64,000 bases of DNA from Diplonema japonicum (GCA_964019335.1 OZ025729.1:248001-312000); one strand, 5' to 3'; positions 1-64,000 are shown, numbered from the stretch's first letter. The notes: generated from the letters alone by a model not told the origin. Made by a program: numbers and translations.

Positions 1-420
1 TAAGCTCTCCCACACGAAACTGGCGACGGCCGGGATCGTCGAAGCGGAAGGGGAGTGGACGCCAGAAGCCATGATACGGGTCTGCAAACACGTGCTCGGC
101 GAAGAGCCTAAAACCGCGAAGGAACTCGGGATTCACATGAAGTTTGTCCGGTTCGCCCTCATCCTGGACTTTGACAAGACGTGGATCATGGCCAGGTATG
201 ACTCGGAAGGCTGGAAGGCGAAGGGGGACGTCGAGAGACGGCAGCAGTTCACGCGGCACGGAGATATGAGAGCCTTGAAGGATCACTACTTCGTGGCCAC
301 TGACTGGCTTTTCTTCACCACGCTGCAGTGGCATAATGTGGGACAGCGCCACCCCCCAAGAACCACGAAGACCTTACGCAAGTAAGAGTGCTGGCCCGGC
401 GAGCTACGAGGGCAAAAAAC
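1..420 (+). mobile_element. 3' end remnant of a non-LTR retrotransposon ORF
   Basis: ORF ending at 385 contains FALILDFD. This resembles the ELALDFE/ELVLDFE remnants at 7172, ~22970 and ~51223, and the ORF is followed by a short 3' tail. Confidence 0.4.
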
Positions 421-433
421 CTCATTTCTCCTT

Positions 434-622
434 GGAGATGAGAACATATATTATAGTGCGACATGATCAGACTGGAACGGCCGCCCCGGGGCATCCTCTG
501 CTCAACCCGGCGGACGTGGGAGGCCCTTCTTCGGAAGGTGCCAGTCGCTTGATCAGTGTCGTCGAATGCGCGCTATATTTTACATTTTATAAGTACATAT
601 AACAATCGATTGAAAGAAGAAG
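434..622 (+). mobile_element. Structured SINE-like repeat (family A), copy 1
   Basis: Similar sequence at 2736-2897 and 12135-12296. Nested stems TATAGTGCG/CGCGCTATA and GACTGG/CCAGTC, plus a CCTTC-TTCG-GAAGG hairpin. Confidence 0.75.
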
Positions 623-1228
623 AACCGGGTTTACGTTTACCAAGGAGTTGAATATCCGTAAGACGGTGGTCATCGAGAAGTGTACCATCCACGTCGGTAG
701 CATAAAGGCCTTGGGCACAAGCAACCTCTGCTTAATTCCTGATACGTAGGAGGCTCCTCTTGAGGATGTCATTCGACTTTCTGTTTTCGTATGCAGTATT
801 GATCCTTCTTCACCTGTTTTTTTTTAATACTTTTTTCACTTTTTATTCCCACTTGCAATATCGTTTCAGTAGCCTCAGGGCCCTGCAGTAAACACTGCCA
901 CACCGCTGGGTCAAGGTGTGCAGCCCGTAAAGGACGTTGCTGGCTTACTCCATGTTTCCTATATTTCAAAGCCTAGAGTAATGACCCGCGGCGAGGTGAG
1001 ATGAAAAGCTGTGCACTCCCTACCCAGCCACTCACTCCCTTCCAAGTCACTCTTAGCTAGCACAAATCAAGCGAAGTAGTGGCACGTGTGCGCATTCGAG
1101 ACTGTATGGTTAGCTGGAAGTAGTCAACATAAACAACAAGTGCGTTTTTAAAAGCATGTAAAAGATGTGTTTTTTTTTTGAAGCCCTTTTTTTGAACATA
1201 AATACACACGAAAAAAAGAAAAGAAAAA

Positions 1229-2533
1229 ATGACTATCAAGTGCCGTGTCTACAACGCCTCTTCAGTGGAGCTCAACAATGAAGTAATGATTCAGTACAAG
1301 ACCGAGGGCGAGACAGGGATGTGCAGCTGCTCCACACCGACACTCAAGAAAGACACGTGGACAGAACTATGCCTCCCGGAGGAAAGCTTCGGGAGCAAGG
1401 TTATTCCAACATCTGCTCTGTTACAACTCCGCGCGGAAGGCATCACATGGGAGGACACCTACACACCCCACGAGACGGAAGAAGAGGACACCCAAAACAT
1501 CGTTTTCGAAAACGGAAAAGACTACCGCCTTGTAAACGACAGTGTGAACCCTCCGTTAACCGACGAGGAGTACTACGAAAGCCTGTCTGTGCTCCGAGAC
1601 ATTTTGGAGGGGTTCGGCCCGATAAAGCCCCCTCACAGGGACGACAAGAAGCAACAGCAGTCTCTTTGGAGACACATTGCCCGCAAAATAGGCCGCGACG
1701 TCAAGAAGCCCGGCTGTCTCAAATCTGTGGAAAACATGGTGACGGGCCGCACGGGGTACAAAGACAGCCGTGTTAAGTGGAGGAAGGTCATGTCTTCGCA
1801 TCGTCATGCTCCTGTTCCCACAAAGTTCGAGACACCGGAAGAGAAAACCGAGATTGTTTCATCTGTCGACGAGGGGAAGGTGTTCATGGAAATCTACCAT
1901 CGGGCGATGGATCGATTCCCTGGAGGGAACTGTGATGTGATTGTTGTGAAGCACAGTATGGACTTTGCCTCAAAGCAGGGGTTCGTGTGTGCCTACCGCA
2001 ACTTCGACGGCACCCCTTGCATTCACCCGGCGCGTGCTCTCTCGAAAGGTGAGGTGGAAAAGCACCGCAGGAAGCTTCTCCCACGTCTCTCAGCGTTGCT
2101 TAGCCACAACAGTCCCGCTAGTTGGGTGTTTAACTCCACAGTGGACGATGCGCAGAAGGATGACAACGAGTATGACACAGAATGGAGCAGTATTGACATC
2201 TTGTGCTACAGGGCTCAACCTCAGGACAAAGATTGCCAACCGTTTGCTCGTGTACACCAGTACGCGCTCTGCAAGAACTGGTATTCCTTTATGGGTAAGG
2301 GTGATTCGGACAGCGACACTGTCGTTCCGACTCCTCTTGCACAGGCGGTTTTGAACGAAGTCGAGAACACCCTCAGAATAGGTCGGCCCGAGAAGTTTTC
2401 GGAAGATGAAACGGACGTGAAGCTGTCGGAGAATGGGTGGGAGGTGTCCAACACTGGGTACGTCTTCCCGCTTATTCTGAACGATTCCTTGTACAACCCT
2501 GCAGCGGCAGTGGGGAGTAAGAGGAAACTCTGA
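1229..2533 (+). CDS. Hypothetical protein, 434 aa
   Basis: Long ORF with coding-like composition, ATG preceded by an A-rich leader; no recognised domain. Confidence 0.75.
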   Translation: MTIKCRVYNASSVELNNEVMIQYKTEGETGMCSCSTPTLKKDTWTELCLPEESFGSKVIPTSALLQLRAEGITWEDTYTPHETEEEDTQNIVFENGKDYRLVNDSVNPPLTDEEYYESLSVLRDILEGFGPIKPPHRDDKKQQQSLWRHIARKIGRDVKKPGCLKSVENMVTGRTGYKDSRVKWRKVMSSHRHAPVPTKFETPEEKTEIVSSVDEGKVFMEIYHRAMDRFPGGNCDVIVVKHSMDFASKQGFVCAYRNFDGTPCIHPARALSKGEVEKHRRKLLPRLSALLSHNSPASWVFNSTVDDAQKDDNEYDTEWSSIDILCYRAQPQDKDCQPFARVHQYALCKNWYSFMGKGDSDSDTVVPTPLAQAVLNEVENTLRIGRPEKFSEDETDVKLSENGWEVSNTGYVFPLILNDSLYNPAAAVGSKRKL

Positions 2534-2735
2534 CAAAAAAAACTGCTACTTTAAGGTTTTTCTTTGAGGGGCATGTTCCGTTTGCCTTCCTCTTTAAGTT
2601 TCAGCCATGAGCTGAACTTCCTTGGCCTTTCGTTTTTTTCAAAAGGGGCCGAATATATCTTTTCCACCGTTGGCCGGTCTGGGTGCGTCGACGTATCGTT
2701 GTAGTCTCGATGTCATAAACCTTATTCTCTTCTAG

Positions 2736-2897
2736 AAGATGAGAAATATATTATATGATACATGATCAGACTGGAACGGCCGCCCCGACGGACGTGGGAG
2801 GCCCTTCTTCGGTGCGCACTTGATCAGTGTAGTCGAATGCGCGCTATATTTTATAAATACGTAAATAACAATCGATTGAAAAAGGAAAAGAACGCAT
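2736..2897 (+). mobile_element. Family A SINE-like repeat, internally deleted copy
   Basis: Matches 434-622 with internal deletions. Confidence 0.7.
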
Positions 2898-3439
2898 GCT
2901 AAGCCCGTTTACGCTTCATCCTTATATTACAAAAAAAAAAAGAAACAGAAAAAGAAAAAGAAAAAGAGAAATCACATCTATTTCTCTTTTTACTTGAACA
3001 AGAAAAGTGTTAATTGATAATGAATTGTTGTTTGCTATAAAAAAAAAAAAAAAAAAAAAAAGAGTAGTGGTAGCATTGTTGGGCAGTTTACAATCAACCG
3101 ACTCTTTTTATTCCAGTTCAGCAGGGCAGTATCTGCTTTACTTCAATATCACAGATAGCAAGCAGTGTTCTGAAACATACAAAAAGATACTTAGACGCTC
3201 CCACCAATGTGTTTAGCCCATTTCTTGGCACGTTGGTGACGGCTGCGACGATGCAGTATTTACCCTGCTTTTTTTTCTTGTCCCTATTTTATTCTCTCAT
3301 TTCTTGTATTGTTGAAAGATCGAATCAGCTGCAACGATGCAGTTTTTCTACGCTGGATTCCCCTTGACCTCTTTCACTACCAAAAAAAAAAACAATATTT
3401 CAAACCCGTTCAGTTTCGGTGGGAGAAAAGTGATAAAAC

Positions 3440-4277
3440 ATGTTCTCGAAGCACGATAGTTTTCCCACCGATGTCCTTGGGAGGATAGTGGGGTACATGG
3501 ACTTCTTGGACACTGTGAGGTGCAGCAGGGTGAGCACTGTGTGGAGGCAGTGCATGGGGGACATGATGGGTGACAAGGAGTCTGCCTTCATGAACAAGCA
3601 CTTTAAAAACTGTGAATGGGAGTCGTTGAAGAGTACTACAAACTGGGGCCCCGTTGTTGACAGGGGTGACCCGACAAACACCAGTTTCAAGTCGACAGTA
3701 GTGGGGACAAGAGGTTGTGGATCAACATTTCTGGTGGAGGCACTGGACACAGAAGCCGGTCAAACATTGGCCGAATATCCCGACAATAGGGATTGATTTC
3801 AGGCTAAAGACACTCATCAACCCTGAGGCAAAGCCTGAGATCCTCGGCAAGCTGCAGCTGTGGGACATGTCGGCAGGCAAGGAGCGCTTCAGAGCACTCA
3901 CTCGTAATTACTATCGTTTCAGCAACATCCACCTTCTTGTTTACAACACTTCCTCCGACAGCGGCTTTGAAGATATTGTGTACGAGCTGGAGCTGGTGAA
4001 CGACGCAATCTGTGCACCATGCATTTTGGTGGGCACGATGTGTGACCTCCCCCCCAACCCGCTGACAGCCAACCTCGCCTGCTGCCTTGCACATATTTTG
4101 CGCATCCCTCATGTCAGGACATCGGCAGTCACGGGGGAGGGCATACCCACGTTGTTGGAGCTCGTGACCGGGCAGTGCGTAAAGATTGCTTCCAAACGGC
4201 GACTCGCTGTAGGTGGCACAACTGGGGAACAGAAGCCTGAAGCACCTCAAAAGAAGAAGCTGTGCAGTGTTCAGTGA
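3440..4277 (+). pseudogene. F-box/Rab-like pseudo-GTPase-CaaX gene, copy 1 (frameshifted near 3750-3790)
   Basis: ORFs 3440-3796 (F-box, P-loop) and 3717-4277 (IGIDF, KLQLWD, YYR, KKKLCSVQ) together match the intact paralogues. The frameshift could be an assembly error. Confidence 0.8.
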
Positions 4278-4303
4278 CACACTTTCATTTTCATAAATCA
4301 CGG

Positions 4304-4830
4304 TGTCACAGCATACATGCCCTTCTTAAAAATAAAAACCGCGTCACCTGCTGTTACATCCCGGGTCACTGCGGAATAGAAGGTAACGAGAAGGCAGATG
4401 AACTCGCCGAGCAAGGTAGGGATAAGGAAACTACGCAAAGGGTAAGCCTGAACGCGGCGAAGAGCTACCTGCAGAAGACGACGAAGGCGGAGATAAGAGC
4501 AGAACTCGATAAAAGTCAAGAAATAAACAAGTTAGAGAGGCACCGAAGCGGATGGAAGGGCTTAGCAAACGCGAAGAAGTGCTAGTAAACCAGCTAAAGA
4601 CTGGTCATCGTCACCTGCTCAAAGAGGAGTACGCAACCGGGTTTTGCGGCGGACAGAGACAAGAACTACGACATCCACACGCTGGAGCACATCCTCATCA
4701 AAGACCCGAAGAGGGCAATCAGGTTCCTCGAGGGCACCGAAGAGACTACTGACAAGCCCACCGACTAACCCCCACCGACTAACCCCCACCGACTAACCCC
4801 CACCGACTAGCCGTCTACCTAGCAAGCCAT
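4304..4830 (+). mobile_element. 5'-truncated I/Ingi-clade-like LINE fragment (RNase H C-terminus and 3' tail)
   Basis: YIPGHCGIEGNEKADELA (RNase HI motif), then LSKREEVLVNQLKTGH, frameshifts, and a 14-bp tandem-repeat tail CCCCCACCGACTAA x~4 (4757-4810). Confidence 0.8.
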
Positions 4831-5211
4831 TAAGCAAGGCAGGAAGAAAACAAATCAGGTAATATGTAAACAAATAGAAAAAAAAGAAAAAGAAATAACA
4901 TAAACCCCAACAACACATCCCCCCCACGTGCATCAATCAATATAAAAGAAAAAGCAATCCTGAGGACTGACAACCAAAGGAAGAAAAAAAAGAGAAAAAA
5001 AAAGAGAAAAAAGGCCATTAGCCAACTGTGTGGAAAGAGAATACCCATGTCACGAAAGGTGCTAGAACAATAACACAGGCTGACACGAAAGCACGAACGT
5101 CTCAACACACTTCCGTTGGCTCCACACAGCCCAGCTGGGTGGGGTCGGTCTGGCTAGACCAAGAGGAGGTGGAATTTAAAAAAAAGAAAAAATCACGGAA
5201 CTCACCCGGAC

Positions 5212-5284
5212 CCAACTGGGGAACAGATCAGAAGAAGAAGCTGTGCAGTGTTCAGTGACACACTTTCAGTTTCATAAATCACGG
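5212..5284 (+). pseudogene. 3'-terminal remnant of an F-box/Rab gene (KKKLCSVQ*)
   Basis: Duplicates ~4220-4303, including the CaaX codons, stop and 3' flank. Confidence 0.7.
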
Positions 5285-5473
5285 ACCACTCCTGGATCTG
5301 CGAGAATGGCTTCGAGAATCTGCAGTGCGGGGACATCAAGCACCGTCCCTCTCAAACCCAAATCGAGACTGGCAGGAAAAACGAATATGAATACTAAAAT
5401 GAAGAAAAATCTCCGTCCTCCAGCCTTAAACACTTAAACCCCAGTATTTTAAAGGGCCCAAAAGAAGCACTCC

Positions 5474-5507
<34 letters not shown>

Positions 5508-5529
5508 TAGCTAATTCTTTCTTTCAGAA

Positions 5530-5925
5530 AGGATCCACATGGATGGTGAAGACCTAGCGAGCTGGGCAAGAAAAATCGGCGGAATCCTAAGAGTTTTGGA
5601 CAGGATTCACCCAAAAGGGCACGGGGAGTCACCTGATTCCAGCAGAACCTAAGAAATCAGTACACTCTTTGCGTACCCTAGGGCTCCACAGCCATCCCAT
5701 CACTGGGTACTCCACTCGACCGGTCTCGCATCCCCGAAGGTCACCCACCCTATCCTAGAGGAACAGTTACGAACTCATTGCATCCTCAACAACTCGCTAG
5801 TTGGTTTCACGCCCAAGCTGTTGAATAGATAGGGCCTAAGGCACTACCACGACAGAAGGGATCAAACACTAGATGAGTTGATTGTCATTAGGCGATCCTG
5901 TCACATACTGCAGGTTCCCTCAAAG
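5530..5925 (+). mobile_element. Degenerate retroelement 3' remnant
   Basis: Ends in CCTGTCACATACTGCAGGTTCCC, the 3' tail motif also at 22563, 23924 and 48046. Confidence 0.4.
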
Positions 5926-6007
5926 ACACCTTTCTTTTTAACTTGTTTGACCTTACACCCAACCACGATTCTACCGTTGTTGCAATTCAGTTTCCATAAG
6001 GAGAAAC

Positions 6008-6841
6008 ATGTTCTCGAAGCGTGAAAGGTTCCCGTTTCCCACCGATGTCCTTGGGAGGATAGTGGAGTACATGGACTTCTTGGAAACTGTGAGGTGCAGC
6101 AGGGTGAGCACTGTGTGGAGGCAGTGCATGGGGGACATGATGGGTGACAAGGAGTCTGCCTTCATGAACAAGCACTTTAAAAACTGTGAATGGGAGTCGT
6201 TGCAAAGTACTTCAAGTGGGGGGCCCGTTGTTGACAAGGGTGACTTCAAGGTGACGGTGTTGGGGGCAACGGGTTGCGGATCAACATTTCTGGTGGAGGC
6301 ACTGGACACAGAGCAGCCGGTCAAGCAAAGGGAGTATCGATCGACTATGATGGTTGATTTCAAGGTAAAGACACTCATCAACCCTGAGGCAAAGCCCGAG
6401 ATCCTCGGCAAGCTGCGGCTGTGGGACAAACCGGCAGGCATTGAGTGCTACAGCAGAATAATCACCCGCATGTACTTCCGTCTCAGCAACATCTGCCTTC
6501 TTGTTTACAACACTTCCTCCGACGGCGGTTTTGAGAATTTTGTGCACGAGCTGAAGAAAAACTTAATCTGTGCACAATGCATTTTGGTGGGCACGATGTG
6601 TGACCTCCCCCCCAACCCGCTGACAGCCAACCTCGCCTGCTGCCTTGCACATGTTTTGCGCATCCCTCATGTCAGGGCATCGGCAGTCACGGGGGAAGGC
6701 ATACCTAAGTTGCTTGAGCTCGTGACCGGGCAGTGTGTAAGGGTTTCTTCCGAACGGCGACAGCGACTCGCTGTAGGTGGCACAACTGAGGAACAGAAGC
6801 CTGAAGCACCTCAAAAGAAGAAGCTGTGCAGTGTTCAGTGA
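6008..6841 (+). CDS. F-box + Rab-like pseudo-GTPase with polybasic CaaX, copy 2 (intact, 277 aa)
   Basis: F-box PTDVLGRIVEYMDFLETVRCSRVSTVWRQ; G1 GATGCGST; KLRLWD; G4 TMCD; G5 SAV; C-terminal KKKLCSVQ. Confidence 0.9.
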   Translation: MFSKRERFPFPTDVLGRIVEYMDFLETVRCSRVSTVWRQCMGDMMGDKESAFMNKHFKNCEWESLQSTSSGGPVVDKGDFKVTVLGATGCGSTFLVEALDTEQPVKQREYRSTMMVDFKVKTLINPEAKPEILGKLRLWDKPAGIECYSRIITRMYFRLSNICLLVYNTSSDGGFENFVHELKKNLICAQCILVGTMCDLPPNPLTANLACCLAHVLRIPHVRASAVTGEGIPKLLELVTGQCVRVSSERRQRLAVGGTTEEQKPEAPQKKKLCSVQ

Positions 6842-7119
6842 CACACTTTCCTCGCCCCCCCTGCCGTGAGGCAAAAGGGGTCAAGGTACCTCCCTGCCTT
6901 TGTTGTGCGTTTCATTGTTTTGATAATGAATTGTTATTGCTAAAAGAGTAGTTGCAAGGTTAACTGGCTGTGCAACGAACAAACAATCAACCGACGCGTG
7001 TAGTTGTTTTATAGTAAGTAAGCTTTTGCCCTTTTTTTATACGTTCTTCCCACCTGGCCATCTCTTTTGTGATGAACGACGGTAAATTAAATCAGCTGGT
7101 AAATCGGCTGATGTTTATT

Positions 7120-7410
7120 TCCTCAGTGGCTCGGAAAGCTGAAGTAACCGAGGAAGACGACAGTCACCACAATGGAACTCGTACTAGACTTCGAGAACAC
7201 GCTGGGCGTCGAGCCGATCACGGGTAAGAAGGGTGATCTGGCCATGATACAGAAGAAGGCACGGAGTTTCCACGGCCTCCTGGAGAGAATCCAAGGTGGG
7301 ACACAGCACGCACACAGAAGAAGGTCAGAGGCAAGCGGATCTTCCCAGCGGAGTGGGATGGAACAGAAGGCCAGTTTTTGCATCAGAGAAAACCAAGAAG
7401 GACCTTAAGA
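7120..7410 (+). mobile_element. LINE C-terminal coding remnant (MELVLDFENTLG)
   Basis: Peptide resembles VELALDFENVTG (~22970) and MELALDFETT (~51223). Confidence 0.45.
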
Positions 7411-7487
7411 AACTGGGAAAGAAGAAAGAGAGGATACTTTGAGAAAGGCAACACAGCCAAAAAAGAAAGAAAGGCCCCATTGAACGC

Positions 7488-7572
7488 CGAGGCCCCAGAA
7501 GGGAGAAAGGGGTAGATAAGTAGAGACAAGGGGGACGTTCCAAGACAGGAACCTCCTTTATCTCATCTCTTA
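7488..7572. repeat. ~85-bp dispersed repeat family C
   Basis: GGCCCCAGAAGGGAGAAAGGGGTAGATAAGTAGAGACAAGGGGGACGTTCC also at 44933-45020, partially at 47639-47692 and degenerate at ~10813. Confidence 0.75.
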
Positions 7573-7649
7573 TTTTCTTTTTTTCATTTTCCTATCATCC
7601 TTAATTCTATCTGTTCTTTCTCCACCCTTGTTTTTGATAGGGATATTGT

Positions 7650-7860
7650 GGATGTGTTGTTCGCTGTTGACCTCCTCGTCGGTCATCACCGGTAGCACTC
7701 TAGTGGAAGAACGTATTGCAGGTGCGAACAGGCAGCAAACTGCGGGGTTGAGCTGTACACCGCACGCATTACGGACACGACGCGGAACGCAGAAGAAGCT
7801 ACAACTCGGCCGAGGTGCGACCCCTTTAATAAAGTAGACAGTATGGTGCCACCAACACGC
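7650..7860 (+). mobile_element. HDV-ribozyme-headed SINE, copy lacking the P1 5' strand
   Basis: GCTGTTG-ACC-TCCTCGTC-GGT-CATCACC-GG...CGAA-CAGGCAGC, followed by the shared body GACACGACGCGGAACGCAGAAGAAGCT. Confidence 0.75.
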
Positions 7861-8128
7861 TTCCTCTTCTCGTGTATAACTTATCGAGTTTCCACTTTTT
7901 TCACCACTTTTTTTTTGCTTGAACAAGAAATGCAATACCAGAGAGATTTCAAAACTGGGGTAGCGGATCGCATTTAGTCTGGCCGAACAGGTTTGAAGCT
8001 CACTCCAATTCTGGAACATAAGAGCTATGAGATCGATTTTCTTTTAATTGTTCGTACTTTTCTCTCTCTCTCCTTTCGATCTTGTTTTGATCTTACAGCA
8101 GAAGTAATTTCAATATGCAGGGAGAAAC

Positions 8129-8950
8129 ATGTTCTCAAAGCGTAAAAGGTTCCAGTTTCCCACCGATGTCCTTGGGAGGATAGTGGAGTACATGGACTTC
8201 TTGGACACTGTGAGGTGCAGCAGGGTGAGCACTGTGTGGAGGCAGTGCATGGGGGACATGATGGGTGACAGGGAGTCTGCCTTCATGAACAAGCACTTTA
8301 AAAACTGTGAATGGGAGTCGTTGCAAAGTACTGCAAACTGGGGGCCCGTTGTTGACAAGGGTGACCCGACAAACACCTGTTTCAAGGTGACAGTGGTGGG
8401 GACAAGAGGTTGTGGATCAACATCTCTGGTGGAGGCACTGGACACAGAGCAGCCGGTCAAACAAAGGCCGTATCGATCGACAATAGGGATTGATTTCAGG
8501 CTAAAGACACTCATCAACCAAGAGCTCGTCGGCAAGCTGCAGCTGTGGGACAAACCGGCAGGCAAGGAGCGCTTTACTACAATCACCCACATGTACTCCC
8601 GTCTCAGCACCATGCACCTTCTTGTTTACAACACTTCCTCCGACAGCGGTTTTGAGGAATTTGTGTACGAGCTGAAGAACTACTCAATCTGTGCACCATG
8701 CATTTTGGTGGGCACGATGTGTGACCTCCCCCCCAACCCGCTGACAGCCAACCTCGCCTGCTGCCTTGCACATATTTTGCGCGTCCCTCATGTCAGGACA
8801 TCGGCAGTCACAGGGGAGGGCATACCCAAGTTGTTGGAGCTCGTGACCGGGCAGTGTGTAAAGATTGCTTCCGAACGGCGACAGCGACTCGCTGTAGGTG
8901 GCACAACCGAACAGAAGCCTCAAAAGAAGAAGCTGTGCAGTGTTCAGTGA
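8129..8950 (+). CDS. F-box + Rab-like pseudo-GTPase with polybasic CaaX, copy 3 (intact, 273 aa)
   Basis: Same architecture; G1 GTRGCGST, RabF1 IGIDF, RabF2 KLQLWD, KKKLCSVQ. Confidence 0.9.
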   Translation: MFSKRKRFQFPTDVLGRIVEYMDFLDTVRCSRVSTVWRQCMGDMMGDRESAFMNKHFKNCEWESLQSTANWGPVVDKGDPTNTCFKVTVVGTRGCGSTSLVEALDTEQPVKQRPYRSTIGIDFRLKTLINQELVGKLQLWDKPAGKERFTTITHMYSRLSTMHLLVYNTSSDSGFEEFVYELKNYSICAPCILVGTMCDLPPNPLTANLACCLAHILRVPHVRTSAVTGEGIPKLLELVTGQCVKIASERRQRLAVGGTTEQKPQKKKLCSVQ

Positions 8951-9310
8951 CACACTTTGTTGGTTCATTGAATTTTCTTTTTTTTTTAAAAAAGAGTAGT
9001 GGTGAGCATTGTTGGGCTTATAGGTGATAGGTAATATTTTGCTTTTTTTCTTTTAAGTTATTTCTTTCTCCCCTGGCCTCCCTTATTTATTTATGATGAC
9101 CATAAAGACGGCCACTATTTTTTGCTTGTAGTAATCGAAATAAAAAAAAATAAAACGTTATGCTTAAAGAAACTTTTCCGTGTGAAAGTCCTATTGTGAA
9201 AGCATCGCTTTTTTTTTCTTCTACTTCTTCTTTTTCCTATTCTTTTAACCTATCCCCCTTTTATTCTATCTCTAAGGATCTTTCTCCCCCCCACCCCCCC
9301 CTTTTTTTTT

Positions 9311-9480
9311 GGTGGTGGGGATTAGCTAAGGAAGACAAAGAAGTACATCAGATGTGTTGTTTGCTGTTGATGCTCAAGGTGACGAACAAGCAGCAAACTG
9401 CACGAGTTAAGAAAAAGAACGCATACCAAGAGTTAAGGACAAGACGCGGAACGCAGAAGAAGCTACAACTCGGCCAAGCC
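9311..9480 (+). mobile_element. HDV-ribozyme SINE copy with core deletion
   Basis: Starts GGTGGTG; keeps GCTGTTG and GACGAACAAGCAGC, lacks P3/L3; shared body follows. Confidence 0.65.
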
Positions 9481-9754
9481 CACTAGCAGCCATAATCTCG
9501 TAGGCATAATCTCGCAGCCATAATCTCGTACTTAAATTATCGAGTCTTTATTTTATTCTTTTTTCTTGAACAAGAAAAGCAACCAAAGAAAAAATGCCCC
9601 TACCATGCCTGAGAGGTTTGAAGCTCACTCCAATTCTGGAACATAAGAAGTTTTAACATCGATTTTCTTTTACTTGTTCGTACTTTTCTCTTTCTCTCCT
9701 TTCGATCTTGTTTTGACTTTACAGCAGAAGTAGTTTCCATATGCAGGGAGAAAC

Positions 9755-10575
9755 ATGTTCTCAAAGCGTGAAACATCCCCGTTTCCCACCGATGTCCTTG
9801 GGAGGATAGTGGAGTACATGGATTTCTTGGAAACTGTGAAGTGCAGCAAGGTGAGCACTGTGTGGAGGCAGTGCATGGGGGACATGATGGGTGACAAGGA
9901 GTCTGCCTTCATGAACAAGCACTTCAAAGACTATGAATGGGAGTCGTTGCAAAGTACTGCAAGCTGGGGGCCCGTTGTTGACAAGGGTGACCCGACAAAC
10001 ACCAGTTTCAAGATGACAATGGTGGGGCAACGGGTTGTGGATCAACATCTCTGGTGGAGGCACTGGACACAGAGCAGCCGATAAACATTAAGAAGCATAA
10101 TCCTTTGCGTACAGGGCTTTACAGGTCAAAGACACTCATCAACCCGGAGGCAAAGCCTGAGATCGGCAAGCTGCAGCTGTGTGACAAGCTTGCAGGCATA
10201 TCCCATATGTGCCACTCGCGTGGCAACATGCACTTCCACCGGAGCAACATCCACCTTCTTGTTTACAAGTCCTCCGACAGCGGTTTTGAAGATTTCGTGC
10301 ACAAACTGAAAAACGGATCGATAAATGCACCATGCATTTTGGTGGGCACGATGTGTGACCTCCCCCCCAACCCGCTGCAGCCAACCTCGCCTGCTGCCTT
10401 GCACATGTTTTGCGCATCCCTCATGTCAGGACATCGGCAGTCACGGGTGAGGGCATACCCAAGTTGTTGGAGCTCGTGACCGGGCAGTGTGTAAGGGTTT
10501 CTTCCGAACGGCGACGGCGACTCGCTGTAGGTGGCACAACCGAGGAACAGAAGCATTAAGCACCTCAAAAGAAGA
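9755..10575 (+). pseudogene. F-box/Rab pseudo-GTPase copy 4, pseudogene
   Basis: Two or more frameshifts (~10025, ~10377); 3' end diverges before the CaaX codons. Confidence 0.85.
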
Positions 10576-11113
10576 GAGGCTCCATGGCATCCTCCCAACA
10601 GCGGAGCTGAGGAGGTTCCGCGGCAACATTCACGAAGCCGGTGCTGAAGTAACTAAGGCAACTCCGATGGCGTGGAGGGAGCAGGAACATGGCAGTGTAG
10701 ACGGTGAAGAGCTGCTGAAGGGTGATAGGGCGGGTGGAGGAACATCAAGTGTCGAGGATAGGAGAAGGCCGGCACGACCGCTGCTGAAAGGGATAGGTGC
10801 AGGTAGAAGATGAGAACAAGGGGGCGTCTCACAATCCTTTAACTCATATTATCTTTCTCTTATCTTAGAATAATCTATCTCCCTTCGTTCTATCTTTTGA
10901 ATCTCCCCACCCTTTATTTTTTCTTGAACAAGAACGACAACCCCAGAGGGATTTCGAACAGGGGTAGCATGGATCGCATTTAGCCTAGGCTAAAGAAAAG
11001 ATGCCCCTACCATGCCCGAGAGGTTTGAAGCTCACTCCAATACTGGCACATAAGAGTTTTAAGATCGATTTTCTTTTACCTGTTTGTACAGTTCAGTTTC
11101 CATAAAGAGAAAC

Positions 11114-11950
11114 ATGTTCTCGAAGCGTGAAAGGTTCCCGTTTCCCACCGATGTCCTTGGGAGGATAGTGGAGTACATGGACTTCTTGGACACTGTGAGG
11201 TGCAGCAAGGTGAGCACTGTGTGGAGGCAGTGCATGGGGGACATGATGGGTGACAAGGAGTCTGCCTTCATGAACAAGCACTTCAAAGACTATGAATTGG
11301 AGTCGTTGAAAAGTACTACAAACTGGGGCCCCGTTGTTGACAAGGGTGACCCGACAGACATCAATTCCAAGGTGACAATGGTGGGGACAAGAGGTTGTGG
11401 ATCATCAATTCTGGTGGAGGCACTTCACACAGAGCAGCCAGTCAACATTAGGGAGTATCGACCGACAATAGGGGTTGATTTCAAGGTAAAGACACTCATC
11501 AACCCTGAGGCAAAGCCTCCTGTGACCCTCGGCAAGCTGCAGCTGTGGGACAAACCGGTAAAGAAAAACGACTTCAGAGCACTTTGCCGAATGAAGTATC
11601 GCCTGAGCAACATGCACCTTCTTGTTTACAACACTTCCTGCGGTTTTGAGAATTTTGTGAACGAGCTGAAGAACGACGCAATCTGTGCACCATGCATTTT
11701 GGTGGGCACGATGTGTGACCTCCCCCCCAACCCGCTGACAGCCAACTTCGCCTGCTGCCTTGCACATGTTTTGCGCATCCCTCATGTCAGGACATCGGCA
11801 GTCACAGGGGAGGGCATACCCACGTTGTTGGAGCTCGTGACCGGGCAGTGTGTAAGGGTTGCTTCCAAACGGCGACTCGCTGTAGGTGGCACAACTGAGG
11901 AACAGAAGCCTGAAGCACCTCAAAAGAAGAAGCTGTGCAGTGTTCAGTGA
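11114..11950 (+). CDS. F-box + Rab-like pseudo-GTPase with polybasic CaaX, copy 5 (intact, 278 aa from ATG 11114)
   Basis: Same architecture; G1 GTRGCGSS, IGVDF, KLQLWD, TMCD, KKKLCSVQ. Confidence 0.9.
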   Translation: MFSKRERFPFPTDVLGRIVEYMDFLDTVRCSKVSTVWRQCMGDMMGDKESAFMNKHFKDYELESLKSTTNWGPVVDKGDPTDINSKVTMVGTRGCGSSILVEALHTEQPVNIREYRPTIGVDFKVKTLINPEAKPPVTLGKLQLWDKPVKKNDFRALCRMKYRLSNMHLLVYNTSCGFENFVNELKNDAICAPCILVGTMCDLPPNPLTANFACCLAHVLRIPHVRTSAVTGEGIPTLLELVTGQCVRVASKRRLAVGGTTEEQKPEAPQKKKLCSVQ

Positions 11951-11976
11951 CACACTTTCTTTAAGGCGACTTCTTA

Positions 11977-12815
11977 GGTGACAAAGAGTCTGCCTTCATG
12001 AACAAGCACTTCAAAGACTATGAATGGGAGTCGTTGCAAAGTACTGCAAGCTGGGGGTCCGTTGTTGACTGGGGCAGCCCGACAACCAACATTTTCCAGG
12101 TGACATTGGTGGGGACAAGAGGTTGTGGATCAACATGATCAGACTAGAACAGCCGCCCCGGGGCATCCTCTGCTCAACCCGGCGGACGTGGGAGGCCCTT
12201 CTTCGGAAGGTGCCAGTCGCTTGATCAGTGCCGTCGAATGCGCGCTATATTTTATAAGTACATATAGCAATCGATTGAAAGAAAAAGAACGCGTACCAAG
12301 AGGTTGTGGATCAACTAGTGGAGGCACTGGACACAGAGCAGGGATTTGTTTAAAGGAAAAGACACTCATCAACACAGAGGCAAAGCCTGAGATCCTCGGC
12401 AAGCTGCGGCTGTGGGAGCCGGCAGGCAAGGAGCACTTCAGAGCACTCACTATTGACTGTTCCAGCTTCAACTTCCGTCTCGGTCGTTTCAGCAACATCC
12501 ACCTTCTTGTTTACAACACTTCTTCCGACAGCGGTTTTGAAGATTTTGTGTACGAGCTGAAGAACGACGCAATCTGTGCACCATGCATTTTGGTGGGCAC
12601 GATGTGTGACCTCCCCCCCAACCCGCTGACAGCCAACCTCGCCTGCATATTTTGCGCATCCCTCATGTCAGGACATCGGCAGTCACGGGGGAGGGCATTG
12701 GAGCTCGTGACCAAACAATGTGTAAGGGTTGCTTCCGAACGGCGACGGCACAACTGGGAACAGCAGAGACGACTACAGAACCCTAAAAAGAAGAAGCTGT
12801 AAAGTGTTCAGTGAC
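11977..12815 (+). pseudogene. F-box-less copy 6 of the Rab-like gene, disrupted by a SINE insertion
   Basis: Begins at the GDKESAFMNKH codons, interrupted at 12135-12296, with frameshifts and TGC>TAA at the CaaX Cys. Confidence 0.8.
12135..12296 (+). mobile_element. Family A SINE, 5'-truncated, with 19-bp target-site duplication
   Basis: CAAGAGGTTGTGGATCAAC at 12116-12134 and again at 12297-12315. Confidence 0.85.
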
Positions 12816-13147
12816 ACACTTTGTTGTTTCACTTGAATTTTCGTCTTTTTTTGTTTGTTTCGATAATGAAATTGTTTTCTAGTTAAAAAAAGAATAGTGG
12901 TAAGCATTGTTGGGCTTACAGGTTAACCCAGACTTGTGGGGGTTTATCTTTTGCTTTTTTTTTTTTAAAAAAAGGGGGTTTTTTTTTTTTTTTTCCTCCC
13001 TGGCCTTTCTTATTTCTTATGACGACCGCCTTAAGAAGAAAAAGAAAAATGGAAATGCGGTATGCTTTTTTTTTTTAGTTTTATACCCGATACGACACAA
13101 AAAGCAAAAGGTTCTTTATTTTTTTTTTTTCCCCTTCTTCTTTTTTT

Positions 13148-13195
13148 TGGGCGGGCCGTTGCTAACCACTTCGTTCCTATCATAGTGAACTTTTT
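13148..13195. repeat. ~45-bp dispersed repeat D
   Basis: GGCGGGCCGTTGCTAACCACTTCGTTCCTATCATAGTGAA also at ~40603-40655 and 46811-46858, each time within poly-T context. Confidence 0.7.
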
Positions 13196-13749
13196 TTTTT
13201 ATCTGTCCCCCTTATTAAACTATACTCTAAAGTGAAAAAAAAAAAAAAAAAGAATCTCCCGGACTAACGTACTTTGTTGTTTGTTTCAATCAACTGGGAA
13301 TTCTTCTTAAACTGCACTTGCGAGGAGACCCCAAATGGTGTCTCCTCATCTAGCTGGACTCGTTTCCTTTTTTTTTTTTTTTTTTTTTTTTTTGCAAGAA
13401 CGAGTCTTTGACTTGAAACTAAACAAAAGGGGAACGTTGGCAACGTGTTTCGGGTTGACATCCTTCTCACGGCTCTAGACTGGGATGGCCCAATACGCGG
13501 ACCTCGAGTACCCCTCGGGTAGTACCCGTGCACCCCACCTCGTTTTTCAGCCACCTCGTTTTTCACCCCTTTTTATTTCACTTTTTCGCTTCTTTATTCT
13601 AAATTACAATATCATTTCAGCCACCTCGCGGACTGCGTCTTCGAGGAGTGCGACACCTCGCACGGTGATACAGCGGTGCACTGTGCGAGGTGTGGCGCTA
13701 AAGGGCAGAGGACATGTTTGTCCTCTCGCTGCCTTTTAAAAAAAAGCAC

Positions 13750-13784
<35 letters not shown>

Positions 13785-13911
13785 TGGAAGAGCTGCCAGT
13801 GTGTCAGCTCACTCTGTGTAGCATTCTTTTTTTTCCCCCAAAAACGAGGGGAAAAAAAAAAAAAAGAAGAAAAAAAAAGAAAAACCAATAAAAACAACAG
13901 GGTTTTTCAAT

Positions 13912-14898
13912 ATGACCCCGTACATATGGGAGAGCAGTATCGAAGGGATTCTAAAGAAGAAAAAAGCGGGCGGAAAGGCTGTGTACAAAGTACAGTGGGC
14001 CTGCGGGGAGGAAGGTTGGGTAGAGGAAGGCGACTTAGAAGAGGAAGGGTACTACTGGATGATGCACGCCTACGACGCGAAGAAAAAAGAAGACAAAACC
14101 CCTCGAAAACTCCGGAAGAAATACAAGCAAAGCTACGGGAGGATTGCTCCACTGCCTCCCCTGCCACCCCGCGAAGCCCCCTGGCCGACTCAGCCAGCCC
14201 GTACTCGCCTTCCACCACCCAGTGCCACAGTGACATGGGACTCCATCTTCTACACAAAAAAGCAACGGACGAAAAAACAACCCGCCGTAAAAATCCAAAA
14301 AATAACAAGAGCTGACGACAGATCAGCCATGTCGCTCGCACAAAACTTGCGTAGTAGCAGCCCTGGGTGCATGATGCTGGAGGCACCCGGAATGCTGGGG
14401 GATCCTTGGGAACTCTTTCCCGATCTGATCAGAGATCTTGTAAAGCGTTTCAGCCTTGCGTCGCACCTTCGCCCTACCAACGTTTTTAATGTCCTTCGGC
14501 GCGACAGGATGAAGGAATTCCAAAGGCGGTACGACGGCGAGGCTGAGATGGTTTTCCACGGAACGCCGACCATAGAAAACATGGACGGCATCATTTCACG
14601 TGGATTACGAATCCCAGGTGTCGGAAGGGATCCTGTCAGAATGCTTCACGGAGCGGTCAATGGGCAAGGTGTCTACACTGCTACTTGTCCGGCCGTGCCC
14701 AGCGGTTACTGTCGGGGTCAGAACGCCATGTTCATCTGTGCGGCCGCGGGGACGCACCACCGGTCGGGGAACGTTCGCGTGTACAGGGAGGCAGGTTCAG
14801 TGATCCCCGTTGCGCTCGTCTCGTTCGTGTACTCATTTTCCCCCGAAAGCTGGGACGGCCCTCCTTCCTTCCACAACCGCATTCCATGTTCAGAATAA
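13912..14898 (+). CDS. Chromodomain + PARP-like ADP-ribosyltransferase domain protein (328 aa)
   Basis: Chromo-like IEGILKKK...YKVQW...EGWVEEGDL; Pro-rich linker; ART motifs MVFHGT, GQGVYTA, SGYC, MFIC, VYxxxxSVIP. Confidence 0.8.
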   Translation: MTPYIWESSIEGILKKKKAGGKAVYKVQWACGEEGWVEEGDLEEEGYYWMMHAYDAKKKEDKTPRKLRKKYKQSYGRIAPLPPLPPREAPWPTQPARTRLPPPSATVTWDSIFYTKKQRTKKQPAVKIQKITRADDRSAMSLAQNLRSSSPGCMMLEAPGMLGDPWELFPDLIRDLVKRFSLASHLRPTNVFNVLRRDRMKEFQRRYDGEAEMVFHGTPTIENMDGIISRGLRIPGVGRDPVRMLHGAVNGQGVYTATCPAVPSGYCRGQNAMFICAAAGTHHRSGNVRVYREAGSVIPVALVSFVYSFSPESWDGPPSFHNRIPCSE

Positions 14899-15116
14899 CG
14901 CTTTTTTTTGTTTTTTTTTTTTTTTTTTTGTTTTTCCGCCACACCCCCCCTTCCAGTAATTTATTTTCGAACCTAACCCATAAAAAAAAAAAAGTCCGGA
15001 GGGCGGTGTGTGTGTGTGTGTGTTTTTTTTTTTTTTTTGTTCTTTTCTCTCTCTCTCTCATTCATTCTTCTTCGTGAAAATAAAGTAAAAACTAATTTCA
15101 TTTTTAAAGGTTCAAT

Positions 15117-15986
15117 ATGACCGCCTCCACCACATGGGAGAGCAACATAAAGGAGATCTTGAAGCGAAAAAGACAATCGGGGGACACGATGTACGAAGTA
15201 AGGTGGGTGTGCGGTAAGGAAGGCTGGGTTGGAAAAGAGACGCTAGAAGAGGAAGGATATTACTGGGTGACGAAAGCCTTTGAGGAAAAGAGAAAGTCAA
15301 GGGTGGTGGTGAACCCAACAAGGACACGGCCCGCAAGGGAGCCAAGGCACACCGCTCGGACCATCAACCCAACACCACCCCCTTGGATATTCTCTCCTGC
15401 AGCACCACCCCCTGCACCATTTGCGGCTAACAAACAAACAGTTCAAGAAGTAACATGGGAGTCTGTGTTTTACAAAAAGAAAAAAACGAAAAAAAAGATT
15501 CCCCGCACAATAGCACCACCATCGGAAGAAGCCTTGCAAGAAGAGGCAAATTCTCAAAGTGAATATGTTGTGAACATGATGGCTCATGCAGAGGTTGTCC
15601 CGCGAAGCATGCTTGAAAACCCGTTTTCCGTGTTCCCAGAGCTCATCAAAAATGTGGAGGAGGAAGGAATGGTCCTCACGAATCTCTTCAATGTTTTGAG
15701 GAAGGACGACCTGAAGCTGTTTCTTGCGCGGTATGGGCACTGCAAGATAGACATTAAGTGTATTTCGCTGTCGCAGTACTACGGATTTCCGGACGGGTTC
15801 TTCTTCGGTACACAGAACGCCTGCTGGCACCGCACAGGAAGGTCTGACATGCGGTTGATCTGTGCCACGCTGAACAGGGGGTGCGGTCCTCATCTTCCTG
15901 TCGCCATCGGCACCTATTTACGCAGCTGCGGGTCGTGCGCCCCTTCCGTTTTTCCAATATTTCACGACGGTATTGCTGCGATGTGA
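15117..15986 (+). CDS. Chromodomain + degenerate PARP-like domain, paralogue 2 (289 aa)
   Basis: Shares chromo region, VTWESVFY, PFSVFPELI, FNVLRKD and FHDG with 13912-14898; the HGT motif is lost. Confidence 0.75.
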   Translation: MTASTTWESNIKEILKRKRQSGDTMYEVRWVCGKEGWVGKETLEEEGYYWVTKAFEEKRKSRVVVNPTRTRPAREPRHTARTINPTPPPWIFSPAAPPPAPFAANKQTVQEVTWESVFYKKKKTKKKIPRTIAPPSEEALQEEANSQSEYVVNMMAHAEVVPRSMLENPFSVFPELIKNVEEEGMVLTNLFNVLRKDDLKLFLARYGHCKIDIKCISLSQYYGFPDGFFFGTQNACWHRTGRSDMRLICATLNRGCGPHLPVAIGTYLRSCGSCAPSVFPIFHDGIAAM

Positions 15987-16228
15987 TACGTACTCCCTCT
16001 CGTTCAACCTAACCTTTTCTCGGTGGGGGGGGGATGTTTTTTTTGCTTTTTTTTCATTACACACCTAACCAAAAAAAAGAAGAAAAAAAAGAGAGAAAAA
16101 TATTCGACCATTTGACCCCCCCCCCCCCCTCCCCAGAAACAATTAGTTTTATTTTTTATTTATTTATTTTTTTCGTTTACTCCACGTGCAATCCTCATAG
16201 GTTTTTTTTTTTTTTTTTTTTTTTTAAC

Positions 16229-17224
16229 ATGGCATTAACACCCGACAGTCCTTTGTGGGCAAGCGGTGTGAGTGGAATTTTGAAGAAAAAGAAAGCAGGT
16301 GGTAGAGTAACATACCAAATACAGTGGGTGTCGGGAGGAACAGAATGGGTTGAAGAAGAAGATCTGGAGGAGGAAGGGTACGTAACGATGCTGGACGATT
16401 TCGAGGAGGAGAGGAAGGCATGTGTGACGGTGAACCCGGTGCGGACACGGCCGGAAAAGGAGCCAAGACCCATCAGCATTCCAATCCTCTGTCCATGGAA
16501 TCTATACGCCCCTGCAGCGCCTCCCCCTGCACCGTATCATCCGACAAATGTTTACGAACCCGCTCAAGAGGTTCAAAGGGAAGTAACATGGAATTCTGTG
16601 TTCTATGAAAAGAAGAGCAAGACAAAGCTTCTCCAAGCTCCTGAAGAAAAGCAGATCAATCAGAAGGTAGCAAAGTTCGTAAAGGAACTTCGCAGTGCTG
16701 CGCCGATTGACTTACCTCATGGTATGCTTGGAGACCCTTATGAAGTGTTTCCCAATGGCTTTATGAAAGAGATTGAAAGAGTGTTTGAGAAAGATACAAA
16801 CTCGTGGTACTACTCATACCCAACTCATGTTTTCAATGTTCTAAGGAGGGACAGATTAGCTGAGTTTCTCAGTCGGCATAACAAAGCACGGCTCAAGATG
16901 GTTTTCCACGATCACGAGTCAGTTGCAAACTTTGGAAAGATTGTCAGTACTGGCCGGTACCTTCCTGAATATGGCGGTTTCACCGCATCTACGCCAAGTG
17001 CTCCGATGGGGGCGACATTCGCCATGACCCTCGTTTGTGCTGCCGTGGCAGACAGAAATAAGCGGAAAAGTAATCAAAGATGGGGTCATTTTGGGGAAAC
17101 GCAAGAATTCGTCCCTGTTTTTCTGGTTACGTTCACCCGGCTTTGGGTGACGTCGTTCACGAAAATACCTGCAACACCCCCCTGTGTCCCTGTGTACCAC
17201 AATGGGTTTCCCACCTCTTTGTGA
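16229..17224 (+). CDS. Chromodomain + degenerate PARP-like domain, paralogue 3 (331 aa from ATG 16229)
   Basis: Chromo region; MLGDPYEVFP, FNVLRRDR, MVFHDH (HG>HD), GGFTA (Y>F). Confidence 0.78.
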   Translation: MALTPDSPLWASGVSGILKKKKAGGRVTYQIQWVSGGTEWVEEEDLEEEGYVTMLDDFEEERKACVTVNPVRTRPEKEPRPISIPILCPWNLYAPAAPPPAPYHPTNVYEPAQEVQREVTWNSVFYEKKSKTKLLQAPEEKQINQKVAKFVKELRSAAPIDLPHGMLGDPYEVFPNGFMKEIERVFEKDTNSWYYSYPTHVFNVLRRDRLAEFLSRHNKARLKMVFHDHESVANFGKIVSTGRYLPEYGGFTASTPSAPMGATFAMTLVCAAVADRNKRKSNQRWGHFGETQEFVPVFLVTFTRLWVTSFTKIPATPPCVPVYHNGFPTSL

Positions 17225-17458
17225 CCCGCTCAATGCAAATCTAACCTCAGCTTTTGGTTCGGGAGTGCACACATTTTTTTTTTTTTTTTTGTTTTTTCCC
17301 AGGTTTCTTTTTTTTTAATTCTGAATCCGAATATTAAAAAGCTTTTGGAAAACACGGTTTACGGTTTTTCATTTGATTCGCTATTTTTTTTTTTTCTCAC
17401 AGGGGTTTTTCTGAAAAAAAAGCTGTCGAATTTCTTTTTTTTTTCCCCGGGCGTGCCA

Positions 17459-17500
17459 ACGTTGCACACTTAACGCCACTTAGTGCTGCAATCAAAGCCC
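17459..17500 (+). repeat. ~42-bp hairpin repeat E (probable LINE 3' terminus)
   Basis: TTGCACRCTTAACGCCACYTAGTGYTGCAATCAAAGCCCC also at 22618-22660, 34778-34818 and 39778-39820. Confidence 0.7.
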
Positions 17501-17756
17501 CCTCCCCCCTTTTTTTTTGTTTTTTTTTCTAGATTCGGAATAAAAAAAAAAAACCGTTTTAATTTTTTTTTTGCAGAAAAAGGGGAAAAAAAAAAGAAAA
17601 ACAGAGGGTGTGAAGCTTCACTCCCCCTCTTTTTTTTTTTCCATACACCCCCCCCCCCCCCCCCCCGCGCTTGTCTTCCCTCTTCATTCTTATATTTCTA
17701 TGGACAAAAAAAAATCTTTTTTTTTTCGTAAGGGAAAAAAAAAAAAGAAAAAAAAA

Positions 17757-18293
17757 ATGCCAGTGTCAAGTCAAGCAGACTTTGATTTCATCGACCCCTG
17801 GGTTTGGACCGCGTCGTCGGCCTGTGCGTTCGTGTGTTTTATTGTCATACCAGACAGATTGAAAGATTTAAACACAGCATATGCCTCGATGACAGCTATG
17901 ACAGTTGACGCTCAGTACACGATATGGTGGGTGCAGGTAGGGGAGTGGATATACCTCACGGTGGAATGGTTTGTGGAATTATTCACGGGCAGCCTGGCTA
18001 ATGTGCAAATTGTCTCTGTCCTCACCCTCATCATCCAGCTCGTTTCACTCCTATACGCAATATGGGTCGTGCACGCCAAGAACGAGCTGCACCTCCGCCG
18101 CAAGCACGACCACAAAAAAACCGACGAATATCGCAGGAAGATCCCTCTTATCCCGTCTTGGGGCCTTATGGCATTATGGATGTCTTGCTTCTGCTTCCTC
18201 TTTCACTGGGTGGGAGGCCTCACCATATTAATGGGTCAGGTGTACCCTGTGTTGATCTGCATCGGTATTATGTTGATGATATTTGTGCCTTGA
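17757..18293 (+). CDS. Small multi-pass membrane protein (178 aa)
   Basis: ATG after a poly-A leader; 4-5 hydrophobic segments. Confidence 0.65.
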   Translation: MPVSSQADFDFIDPWVWTASSACAFVCFIVIPDRLKDLNTAYASMTAMTVDAQYTIWWVQVGEWIYLTVEWFVELFTGSLANVQIVSVLTLIIQLVSLLYAIWVVHAKNELHLRRKHDHKKTDEYRRKIPLIPSWGLMALWMSCFCFLFHWVGGLTILMGQVYPVLICIGIMLMIFVP

Positions 18294-18555
18294 GAATTTA
18301 AAAAAAAAAAAAAAAAAAATACCGGGAGAGGGGAGGGGAGGGGGAGAAGAAAGGGGGGGGGGGGGGGAAAGTAAATTTTAAAGTAGATGTACATACACCA
18401 CAAAAAAAAAAAGAAGTGTTGATTAAAAAAAAAGAAGATAACATAATTTTTTTTTATCCCCCCCCTTTTTTTTTTCTCTTTTCCCCCGGCGGTCTTTGAC
18501 ATGTATTAAAAAAAAAAAAAAAAAAAAGGGTGGGGGACGAGTGGGGGGAAAAAAA

Positions 18556-19689
18556 ATGAACTCAGACATATGGGGGCATCGCCTACCCCCACGGCAGGCG
18601 CCCACTCTGCAAGACGTTTTACGCGAAATATCCCAAATGGGGAAGAATATCAGAGGAAGGAACGTCCGTCAAGCCATGGCGGGAAAGGTGATAGACGCGT
18701 TCATTCGAGGAAGCGGGAGTGTAAGCGACGCCAAGACAGCCCTGTCCACCCTCATACGTATGAAAAGCACATCAGCTGCAAAAGGACTGTTCGAAACCGC
18801 AACGAAAAAATTCAAAGCCGACGGGGAAATGCACGGGCTGCTCCTGACGGCTTACGCAAAAAGCTCGCTTACAACCGAGATCAACAGACATCTAAACACA
18901 ATGCAAGTACAGGGAATTTCCTTGAACATAACTTGCCACCGAGCGATCCTCAACAACATCTCACTGGTTCAGCCGGAATCCGCTGCGTTTACATATTTCG
19001 ACACGAAAATTCTTGCAGAAGGGTATCCTTGCGACCCGCAGTGTATTTTGTACCTAATGCGGGCCACGAAGAGCCCTGTTGTGTGCAAAGCTCTGCTTAA
19101 CAGCGTGCGGCACAGCACATTGTCTGCACATGATGCCGCTTATATGAAATGTTTGGGAGAAGCTGGGGAAGCTCGTCTTGCGTCGAAATTCTTCTTTGAG
19201 CATTGTCGCCATCCAAGCAGCAGGACTTTCAACGAGCTACTTCGCGTGTATAAAAAATCCGGTCAGCTGGGTCAAATTAGAGCACTTTTCTCCGAGCCTC
19301 AATACCACCGTTACATAGACGTGTCGTCGTATGTGGTGTACATCAGTTGTTTGGTGTGGGAAGCTGTTATTACCCGTGATTTTCGTGGTGCACTCCGCGA
19401 GGCAGATGCCATCTGGTATCTAGCGCATCATGAGAATTGCGCGACGACGCCTTCGGTGTACCAGGCGAAGCTTACGCTGCATTATCACGCGAAGGACGTT
19501 CCTGGTGCGGGTTCGCTCTTCATGTCGTATCTCCGGTACTTTCGTCCGAAGGCCATGACGCCTTTCATCTCAACCTACGCAAAGCTCCTCTGGAGGACGG
19601 GGCACCGCGACGATGCTATAAAACTAACCTCGAAGTACAACGTCACTCAGACACTCCTCAACCGGCACCAGCATTCAACCACAGAATAG
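18556..19689 (+). CDS. Pentatricopeptide-repeat-like helical protein (377 aa)
   Basis: PPR-like units such as ADGEMHGLLLTAYAKS, PSSRTFNELLRVYKKSGQ and DVSSYVVYISCL. Confidence 0.7.
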   Translation: MNSDIWGHRLPPRQAPTLQDVLREISQMGKNIRGRNVRQAMAGKVIDAFIRGSGSVSDAKTALSTLIRMKSTSAAKGLFETATKKFKADGEMHGLLLTAYAKSSLTTEINRHLNTMQVQGISLNITCHRAILNNISLVQPESAAFTYFDTKILAEGYPCDPQCILYLMRATKSPVVCKALLNSVRHSTLSAHDAAYMKCLGEAGEARLASKFFFEHCRHPSSRTFNELLRVYKKSGQLGQIRALFSEPQYHRYIDVSSYVVYISCLVWEAVITRDFRGALREADAIWYLAHHENCATTPSVYQAKLTLHYHAKDVPGAGSLFMSYLRYFRPKAMTPFISTYAKLLWRTGHRDDAIKLTSKYNVTQTLLNRHQHSTTE

Positions 19690-19693
19690 TGGG

Positions 19694-19729
<36 letters not shown>

Positions 19730-19854
19730 CCCATCAAAGATCATGCAGGTTTTTTTTTTTTTTTTTTTTCTTCTTTACACAGAGGAAGACCACCTCTTCC
19801 TTTTTTTTCTTTTCTTATTTACACTCTCTCCCTCCCCCCCCTTTTTTTTCCAAA

Positions 19855-22200
19855 ATGACAAAACTGAAACAAAAAACCTTGGACAACAAGGTGTACTGCA
19901 ATGTGAGGCTGTCCTTTCTATTAGTGAGCGCAACGGCGATAAGCACACTGCTGTCGCTGGCAGGGGGCCTTTTAATGTACAGCGAATCTCTGAAGTCCTT
20001 AGAAGGGGTCGTGAGGGACATATCAGACGCACAGGTGCAAAGACTGAAACTGGAACTCGAGCAAAGCTACGTTGAGGCACTAAGAGCAGAGAAAGAGCTC
20101 CACACAGTAATCCTGGGCAGGATACAGGGACAGCATCACATAGGAACGCACCCCAACAAATCACTAAATATTCACGACAACGACACAAGAACATGGGAAG
20201 AACAACTGGAATGGGAGACATTCCCACGCGTGCGGCACTCCTGGTGGCTAGACGAAGTGGGTGTCGAGGTGGTACCCCATGTTGAGGACGACCCCGCTCT
20301 GTTCTTCATGCACACCTGGAACGAAATCATAGCCGGTAAGCTGTCGTACGTAAAGGCATTCTACAACCAGGTAAGACAACCAGCAGGAAGCGTCCACAGG
20401 GCCACAGCTTACAATGTACACACGGACAATGGTACAATCGTCAATGAAAGCTATCAGTGGGACTTGATAGCTTCGGAACGTGCATGCCACGATGGGATGC
20501 TTAACACATCGACGGCAAAGGCCGGTGAACGCCTCGCACAGTGCGCAAAGAAACCGGAACTGTGGCTATCCAGCGACTTAACACCGTTTATGTACATATT
20601 TTTGGACACTTGGTACGCCGCTCCACCCCCGCCCCATCCATGGTCTGTCTATAAGTTCTTCGGGGTAAGGGTGGCATGGTATTTCCGACAGTGGGAGATC
20701 CGCTTGAAGGAGTACACCGAACGAAACAGCAACACCGAAGTCCTCATTTTCGACCAGCTCACAGAAATAGTGTACGCGAGCAGTTCAGTAACTGAAACAA
20801 TATCAAGTTCATGCCTTGGGCAGGACAGGGACAATATTTACTCTCGTTTGGAACAGTGCGCGATGCAGCTTACGAACCAATCCAAAATGGAAAACGCATG
20901 GAATGCAGTAGGGCGTAGGTGGCCCGGCTTCTGGGTCGAGAACATAGAAGGCGGAGAACACTTCATCCGCACGCAGACGTTGTTGCGGCTTGACAACGGC
21001 CGCAACACCATTACCTTCGACTCTGTAATCCTGTGGATCCAGTCCACCAGCGTGGTTGAGGACAAGGTTGACGCAGCACTAATTCTGCTCATCGCGTTCT
21101 GTTGTGTTGTGCTGGGATGCGACCTCTTTGTCCTTCTTCTGGAATACGTTTTTGTAGTAATCCCCATATCCAAGATTTCCAGTTCCACATCGCATCTCGT
21201 CACGATGGACCTGGACGGTGCTCATCGAGAGATCGTTGCTGCTATACGACAATGGGCAAATGTTGGTGAAGTGGTTCACCTAGCTGATGGCCTGTTGTTC
21301 GCGTGCCATGTCCTTGAACAGTATAAGGCGTACCTTCCGAGTACGCTGTTTGTCATCCAAGAACCGGAAACATTCTCCTCAGACGGCGAGGGAACGGAGA
21401 ATTCTGGGAGCAGCAAGGGCTTCGTGAAGTCGCGTCTGAACGTCGGGCTGAACAGTTTGAAGGGCGCGGTCATGAAAATACGCTTGAATGTTGAGTCGCC
21501 GAAAACACACTGCTCGGACTTCAGCAACACAATCTCAGTCGTGCTTGAAAAACTAACAGCAACAGGCGGGGTTCTTCACGCATTTACACTAACCGATCCA
21601 GAAGTACTTCACATGTCATGGGGCCTATCTGCAGCATGCGGCGATGTCATCTTTAAAGCATGTACCTGTGCTGTTTATTTGGAAAAAGCTAAGATTGTCA
21701 AATGGGGTTCCATTGCATATGGAGCACTTGAGGCAGGGAACGTTGGCAACTCCACACATAAGGGTTTTGCGATAACAGGCGCACCGCTGAAGAATTTGAA
21801 CGCAGTGTTTTCGTTAGCCACGTACTTTGGGGAAAGGGTGGGTCCTGTCGTTGCGCTGCCGTTGAGCGCGTCTGAGCCTCTTAAAGGAAGGATTATGACC
21901 GCGGCGATTGGGTACATTGTTGGTGATTCACTGAATTTCCTTTCGGTTCAGGTGAGCGGCTGCCTCGACAGTAGCAGCGATGAATGGATGTACACAATGG
22001 TCTCCTCGCCTGCGGACCCTTTGTTGGATATATTTAAGCAGCTCTTAACAGAGCACGATGCTAAGCGTGAAATCTCGGGGCAGGCGGAGTCAATAGCTTC
22101 GGTGGACACCAGCAAGCTGGGGAACGTGCAGGAGTGGGTGCACAGCAGGTTGAGGGAAGGAAAATTTCTTTTCCGGATAACGGAGCCGTACTTATCTTAG
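19855..22200 (+). CDS. Receptor-type membrane protein with HAMP-like linker and degenerate class III nucleotide cyclase domain (781 aa)
   Basis: Two TM helices flank a large ectodomain; YKAYLP signalling-helix-like motif; GALEAGNVG...FAITG cyclase-like motif. Confidence 0.65.
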   Translation: MTKLKQKTLDNKVYCNVRLSFLLVSATAISTLLSLAGGLLMYSESLKSLEGVVRDISDAQVQRLKLELEQSYVEALRAEKELHTVILGRIQGQHHIGTHPNKSLNIHDNDTRTWEEQLEWETFPRVRHSWWLDEVGVEVVPHVEDDPALFFMHTWNEIIAGKLSYVKAFYNQVRQPAGSVHRATAYNVHTDNGTIVNESYQWDLIASERACHDGMLNTSTAKAGERLAQCAKKPELWLSSDLTPFMYIFLDTWYAAPPPPHPWSVYKFFGVRVAWYFRQWEIRLKEYTERNSNTEVLIFDQLTEIVYASSSVTETISSSCLGQDRDNIYSRLEQCAMQLTNQSKMENAWNAVGRRWPGFWVENIEGGEHFIRTQTLLRLDNGRNTITFDSVILWIQSTSVVEDKVDAALILLIAFCCVVLGCDLFVLLLEYVFVVIPISKISSSTSHLVTMDLDGAHREIVAAIRQWANVGEVVHLADGLLFACHVLEQYKAYLPSTLFVIQEPETFSSDGEGTENSGSSKGFVKSRLNVGLNSLKGAVMKIRLNVESPKTHCSDFSNTISVVLEKLTATGGVLHAFTLTDPEVLHMSWGLSAACGDVIFKACTCAVYLEKAKIVKWGSIAYGALEAGNVGNSTHKGFAITGAPLKNLNAVFSLATYFGERVGPVVALPLSASEPLKGRIMTAAIGYIVGDSLNFLSVQVSGCLDSSSDEWMYTMVSSPADPLLDIFKQLLTEHDAKREISGQAESIASVDTSKLGNVQEWVHSRLREGKFLFRITEPYLS

Positions 22201-22879
22201 CTGTTTTTGGCTAAGGACGGCACATTTTTCTTTTCTTTTTCTTTTTTTTTTTTTTTTTTTATTTCGATTTTTCGCGCGAGAAAAATCCCCATCGATTGGC
22301 TTTAAGATGCTGAAGCTCGCATCCCCAAATAGCTCTTTTGGAGTGACTGCGGCCGATGTTATCTTATCGATCAAAAATGCCATCCATGACTGAAAGGCGG
22401 ACCCCACGGGTGGCAACAAGATGCATGACAAGCATGTGTAGGTCCACGGTGGGCACCAACCAGCGCAAAAATAGATCGAGTTCCCCCCCCTCCCCTGCTT
22501 TTTCACCATCGCCGCTGGAATGCGCGCGGCCAAATATTCCCCCCCCCCATTTTTTGAGGCGTCCTGCCACATACCGCAGGTACCCTTAAATGTCTCTTTC
22601 TTGTGGCTAATTTTAGCATTGCACGCTTAACGCCACCTAGTGTTGCAATCAAAGCCCCATTTTTTTTTTTATTAAAAATATTTTAATTAAAACTAAGGTA
22701 CAAGGTACAAAAAAAAAAAAAGAAACCCTTTTCTGAAGGATTAGATCTTGTCTCCATCTCCATCATAAGCAGTAAGCACAGCCTGCTGCCTTTTGTGTGG
22801 TTAAAGGTCGAAAAGCCACTTTCGCATGAAAGGAACAACACCCCGAAGGGGTCGTTTTGTATGCAGGAGGTTTCCTTTC

Positions 22880-23100
22880 TTTTTTCTTTTTTTTCGGCAG
22901 GGGATGTCCTACGGGAGTACACCCTGCGCTGGTATGCAGGCAGCAGGAACACGTCAGTCTCGACGGTGGAGCTGGCACTGGACTTCGAGAACGTGACTGG
23001 GAAGACCCTGGGGAAGAAGATCTGGCACACATGTGCAGCCCTGCAAGCGAAGAGGCAGGAGGTGTACCACACACCACCAGTAGCTGGAGATCACAAAAAA
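22880..23100 (+). mobile_element. LINE C-terminal coding remnant (VELALDFENVTG)
   Basis: Peptide similarity to 7172 and 51223. Confidence 0.4.
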
Positions 23101-23180
23101 ACCACCTTAATTTAACTTGAACAAGAAAAACAAAATTAGGGGTCGAAAAATCTTATTGTTGTTGTTTTTATTTTTATTTT

Positions 23181-23649
23181 TTTATTTCACTCTTCGTCAT
23201 TTTCTTCACTCACTAGGGGCCTCAAAATTTAACGCGAAATCGCCATAATTTAACTAGTTAAATTATGAGATTTTCGAGTTAAATTATGGGGCTTCAGAGT
23301 GAAAAAATGGGTCTTGTCGTGGAAGAAAATGTACCCAACCCCTTGAAAATTCTTTTTGGGGACGGGGTATTTTGACTATTTTTGGCCATCTGAGGCCATT
23401 CCAGCCCTTAAAAGTGGGAATAAGTGCCTTACTTCCCCTTTAAATGCCACGGCGAAATAGCTACCCTGTATTACCTTAGGAAAATCCCCAAAAAGCTGAC
23501 CTGCGTGAAAAAAAACAGCAGTGAAAGCAGTGAAGAGTGAGTGACTCAAATGACGAAGAGTGAAATAAAACGACTTACTTGCCGCCAAATGAGCCATTAT
23601 TTAACTCGCGTTAAATAATGACTCATAATTTGTTGGCAATACATAGCTA
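23181..23649 (+). mobile_element. Non-autonomous element with asymmetric inverted repeats and 3' hairpin (Helentron/HINE-like), copy A
   Basis: Perfect 20-bp IR 23181-23200 / 23550-23569, then a stem-loop at ~23577-23640. An inverted near-identical copy lies at 32218-32749. Confidence 0.7.
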
Positions 23650-23971
23650 AGGGGGGGGGGGGGGGGGGCGAATAATTCCCTCCCAAAGAATGTGTTTTTT
23701 TCCCAAATAATTCCCGACCCCCTTTCTTTTTTATTTTGGGGGGACCGGGGGGTCACATGTTAGTCGTGCAACGGGCTTTTCTCAGTTATGCCTGTGCAGG
23801 TACTAGCCTACCTAACCCATGTACTACACCCCTTTTTTGACTAAAAAGTCGATTTCCGCCTGGTTTTGGGCACTTTTTGGGCACTTACGAGCAATTCCTT
23901 TGCATTTTGAAGAACAGGGACATCACATACCGCAGGTACCCTTAAATGTCTCTTTTTTTTATTATTATTAT

Positions 23972-24850
23972 TACTGTAAAACGAAAACTCCCGGACGGAA
24001 AAATGTCCGAGTTTTTTTGGCGTCCGGGAATTTTTCCGTCTGGGAGTTTTTCCGTTCGGGAATTTTTTTTAGGTAAGGCCGTCAGGGGCCTGGTCCACTA
24101 CCACCTACATACTGGCCTGGGCTGCAAACGGCAACCGCGCGAAGAAACCCCCAGGGTTCCCTTTCTGCATCTTTGTCCTCCCTTGCTGCCCTGAGGCAAT
24201 CAACTTGTCGAGCCTTCGTGTGGCCTACTACCTTTCTTAATAGATGATTTACAGCTGCGTTCAACCCAATATCCATCGGTTGAACCATGTAGGTGAGCCC
24301 AGGGGGACAAAAGCAATGTGCACGTTTGCGCCTGCGAACAACTCTACGAACCCATAGGCATAGGTCGTGTGAGAGTTGTGGTCGCCGCCAAGCAGCAGAA
24401 TCGGCCCGTTCGGCAAAACCATGGGAATCGATGATTTATAGCAAAAAGGAAGAAACAGCTCCGTAACCCAGATACCGAGTATCATAATTAGCCCAATGAT
24501 TGGGCGATGCCGTTAGGCTCCATTCGGTGGGCGGGTGCTTGACCAGGGCACGGATAATCCCTGCCGGTTACGTTTCCGCTTTGCCTTTGTATTTAACCAT
24601 CCAGCCAAGGAAACAGCCAGCTGTTCGGTTATAGCCCGTTTTGTCCCCCAAGCCACGGACTTTTACGACCTTGGCACCCCTTTTTGTTTTGGTTTTTAAC
24701 CCCGTATTCCAGACCAATTCCGGCCTTACTTTATGGGTGTCGATTATGGACCTGAATTCCATGGTGAAACAGCGTGCCTTCTCGTTGTCCTTCTCGTTTC
24801 CGGGCTTTCCGGAGGTGGCTTGCGGCTTTTGTCTTTCTTGCTGCAAAATT
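23972..24850 (-). mobile_element. Pogo/Tc5-like (DDE_1) transposon relic, copy 1
   Basis: Minus-strand fragments LLLGGDHNSH and QPMDIGLNAAV. Terminus TACTGTAAAACGAAAA with GGACGGAAAAA subterminal repeats; second copy at 62215. Confidence 0.75.
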
Positions 24851-25066
24851 TTGTCAGCCTAGCCAGTGGAAAAGGACAGTGCCCCACCAAAGTCTATATA
24901 TATATATATATTTTTTTTTTTTTTCCTACTTGCAGACCTTTAAATTTCTCCTGTTTTCCGCCCCGGCACGGTGCAACTAATACCTCTCTTGTTACACACT
25001 GTACACACACAGAAGAAAAGAACAACAATTGATTTCTTGTGTAAATGATGGCTCCTCATTTCCCGT

Positions 25067-26110
25067 GGTTTTGATATTGGCATCGTTTCAAAAAAAACCA
25101 ATTGACACTTTCAATATTTCTCTAAGTACTTTTTTCCAAAGAAAAAGATTTCTACAACTTTCCCGGCCCAGGTTAGGAAAGAAAACACCCCAGAAAATGG
25201 GAAAGTAAGTGTTACTAGTACCCAGAAAATAGAGGGGGTGACAAAAATGGATGCTTTTAAACTTGCTGTTGAGAAGCTAGAGGTAAAAAAAAAGGGTATT
25301 CGTACCGAGAAAGGGTAAATGGGAACACCTCGGCGATCAGGACACCCGCCACAGGTTCTTGAGGAGCTCAGTGGCAACGAGTGCGCCGTGCATGTAGTTA
25401 CTGATGTCTTTGGCCCGTACAAAAAGAAGATTCTTGAGTTTCCGGATTTTACAGGTGCTATGAGCTCAGGAGCACACCAAAGGGTGTATTGCTACGTGTG
25501 CGTCCACGAGCTAGAAGGAACTAAAGTACATCATCAAAGAACTCGATGCAGACAGGGCAGAGAAAAGGCCCCCAGTCTATGTATCTTGTGATGAGTATGA
25601 GGACGTTCCTGATAGCCTTCCCGGACTTGAAAAACGAGAAAAAAAAGTAACCAAATTACAAAAACACTCGACACCCCATGACAAGCCCAAAGCACCAAGT
25701 ACACCTACGAATGAGCCTCTTAAAACCCCCCAAAATGCGGTAGAAGGCCTAATAGTATGAAAAAGAAACGAGGTCGCCCACTCAGCAGCAGCACATCTCA
25801 GCAGCAGAAGACTAGGAAATGAAGGTTTCCACTTTCAACATCATTTCAGCCACCTTCTAGCAGTGAGTTCCGCTATTTCTTGCTATTGAAAGCATACTCT
25901 CTGCCCGATTTTGACCCTAAAACTGAATTTTTCATAGGTCAAAATAGCACCCTTGAGCAATTTCTGACCCCGGGTTCTTTCCTGATATGGGCCGGGAAAT
26001 ATGGAGAATTCTTTTTAAAGGGGGCGGCATGCCCAAAGATGCAACGAAAGTGTCAATTGGCCTCATTTTTTTGGGGGGGGTTTTTTTTGAAATCGACCCA
26101 TATTCTAACC
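25067..26110. mobile_element. ~1-kb element with long imperfect terminal inverted repeats and decayed internal ORF
   Basis: CCAATTGACACTTTC (25099) / GAAAGTGTCAATTGG (26046); TTTCCCGGCCCA..AGGAAAG / CTTTCCT..TGGGCCGGGAAA; GGTT...AACC ends. Confidence 0.6.
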
Positions 26111-26884
26111 TATAGTAGGCCTCAGCTTAGGAAGAATTAAGTCACCCCATACATACACGAATCCGTGATTTTATTTTATTTATTGTTGTAAATTGCTCAG
26201 CAAGAAAAAGAAGAAGAAAGAAAAGAAAAAAAAGGGGGGGGGGGAAACGGGAAAATAAAAAAGGAACTACTATTTTTCACCCTTTTCGTCATCGTCTGCG
26301 TAAACCCATACACAGTACTTGACCAAGGGGTTGAAAAGGTAATTACGGAAATCAGATCGATTTTTTAAAGGAAATCGAATTTTTTTTTTTTTACGCCCAG
26401 AAATATTGAGGGGGGGGTTTTATAGCACTTCCGTGCAATATTGAAACCCCCCCCCCAAAAAAAGGCAGTTTTTCTGCTGTATTTCTTTTTCTCTTATTAA
26501 TTTTTCTTTTCTTTGCACACTTCCGACTTCTGGGTGCGTAGCGAACACCTGAATTGAGACGTGGCAAAAACAAAGAATAAGGCAAACAAAGGCGGGGAGC
26601 AACTTTATGGCATGCTTTGGAGCCGACAGTTAGCGCTGGTTGCCTTGTGTCAACCTTATATTTATTTTTCCTTCTACCCTCCCCCCCCCTTGCTGCTTTC
26701 TCTTGATCTCTTTTTTTTCTTTCGCCGTTGTGGATTTCAAGTCCAGTAAACAGTTTTTCCTTGGTCACACCCCAGTCACTGCAATCAGATAGCCCCGGGT
26801 TACGGTGGCTATAAAAATTTGGGAATCTCACACTATTCCAGATTTTCTGTGGAGACTCGGGGAATGTGTTATCCCCCAATGTGC

Positions 26885-26910
<26 letters not shown>

Positions 26911-26915
<5 letters not shown>

Positions 26916-27024
26916 ACTGGCCGTTGTTTGTACGTGCCGGGTAAAACCTGGAGAAGTTTGTCAACCCGCAACACGTTGCCAACGTTCCCCTTTTGTTTAG
27001 ACAAGTCAAAGACTCGTTCTTGCA
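26911..27024. repeat. ~120-bp poly-A-flanked repeat family B (SINE-like)
   Basis: Reverse-complement copies at 13392-13470, 45023-45140, 47781-47900 and 47917-48016; fragment at ~39420. Confidence 0.8.
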
Positions 27025-27049
27025 AAAAAAAAAAAAAAAAAAAAAAAAA

Positions 27050-27792
27050 ATAGCTATTTACTGCCAACAAGTAATGACTTTACCGTTACCTCGAGGTTCC
27101 GCATTTTACCGTCGAGGGCCCGCAGGGCCCGAGATGGTAAAATGCGGAACCGAGAGGTCGGTAAAGCATTACTTGGCGGTAGGTAAGTGGTTTTATTTCA
27201 CGACACTCTGAAATTACTTCACCACGAGGGGCACAACAGGGTGACAAGGGGTACAACAAGAGAGGGGTTACAAAGGTTACAATACAAGTTGTTTTTCCTC
27301 CTTTTGTTGACTTAGAGCTGCCGCTGTCGCTGGCATTGCCACTGTCACCATCTCTAATCAGGCCTTCCCATACCTAGCGCGGCCGCTGGCTCCTTTTTTT
27401 CTGCTGCTTCGGTATTTTGAAGTCTTTTGGGGAGCTTGGGTAAGCTGACTAAGTTACCCTTACCCACAGAAGAGTTACCGACAGAAACTGGGAACAAGGC
27501 CTAGCCAAAAGTGGGCAAATTGGGAGGAAAAAGTAGTCCAACTTGGAACTGAGCCGAGGCAAAAGTTGGCCAATTGAGCTGAACCTGGGGGGAAATTAGC
27601 AAACTGAGAGGAAAAAGTAGCCCCACTGGGAACCGAACCGAGGCAAAAATTGGCCTACCGAGGCATATTATTTAACGGAAACCCCCTATTACTTCACGGA
27701 AAACAGGCCATTATTTCACCGTGAAGTAATGAGATTTAGCGTGAAGTAATGGGCCCCCCAGTGCGTGAAGTAATTTCTGAAGAGTGAAATAA
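27050..27792 (-). mobile_element. Helentron/HINE-like element, subfamily 2
   Basis: ~130-nt hairpin at 27057-27183 and IR TTTATTTCAC..GAAATTACTTCAC / GTGAAGTAATTTC..GTGAAATAAA. Partial copies at ~45220-45390 and ~59370-59600. Confidence 0.65.
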
Positions 27793-28197
27793 AAAAAAAA
27801 AAAAATAAAAAAAAAAATCATTTTCGAAAAGCAGTTTTTTTTTTTTTTTTTTTTATTTTGTCAGGTGTGCACTTTTAACTACTATTCCCCCCCCCGCTTT
27901 TTTTTCCGTTCTTTTTTTCTTTTTTTTTTATACAAAAAAACAGTGAAATTAACGACTACCAACAGGAAAAAAAGGGGGGGGGAAATAAGCAGAAAATAAA
28001 AAAAAAAAGAAATGGCCGAGCATAGACAAGGCATATCACATGCGATGGCCTTCCATAACAGAAGGAAGAGCGAAGCCGAAAGGACAAAAATGAGAGAGAA
28101 ATGGTATATAAAGAAAATAAATAAAAAAAAAAAAAAAAAAAAAAAAACCAACAGCGACCCCTTGTACCGCCCTGTCCCGAAGGACATTTCAAGAAGC

Positions 28198-28272
28198 ATG
28201 AATCCTGTAGTTTTCTTTGAATTGTCTAAAGGATTGTCAGTGTGTATGTTTTTTTTTTTTTTTTTTTCAAGG

Positions 28273-28305
<33 letters not shown>

Positions 28306-28992
28306 ACAGTCGGACGCATTGAAATAGAACTATTTGCAGACATCGCCCCCAGATCATCAGAGAATGTTCGTTGCCTGGCAACGGGCGAAGAAAAAGGCAG
28401 CCTAACCTACGTAGGGTCCGAGGTTGGCAAAGTCCACCAAACCCACATAGAGCTCGGATCCATCGGCGACGGCAACGTCACGCTCTACGGAAAACCGTAC
28501 GACCCAGAACCCTCAGAACTTTTGCACACCGACGTTGGGGTAGTAAGCATGACACCATCGAGCCCTGGTAAGATTGCAAGCCAGCTTCAAATCACTCTTT
28601 CCAAAGCAGAATCTTTAGATGTAAACTGCAGCGTGGTCGGACGCGTCTTAGCTGGAATAGACACTCTAAAGAAAATCGCCTCGATGTCCGTGTCTCATGG
28701 CTACCTCACGGAACCCCTTCATGTTTCAAGCTGCGGCCAGTTGTCAACACGTATTCGAAAAGTTCGAAGCCAGCGAGCCGAAGAACGAGATCTCAGAGAA
28801 CAAGCTGCAAAAGAAGCGGAGGTCATCGCGGTGAAAGATTCTATCCTGGACGAGGTTGCTGCTAGAAAATATGTCGCGAAGAGAAAAATCGCGGTGATCG
28901 GTGAAGATGACGATGAACAGGCCAAACTTGCACGCGACGAGGAGCGAAAAGCAAGGAAGGTGGTCACCAAAACAAAACGAAGGTTTTTTTAG
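28198..28992 (+). CDS. Cyclophilin-like protein with basic coiled-coil tail; predicted intron 28244-28309
   Basis: MNPVVFFELSKGLSV^FGRIEIELFADIAPRSSENVRCLATGE after removing GTATGT...CTACAG; VVGRVLAGIDTL. The FHRV catalytic motif is replaced by VGKV. Confidence 0.85.
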
Positions 28993-29063
28993 AACCCTTT
29001 AAAAGTTTAATTGATCTGCTTTCTCTCATTAACTCAGGGAAAAAAAAAAAAAAAAAAAAAAAA

Positions 29064-29615
29064 ATGAAAGTAGCCATGTATCTTGCGATGCTTGCAACTG
29101 CAGCCTCTTGCGCTAATGTTACAGTCCTCTTGGATGCGTCCCAGTCGATGCACCCAAACGGGTATAATGCTCTTCTAGATCAAATGCAGGAATGGGAAAA
29201 GGGTTTGAACGGTGGTGTTAAAGTCAGGTACTTGCAGTGCTCCACGGTAGTGAGGGAGGCGCCGAACGGGACTCGAGATGTACTGCAGTGGCATAAGGAG
29301 AATTTTATAGGGAAGGGAAGCCTCATAAAGGAATGCCTCTCAAGAGCCGTGAGCACTCGGCCAGGCTTCCTTGTAATTACTATGGACACTCCTCCTCATG
29401 ACGATCCCGTGGTTCCCACACCTTCGCAGGCTGGTGTTCCTACATTTGGTGTAGTATTGAGGAGAACTGCGATTCACACTAAAATGGACATCGCGGTGGA
29501 GGCGACGTTGGAGGACTTGGAAGTTGTTTCCGAGCCTGTTGAAGAATTTATTTACAACACTATGATCGATGGCGTTGGGGAGGTGATGAATGAGATTTCG
29601 GCAAAGTTTGCTTGA
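29064..29615 (+). CDS. Small secreted von Willebrand factor A-like domain protein (183 aa)
   Basis: Signal peptide MKVAMYLAMLATAASC; MIDAS-like VLLDASQSM; LVITMD strand. Confidence 0.7.
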   Translation: MKVAMYLAMLATAASCANVTVLLDASQSMHPNGYNALLDQMQEWEKGLNGGVKVRYLQCSTVVREAPNGTRDVLQWHKENFIGKGSLIKECLSRAVSTRPGFLVITMDTPPHDDPVVPTPSQAGVPTFGVVLRRTAIHTKMDIAVEATLEDLEVVSEPVEEFIYNTMIDGVGEVMNEISAKFA

Positions 29616-29779
29616 AAAAAAAAAAAAAAAAAAAAAAAAATGTTTTATAAAAAAAAAAAAACGAAAAAGTCGGGGAAATACTGGTCAAGGTCGTTCTCCC
29701 GTTTTTTTTTTTTTTTTCCTTTTTTTTAAAAAAAAGGAAACTGGACACAATCAAGACACACAATCTTTTTTTTTTTAAC

Positions 29780-29828
<49 letters not shown>

Positions 29829-30634
29829 AATATCGCAGGAGCCGGAGTTTCTTCCTTTTGTTTATCGTATTAAGTTATTGTATAAATACTAAAGGAGGAA
29901 AAATAGGGGAGGGGGGGGGGGGGGGGGGGACAAAAGGAACAAAAAAGGGGGGAACAAAAAAAGGGGGGGGGAAGAAAGAAAAAGAAATGTTCTTTTTTTA
30001 AAATATAAAATATTGTCAAATCTTATTTTTTTTTCTCCCCCCAAAAATATTTTTTTTTTGTTTCTACTTTTCCTGCCCAAAGAAAAAAAAGGCTTCTTTT
30101 TTCATATTTTCACCCCTTTTTTTTTGTTATTCTTGACCTTCTTCGTGTGTGGAGGGAGAAACAGTTTTTTAAAACAAAAAGAATTCTTTTTTTCATTATT
30201 TTTTTTTTCTTTTTCTGTTTCTCACCCCACATATACTCTTCTTCTTTTTTGGCTTTTCAAAAGAAGAGGGACACTCCTTTCCTCTGAGCTTAACATAAAA
30301 CAAACTCCGAGAGTATAGTAAAGATATAGAACCGAAAGTTACTAGGAACCACACCCTTTTCTTTTTTTTTTTCTTTTTTTTTCCACCACACCACCACTCT
30401 CCCACGAAAAGGAGAAGAAAAAAAAAAGGGCGGAGAAAAAAAAAAAGAAATAAAAAAGAAATAGAAGTACTTTTTTTTTTTTCTTTTCCCCATCTGCTTT
30501 CCCCAACCCCCACCTTCAAACGTTTTCACCATCACAAAAAAAAAAAAAAAAAAAAAATACAATTTTCTCTTTCCTTTCTTTTTTTTTTTTGACTTTTATA
30601 TAAAAAAAAAAAAAAAAAAAGGAGGTGGAGGGGG

Positions 30635-30670
<36 letters not shown>

Positions 30671-30673
<3 letters not shown>

Positions 30674-31813
30674 TCAGGAGGCACACCCTCAACATCGCTT
30701 TCATGCCAGTCATGGGGGAAGCCCAGGTTTACCAAGGAGACGGTAGCGTTAATGGGGCCCGACGGGGCACCGATCTTCGAGATACCCATTTCAAGCATTG
30801 AAAACCAAAGCGCAACAAAGAAATCTGGCGATGTAATCATGGAGCTCGACGGTGACGATGAGGGTTGCTGTGAAATAAGGCTCAATATGCGTGAGGGGTA
30901 TGACATGGAAGGCGGGGTCGACGGCGGTAAGAACACCGCGGAAAGCTTCGTGCAAATCCTGAAGGCTAAACAATCCATCAGGTCCTCAATCGATCTGGGG
31001 CCGCTCGTTGTGGAATTCAAGGAGATCTCGTCCCTCGTCCCAAGGGGTTTGTTCTCCCTCAAGATCCACTCGAAGCACCTCCACCTCGTCGGGAAAGCCA
31101 GCAAGAACGCGAAAACCATGTTGGAATGGACAATCCCCTTAAACACCATTTCAGAATCTGGAATGTATCTGCTGGACAATCCGAATTCTGCGGAATCGAA
31201 GTGGATGTGCGTATCATTGACAAAACCCATTCGCTCTGGGAACGTAGCGCATTCATGCTTGGTTTTCCAGGTTGAGGACGATATTGTTGAAATTAATGTT
31301 AATTTGTCTCCGCTGACGGACGAGCAGAAGAATGTGAAAACGAAGGACGGCGAGCCAATGATAACTGAGAATATGAACGGACCGTTGGCGGAGACCGCTC
31401 CAAAATGTTTGAAATCGATTTCTGGCGCAAAGCTGATCACGCCTCTTCCCGATGTAGGGCCCTTTGCCGTTTCCGACAAATCCGGTAAGCAAGGATTTTT
31501 ATTCTGTCTTAAAAAATCGTTGCTGTTCGCGCCAAACCCAGCGATTCCTATCCGTCACGACAAGATTTCAGTCTTGACGTTTACAGACGTTCATAGCGGT
31601 GGTAACACATTAGGGGTTCAGTTCAAGATGCAGGCCTCCACGTTGGCTTTCCAGGGCTTGGACCGAGAGGATTTACCAGCGATAACTGCATATGCCAAAT
31701 CAAAGGGTATCAACGTTGATGGCCTCAACAAGGAGGAAGAGGATGCTCTGTCCGACATCTCGTCGGCCGACAACTCGTCTTATGACAGAAAGAAGAAGAA
31801 AGCTAGGCATTGA
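30671..31813 (+). CDS. SSRP1: FACT complex subunit SSRP1/POB3-like (380 aa, divergent, no HMG box)
   Basis: SWG, VPRGLFSL, LTKPIRSGNVAH and GFLFCLKKSLLFAPNP match the POB3/SSRP1 PH-domain motifs (TPRGRY, LDPPIRQGQT, GYLYPLEK..FLPKP); acidic then basic C-terminus. Confidence 0.75.
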
Positions 31814-32217
31814 TTTGATCTTTTTTTTTTTTTTTTTTTTTTTTAAGTGTATGATCAAAAGAAAAGAATTATCCCAGATTTTTTTTTTTATTTTAGAATT
31901 TTTTTTTTTGTGCCCTCTCCCTTTTTTTTTTTTTTTTTGGCTTTTAAGCCAAAAGAAGAATGGGGGAAAAAGAAAATTAAAAAAAAAGACCTCTCTAAGT
32001 GTTTTTTTTTCTTCGTCTTTTAAAGAATAAAAAAGATGAGCTCCCCCCTCTCTCTCTCCCCCCCCCCCCCCCCCTAAAGAATTTAGATGTTTTCTTTTCT
32101 CTCCCCCCCCTCCCTTCCCCGCCGCTTTTTTTTTTCCCTCCCCCTCATTTTTTTTTTCTTTTTTATCCTATTTATTCCAATTTTTTTTTTCCCCCCACCG
32201 GCCCAAAAAAAAAAAAA

Positions 32218-32749
32218 ATAGCTATTTATTGCCAACAAATAATGAGTCATTATTTAACTCGAGTTCCCGAATTTTTTGCACGAGGGCCCGCAGGGTTAAC
32301 GAGTGTTAAATAATGGCTCATTTGGCGGCAAGTAAGTTGTTTTATTTCGCTTTTCGTCATTTGAGTCACTCACTCTTCACTGCTTTCACTGCTGTTTTTT
32401 TTTCACGCAGGTCAGCTTTTTGGGGATTTTCCTAAGGTAATACAGGGTAGCTATTTCGCCGTGGCATTTAAAGGGGGAGTAAGGCACTTATTCCCACTTT
32501 TAAGGGCTGGAATGGCCTCAGATGGCCAAAAATAGTCAAAATACCCCCCCAAAAAAAAACTTTAAAGGGGTTGGGTGCATTTCTTTCCACGGCGAGACTC
32601 ATTTTTCCACTCTGAAGGGCCATTATTTAACTGCAAAATCTCATTATTTAACTAGTTAAATAATGGCGATTTCGCGTTAAATAATGGCCATTTCGCGTTA
32701 AATAATGAGGCCCCTAGTGAGTGAAGAAAATGACGAAGAGTGAAATAAA
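32218..32749 (-). mobile_element. Helentron/HINE-like element, inverted copy of 23181-23649
   Basis: Reverse complement of copy A with a longer terminal hairpin; flanked by poly-A on the + strand. Confidence 0.75.
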
Positions 32750-32796
32750 AAAAAAAAAAACAAAAGGGTGAAAAAAAAAAAAAAAGAAAAAAAAAA

Positions 32797-34173
32797 ATGC
32801 CGACCCTTCCTGAATGTATATGTTACAACAACAACGGAACCCGTTGCGTGGGTGCCTCGACGAAATGCGAGGAGTACCTGAAGGAGGTGGGCGCGCAAGC
32901 TTGGCCGGGGATATTCCTCTTCGCGGTGATGATCGGGGTGGCGTGCTGGGGATACTGCCGCTGCTGCTGCAAATGCGCAGGAAACTGGAAGGCCTCCGGG
33001 GGCTGCTGCGGCACTGGGAACAAACAGTTCCTCGGTTACGGAACCACACAAGTCATCATCTACCGAATCCTCATGCTCTCACTCTTCATAGCAGGAATTG
33101 CAGTATGCTCGCCAGCAATGGCCCTCAGCGTCAAGGTTTCCGACGGCATTCACGGCTTATCCAACAACTTCATCTTCCTTCAGGACGACATCCTCTTGGC
33201 AATCGGTGTGATGCGAAGCCTCTACCCAAGACTTCAAGACACGGGGAACACCGTTCCAGATGTGCTACGATGGGTCGATTCGATAACAGATCAACTGACA
33301 GATTTCAAGGATGTCGCGGACACTGTAAAAGATGTGGATAAGTACCGCCACGACGCAACTATGATCCTGCTGGCCACCTCGCTCGCGCTGCTCCTTGTGG
33401 TCGCGTTGGTCGGAATCCTCAAGATCGGCCCGAAAATTTCGTATGCAATATTTTTCATCGTTATTTTTGTCGGAGCGGTGCTGTCCGTCACTACGATCGT
33501 GCACCATTTTCTGAACATAACGTCTTTGGACACGTGCGAGGACCTCCCGGTGTTGATCACGCAGCTGCAAACAGTTTTGGAGAAGGAGCTCGGGTGTTTG
33601 CAGGGTTCAAAAGACGGGATGTCGCAGTTTCTTCAGTACATCGACCAGACGAAAACGTCGTTGTACTCAAGATTGTGCACCGGGGGTGTTATAAATGGAG
33701 TTTGCTTGCCATTTGAATGCCCTTCTTCCGTGTGTTCAGCTGGGACAGATCTTAGACAGGTTTCCAATGTGTTGGATTCTCGGTTGGGGTCTGCGTACCA
33801 GGGGCTGAGTTGGGTTGGGGATTGTGCCGACCCTTGTAGCGTGCGTAAATGTGGGAATTTATGTGCTTCGGGTAGCCCGTTGCGTGATAGTATCGGTCAG
33901 ATTACTGCGGAGTGGGATATTCTCATTCAGATCGACAGGCAGGTTATTCCCATTGCTACATGTTTCACCTTGCGGCACTTTTTGAGCGTTATAGATGGGG
34001 ATTTGTGCGGGAGTGTGAAGCCCGGCATGAAGGGATTGTTCGTAACGTTCGTCTTTGTGCAGCTTCTTACCGTTGCGGCGTTGATCTTGTTGCTCCTCGG
34101 GCCGAAGAGGTTCGTAGATTCATCGAGAAGCTCGCATACAACTATGGTTCACAAACATGAAGATAATTCTTGA
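32797..34173 (+). CDS. Five-pass Cys-rich membrane protein, Tweety/prominin-like topology (458 aa)
   Basis: TM1 followed by YCRCCCKC, paired TMs, TCEDL motif, Cys-rich large loop, final TM. Confidence 0.65.
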   Translation: MPTLPECICYNNNGTRCVGASTKCEEYLKEVGAQAWPGIFLFAVMIGVACWGYCRCCCKCAGNWKASGGCCGTGNKQFLGYGTTQVIIYRILMLSLFIAGIAVCSPAMALSVKVSDGIHGLSNNFIFLQDDILLAIGVMRSLYPRLQDTGNTVPDVLRWVDSITDQLTDFKDVADTVKDVDKYRHDATMILLATSLALLLVVALVGILKIGPKISYAIFFIVIFVGAVLSVTTIVHHFLNITSLDTCEDLPVLITQLQTVLEKELGCLQGSKDGMSQFLQYIDQTKTSLYSRLCTGGVINGVCLPFECPSSVCSAGTDLRQVSNVLDSRLGSAYQGLSWVGDCADPCSVRKCGNLCASGSPLRDSIGQITAEWDILIQIDRQVIPIATCFTLRHFLSVIDGDLCGSVKPGMKGLFVTFVFVQLLTVAALILLLLGPKRFVDSSRSSHTTMVHKHEDNS

Positions 34174-34288
34174 TTTTTTTTTTTTTTTTTTGGTTTCCCC
34201 CCCCCCCTTTTTTTTGCTTTCCAGCAAAGAGAGAGGGGGGGGGGGGTGAAACAGTTTTTTTTTTATAAAAAGTTATAGCAATATATAT

Positions 34289-34487
34289 GAGCTCGGCCCC
34301 ACCCCGGGAAAAAGAATATCTGCTCTTTCGGTGATCTTAGATGCAACCTAGTTACACGTGTTGAGGTGGTGCACCACATTTTTGTCATCATTACTTCATA
34401 CTGTCCTTTTTATTTTTTTGCTCAGAAATATGCGAAAATCCCCAAAAAAAAGAGAAGTGGTAGACATTTTTTTTCCGGGACGAGCTT
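34289..34487. mobile_element. Degenerate MITE related to 39853-40268
   Basis: ATAT-GAGCTCG... and ...GACATTTTTTTTCCGGGACGAGCT ends. Confidence 0.5.
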
Positions 34488-34519
34488 GTAAAAAAAAAAA
34501 ATTCTTTCCCTCATTTTTT

Positions 34520-34820
34520 CTTGACATCCTCCCTCCGATCCATTGGTGCAAACAAACGGATCCGAGGGTATACCTGCAGACCCACATTCGCATCGTACGA
34601 CAAGGTGCGCTTCATCCTCGAACAGCGACTCGCAACCGGTTCACCGGGGGAGAGACGACTGGAGCGACAAGCTCGTGCCGACCTACCTCGAACCTACCCG
34701 AAGTATCCCCACCCCATCTGCCGATAAAAATGCAGCGACGCAGAAGGGTAACAACATAAGATAGACCCCCCACCACGCTGCACACTTAACGCCAAATAGT
34801 GTTGCAACCAAAGCCCCATT
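34520..34820 (+). mobile_element. 3' remnant of the LINE family seen at 37300-38850, with repeat E tail
   Basis: Translates ...SLRSIG...YDKV...TQKGNNIR* versus ...SLIAIG...HDKL...LQKGSINR*; both are followed by GATAGACCCCCC. Confidence 0.6.
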
Positions 34821-35099
34821 TTTTTTTTTCTTTGTATTTTTTTTCTTCTTTTTTTGGCACAGCATTTTTTTTTTTTTTTTCCCCCAAAAAAAAAAATAAA
34901 AAAAACAGGATCCCCCCCCCCTCCCCACCAGAAAAAAGAATCAAAAAAAAAAAGAAAAGAAAAAAATACACCAACGAAAAAATATACTGTTTCACCCCCC
35001 TGTTATATATGTGTTGCTGAAAAAAAAAAAAAGAAGAGAAATAAAAAAAAAAGGATTTTATATTCCTTTTTTTTCTTCTTTTAAAAAAGGGGAAAAGCC

Positions 35100-36784
35100 A
35101 TGACGGCCCAAGAAGTTTATGGAACGCATCTACGTGTCCCGGGTACACCCCCGCCGCCCCCGCCTCCGAAGGGGCTGCGGCAGGCCAGAAGAGGCAGCGC
35201 AGTTAGTTCAAATGGGGGCATGCTTCTCCAAAAAGTAGAACAGCTGGGAAACGGGAAAATCAAAACAAAGCTGAGAAACATTAAATCTGCAGATACCCTC
35301 GAGTGGCTTGAAAAACTCCCCTCGGACCCGATAAAAAACCAAGCCCTCGATCAGCTCGGCCGCAGCGTCTCCCTCCTAGCAAGGGAACGCCAATTCTCCA
35401 CACTCTGCACAATTCTTGCAATCATCGCAAGCCTCACAGTAACATGCTGCTACATAAACAGCTCGGTATATTTTGAAATACTATTGTCGGCAACGACAGT
35501 AATCCATATAATATCTGTTCTGCTCCTGCACAAGATACAGTATAAACGTGATTTAATATGGAGACCCGAGTGGCTCAAGGGAACGGGCATGGACGAGTAC
35601 CAAACAGCAATGTTAATCGGCGAGGTGCTGCTCATTTCAATCCACAAACCGCCAACGATCGACGCGGTACCAAAAATTATAAACGTAATCGTCATCGCGC
35701 GGCTCTTCACGGCAGTCCGAACCTTGCGGGACATGTCATTTGCATCGTCAATGGGATCTATATTGGTCGGGGCGTTGTGTAATATCAAAATGGATTCGTT
35801 TTTCGTGTTTAAAACCCGGTTGTTCTCATCGCCTATTTTGACAATGTCACTCACATCGGGAATCGGTCTTATTTTGCTTTCATTTCTCACCTGGTTTGTA
35901 GAAAGCTCATACGGCGATTTGAACTTAGCACAGTCGTTTTGGTTCACATTTATCACTGCAACAACTGTAGGGTACGGTGACTACACCCCGTCGTCTGTGG
36001 GCGGGAAGATTGTCGGGGTTGTATCTGCGTTGTTTGGAATTGTTGTGACCGCGATACTTGTTTCTGTTGTTCAGCACAAGCTGTTGATGACAGGGATTGA
36101 GAAGCAGATTATTCTGTTTCTTTCGGAGGTGCAAAGGGTACAACAAACGAAGCTTAAAGCCGCCCGCGTCGTCCGCCAAGCGATGATTTATTCCCAGCTG
36201 AAGGCGATCGTCCGAAAATCCGGGAAGCAAATACCAGAACACCGAACGTACCTGTCATCCGTTTTGACAACAAGCACCACCATAAAAGTTCTGTACAGGG
36301 CGTGGATCAACCTTCAAGAAGCGGTGGAGGACATGCGAAAGCTGAGGAGGGTGACGTCGACGGCATGGGCACACATTAGTGTGTTGGATGTCCTCCACGC
36401 TGATAGTTCAGATATCCTTGCTCAGAATACCGTTTTGCAATATTTGATGCGGCCTGCGGATGAGCAGTTATCAGCGATGCTGCGGGTTGGGAAGTATAAC
36501 CCGATTGCGAACAAATCACGGCGTAGGCAGAGCTTGACGGTGTCGCCTCCTGTTTCATCCCCGCCTCCTGAAGAAGATGAGGTGGAACAAATCGAGCTGA
36601 AAGAAGTCCGGACAGAAGGTTCCGACGGCAAGCACAGCACCGACGACGACGATGGTTCGGATTCCTCACCTAGATCACGACGGTCAAGAGGCTCCGTTAC
36701 ATCGCTAACGTCAACAAACTCCGTTCGAACCGCAGCGTCCACTGCCGCAATGGTTGATATGCTTAAATTGGTATGAAAAAAAAA

Positions 36785-36820
<36 letters not shown>

Positions 36821-37220
36821 GGTTGGCGGTGCAACAAATGCTGGTACTCCTAGGAGGATAAAGCCTAAAAGGATGCGGAGGGCGTTTGAAGAGGATGATC
36901 AAGAAGATCCTTTAAGTGGAGCGAGCTACGAGGGGGACCCCAGTCTGCTCACGTCTCCTCTTCAACGGCGATTTGCGCCCAGTCATCTTCGGTCACCAGG
37001 GACAGGGACCACTGGGTCTAACAATGTTGCTGCTACCCTCGAGTCCATTGTTACTTCGCAGAAGAAGCTGGAAAACATGATGATGCACATGATGAAGGAG
37101 CTTTGCGTGACACCGTTTCCTGCGTCTGTGGTGTCGCCTCCTTCTCCTGCTGCTGTTCAAGATGCATTTCCTCCTAGAGCGGCGTACTTAGAATTAGACA
37201 GGGCAAAAGAAGCTGGGTGA
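35100..37220 (+). CDS. 6-TM potassium channel, SK/KCNN-like; predicted intron 36771-36818
   Basis: Pore FWFTFITATTVGYGDYTP; S4 ARLFTAVRTLR; CaM-binding-like KAARVVRQAM. Removing GTATGA...AAAG joins in frame to AVGGATNAG... and ORF 36873-37220. Confidence 0.85.
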
Positions 37221-37297
37221 GTTTTTTTATCCGTTTTCCCTCAACTCTCTCTCTCTCTCTCTCTCTCTCTCCTCCCCCCCTCCCTTTTTTTTTGTTT

Positions 37298-38860
37298 GTC
37301 ATCAACGCCCTGCTCTCCATCATGATACGGGCCATCGAGCAAGTAGCGCCGGACGCCGAGGTGCTAGCATATGCCGACGACGCTTACCTGTTAGCGAAGC
37401 TACGCGACTCCCTACAAGCAGCGGTCGAAGGGACTCTGGAGTTCTGCGACCTGACTGGCATGAAGGTCAACGAGGAAAAGACGGTTGGCTTTGGCACCGC
37501 AGAGGGTTACAAGTCGAGAGTCGTAGGACCGTACGGCGATTAGGAAAGGCTCGGTAGTTGCTGTACCTTACAAGACAGTGACGGACTTCAAAGGGCTTGG
37601 CGTGAAGATCAACACGCGCAGGACAGGAACGAAATGGAAGAGACCATCCACGGATGCACTTGACTCACTAGACCGGCTAGGGTGCACGAGATTAGCTTTC
37701 GAGACCAAAGCACACATGGTCAGCACGACAGTACTCCCGTCATGCCTCTACAGCGGGCCGTTCTCTCCCCCATGTGACGAGACACTCAAGAAGTTGTCAA
37801 CGAGGGTAACATGCAATCTGTGGGGCCCGCATCATCGTGGACGATCTCCAACCGCGGTCAACACGGTCCTCTTGAAGGGGCACACCAGCGACCCCCTCTC
37901 CTATGTGATATACCACTCCCTGAAGGTAGTGTCCAGAGTGCTTGACGACGAGAGACTGCGACAGAGATGCACACGGATCGCTGCGGGGTGCGGCACGGGG
38001 TCCATCCCAATGGGGCCAGTAGGCAACCTGATATGTCGGTGGCTCCCCTACATAGGGTGGAACTGGACGCAGCTGCTAGACTGTAGGAACAAACCCTGGG
38101 CCGAGCGCGGGCACGCCTTTAGGGACGCGGTGAGGAAAGCCCGGAGCAGGTCACTGGCGAACGAAAGAAGCACAGTGAAGGGGATGGAGGCGGGAGCGGA
38201 TCCCAAAACCAACCAACTGTGGAAGACAGCCAAGGACCCACTCATGTCCTACTGCCTGAGACGGGTGATCGCCGGAGGGGTCCCCTACCTTAGCCCGCAT
38301 GCAGGTACGAGTCAAAGGAGCGTCCCCCTGGCACCAGAAGGAGATGGCACCGAGGAAGACGGGGACAGCATAGACCACGTCCCAACGACGGAAGTACCAC
38401 GCACACAAGGGTTCAGGTGTGACCTGTGTGAGTCACCACACCCGGACACGGTAACCTTACTCCGCCATCAGCTCTACGAGTGTGCCTGCGCACGGGACGA
38501 GCTGGCACAGGACGGTTTGGAACAGGGGGCTATCGTAAAGATAAACGCAGCGTGCAGGGCACGGAAGAAGCGACGCCCCTTCCCAGCGGATGAGCAGAAA
38601 AGGGTGAAATCCCTCATCGCCATAGGAGGAAAGGCAGCTATAGGCTTCTCCAGGATGCCCATTTTTGCTACCCAGTCCACGCACGACAAGCTGATGGATT
38701 TGAAGGCCGCCTACAAGCGGGATCGCATCACACGACTCCGCAAGACGCTCGCAGCCACAATCGGGATGAAAGCAATGCTCCAGAAGGGGAGTATTAACAG
38801 ATAGACCCCCCCCTCCCATAGGGCGGCCCTCTAGCGGGGGGCTTGTCCTGTACTTTGAGT
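37298..38860 (+). mobile_element. 5'-truncated non-LTR retrotransposon (RT C-terminal part + CCHC-like finger), disabled
   Basis: YADD motif, GMKVNEEKT, FKGLGV, CDLC...HQLYEC; stop and frameshift at 37541-37578; inserted in a T-rich tract. Confidence 0.9.
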
Positions 38861-39386
38861 TTTTTTTTTTGTTCTGGTTATTTTTTATTTTTTATTTTTT
38901 TTTTATTTGTTTCTTAGTGCGATTGAAGAAAAATGAAAACAAAAAAAAAAAAAAAAGATTTTTTTTTTAAAGAAAAAAAAAGAACGGGAAAAAAAAAAAA
39001 ATAAATGGATTCTTTTCATATCTCTTTTTTTTTTTTTTTTTTTTTTTTTTTGTTTGAGTGTAATGGAAAAGCCGGCTTTTTTTTTTTTTTTTTCGATGGG
39101 AATTAATTTCCACAAAAAAAAAAAGAAAAAAAAGAAGAAGGTTCGGCATTTTTTTTTTCTTTTACTTTTATTCTTTTTACGAATGATTTTTAGATGAGGG
39201 ATGAAATGAAGAAACTTACAGCTTTTCACTTTTTTTTTTTGATGTTTTCTTTTTTAAATTGAAAACCCAAAGCAACCAAAGCAAACAAAACAGAGAAAGA
39301 ACAACCTTTTTTTTTTTACAGGTGTGTTCGGCTACCGGTGTGATCTTTTGAAAAACACGCTGGCCATCTTCTCTTTCTTCTTTTTC

Positions 39387-39418
<32 letters not shown>

Positions 39419-39513
39419 AGCAAGAACGAGTTGACTTGTCTAAAAAAAAAAAAAAAAAAAAAGGGGGCACCAACAAAAAAAGTTCCTCTTTTTCTCTTTT
39501 TTTTTTTTTTCAA

Positions 39514-39770
39514 GGTGGTGGATAACATGGAAATATAAGAAGTACAACAACATCAGATGTGTTGTTCGCTGTTGACCTCCTCGTCGGTCATCACCGGTAG
39601 CGCCCAAATGAAAGAACGTAATGCAGCAAACTGCACGAGCGCAGAATCTTGGTTACCCGGGACGCCCCGGCTAGAGTTGAGCACCCCGCACGCATTAAGG
39701 ACACGACGCGGAACGCAGAAGAAGCTGCTGCTCGGCCGAGGAGCGCCCCCTGTAATCAAGTAGGTAGTTT
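39514..39770 (+). mobile_element. SINE with 5' HDV-like ribozyme (most complete 5' end; J4/2 deleted)
   Basis: P1 GGTGGTG (39514) / CATCACC (39589); P2 5' strand GCTGTTG (39568); P3 ACC/GGT; L3 TCCTCGTC; P1.1 GG (39596). Confidence 0.8.
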
Positions 39771-39852
39771 GTTCTTCGTTGCACGCTTAACGCCACCTAG
39801 TGTTGCAATCAAAGCCCCATTTTTCTTTTCTTTTTTGGCTGCAATGATATAT

Positions 39853-40268
39853 GAGCTCGTCCGGACGAAAATGTCAACACTTTTTTGGGCACCTCCGAAA
39901 ATTTCTTGTTTTGATTATTTGAGCAAAAAAAAGGGCAGCATGCAACCATAGGAAGATGACAGATTTTCAGTCTGCGTCCATTCCTCCTGTCGCTTTTCAC
40001 GGAAAAACGAAAATAAAAAAATGGAGTCTGGGTTATTTGTAACTTCCAAATTGAATCGTTTGCCAAAAACCATTCTAAGAAACATGTTTTTGCACGTGCG
40101 TTTTAAAAATAAAACAAACGGCGAGCATTTTGACCTATATGGTGTTCAAGCTTAGACTGCATTTCTGCACACAAAGTGGTGTCGGGCTACTTTTTTACTT
40201 AGAAATTTAACGGGGGTTTTACGCCGCATAGGAGGGTCTTTTGTTGACATTTTTTTCCGGACGAGCTC
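39853..40268. mobile_element. MITE with GAG...CTC termini and ATAT target duplication (Sola-like)
   Basis: TIR GAGCTCGTCCGGA..AAAATGTCAACA at both ends; ATAT at 39849-39852 and 40269-40272. Confidence 0.75.
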
Positions 40269-41169
40269 ATATTTATTTATTTTTATTTTTTTTTTAAATT
40301 GAAATCGTGTGCATGGGGGGGGATATATGCTGCATTCTTTTTTTGCATTCACCCCCCCCCTCTCACGAAAAGGTAGTGGCAGATCTGTTTTTCATCTTTT
40401 GAGAAAACCTCTAAGTAGGCGATGCTTATGCTTTTCTTGTTTTTTTAGATCCATTCAAAACCCACGGTTTAGTCATGTTCTTGAGTTTGAAGCAGCCTCT
40501 TTCACACACATTTTTGCGCTGTTGAGCGGAGCACTTGGCGGATCTGGAGGAAAAAAAAAGCATTGTTTATTGGGTTTATCTTTTATTTCTTTTTTCTTTT
40601 CTTTGGCGGGCCGTTGCTTTGCTAACCACTTCGTTCCTATCATAGTGAATTTCCTTTATCTGTGTATTTTTTTTTTTTTTTTGAGAGAACCTTTTTTTTG
40701 TTTGTCTGTGAGAGGTTTTTTTTCTTTTTTTTTTTCTTTTGAGAATAATGGAAAGAAATCTGATGCTGAAACTCCGAGAAATTTTTAATGTCCCTCCCCT
40801 CCCCATTCTTTTTTTGTTTTAACATTATTGTAAAAACTAGTTGATGGCAGCGTAATGAGCTATTTTATTAGGTAAAATCCCGCTCGTGCGCAAACAAATG
40901 AAGCGCCATTTTTTTTTTTTTTTTGCACTTCGAAACAGGGGGTAAAAACATGGATCGTAATTTTTTTGGCTTCGGCAAAAAAAGAAAAAAAAAGGAAAAA
41001 TAACAGCTTGCCCTAATTCTTTTTTTTTTTTTTTTGAGGTTGCGCGGCGACGGCCTATAACCGATATACGTCCACCTTAAACTCTTCCACCTTTTCTTTT
41101 TTATCCCCCACCCCCAGCATTTGCCTATCGTTTGTGCACCTGTGGCACTCATGATCTACTCCCCCGCCA

Positions 41170-41365
41170 GTTGTTGCCCAGCAGATGCTCTGGGTGGCGA
41201 ACAGGCAGCAAACTACACGGGCTCAGAATCTTGGTTACCCAAGCACACCGCACGCATTAAGGACACGACGCGGAACGCAGAAGAAGCTACAGCTAGGCCG
41301 AGGTGCGCCCCCTGTAATCAAGTAAATGGTGCTTGTGCAGGTGCCCCCACCGGCTACCTTTAAAT
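41170..41365 (+). mobile_element. HDV-SINE copy, 5'-truncated in P4
   Basis: GGGTGGCGAACAGGCAGC, shared body, degenerate 3' tail. Confidence 0.7.
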
Positions 41366-42128
41366 CATCGAGTTTTCTTTTCGTTCTTTTCGGAGTTTTG
41401 AATGAAATGGAGGTCATACCACTTTGCTGCAAACAAAAGGTGTTTCTCAAAGAAACCTTCTTTTTATTTTTTCTAACACATCCTTTTGTATTTGCGCTTC
41501 AGATACTTCAAAAAAGATATATTTATATTAAAAATAACAGAAAGAGGAAAAATCAAAAAAAAAAGAAAAAAGAAAAAAAACAAATAGAAAAAGAAGAAGA
41601 AGAAAGAGAAAGAAAATACAACAAACAAAAACGACATTTCATTTCCCCCATTTTTTTTTTTTTTTATAGCTCGTCCGGAAAAAATGCAAAATGTCCATAC
41701 TTTTTTTTGGGGGGTTTTCAACAAAAGTCTTTCTCTGCATTCTACCCATAGCAAGATGACATAATTTCTAAAGAATATACCGCCCCCCTGTGTTCTGACC
41801 CATTTCTTGTGCAGTCCTACACCCGAGCTGGCTCCAGACGACCTTCTTTTTAAAAAGGCTTTTTTTTTCTTTTTCCCTGGTTTTTTTTTATGGTTGGTCA
41901 TTTTGTGGTCATTAATATATATCCCCCCTCCCCCCCCCCGGACGGGTTTTCGTATTTTTATCTTTTTTTTTTTCTTCTTTTTTTTATTTTTTTTTTCCCC
42001 CTTCCACACACCCCATTTCTCTTATTTTTTTTTTTCAGTATTTCCCCCCCTTCATTCTCAAAAAAAAAAAAAAAAAAAAAAAAACAGAAACAAAAACAAA
42101 AAAAAAGGAAAGGGGACAAAAAAAAAAA

Positions 42129-44273
42129 ATGGCATTAATGTGTTTGCTTGTAGGAGCGGTGTTAAGCCAGACACATACCTTTCAGAAGCTTGGTACACAC
42201 AGCTACACAAGCTACTCTCAGCCTTTGGCAGTAGGGTCGTACGGCTCCTACTTCTTTGTGCTGCGAAACACACAGGGAGGCGGCGACCAAGTAGATGTCA
42301 TGGAGAAGACCCAGACCAACCCAAAGTTCCTCTTCACCATCGACTGCCCAGCCCCCGACAGATGCTATGCAATGGAAGTCGACTCAGGCCGCTTGCTGAT
42401 TGCAACCACCAAAGAGGTAAGGGTATATGACATAACAAACATCCGTGCTGTGCGGTACAAAGGGTCCTTCTACTACCCTAACGGCTGCGTCAACGAGCGC
42501 CCCAGGTCGGTCGCAGTGTCTAGTGCTGGTGTCATGTACACTGCGTGTGCCATCAACAATGATGTTATGTGGATCTTCTCTGTTGTCCTGAAGACGTCGT
42601 ACGTCCCTGTGGAGTCTCATTCTTTCAGTATGGGGAGCGACCCTGACAGGTTGCTCAGGGGTCTGGCGTATTATGCTGGGAGGCTGTACATATCTTATAA
42701 CTCTAGGGACGTGTTGGTCTACAATGTGTACCCCACTGGGCTGGTCATCTTGTACATTCACTTCCAGCTCTCGAGCAACCCTAGTGACAGATTCTCCTAT
42801 TTTTCGGCCGTTGGTGAAGGTGGTTACCTGTACGCCGCCGTGGGTAGCACGCAGGGTGATTCGCTTCTGAAGTTCAATGCCGCTACTGGGGCACGTGTCC
42901 CGCTCACGCTGTCGTCCCCCATCCGTCCTGCCGACCGTACCTCCTGCCTTGACATGGCGCACAGTAGGGGGCGGCTTTACCTGGCGTGCATCACTGCAGG
43001 AGTCATTGTGGCGGAGCCGCAGCCGGGTTCATCTGTGGTGACCGTTCCCGCCGCGGACCAGGCTGTCTGGGGCATGGCCCTCCACGCAGATGATGAGTAC
43101 CTCTACCACGCGAGCAGCAATGGGGCATCCGTGTACAGAACATGGTTAAACCCTCCCACCCCTGTTCCTACACCAGTGCCCACACCAGTGCCCACACCAG
43201 TACCTACCCCTGTTCCTACGCCAGTGCCCACACCAGTACCTACTCCTGTCCCCACAGCAGCACCTACCCCTGTTCCTACGCCAGTACCCACCCCTGTTCC
43301 TACGCCAGTACCCACCCCTGTTCCTACGCCAGCACCTACACCTGTCCCCACAGCAGCACCTACCCCTGTTCCTACGCCAGTACCCACCCCTGTTCCTACG
43401 CCAGTACCCACCCCTGTTCCTACGCCAGCACCTACACCTGTCCCCACAGCAGCACCTACCCCTGTTCCTACGCCAGTACCCACCCCTGTTCCTACACCTG
43501 TCCCCACAGCAGCACCTACCCCTGTTCCTACACCAGTACCCACCCCTGTTCCTACGCCAGTACCCACTCCTGTCCCCACAGCAGCACCCACCCCTGTTCC
43601 TACACCTGTCCCCTCAGCAGCACCCACCCCTGTTCCTACACCAGTGCCTTCTGTTAAAATGGTCGAGCTGCTTGGCGGTGCCGACCCTGTTACGAGGCCT
43701 GGTGCTGGTGCAGACGTCGAGGATGCCGCAACCGGTCAGAGGTGGGTTAATATACCACAGTGGCTGGAGGGGGCCACTGTGCACATGGGGGCGTATGGGA
43801 AGCAAGGGATGTCCCTGCAGCTCACCTGCCCGGCCACCCCCGCAGCCCTGCCGTGTACGTTTTACGTTGTTCTGCATAACTGTCTTCCGTGCAGCACTGC
43901 GTCGAACGGGGGGCTTCCCAACGGGCTGCTGAGCGAAGGGTTTGAGGCAGGGGGGTGTGGGCCAAGGTACGGTAGTGCCTTCTCTCATGGGGCGCTGCCC
44001 GCGGTGGTGTTCAGGCGTGAAGTGCCTTCGGGTGCACCGCCTGTGGTGGTTCCTCTTTTGAGAAACCTCCTGCACTTTGCGGTGTTCGTGCATTCCTCAG
44101 GAGAGCAGTGCTCCACTCGAGCTGACGAGGCCTCGTGCTCTGCATCCCCATCTAGGTGCGACTATGACCAACAACAAGGCTGCAGGTCGACTGCCATGTG
44201 TGCAAGGTTCAGAGGCCCTGTCTTCAATGCTAATGGTGCATCGTGCGTGTGCTTCAAAGGTCCTGATTTCTGA
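42129..44273 (+). CDS. Secreted protein: beta-propeller-like N-domain, TPVP/TAAP mucin-like repeat, Cys-rich C-domain (714 aa)
   Basis: Signal peptide; repeated beta-strand units ([23 protein letters not shown]); 12-bp tandem repeat 43152-43650. Confidence 0.85.
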
Positions 44274-44875
44274 TGGCCCTCCACCATACTTTTTTTCCTT
44301 TTTTTTTTTTATCTTTTCATCGTGTCGAAAAAATGTTTAAATTTGTCCCTTTTGAAGGAAAAAAAAAAAAAAAAGAAGAAGAAAAAAGAATGGGGGGGGG
44401 GGGAAGATTGCTATGACGGACTCAGAAGAGTCCGGGGTCCACAGTGCGGGCTCTGGATAAAACGAAAGAAAAGAAAAAAAGAAACATTTATTCTTATAAC
44501 AAACTAAAGAAAACGTATCTTTATTATTGTCTTTTTCTTTTTTTGTATCACCGCCCTGTTGGCCTGTTATTACAAGCCTGGAGCTAATTAGGTGACGCCA
44601 TTCCCCCCCCCCCCCCCCCGCCTCTCTCTTAATTATTGCTCACTCCTGCTTCAATTGCTTCTCCCCACTTTCCTCCCCTCCCCCCCCTTTTTTTTTACCT
44701 ATTCTATGCTGCTCTAAACGGTTTTCGGTGTCTTTCATCTTTTCTTTTTTTCTCCCCTTTTATGTGTGTGCGCTCTAGGGGGGGGGATTTTTTTTTCCTG
44801 GGAAGAAGTTTTTTTTTTTATTATTCCACTTTACAGAAATTACTTCACTCACTCGGGAGTTCTGCAATAAAAAAT

Positions 44876-44907
<32 letters not shown>

Positions 44908-46211
44908 CAACACAGCCAAAAAAGAAAGAAAGGCCGAGGCCCCAGAAGGGAGAAAGGGGTAGATAAGTAGAGACAAGGGGGACGTTCCAAAACAGGAACC
45001 TCCTTTATCTCATCTCTTTTTTTTGCAAGAAGGAGTCTTTGACTTGTCTAAACAAAAGGGGAACGTTGGCAACGTGTTGCGGGTCGACGAACTTCTCCAG
45101 GTTTTACCCGCCACGTACAAACAACGGCTAGTTCCTCTTTTTTACGCTAACCCATAAATCTCATGGTGAAGAAATGGCTCGTCTACACTTTTTTTTGGAA
45201 CCCCCTTTTTTTTTTCCAGGTGAAGCAATTTAATTTCAGAGTGTCGTGAAATAAAACCACTTACATGCCTCCAAGCATTTGCTTTAACGCCACTCTCGGC
45301 CCCCCCCCTGTGGGGTCCTCAGTGGTGCAAAAAAAAAAAAAAAAATCGAGAACCCTCTGTTAAAATCAGTACTTGTTGGCATAGGTCTTTTTCTTTTGAA
45401 AGGAAAAAAAAACCCCCCTCCTCCCCGAGCTATATAAAAAAAAGAAATGAAAAAAAAGAAATTCTCCCTTCATTCTACTTGTAGTTCTTTTTCTTCTTCT
45501 TTTCTTCTAGATCACGTAAAAAGCACGGGTGGTGACACCCCCCCCCCCCGTGGCCAGCTAGTTGTTTATTATTGTCCAAGATGCCCGGGAAATATATTGA
45601 TCATAATTATAAAAGCTGGTGCAGAACGGGGCTTAGTTACTGTTGTGCCAATAATTTATTTTTTTTGTTTGTTTTATTGACATAATTGTAGTTTTGCCGA
45701 AGAAAAAGAAAAAAAAAAAAAAGAATGTTTTGGCAGTTTGTTACCATTGCGCACAAACAAAGAATATACCAGCCTATTCTTCCCCCCCCCTCACCCCCGC
45801 CCCCTCACACTCCCCTCCTGCTCCGCGTCCGCTTTGTTAGCAAAGGATTATGCGATCGGGCTGTGGCAGCGCTTGAGGAGTAGCAGATTAGTAGATTATA
45901 TCGACTCTTTTTTTTTTGAGGGCTTTTGCCCTCTGCCTCTCTCTCTTGCTTCTTTTCTTTTTTCTCTTCCCCCCCCCCCCCTGTGCGTTTTGGTTCAATT
46001 ATTTTTTAGGTTTTTTTTTTTTTCTCTCTCTCGTCTTTTTGTTTTTCGCTTCGAGATTAGGATAACAACGAATTAATAATAATATAAAAAAAAAAAAAAA
46101 AAATCCAGGTGTAACAATGATACCGGATACCGGATGAAATTTGAAAAGAAAAGGAAAAAAAAGGAAGAAGAAAAAAAAAAACGAGCCTTTTGCTCATTAG
46201 CAAAAAGAGGG

Positions 46212-46251
<40 letters not shown>

Positions 46252-46268
46252 GGCTTGCACAAACAAAA

Positions 46269-46616
46269 ATGGCTTGCGCAGACATCGACCCGTCGGAGTT
46301 GTCGGTTATACTATACCCGGAGGGGGCCTCCACGGCGCCGGCGGACCCGGACTGTGCTGCCGGGTGCGACCGGGAGCACAAAACGGGTTTCCATTGCCCA
46401 AGATGTGGTTGCCTGGGCAACGAGGCCTGTCTCAAGCAGGTCCACAAGAAAGATGGAACACACCTTCTAAAGGACCTGGGCTCCAGGGGTTGGCTCTGCC
46501 CTCGGTGTCTATGGGCGGTCCAGAAGGAGGGCGAGCCTCTGGTGCTGCTGGGTTCCCCCGCTAGGGAGGAGAAACGGGCCCCCGTCCTGACGGAGGGGCC
46601 TCCTCATCACCGGTAG
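46269..46616 (+). pseudogene. PHD-finger-like ORF truncated by a SINE insertion
   Basis: CAAGCD...HCPRCGCLGNEAC...WLCPRC; HDV-SINE sequence starts at ~46600. Confidence 0.5.
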
Positions 46617-46765
46617 CGCCCGAGTGGAAGAACGTAACGCAGATGCTCAGGGTGACGAACAGGCAGCAAACTGCACGAGCGCCGAATCTTGGTTCCCCGG
46701 GACGCCCCGGCTGGGGTTGAGCTGTACACCGCACGCATTAAGGCGTGGAACGCAGAAGAAGCTGC
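46600..46765 (+). mobile_element. HDV-SINE copy retaining P1 3' strand, P4, J4/2 and P2 3' strand
   Basis: CATCACC-GG-TAGCGCCCGAGT...GCTCAGGGTGA-CGAA-CAGGCAGC. Confidence 0.75.
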
Positions 46766-48102
46766 GGTGACAGTTCTTGCCTTACCGGCCTCCTTTTTTT
46801 TTTTTTTTTTTTGGCGGGCCGTTGCTAACCACTTCGTTCCTATCATAGTGAATTTTTTTTCTTCGCAGGAAGCTCCTCTTTTTTTTTTTAAGACCAACTT
46901 CCTCCCTTGTTGTGCGTATTTACACATGCGAGCTAGCTAGGGAGGATACAATGCCTCATTATTCCTTTCCCCTGCCCACCGTCGACGGGCGATTTGCACG
47001 CCACCAAAAAAACCGGTACAGAAGCGAAGGGGGGATAGAGGCAGGTGGGGGAATGACGAAAAATAGCGGGGGGGGGGGGGGGAAATATTTCTATACATAT
47101 ATTTCTTTTTTCTTTTTTTTTTTTGCTCACAACAAATGTGAGCACAGTGCAGAAAACCGCAGTGAGAAAAATATCATGCTGGCTCTATATGCTGCCAGCT
47201 ATGATGTTTTCTCCCCTTGGTTTTTTTTCCACTCAGACAAAGCTTTCCTAAGTCTTCCCCCCCTTCCCCCCAGTACTATTATAATTTCTCTTCTTTTCCA
47301 AAGCTCCTATATCTGATGTTGTGGTTGTCTTTTTGTTTCCTATGGATTCTCACACATTTTCATCCTCTTCATTTTTTTTTTTTCTCTTTTTTTTTGAATG
47401 AAGTGAAAAAAAAAAAAAAAAAGGGAGGGGAGAACACAAGTGCTGAAGAAAGGAATCCGCTCTTCTATTTCCAAGACAGGTTCTCAAAGAAGAACAGGGG
47501 TTTTTTTTTCTCTTTCACACTTGGTAGTTCTCAGTTTGAGCTTTTTTTAAATGTCTTTTTTTTTTTTCTATCCCCCCCTCTTTGCACGGCTGCCCAAGAG
47601 CCTTGTAAAGAAGATATGTTTTTTTTTAAAACTATTTTTAGAGACAAGGGGGACGTTCCAAAACAGGGACCTCCTTTATTATCTCATCTCTCTTTTTCTT
47701 TTTTTTTTTTTCTTCATATTTCCCTATTTATTCTTGGGACAGGGTCCTCTTTTTTTTAACATTTTTTCTTTTTTTCTTTTTTGCAAGAACGAGTCTTTGA
47801 CATGTCTAATCACAAAAGGGGAACGTTGGCAACGTGTTGCGGGTCGACGAACTTCTCCAGGTTTTACCCGCCACGTACAAACAACGGCCAGTTCCTCTTT
47901 TTTTTTTTTTTTTTTTTGCAAGAACGAGTCTTTGACTTGTCTAAACAAAAGGGGAACGTTGGCAACGTGTTTCGGGTTGACAAACTTCTCCAGGTTTTAC
48001 CCGGCACGTACAAACAATCAAGTAGACGATACTTGTGCAGGGCGCCCTGCCACATACTGCAGGCACCCTTAAATAGTCTCTTTTTTCTTTTTTTAAAAAG
48101 AA

Positions 48103-48456
48103 CCACTAAGCCCCACAGGCCAAAAACCCGAAAAAGTCAATTTCCCAAAAGAAATTTAAAAAAAAAAAAAAAAGAAACCGCAGTATTTAACCATAAAGGT
48201 GTTCTTTTATGGAGAAGTGACCTCTGGAGACATTCGGGCTCTGAGCTGGTTTTTGACCTTATGATTTTTTGACCCAATACCTGTTTGGTTAGGAAAATGC
48301 ACATACACACCTTTCTGGCGTCCGGTGGCCTATCGGTGAGTTGCTGGAGTGGTCGGCGTTGCTGGCGGTGGAGTCGAGAATTCCTTCCGTCACTTTTTCC
48401 CGGATTTTTTTTTTTTTTTTTTCAACATAAATATATATGACATGTGGGTTTAGTGG
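48103..48456. mobile_element. Possible MITE
   Basis: Imperfect TIR CCACTAAGCCCCAC / GTGGGTTTAGTGG. Confidence 0.4.
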
Positions 48457-48494
<38 letters not shown>

Positions 48495-48930
48495 AACATT
48501 CACTGAAAATATTATAAGATTTTTGAAACTTCGAAAAAAAAGGTGGAGAATGTATCGCTTCGTTACCAGAGTCACATAAGTGAGTCACATTTAGACTTTT
48601 TGAATCAGAGAGAAGAAGTTTTAAAGAAAAAAAGATTTTTATAATGCAGTTCCGAGCTGCCCGCACACCGCGATCCATGTGGATCCGATGGAGCACGAGA
48701 GCACAAAATATGCATCGAAAAAGACCTTTAACTCATATAAAATTATTATTTATGAGTCCGGGTCCAGAAAGAAATGTCACCCGTGTGTAGCTTCCCCAAG
48801 AAACCAAAAGCACCCCACAAAAAGCAACTTAAACACCCCAACTCTCCAGTTTAGTGTTTTATTGCCTCTGTGGCCTCTCCTTTCCTCCACTTTTACTTTC
48901 TACGGGACCACAGGGACTTGAGAGTCAATG

Positions 48931-48974
<44 letters not shown>

Positions 48975-49246
48975 GGGACGAATGTGTTTTACGCTTTTTT
49001 TGAGGGGGGTCTAAAGACTTCCCGAAACACCAAAGCCCGTGATTGGTCACGGCATCCGAGGCTGCTTCAGGTTTGATCAGAAAACTGTGTACTATCTAGC
49101 CGCAGTAAGAGAAGAAGAAAAAGCAAAAACAGAAAAAAAAAAAAAAAAAGAAAGAAGAAAGAATTGGATTGCAATACCGTTTGCTAAATGCGCTTACAAA
49201 ATATGAAAGGGGGTCCGTTATTATTATTAATTTTTTTTTTATTTAA

Positions 49247-50314
49247 TTTATAACTCCAGTCAGATTTGAAAAAAAAGAATTACTTTTATGAGTGAATATA
49301 AAGTACTTTTATACCCCCACACGTTAAATAAAACAACGGATTTAGCGAAAATGGATCCGATTTTTACTTTTTTGGTGGTGTGAGCTTGTTGACTTCACGT
49401 TGCTTCACGAGCGAAGCGAGTGAAGTTGTTGTATACCACTCGTTAAACCACTGCCACCACGCGCGTGAAAATCATAGGATAGTAAAAGAATTGTGGGAAA
49501 AATGTTTGAAAATTGCGAGAAATGAGAATAACGGGGAGAGAGGAAAAAAGAAAATAACTATTTATTTAGTGAAAATAAGATCGTATGATTTTCACGCGTG
49601 GTGGCAGTGGTTTAACGAGTGGGTATATGACTTCACGAGCGAAGCGAGTGCAGTCATGAATGTCTACTTCACGAGCGAAGCGAGTGAAGTAACATCAACG
49701 AGTTAAACATGCCACCACAAGTGAAAATCGGATCTATTTTCACTAAATCCGTTGTTTTATTTAACGTCAGTCAGATTTGAAAGGGTGGGGTATTACAGGT
49801 TACAAGTTACAAGTTAAAATTTTACTGGGGGTGCTTATGGTTGATATTGATTGTCAAGGCATATCCTGTGTGGTGCGGGCTGTGCGTCCATGAGTGCTGA
49901 CAGGACCTCGGTCTGGACCTGTGAGGCTGCTGCCTGGGTTGCTGAGGTTGCCCCACTAGCAGCTGTCACCGCTGCTGGCTTGCCAAGCCCACCTCTCTCC
50001 CCTTCTGTTGAGAGAGGCGACCAGATCCTTGAGTGACGTAAAAAGTGAGATTCCCAGATTCGAACCGGGGTTTCCAAAACAAGGGGCCTGTGTGGTAACC
50101 ACCCTTTTCCGTGTTTTCGCCCCGACCCCTTGCTGTGCAGTGAAAATAGGGCTAGCGTGAATATAAAGTACTTTATATTCACTCATAAAGTAATTTTCAT
50201 TTCTGCCCCTGTTTTCTTCCTAAAACAAGCCTGAAATCTGCAATGAAAATAAAGTGAAGCGTGAAATAATGTGAAATATTATATTCACTCCCACCCTTGA
50301 AAATCTGACTGGAG

Positions 50315-50320
<6 letters not shown>
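49247..50320. mobile_element. Nested TIR elements: outer element plus inner foldback 49321-49767
   Basis: Outer TATAACTCCAGTCAGATTT / AAATCTGACTGGAGTTATA; inner ~160-bp inverted arms starting ACGTTAAATAAAACAACGGATTTAG. Confidence 0.75.
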
Positions 50321-50378
<58 letters not shown>

Positions 50379-50778
50379 GTTCAATTTTTTGTAACCATTT
50401 GCGCGCGAAATTTCTATATTTTATTTTACAAGTTACACTTCTTGCGCTTAGCTGACAAAGGCAACTTACGTGAGGTTACGGGATTGCATGAGGGAAGGCG
50501 TACCCTCTTCTAGCGTGGGATTTGTACCTTTATACCTCCCCCCCCCTTTTTTTAAAAAAAAAGGTAAGTATGCATGGAACGAAACAAGAATAACTAAACC
50601 TTCAGCGTTATCTTAAATTTGATACTGTCACCGCCGGTAGTTGAATTGCCTTTTCTCTGAATCTCACAAAAAGAAACAAAAGAGCCGCGAGACAAAGTAT
50701 CTAAAAAGAAAAAAAATTTTAAAAAAGATTTTTTTTTTAATTTTTTTTTTTTTTTTTTTTTCCCCTCACCCTTTCTAC

Positions 50779-50809
<31 letters not shown>

Positions 50810-51160
50810 TTGTTTTTTTTTCTTCTTCTTGGGGTAAACCCACGAGTCCCCCAGCTATCTACTTTCCTTTTTTTTTTTTTTTTCTTCTTTTTATTTGCAG
50901 TATCTCACAGTTCCTAGTTTGCGACTCTCAGCTTGTTGACGTTTGATGTAATGATGAATTTGTTCTTCACCATATCGCAATGCATCACCATCCTGTTGTT
51001 CTGCCAGTTTACATCTTTCGTCGGTTTGTTATTTACCATATCGCAATGCATGGCATTCTGTCTTCTTTACTTAATCGCAATTTCTCTCCCATCCTGTTTG
51101 TCGGTATTTGTTGTTTACCATACCCCCAATGATGGCCATTTTGTTGTGCTCCTATCTCAG

Positions 51161-51465
51161 GTGGTGGGGATAGCATAAAAAAAATATAAAAAGTACATCA
51201 GATGTGTTGTTCGCTGTTGACCATGGAGTTAGCCCTAGATTTTGAAACGACACAGATCGTTGGAGGAGAAAGCGCTGAATGATCAAGAAGGAAGAAAGCC
51301 TCTCCCTGTACGAGATTTATCTTCACAGCGAAGCTCCAATAAGGGAGCATCAATAGACAGATCCCTCCCCCACCATAAAAGTGGTCTTCTGGGATCTTCC
51401 CTTAAACAATCCTGAGGCACTTCCTGTGATTCTGCTGAACTGCCACCATGACGGGTACCTAATAC
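51161..51465 (+). mobile_element. Internally deleted LINE: ribozyme head + ELALDFE coding remnant + 3' tail
   Basis: GGTGGTG...GCTGTTGACC fused to ATGGAGTTAGCCCTAGATTTTGAA; ends CTGCCAC...GGTACC. Confidence 0.6.
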
Positions 51466-51706
51466 ATTGCACCATATTCCACCCCTTTTTATCTTTTTTT
51501 TCGCTTCTCTATTCTGACTTAAAATCATTTCAGGTACCTAATACATTGCGAGAAACATTAGGGTTAGTAACAAAAGGATCCCTTCAAACAGCAGCGTTGT
51601 CCACTCTCTTACTCTTTTCCCTGCCCTTTTTTTGCTTTCATTTTTTTCCTTCCAGCTTCATGGCATCACTAACCAAGCATCTCAGTTTCTACTACAACAA
51701 AGCACC

Positions 51707-54700
51707 ATGAAGGGTAATAACATATTACATACCCTTTCCTTAGCCTTCTTTGTTACAAGAGCATCTGGAATATGCCCCAGTGAGGCACCCTCCTTCGACA
51801 GGGAAGCCGGCACACCTTATTCATGCTCCTCATCCACAACAGACGACGTACACCTGTACTGGACAGTGGATGGGGCAGCTGTTCACATGGCACTGACGGC
51901 GAAGGATGTGTCTGGGTGGCTCTCGATCGGATTTGCTGAGACTCGTGGTAGGATGGACCCTGCTGATTCGCTGTCAGGGTATGGGATGAATGTGAGCACT
52001 CAGAAGCTTCTTGCTGGCTACGATGTGAGCGAGGATAACACTGTTCTCACTGACATCACGAACAGGGAGATCTCCACCCTCACCATCGGGGGTGAGTCTT
52101 ACCGTGTCTTGAGGTTTACGAGAACGCTTGTGAGCATCCCCTCTGGTGTCCTCTCTTTGAACTATGCTTATCACAACACATCCAACACCTTCCCTTCTCT
52201 TCACACCTCGAGGGGTGGCTGGAAGTCCGATTTAATGATTGCAAATGCACCTGTGAATCCTCTGTGCCCCAGTGAGGCACCCTCCTTCGACAGGGAAGCC
52301 GGCACACCTTATTCATGCTCCTCATCCACAACAGACGACGTACACCTGTACTGGACAGTGGATGGGGCAGCTGTTCACATGGCACTGACGGCGAAGGATG
52401 TGTCTGGGTGGCTCTCGATCGGATTTGCTGAGACTCGTGGTAGGATGGACCCTGCTGATTCGCTGTCAGGGTATGGGATGAATGTGAGCACTCAGAAGCT
52501 TCTTGCTGGCTACGATGTGAGCGAGGATAACACTGTTCTCACTGACATCACGAACAGGGAGATCTCCACCCTCACCATCGGGGGTGAGTCTTACCGTGTC
52601 TTGAGGTTTACGAGAACGCTTGTGAGCATCCCCTCTGGTGTCCTCTCTTTGAACTATGCTTATCACAACACATCCAACACCTTCCCTTCTCTTCACACCT
52701 CGAGGGGTGGCTGGAAGTCCGATTTAATGATTGCAAATGCACCTGTGAATCCTCTGTGCCCCAGTGAGGCACCCTCCTTCGACAGGGAAGCCGGCACACC
52801 TTATTCATGCTCCTCATCCACAACAGACGACGTACACCTGTACTGGACAGTGGATGGGGCAGCTGTTCATATGGCACTGACGGCAAAGGATGTGTCTGGG
52901 TGGCTCTCGATCGGATTTGCTGAGACTCGTGGTAGGATGGACCCTGCTGATTCACTGTCAGGGTATGGGATGAATGTGAGCACTCAGAAGCTTCTTCCTG
53001 GCTACGATGTGAGCGAGGATAACACTGTTCTCACTGACATCACGAACAGGGAGATCTCCACCCTCACCATCGGGGGTGAGTCTTACCGTGTCTTGAGGTT
53101 TACGAGAACGCTTGTGAGCATCCCCTCTGGTGTCCTCTCTTTGAACTATGCTTATCACAACACATCCAACACCTTCCCTTCTCTTCACACCTCGAGGGGT
53201 GGCTGGAAGTCCGATTTAATGATTGCAAATGCACCTGTGAATCCTCTGTGCCCCAGTGAGGCACCCTCCTTCGACAGGGAAGCCGGCACACCTTATTCAT
53301 GCTCCTCATCCACAACAGACGACGTACACCTGTACTGGACAGTGGATGGGGCAGCTGTTCACATGGCACTGACGGCGAAGGATGTGTCTGGGTGGCTCTC
53401 GATCGGATTTGCTGAGACTCGTGGTAGGATGGACCCTGCTGATTCACTGTCAGGGTATGGGATGAATGTGAGCACTCAGAAGCTTCTTGCTGGCTACGAT
53501 GTGAGCGAGGACAACACTGTTCTCACTGACATCACGAACAGGGAGATCTCCACCCTCACCATCGGGGGTGAGTCTTACCGTGTCTTGAGGTTCACGAGAA
53601 CGTTGGTGAGCATCCCCTCTGGTGTCCTCTCTCTGAACTATGCTTATCACAACACATCCAACACCTTCCCTTCTCTTCACACCTCGAGGGGTGGCTGGAA
53701 GTCTGAGTTGCAGATCAACGGAACTGCACCAGTTATAATGCCAACTACGCCAACACCAATGACGACTTGCCCCAGTGAGGCACCCTCCTTCGACAGGGAA
53801 GCCGGCACACCTTATTCATGCTCCTCATCCACAACAGACGACGTACACCTGTACTGGACAGTGGATGGGGCAGCTGTTCACATGGCACTGACGGCGAAGG
53901 ATGTGTCTGGGTGGCTCTCGATCGGATTTGCTGAGACTCGTGGTAGGATGGACCCTGCTGATTCACTGTCAGGGTATGGGATGAATGTGAGCACTCAGAA
54001 GCTTCTTCCTGGCTACGATGTGAGCGAGGACAACACTGTTCTCACTGACATCACGAACAGGGAGATCTCCACCCTCACCATCGGGGGTGAGTCTTACCGT
54101 GTCTTGAGGTTCACGAGAACAGTCGCAAGCATCCCTTCTGGTGTCCTCTCTGTTAACTATGCTTTCCATTCTACATCCAACACCTTCCCATCTATTCACA
54201 CCTCGAGGGGTGGCTGGAAGTCGGACCTACAGCTGGACAGCACTCTACCAACATCCCTTCCCACCCCCACGACGGAGGCCCCCACGGGACCCCCAGCAGG
54301 GTGCACGCCCTCGACACTCCCTGAGTTCAGGTGCATGGAAACGATCGACACGAAGACAGTGCTACACTGGACGACCCTGTCAAACGGGACAGTGGATGCG
54401 CAGCTTGTCGTTGCCCAGAACTCAGCAGGGTGGTGCTCTGTGGGGCTTCCCATCAACGGGTTCGACATGATCGGTGCGAAGGCATTGGTGTCGGACGGGC
54501 TGATCTACGACATGAATGGGAAGACCTCTGCCAGCATTGTGCAGACGGGGGACAGGGGCGGCTTCAGGCAGGTGGCGGCGACAACAAGGTCCTTCCGAAA
54601 GGCAGCTGTGGCACAAGTGTCCGGGGACCAGGTGCTGCGCTTCTCGACGGACGTGGGAACGGCGGCGGGGGCGCAGCTGAGCCTCATCGTTGGTTACCAT

Positions 54701-55405
54701 GGGTCCTCGTCTGCCTTCCCTGCAACTATTCACTCGGCACGCTACGGTCTGCGGGTGTCGGCAACGGGAGGCGGACTGGAAGCGATTGCTGACAACACGG
54801 AGAAGGTGAAGGCTCACAGCGGGGTGATGGTTGCGGTGTGGGCGTACGTGGTCCCCTTTGCTATCCTGCTGAAGAGGTTCGGGACGGACCTTCTGGGAAC
54901 TGTCTGGGGCTACCCTGTCGCCTTCATCCTTCACGGGGTGCTGATGTTGGGGAGCGCCATCACCACATCCATCTTCAGTGCAGTGGCCTTCAAGGAGTTC
55001 CGTGGGGACGCACAGCACTACCACAAGGAACTGGGGAACGCACTCCTCGTGGTGATGTGGGTTCAGGTGGTTCTGGGTCTTGCTGCCCCGGCGAAGGACT
55101 CACAGCTCAGGATCCCGTTCGTGGTCTCGCACACTGTGCTTGGGATTGCATCCTTTGGGATGGCCATCGGGCAGATGGAGTCGGGGCTGAGGAACGTGGA
55201 GGAGTTGTACACGGAGAGCATGAAGAATGATCTATTGACTGCCATGATAGTTGGGCTGTGTTGCTCGGCTGCATTGTGTCTTGTCTTCTTTGTTATGAAG
55301 AAAATGTGTACTCGCAGAATGGCCGTTCTACCAGGTGATGAAAACAAGGGTTCTCCACAAGTACCTGATGACGAAGACGAAGAAGTTATTACAGCCGTTG
55401 TTTGA
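51707..55405 (+). CDS. DOMON x6 + cytochrome b561 protein (ferric-chelate reductase / CYBDOM family), 1232 aa
   Basis: Signal peptide; five near-identical ~164-aa DOMON repeats (LYWTV, GWLSIGF, M and H heme ligands) plus one divergent DOMON; b561 His motifs AHS, LHG, YHK, SHT. Confidence 0.9.
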   Translation: MKGNNILHTLSLAFFVTRASGICPSEAPSFDREAGTPYSCSSSTTDDVHLYWTVDGAAVHMALTAKDVSGWLSIGFAETRGRMDPADSLSGYGMNVSTQKLLAGYDVSEDNTVLTDITNREISTLTIGGESYRVLRFTRTLVSIPSGVLSLNYAYHNTSNTFPSLHTSRGGWKSDLMIANAPVNPLCPSEAPSFDREAGTPYSCSSSTTDDVHLYWTVDGAAVHMALTAKDVSGWLSIGFAETRGRMDPADSLSGYGMNVSTQKLLAGYDVSEDNTVLTDITNREISTLTIGGESYRVLRFTRTLVSIPSGVLSLNYAYHNTSNTFPSLHTSRGGWKSDLMIANAPVNPLCPSEAPSFDREAGTPYSCSSSTTDDVHLYWTVDGAAVHMALTAKDVSGWLSIGFAETRGRMDPADSLSGYGMNVSTQKLLPGYDVSEDNTVLTDITNREISTLTIGGESYRVLRFTRTLVSIPSGVLSLNYAYHNTSNTFPSLHTSRGGWKSDLMIANAPVNPLCPSEAPSFDREAGTPYSCSSSTTDDVHLYWTVDGAAVHMALTAKDVSGWLSIGFAETRGRMDPADSLSGYGMNVSTQKLLAGYDVSEDNTVLTDITNREISTLTIGGESYRVLRFTRTLVSIPSGVLSLNYAYHNTSNTFPSLHTSRGGWKSELQINGTAPVIMPTTPTPMTTCPSEAPSFDREAGTPYSCSSSTTDDVHLYWTVDGAAVHMALTAKDVSGWLSIGFAETRGRMDPADSLSGYGMNVSTQKLLPGYDVSEDNTVLTDITNREISTLTIGGESYRVLRFTRTVASIPSGVLSVNYAFHSTSNTFPSIHTSRGGWKSDLQLDSTLPTSLPTPTTEAPTGPPAGCTPSTLPEFRCMETIDTKTVLHWTTLSNGTVDAQLVVAQNSAGWCSVGLPINGFDMIGAKALVSDGLIYDMNGKTSASIVQTGDRGGFRQVAATTRSFRKAAVAQVSGDQVLRFSTDVGTAAGAQLSLIVGYHGSSSAFPATIHSARYGLRVSATGGGLEAIADNTEKVKAHSGVMVAVWAYVVPFAILLKRFGTDLLGTVWGYPVAFILHGVLMLGSAITTSIFSAVAFKEFRGDAQHYHKELGNALLVVMWVQVVLGLAAPAKDSQLRIPFVVSHTVLGIASFGMAIGQMESGLRNVEELYTESMKNDLLTAMIVGLCCSAALCLVFFVMKKMCTRRMAVLPGDENKGSPQVPDDEDEEVITAVV

Positions 55406-56025
55406 GATTTTTTTTTTCTCTTGCTCCCTCTCTTCTTTTTTATTTTTTATTTTCCGGTCGTACTGGGCGGCATTTGACTTGTGTCACGTTGCCGTTTAAT
55501 GATCGAATTTTTATCCCTCCCTCCTACAAAAAAGAATTGCTTTATTAAAAAATATGGCATTTATTTTTTTTAGCTTCTTCTTCCTTCGCCCCCATCTCCC
55601 CCCTCTCCACCGTGGATGATATATATTATGACATGGATTTACTCCTACAAAATAGAGATGATGCTCCTGCCGTCTTCTTCTAACTAACCCGATTCTTCTA
55701 GGACCTTACAAAAAAAAAAAAAAAGAGAAAAGAAAAAAAAAAAAAAAAAGAGGAATCAAAAAAGAAAAAGGATGCATGCATTTCTTTTTTTTATAATTTT
55801 TTATTTCTTCTTTCTTTCTTTTCTTTTTTTTTTTTTTTTTTTTTTTAGTTTTATTTTGCCCAATTTTCCCCTCTCTTTTTCGAAGAAATAATTTTTTACA
55901 ACTATATGCAACTTGTGCCAAGCAAAAAAAAAGAAAAAAGCGTTCACAGCTTCTTTTTTTTTATTTTTGCTACTGCGAAAACAAAGGCATATAATCACAA
56001 AGAGTTATTTTTTTAAAGAGAAAAA

Positions 56026-56526
56026 CACCGTTCACGGTAAGCAAATAACTTTTTTCCACCAAGTACTGTAAGCAGAATTTTTACCTCTATTCACGGTACA
56101 AGTACGGTAACCCATAACTTTTTTTCCACTCTCCCATGAAACCTTCCTATTGTTCTCATTTTTAGTTTTTCGAAATTTTGGATTTTTTTCGTGTCCACCC
56201 CCTTCTGCCTGTGAAAACGTCTCAGGCCACCAATCGTGACGGTCACAAATAGGCAGGCCGGCGAAGAGGAAGCGGAGTGAGGGGGAGGGGAAGAACATGT
56301 GCAGCAACTGGAGAAAGGTTGGGCATAATGCTGCAACCTGCATTTCTCAACTGGTTGGGTTCAGTCCCAGTCACTCCTCAAAGTTCTTTCCCAGACCCTA
56401 ATCAGGCATAGAAGTGATACAGGTTACCGTGTTTGGTGGAAAAAAAGTTTGTAGTTACCGTACTTGGTGGAAAAAAAATTTTAGGTTTAAGGAAACGGTG
56501 GAAAAAAGTTATATTGCTTAACAGTG
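56026..56526. mobile_element. MITE with CAC...GTG termini and repeated subterminal motifs
   Basis: CACCG...AAGCAAATAACTTTTTTCCACC / GGTGGAAAAAAGTTATATTGCTTAACAGTG; TTCCAC and GGTGGAAAA motifs repeated. Confidence 0.6.
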
Positions 56527-57322
56527 TTTTTCCCTTTTTTTTAAAAGTTTTTTTTTTCCAGTTTATAAAGAAGGAATGAATAAAGAAGAATAAATAGGAA
56601 AACGAATGGTTTTTTTTTTCCTCCGATAAAACTAAGGGACTTGGGGAGAGGAACACTCCCTACCAGGTCTCCTTACTGCTTTCTTTTCTTTTTGTTTTTG
56701 TTTCCTCCCCTGCTCCCTCTATCTTGTTTGTTTACCTCAACTTCTTTTTTTAATTCCCCATTTTCTTTCTTTCTTTTCAAATTCAATTTTACCTTTTTTT
56801 CTTTATCTTTTTTTTTTTTTTGTTCCGTATTAAACAGAGCAATAAAAAAAAAAAGAAAAAAAAAAGAAAAAAAGAATAAAGAGAATTGGAAAAAGAAACC
56901 ATAAGAAAGTTAAAAAAAAGAATAGTAATAAAAATAAAAAAAAAAAACCAATCCAACTTTTTTTTTTTTTTTCTTTATTTGTTATTTCATTTTTTTTTTT
57001 ATACTCCTGCCGCGCTTTGCCTCTGATATAATGGTACAGGCGGGTGGCGACATGTAAACACTGAGTTTCTTGAAGGTGTGCGAACCGATTCCCCTACAGC
57101 AGGTTCTGGTGTAGCGACACTTCTGGAGTCGGGTGATGCGGTTTCGCTTGTCGTACGCTGACTTCTCTGAGGTGGTGTCCCCTTTTACTGCTCAGTACTG
57201 ACACCCACTGTAGCAGTGCTTTCAGGCTTTCAAGGTTGTCCGCTCTCGGAGTTTCTGGCTAGGTATCGCTGCAGATTTTACAGGTACGTCATGGCTTGAA
57301 AAAAAAGGAAAAGTAAAATTAA

Positions 57323-59113
57323 CCATCTACCAACGGACTATTTTTGCCCCCCAGGGGGTAAATTTTCAAAACTTCAAAAAAAGCTATTCCAGCGCAACGC
57401 CGGGGCTATATGCCCCCGGAAATGCCTCCAGATGTCCCAATTCTAGAGAGAGGGTGCCCACAGCAGGGTCCACCCCCACAACATTGTCAAAAATATCGTT
57501 CCTGAAGTGCCCGAGAGGGGATACAAAAAACAAGTCAAAGAAAATCGACTGTAAAATTCTATAAAAAGCTATTTAAGGCCTTCTTGACGCGGTTCGTATG
57601 TGCCCCAGGGCTGGGGGACTTCTTTTTTGACCCCGGGAGGGGTTTCTGGGGGGTATCCCCGGCAAGGTGGTAGTCTTTGAAGCACGGAGTCACGCAAAGT
57701 TGTACCAAGCAGGCTGAACACTGAAATAGGGGTCTTTTCGACTTGCAATGCTTGCACCGCACGTTGCACTACTTTTTCGGGGAAATGGTCCCAGAAGGTA
57801 CTGTCACGGCGCATTGGGGTCTCAGAGCACTCGTTCTGTGTTTCGGGGCATGGTATTGGGGCAGCCTGCTCTGTAGTTGACTTTATCTGTTGTTTAGACT
57901 GCCTCCCTAGTAGCCCTTCGATGACTGCCTCTTTGAAAGGCGTAAATCCACTGTCGTTCGTACTCAGGGCGTTGGGGGGCAATGCTTCTTTCCAAACAAG
58001 CCAAGCATTCGCCAGAGATTTACCTAACAAGTACAAAAATACTTTTAGGGGCCACTTTTAAGTCATAAGGGAGCGTTTATGGCGTTTTGTCACAGCATCA
58101 CCCAGCGTCGGTTCCGCCCATTGCGGTGTTGTAAATATGCACTTGGTGGGGGGCGGGATGTCCTTTCCGGCTTTCATTCTCTTTTGGCGGACACGTCAAA
58201 TTTGACTTCACCAGAACATCCAACGTCGATAGAAAGCACGCTGGCATGATGTCATGCCACGTTGTGGTGCAAAGGATGCTCGCGTGCTGGTGGAACTGGG
58301 TGTCCCCACGGGATGCGCGTCCTTGGCATGCGGCCTCGCTTCTTTGGGGCATCCATGATCTCCGGGAGGCCTTTGCGATAAGTAGAAGTCAGCACGCTTG
58401 TTTGTTTCGCTGTGGAAACACAGATTTCCCAGAATAGTCAAAAAGCGGTCTCTTGACATGACGGTGGCGTACCCAGGGGTGTAGTTGAGAGACGTGGAGC
58501 CAGTGTGCCAGTAATCAGAATAATCTGGCATGATATCCAAGTCCATCGACAAAAGGGCAGAGAAGCAGCATCGAGATCCAGGGAGACACCTTTTTTAGCC
58601 GCATTTGCCACATTGTTCGAAGTTATGACCCGAATAACGTTTGGGACGAGCATTTGGAGAAGATATGGTATGGCATTGAGCCTTTGATGTCAAAACAGGG
58701 TCCACAAGGATTTCGATCTTCACGAAACCGGATGCCTTCCAACTGCTCCGGCTTTGCCGTCCAATCACCCTGCTGTGACTCGGAATCGGTCGAATTCGTA
58801 TCAGAATCACTGTTTGTATCAAAATTGCATAATAGGGATGAACCATCAGTGCTGCCATCACTCATAACGTCCTCTTCCAGCCTCTTTCCGGGCGCCTTTT
58901 TTTGAAGTGATTTTTAAGGGTAAATTTGGGCTGGCGTTTTTTTTCATTTTTTCATTTTCTTGTTAAGTTAGGGCAGCATTTAGTTTATTTTTTTCATATT
59001 TTCCGCGCAGGACCCCGCCGGCAAGAAAGGGCCGGGCCGTATTACATTGAAAGCCCTTTGCGTAAAAGATTTTTTTTCAAATCGTCTATATATAGACGCT
59101 CGTTGATAGATGG
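57323..59113 (-). mobile_element. piggyBac transposon, internally deleted and frameshifted
   Basis: TTAA TSD at 57319-57322 and 59114-59117; TIR CCATCTAYCAACG; motifs DYW, MSRDRF, YNTAMGGTD, NAW; C-terminal CKHC..CSAC..LC..PCFKDYH. Confidence 0.9.
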
Positions 59114-59723
59114 TTAATTAAAAAAAAAAAAAAAAAAAAACAAGAAGAATCCAAAAAAGAAACTGAGGTCGGTTTCACGTTTCTTTTTAATTTATTTATT
59201 ATTATTATTTTTTTTCTTTTTTTTTTTTTTTTTGTTACAATTATTTCAAAAAATGATTTTATAACTATATGCAACTTGTGCCGAGCAAAAAACTTTCGCA
59301 GCTTTTTAAAAAACCTTTTTGCTCGTGCGAACAACAAAGACATATAGTCATAAAGGATTATTTTTTAAATTACTTCACGTTAAATCACATTACTTCACGG
59401 TGAATTAACTTGGCTTGTTTTCCGTGAAGTAATAGGGGATTTCCGGTAAATAATATGCGCCAGTAGGCCAGTTTTTGCCTTGGTTCAGTTCCCAGTGGGG
59501 CAACTTTTTCCTCTCAGTTTGCCAATCCCCCCAGGTTCTCAATTGGCCAACTTTTTGCCTCGGCTCAGTACCAAGTTGGACTACTTTTTCCTCTCCTCCT
59601 ATATATCTTTTACAAATATCTTTCTCTTCCAATTCTTTTCTGCCCTTTTTGCTTTCATTTTTTTCCTTCTTGCTTCATGGCATCACTAACCAAGCATCTC
59701 AGTTTCTACTACAACAAAGCACC

Positions 59724-61910
59724 ATGAAGGGTAATAACATATTACATACCCTTTCCTTAGCCTTCCTTGTTACAAGAGCATCTGGAATATGCCCCAGTGA
59801 GGCACCCTCCTTCGACAGGGAAGCCGGCACACCTTATTCATGCTCCTCATCCACAACAGACGACGTACACCTGTACTGGACAGTGGATGGGGCAGCTGTT
59901 CACATGGCACTGACGGCGAAGGATGTGTCTGGGTGGCTCTCGATCGGATTTGCTGAGACTCGTGGTAGGATGGACCCTGCTGATTCGCTGTCAGGGTATG
60001 GGATGAATGTGAGCACTCAGAAGCTTCTTCCTGGCTACGATGGTAGGGAGGACGACACCATTCTAACTGACATCACGAACAGGGAGATCTCCACCCTCAC
60101 CATCGGGGGTGAGTCTTACCGTGTCTTGAGGTTCACGAGAACGCTTGTGAGCATCCCCTCTGGTGTCCTCTCTTTGAACTATGCTTATCACAACACATCC
60201 AACACCTTCCCTTCTCTTCACACCTCGAGGGGTGGCTGGAAGTCCGATTTAATGATTGCAAATGCACCTGTGAATCCTCTGTGCCCCAGTGAGGCACCCT
60301 CCTTCGACAGGGAAGCCGGCACACCTTATTCATGCTCCTCATCCACAACAGACGACGTACACCTGTACTGGACAGTGGATGGGGCAGCTGTTCACATGGC
60401 ACTGACGGCGAAGGATGTGTCTGGGTGGCTCTCGATCGGATTTGCTGAGACTCGTGGTAGGATGGACCCTGCTGATTCACTGTCAGGGTATGGGATGAAT
60501 GTGAGCACTCAGAAGCTTCTTCCTGGCTACGATGTGAGCGAGGACAACACTGTTCTCACTGACATCACGAACAGGGAGATCTCCACCCTCACCATCGGGG
60601 GTGAGTCTTACCGTGTCTTGAGGTTCACGAGAACAGTCGCAAGCATCCCTTCTGGTGTCCTCTCTGTTAACTATGCTTTCCATTCTACATCCAACACCTT
60701 CCCATCTATTCACACCTCGAGGGGTGGCTGGAAGTCGGACCTACAGCTGGACAGCACTCTACCAACATCCCTTCCCACCCCCACGACGGAGGCCCCCACG
60801 GGACCCCCAGCAGGGTGCACGCCCTCGACACTCCCTGAGTTCAGGTGCATGGAAACGATCGACACGAAGACAGTGCTACACTGGACGACCCTGTCAAACG
60901 GGACAGTGGATGCGCAGCTTGTCGTTGCCCAGAACTCAGCAGGGTGGTGCTCTGTGGGGCTTCCCATCAACGGGTTCGACATGATCGGTGCGAAGGCATT
61001 GGTGTCGGACGGGCTGATCTACGACATGAATGGGAAGACCTCTGCCAGCATTGTGCAGACGGGGGACAGGGGCGGCTTCAGGCAGGTGGCGGCGACAACA
61101 AGGTCCTTCCGAAAGGCAGCTGTGGCACAAGTGTCCGGGGACCAGGTGCTGCGCTTCTCGACGGACGTGGGAACGGCGGCGGGGGCGCAGCTGAGCCTCA
61201 TCGTTGGTTACCATGGGTCCTCGTCTGCCTTCCCTGCAACTATTCACTCGGCACGCTACGGTCTGCGGGTGTCGGCAACGGGAGGCGGACTGGAAGCGAT
61301 TGCTGACAACACGGAGAAGGTGAAGGCTCACAGCGGGGTGATGGTTGCGGTGTGGGCGTACGTGGTCCCCTTTGCTATCCTGCTGAAGAGGTTCGGGACG
61401 GACCTTCTGGGAACTGTCTGGGGCTACCCTGTCGCCTTCATCCTTCACGGGGTGCTGATGTTGGGGAGCGCCATCACCACATCCATCTTCAGTGCAGTGG
61501 CCTTCAAGGAGTTCCGTGGGGACGCACAGCACTACCACAAGGAACTGGGGAACGCACTCCTCGTGGTGATGTGGGTTCAGGTGGTTCTGGGTCTTGCTGC
61601 CCCGGCGAAGGACTCACAGCTCAGGATCCCGTTCGTGGTCTCGCACACTGTGCTTGGGATTGCATCCTTTGGGATGGCCATCGGGCAGATGGAGTCGGGG
61701 CTGAGGAACGTGGAGGAGTTGTACACGGAGAGCATGAAGAAAAATCTATTTGGTGCGATGATGGTAGGGCTGTGTTGCTCGGCTGTGTCATGGCTTATCT
61801 TCTTTGTTATGAAGAAAATGTGTACTCGCAGAATGGCCGTTCTACCAGATGAAAACAAAGGTTTCCCACAGATACCACGAGGGGAGGAAGTCACTACAAC
61901 CGTTGTTTAA
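59724..61910 (+). CDS. DOMON x3 + cytochrome b561 protein, paralogue (728 aa)
   Basis: Two copies of the 164-aa repeat, the divergent DOMON and b561; nearly identical to 51707-55405 except the C-terminal tail. Confidence 0.9.
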   Translation: MKGNNILHTLSLAFLVTRASGICPSEAPSFDREAGTPYSCSSSTTDDVHLYWTVDGAAVHMALTAKDVSGWLSIGFAETRGRMDPADSLSGYGMNVSTQKLLPGYDGREDDTILTDITNREISTLTIGGESYRVLRFTRTLVSIPSGVLSLNYAYHNTSNTFPSLHTSRGGWKSDLMIANAPVNPLCPSEAPSFDREAGTPYSCSSSTTDDVHLYWTVDGAAVHMALTAKDVSGWLSIGFAETRGRMDPADSLSGYGMNVSTQKLLPGYDVSEDNTVLTDITNREISTLTIGGESYRVLRFTRTVASIPSGVLSVNYAFHSTSNTFPSIHTSRGGWKSDLQLDSTLPTSLPTPTTEAPTGPPAGCTPSTLPEFRCMETIDTKTVLHWTTLSNGTVDAQLVVAQNSAGWCSVGLPINGFDMIGAKALVSDGLIYDMNGKTSASIVQTGDRGGFRQVAATTRSFRKAAVAQVSGDQVLRFSTDVGTAAGAQLSLIVGYHGSSSAFPATIHSARYGLRVSATGGGLEAIADNTEKVKAHSGVMVAVWAYVVPFAILLKRFGTDLLGTVWGYPVAFILHGVLMLGSAITTSIFSAVAFKEFRGDAQHYHKELGNALLVVMWVQVVLGLAAPAKDSQLRIPFVVSHTVLGIASFGMAIGQMESGLRNVEELYTESMKKNLFGAMMVGLCCSAVSWLIFFVMKKMCTRRMAVLPDENKGFPQIPRGEEVTTTVV

Positions 61911-62214
61911 GATTTCTGTTGGCCTCCTCGTCGGTGGACCCCGGTGTGGGTGATGAAAAACTGAACGAGTTGACAGGCAACACTGGCCTCCTTTATCACT
62001 TAACTCTATTTTTATAGTATACTGTGGAAACAGACAAACGTCCGTGTTTTTTGTCGCATCCGGGAGTTTGTCGGTTCGGCAGTATTTTTTTTTTTTTTTT
62101 TTTAGCCCTATTCCTCTCATTTCTTTTTTTTTTCTTTTTTCTTTTTTTTATTTACCCTCCTGCAAAAAAATGAAAAAAATATATTATGAAAAAAAAAAAA
62201 AAAAAAAAAAAAAA

Positions 62215-63595
62215 TACTGTAAAACGAAAAACTCCCGGACGGAAAAATGTCCGAGTTTTTTAGCGTCCGGGAATTTTTCCGTCCGGAAATTTTTTTTAGG
62301 TAAGGCCGTCAGGGGGCCTGGTCCACTACCACCTACGTACTGGCCTGGGCTGCAAACGGCAACCGCGCAAAGAAACCCCCCAGGGTTCCCTTTCTGCATC
62401 TTTGTCTTCCCTTGCTGCCCCTGAGGCAATCAGCTTGTCGAGCCTTCGTGTGGCCTACTACCTTTCTTAATAGATGCTTTACAGCTGCGTTCAACCCAAT
62501 ATCCATCGGTTGAACCATGTAGGTGAGCCCAGGGGACAAAAGCAATGTGCACGTTTGCGCCTGCGAACAACTCTACGAACCCATAGGCATAGGTCGTGTG
62601 AGAGTTGTGGTCGCCGACAAGCAGCAGAATTCGGCAAAACCATGGGAATCGATGATTTATAGCAAAAGGAAGAAACAGCTCCGTAACCCAGATACCGAGT
62701 ATCATAATTAGCCCAATGATTGGGCGATGCTGTTAGGCTCCATTCGATGGGCGGGTGCTTGACCGGGGCACGGATAATGTTGCGTTTCCGCTTTGCCTTT
62801 GTATTTAAGTTGCGGTGCAACCCCATCCAGCCAAGGAAACAGCCAGCTGTTAAGTTATAGCCCGTTTTGTCCCCCAAGCCACGGACTCTTACGACCTTAG
62901 CACCCCTTTTCGTTTACAGGTCTGTCTTTCGGGCTGGATTGGCGCGCAGCAGCCCTTCTGCATAGGTGCATATTTGTTGTGCTGGGATAGGCTCGCCAAG
63001 CTCGTTTTACCTATCGACTCAAGCAAAAACCTTTCAGCCCCCGAAGGATGCTAAATCCTGTATTGGGCGATACGCTGCTATCACGGCGTCGCGGCGGCCA
63101 GGGTGTGGTAGGGTGGAATAGCAACGTCCAGTATTTCCGTCTGGAAGAAACTGGGGGCTCTGTTGAACCTGTTCCCGCCAAGCTGCTTTCGGGGGTTTGT
63201 ACTGGCCTTCTCGGCCCCGTGTAAGGAGTTTATCTCCTCCACCTCTCAGGGGTGAGCTGGCCGGGGTGCCAGCACCAAAGTTGGGCCCCTCACAAGCCAG
63301 CTGCTCAACGTGCCTTGGGTAGTCGAACTGGTTAATTTGACGAAAGAAGTACGGGTTTATGAGAAGTTAAAGATCCCGTGGGTGCTGTTTGTTGGTGCAT
63401 TGAAAGGGGAAGAAAAATTCAAACTGCCACGCAGGGTAAACATTTTGGCTCTGCACAAGGAATAAAGCCCTTCCAGGCAAACGTGGTGGGAGCTGCTACC
63501 CCCCCCTAGTAAAAAAACTTCTTCCCAGAAAAACTCCCGGACGGAAAAATGTCCGGGAGTTTTTGGTGTCCGAGAATTTTTCCGTCCGACATTAT
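62215..63595 (-). mobile_element. Pogo/Tc5-like transposon relic, copy 2
   Basis: 62215-62910 matches 23972-24690 (LLVGDHNSH, QPMDIGLNAAVKHLL); the GGACGGAAAAATGTCCG terminal cluster recurs at 63530-63590. Confidence 0.75.
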
Positions 63596-64000
63596 TTTCT
63601 TTTTTTTTTTTTTTTTTTATTATTTAGCCTCACTCTTCCTCCCCTCTCCCCTCTCCCCTCTCCCCTCTCCCCTCCCCCCTCCCACACTGTGGATGATATA
63701 CCAGGCAAAGGATTTACTCCTACATAGAGAGTCGACGGGCTCGCGAGTCTGCTTCTAGCCAGCTTTAGTTTTTTTTTTTATCCGTATAAGAATGCATATT
63801 CTTCTAGGATCTTACAAAAAAAAAAAAGAAAAAGGAATCAAAAAAAAGAAGAGGGGTGGCACGGCCCTCCAAATTCTTTTGTAATCTTTTAACTTTCTTT
63901 TTTTTTTTTTTCTTTTTTCTTTTTTCTTTTAGTTTTTCTTTTTTTTTGTTACCAGGATTATATAAAGAAAGAATGAACAAGAAGATGAAGAAAAATAGGG

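Follow-up and report, generated by a model that had tools for sequence, protein, structure and literature searches.

Several systems are known in which a GTPase fold is joined to a cullin-ligase adaptor, and FBXO4, Rab40, RhoBTB, TbFRP, Legionella effectors and a Paratrimastix protein are all parallels to the design of the gene family described here from the marine protist Diplonema japonicum, an F-box followed by a Rab-like domain and a C-terminal CaaX box. Rab40 (Rab plus SOCS box, Cul5) and RhoBTB (Rho plus BTB, Cul3) combine a small-GTPase fold with a cullin-adaptor motif as the family does, but use another motif, another cullin and the reverse domain order; Rab40 retains nucleotide binding. 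The trypanosome protein TbFRP (Tb927.7.3790, ∼ 64 kDa) is a FYVE–F-box–Ras-like GTPase found across Euglenozoa (PMC3593210). It belongs to the same phylum, has its F-box directly N-terminal to a Rab-related GTPase and carries a membrane-targeting module on the same polypeptide. [quoted passage not shown] FRP was absent from the best 150 HMMER matches, which gives no indication of a closer relation to the family than ordinary Rabs have. Functionally, the best precedent for using a dead GTPase as bait is FBXO4 (Fbx4). [quoted passage not shown] Its similarity to the family in the ESM atlas (0.81) is a lead only, FBXO4 structures did not appear in the lists of best Foldseek and VIA matches, and the resemblance is probably convergent. 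The nearest atlas neighbours include a nematode Ras plus SOCS-box cluster.

Anchoring of an F-box protein to membranes by a CaaX box is known from yeast Rcy1 (PMC2175155) and from AnkB, a farnesylated Legionella effector (PMC7830128), and other Legionella effectors join Rab domains to an F-box or U-box (10.1101/350777). Rcy1, Roy1 and AnkB, unlike the family, do not themselves contain a GTPase fold, and the Legionella Rab/F-box proteins differ in being bacterial effectors with conserved Rab features. A 'putative rab-type small G protein' of Paratrimastix pyriformis (KAJ4456396, P0059) has an F-box, a ∼ 45-aa linker and a Ras-like domain without the P-loop lysine (GSAGTT). It is colinear with the family profile (hhalign probability 98.9%, E 1.9e-17, 221 columns), but its 732-aa model contains three units in tandem, and it has no CaaX box and is only 24% identical; either common origin or convergence would account for the likeness. 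Other protist proteins, of Asp/Arg-hydroxylase–F-box–Ras (e.g. P0103, P0162, P0164) or ankyrin–F-box–Ras type (P0161, P0167), also have an F-box-like motif directly upstream of a Rab-like domain. These carry extra N-terminal domains, have the P-loop lysine (P0103, GSGKS), lack such a CaaX box and are unrelated at the family level. The sequence-only reading that drew attention to the locus left TbFRP and the other F-box–Ras fusions out of account and thereby overstated its novelty. The family itself is real and apparently undescribed so far.

The window, a 64,000-nucleotide stretch of the D. japonicum genome (GCA_964019335.1 OZ025729.1:248001-312000), contains six plus-strand copies of one gene between 3440 and 12815 (W1–W6; repeat families D1–D6 and self-BLAST). 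Three are intact and three broken, exactly as the sequence-only reading had described. Its view of the extent was incomplete, since three further intact copies precede the window at a short distance (G000:C82:239319-242712), bringing the array to six copies with open frames out of nine, and five divergent paralogues (30–44% identity) are found elsewhere in the genome. W1 (3440–4277) shares 96.5% identity with U1, one of the intact upstream copies, and ends in KKKLCSVQ; a 2-nt deletion near 3754 splits it into overlapping ORFs (3440–3796 and 3717–4277). At its 3′ end a 5′-truncated retroelement fragment with an RNase H piece (4303–5226, plus strand) is inserted, bracketed by a 57-bp duplication (4246–4302 and 5227–5283) that repeats the last codons and stop of W1. 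The KKKLCSVQ relic at 5235–5258, considered as a seventh gene, was rejected, because self-BLAST identified it as the duplicated target site of this insertion. W2 (6008–6841, 277 aa) is intact, with its F-box at residues 11–41, P-loop GATGCGST (6263–6286), TMMVDF, WDKPAG, GTMCD (6590–6604) and KKKLCSVQ (6815–6838). W3 (8129–8950, 273 aa), also intact, has its F-box at residues 9–41 (8153–8251) and its Ras/Rab domain at residues 86–240 (8384–8848), in which we located the P-loop GTRGCGST (8399–8422), TIGIDF (8480–8497), WDKPAG (8546–8563), GTMCD (8711–8725) and TSAV (8798–8809); the polybasic tract and CaaX box, KKKLCSVQ, follow at 8924–8947. W4 (9755–10575) is broken: it has lost one nucleotide near 10028 and another near 10378, its 3′ end is disrupted, and unrelated sequence stands in place of the switch I and switch II patches. 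The third intact copy, W5 (11114–11950, 278 aa), has P-loop GTRGCGSS (11384–11407), TIGVDF, WDKPVK (11546–11563), GTMCD (11705–11719) and KKKLCSVQ (11924–11947). W6 (11965–12822) is 5′-truncated with many breaks and starts ∼ 15 nt past the W5 stop, midway along the F-box/linker region. The ORFs of the array are open for just ∼ 7 codons 5′ of the ATG. The spacers are full of retroelements and repeats, and sequencing runs containing the locus show DNA-like behaviour.

Both domains proposed from the sequence score above the Pfam curated cut-offs (F-box 20.5 bits, Ras 21.6 bits) in the intact copies: the F-box (PF00646) gave 27.1–29.6 bits in W2, W3 and W5, and Ras 46–69 bits. P0001 had a Pfam F-box profile score of 21.9. 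FYVE, SOCS-box and BTB domains had no Pfam match in the intact copies (SOCS_box, none at E up to 1). When the N-terminal 75-aa profile was compared with the PDB, nearly all matches were F-box proteins (FBXL5, Skp2, FBXW8, FBXL3, Cdc4), at marginal E values of 0.015–1; the family profile matched Sec4 and Rab1 best (75 bits), with KRas at 62 bits. AF2 models the GTPase domain at a pLDDT of 70–89, and its closest structural match is Sec4p (Z 17.2, rmsd 3.5 over 166 residues), with Rab3, Rab27 and Rab6 next. The F-box region is modelled as helices 12–29, 35–44 and 47–57 at low confidence (pLDDT 37–56). As modelled, the GTPase fold of the family is intact.

Its nucleotide-binding motifs are in a different state. 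None of the three P-loop forms (GATGCGST, GTRGCGST, GTRGCGSS) in the intact copies contains the lysine. G3 reads DKPAG, DMSAG or DKPVK, with an inserted residue or the glycine lost, and G4 is TMCD throughout the array, its lysine absent from every copy. With G5 TSAV, the Rab set of G1–G5 motifs (GxxxxGK[ST], DxxG, NKxD, SAK) is not intact. The changes in the P-loop, G3 and G4 had been read correctly at the outset, as had the KKKLCSVQ end. The IG[IV]DF, KLQLWD and LLVY motifs are there too, but switch I is TIGIDF or TIGVDF except in W2 (TMMVDF), and KLRLWD occurs beside KLQLWD. Rab-family signatures (IGIDF, KLQLW, RF..IT, LLVY) thus remain readable. Across the aligned family, every one of the 12 members has Ser, Ala or Thr in place of the P-loop lysine, and all 12 keep the F-box Pro and Asp, ILVGTxxD, PH..TS and the CaaX cysteine. 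We predict from the motifs that the domain is a pseudoGTPase that has lost nucleotide binding and/or hydrolysis. Most members keep guanine- and Mg-contacting residues (switch I Thr, G1 Ser/Thr, G3 Asp, G4 Asp, G5 SA), so some binding is possible. The C-terminal CSVQ, which follows KKK in the intact copies, has Cys at −4, an aliphatic a2 and Gln as X; a CaaX box with X = Q or M points to farnesylation (PMC7177374). The endings across the family (CSVQ, CVIQ, CCIQ, CCLM, CCVL) are single CaaX boxes, mostly of farnesyl type, and no Rab-type CC/CxC double geranylgeranylation motif was found among them.

One homologue was found in Diplonema ambulator. It is transcribed (complete Trinity ORFs), its complete ORF begins at the F-box, and both Pfam domains exceed their cut-offs. 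The upstream copies, the five paralogues and this homologue all lack the P-loop lysine and all have the CaaX cysteine; on this comparison, therefore, the dead state of the GTPase goes back to the family's ancestor and has been maintained. From their sequences the family would consist of diplonemid-specific, small (∼ 275 aa) F-box proteins whose one globular module besides the F-box is a GTPase fold of Rab origin.

Divergence within the array is uneven. Copies are 94–99% identical at the DNA level in the F-box and C-terminal half, compared with 64–85% in the switch I/II segment, and the nearest neighbour of a copy differs from segment to segment. Judged by these identities, the array is a gene-conversion mosaic. 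pN/pS is ∼ 1 everywhere; pS is raised along with pN in the switch segment, in the conserved ends the two are equally low, and whole-gene dN/dS is 0.67–1.11. The variability of the switch surface is real, but because pN/pS is ∼ 1 and pS rises with pN, it falls short of demonstrating positive or diversifying selection. Relaxed constraint on dead switch loops accounts for this pattern too. The six open frames carry 25–61 substitutions each, and the probability that all would stay stop-free under random substitution is ∼ 2e-5; of the ∼ 11 indels that distinguish the intact copies, none shifts the frame. These two observations argue for selection acting on the protein.

Our tentative preference, held at somewhat less than even confidence, is that the family comprises membrane-bound SCF substrate adaptors with a nucleotide-independent Rab-like recognition module. 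The protein would be farnesylated through its CaaX box and so reach the membrane, and the F-box would dock it onto Skp1–Cul1. The Rab-like domain would then serve as the substrate-recognition module of a membrane SCF ligase, on the model of the atypical GTPase domain of FBXO4 and the GTPase domain of Rab40/Cul5. Since the copies differ in the former switch I/II surface while their F-box and C-terminal halves are homogenized, distinct copies would probably have different partners. The genome encodes the machinery: four Skp1 loci, several cullins and prenyltransferase alpha-subunit (PPTA) repeats. Together with the three-part architecture, the family-wide loss of the lysine and the modelled fold, these genes make the SCF-adaptor interpretation of the sequence-only reading plausible; the decoy capture that it added goes beyond them.

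One caveat is that Rcy1p, which links an F-box and a CaaX box to trafficking and endosomal recycling, works outside SCF (PMC2175155), and the yeast F-box protein Roy1 binds and inhibits the Rab5-like Ypt52 in a Skp1-dependent, non-SCF manner (PMC3084679). By analogy the F-box might recruit Skp1 only, in a non-SCF complex in membrane traffic, with the prenylated pseudo-Rab acting as a scaffold or competitive inhibitor of Rab pathways and no ubiquitylation involved, consistent with the retained Rab signatures (IGxDF, KLQLW, RF..T, LLVY). However, the genome does contain cullins. The invariant Pro at the N-terminus of the F-box and the Asp two residues on are, moreover, positions that we take to be the Cul1-contacting ones of Skp2. 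The results obtained fit either reading, and we consider a non-SCF role unlikely. The F-box could also be a self-regulation module that couples a Rab-like protein to rapid turnover, the membrane-bound Rab-like domain being the functional unit, much as the authors of TbFRP propose that its F-box may couple it to rapid proteolysis (PMC3593210). TbFRP and the family do share the F-box-then-GTPase order, yet this explanation accounts neither for the family-wide loss of switch chemistry nor for divergence mainly at the former effector surface. Autoubiquitylation of F-box proteins, furthermore, usually comes alongside adaptor function and does not take its place; the explanation seems improbable.

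Quite unlikely, in our judgement, is that the array is a recent, largely functionless expansion in birth-and-death decay, its ends conserved by gene conversion only. The dN/dS values, the low pS of the ends, the shifting nearest neighbours, the three broken copies of nine and the elements in the spacers would all fit. Against it stand the six open frames and in-frame indels, and the persistence of architecture and motif state in the five paralogues and the transcribed D. ambulator gene. Switch I (TIGxDF) of U1, W1, W3 and W5 is also near that of the D. ambulator homologue; switch II (WDxPxGKERxR) is kept in U1 and W3, less well in W1 and not in W5 (WDKPVKKNDF). We attach similarly little probability to the domain still working as a nucleotide switch despite a non-canonical P-loop, that is, a regulated Rab-like GTPase with an F-box, as in TbFRP, and no pseudoenzyme. 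The retained guanine- and Mg-contacting residues speak for it, as does TKxD, a G4 form of Rho-family GTPases, in the older paralogues and D. ambulator, but the universal lysine replacement, the displaced G3 glycine, the array-wide loss of the G4 lysine and the loss of most of the interswitch region in two paralogues speak against it.

Returning to membrane-bound SCF adaptors, a more specific version, which we regard as very unlikely, is that the copies form a diversifying set of decoy Rabs, anchored in the membrane and coupled to SCF, each presenting its own pseudo-switch surface to trap proteins evolved to grab host Rabs and pass them on for ubiquitylation. Such targets might be effectors of Ca. 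Cytomitobacter and Ca. Nesciobacter, intracellular bacteria that D. japonicum carries (PMC13598402). This version is compatible with the switch I/II divergence, homogenized flanks, kept open frames and birth-and-death turnover, none of which points to it specifically, and if true would make the set a protist counterpart of plant immune receptors with integrated decoys. This F-box/pseudo-Rab family accounts for 10 of the 36 F-box matches in the genome scan.

The window (C82:248001-312000 of a 62.5 Mb assembly in 132 contigs) carries intron-poor, closely packed genes, nearly all on the same strand. Direct-repeat analysis and self-BLAST located six copies of one gene (W1-W6) between 3436 and 12822, all on the + strand, and together with the open reading frames they bear out the count of six copies, three of them intact, made in the sequence-only reading. 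W2 (6008-6841), W3 (8129-8950) and W5 (11114-11950) have open frames. In W1 (3440-4277) one 2-nt deletion near 3754 breaks a gene that otherwise matches an intact upstream copy at 96.5% identity. W4 (9755-10575) has lost single nucleotides at two or more points and its tail is disrupted, and W6 (11965-12822) is missing the 5′ end and interrupted in many places. Searching all six frames of the genome revealed three further intact copies (U1-U3, C82:239319-242712), which lie 5-9 kb upstream of the window and bring the array to nine members, of which six are intact. A 5′-truncated retroelement fragment (4303-5226) has inserted at the 3′ end of W1, where an RNase H piece spans 4262-4585. On either side of the fragment stands one copy of a 57-bp direct duplication (4246-4302 and 5227-5283, 96.5% identical), because of which KKKLCSVQ and its stop codon are present twice at W1.

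Homology between the array units is mostly confined to coding sequence. The spacers at 7160-7960, 8960-9560 and 10760-10960 are very high-copy interspersed repeats, and summed contig word depth over the array spacers in three DNA runs was 100-1000x that of the flanking genes. At two intergenic sites, and at no site reported within the coding sequences compared, most contigs from the DNA runs differ from the assembly by one base, with one base missing at 9004-9005 and a G added after 10789; homopolymer errors or polymorphisms are possible explanations.

In a Pfam scan both predicted domains scored above cut-off in every intact window copy: the F-box at residues ~9-41 (27-30 bits, cut-off 20.5) and a Ras-family domain at ~86-240 (46-69 bits, cut-off 21.6). 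The motifs quoted in the sequence-only reading were all found in the array. The P-loop is GxxGCGS[ST] where GxxxxGK[ST] is expected, switch I is TIG[IV]DF (TMMVDF in W2), and KL[QR]LWD is followed by KPAG, MSAG or KPVK; LLVY is also present. The G4 and G5 positions have GTMCD instead of NKxD and TSAV instead of SAK, and the C-terminus is KKKLCSVQ. The best solved-structure matches of the family profile were Sec4, Rab1, Ypt1 and Rab35 (~75 bits), with KRas ~12 bits lower. An AlphaFold2 model built from the shallow family alignment had a mean pLDDT of 63 (70-89 in the GTPase domain, only 37-56 in the F-box). Foldseek and an exhaustive VIA search with this model both returned small GTPases, headed by Sec4p (Z 17.2, rmsd 3.5 over 166 residues) and followed by Gem, Rab3C, Rab27a and Rab6. 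Profile and structure matches therefore identify the module as a Rab-derived GTPase fold, although neither its G motifs nor its C-terminal motif are those of a working Rab. Searched against the PDB, the N-terminal 75-residue profile retrieved F-box proteins almost exclusively, at the marginal E-values expected of a 40-residue motif.

Elsewhere in the genome, the six-frame search found five divergent paralogues (30-44% identity): one on contig C21, a tandem pair plus a third gene on C69, and one on C86. HMMER against 1.84 billion cluster representatives added a single further member, a 275-aa Diplonema ambulator homologue (41% identity), which is transcribed, since it derives from Trinity ORFs marked complete. 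A family-profile search of 5.8 billion proteins found no other relative, a single-sequence word-based protein search found none, and the 25 loci returned by a metagenome scan with family patterns were all ordinary Ras/Rab domains without an F-box. In the 12-sequence family alignment every member starts with the F-box, in which the Pro and Asp of [FL]PxD[VA][LF] and a V...W pair are invariant. The P-loop lysine is absent from all 12 (GCGS[TS], ECGST, GCGAT, GAGAT, VGGTT, SGCSS), and LLxYDTS, ILVGT.xD, PH[VI][RK]TS and the CaaX cysteine (in boxes CSVQ, CVIQ, CCIQ, CCLM and CCVL) are retained throughout. The C21 and C86 paralogues (L009:1348-2277, - strand, and L018:1138-1914, + strand) keep the cysteine with no stop after the box: CSKE is followed by 40 more, hydrophobic residues in the former and CSIA by 29 more, lysine-rich residues in the latter. 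Either prenylation has been lost in these two, or there is an unrecognized intron or an assembly error. A maximum-likelihood tree groups the array copies as one clade (support 99/97), with the other members deeper and their branching unresolved. Motif states and tree together indicate that the family's common ancestor already had the degenerate nucleotide site and the prenylation signal, both maintained since, and that the nine-copy array is a lineage-specific expansion. A literature search found no published description of the diplonemid family, and we conclude that it is real and apparently undescribed.

Whole-gene dN/dS among the intact copies is 0.67-1.11. Divergence is low in the F-box region (pS 0.049, pN 0.034) and the C-terminal half (pS 0.048, pN 0.035) and high in the segment from switch I through the interswitch to switch II (pS 0.237, pN 0.231). 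At the DNA level the copies are 94-99% identical at their ends and 64-85% identical in the switch segment, where short substitution-dense patches at the P-loop entry, switch I and switch II sit in near-identical surroundings. The nearest neighbour also shifts by segment; U2 is closest to W5, W2, U1, W3 and U1 in turn. The array is a gene-conversion mosaic whose ends are homogenized while the middle escapes. Such a mosaic would be expected from diversifying selection on a binding surface, and equally from neutral drift of jobless switch loops combined with identity-dependent conversion. Because both predict the same pattern, the claim that positive selection is demonstrated was not accepted: the pN/pS ratio lies at 0.7-1.2 across all regions, pS tracks pN, and recombination would confound site-model tests on the array. 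A retroposed origin of the copies was also rejected, neither a spliced-leader nor a poly-A signature being seen, although in most pairs homology sets in only ~5-10 nt ahead of the ATG. Longer upstream stretches shared by U1/W1, U2/W2, U3/W5 and W3/W4 point instead to segmental duplication with spacer turnover.

The best-supported account of function, which we hold only tentatively, is a more modest form of the SCF-adaptor idea of the sequence-only reading. The protein would be farnesylated, membrane-bound and F-box-bearing, and its nucleotide-independent Rab-like fold would be the only candidate substrate-recognition module. Trypanosome farnesyltransferase prefers Gln or Met at the X position of the CaaX box. 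Gln at X directs farnesylation (PMC7177374). On the machinery side, the genome has four Skp1 loci as well as several cullins and prenyltransferase alpha repeats, and 10 of its 36 F-box matches belong to this family. Among the competing explanations, the F-box could serve in trafficking through a Skp1 complex outside SCF, for which Rcy1 and Roy1 are models (PMC2175155, PMC3084679). It could also act solely in the turnover of its own protein, as suggested for TbFRP, a trypanosome FYVE-F-box-GTPase protein (PMC3593210). A third alternative is an atypical GTPase that still functions. A fourth is a decaying family, but three observations speak against simple decay of the copies: each of the six intact genes carries 25-61 substitutions relative to the majority sequence, yet random substitutions in those numbers would leave all six stop-free with a joint probability of only ~2e-5 (copies treated as independent), the ~11 indels that separate them are all multiples of three, and switch motifs have been kept, with switch I (TIGxDF) of U1, W1, W3 and W5 close to that of the D. 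ambulator protein despite 41% overall identity and the D. ambulator-type switch II (WDxPxGKERxR) present in U1 and W3 and less well in W1 (W5 has WDKPVKKNDF).

The tentative adaptor account is plausible and less unprecedented than first held. Its strongest precedent, not cited in the sequence-only reading, is FBXO4, an F-box protein with an atypical small-GTPase substrate-binding domain (PMC7086354). In the ESM atlas, FBXO4 clusters and a Ras plus SOCS-box cluster were the closest named entries, at only 0.81. TbFRP occurs across Euglenozoa, the same phylum, and lacks a CaaX box (PMC3593210); it has the F-box-GTPase core in common with our family, which has no FYVE domain and carries a CaaX anchor in its place. 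A longer F-box-Ras query returned other fusions and no FRP. The only candidate FRP orthologue in this genome was rejected for want of a GTPase domain: a 321-aa ORF (L025:1194-2159, G000:C51:478193-479158) encodes FYVE then F-box, half of the TbFRP layout, the genome's F-box-GTPase family being the one without FYVE. In Paratrimastix pyriformis, KAJ4456396 (P0059, annotated 'rab-type small G protein') contains three tandem F-box plus Ras-like units whose P-loops, as in our family, lack the lysine. Its alignment to the family profile is colinear (hhalign probability 98.9%), and the entry may represent three merged genes. Other F-box-Ras fusions have hydroxylase or ankyrin N-termini, and Legionella effectors join Rab domains with an F-box or U-box. 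New in the diplonemid family are the three-part layout, a dead P-loop that is conserved, and an array that varies; joining a GTPase fold to a cullin adaptor is a principle already known.

None of the sequencing runs containing the locus is on record as RNA. In three of them (X2-X4) coverage extends over both genes and spacers, the behaviour of source-organism DNA. X1, from another organism and only guessed to be RNA, yielded short contigs that match array coding segments (8646-8736, 9767-10018, 10464-10562 and 11178-11292) and repeats at 95-99% identity, with no match to unique spacers. These matches point either to transcripts or to a related copy carried by a relative. One X1 contig joins 8646-8736 to 10464-10562.

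Diplonemids are among the most abundant marine heterotrophic protists. If the adaptor account is correct, they would have built a Cul1-type counterpart to Rab40/Cul5 and RhoBTB/Cul3. It would equally be a counterpart of FBXO4, of independent (or very old) origin, with a lipid anchor and amplification into a variable array. The protein would then offer a compact, tractable model (~275 residues) for a dead GTPase fold reused as a recognition module. Seen alongside TbFRP, the Paratrimastix protein and the further fusions, it suggests that a little-studied module, in which the F-box immediately precedes a Rab-like domain, recurs in protists. Were it not an SCF adaptor, it would still be a clear case of a long-kept pseudoGTPase family and of concerted evolution sparing one surface. 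Just downstream of the array, a 328-aa ORF (13912-14898) matches the PARP catalytic domain (40 bits), and two large ORFs further along the window (51632-55405 and 59475-61910) encode multiple DOMON domains with a cytochrome b561-like C-terminus.
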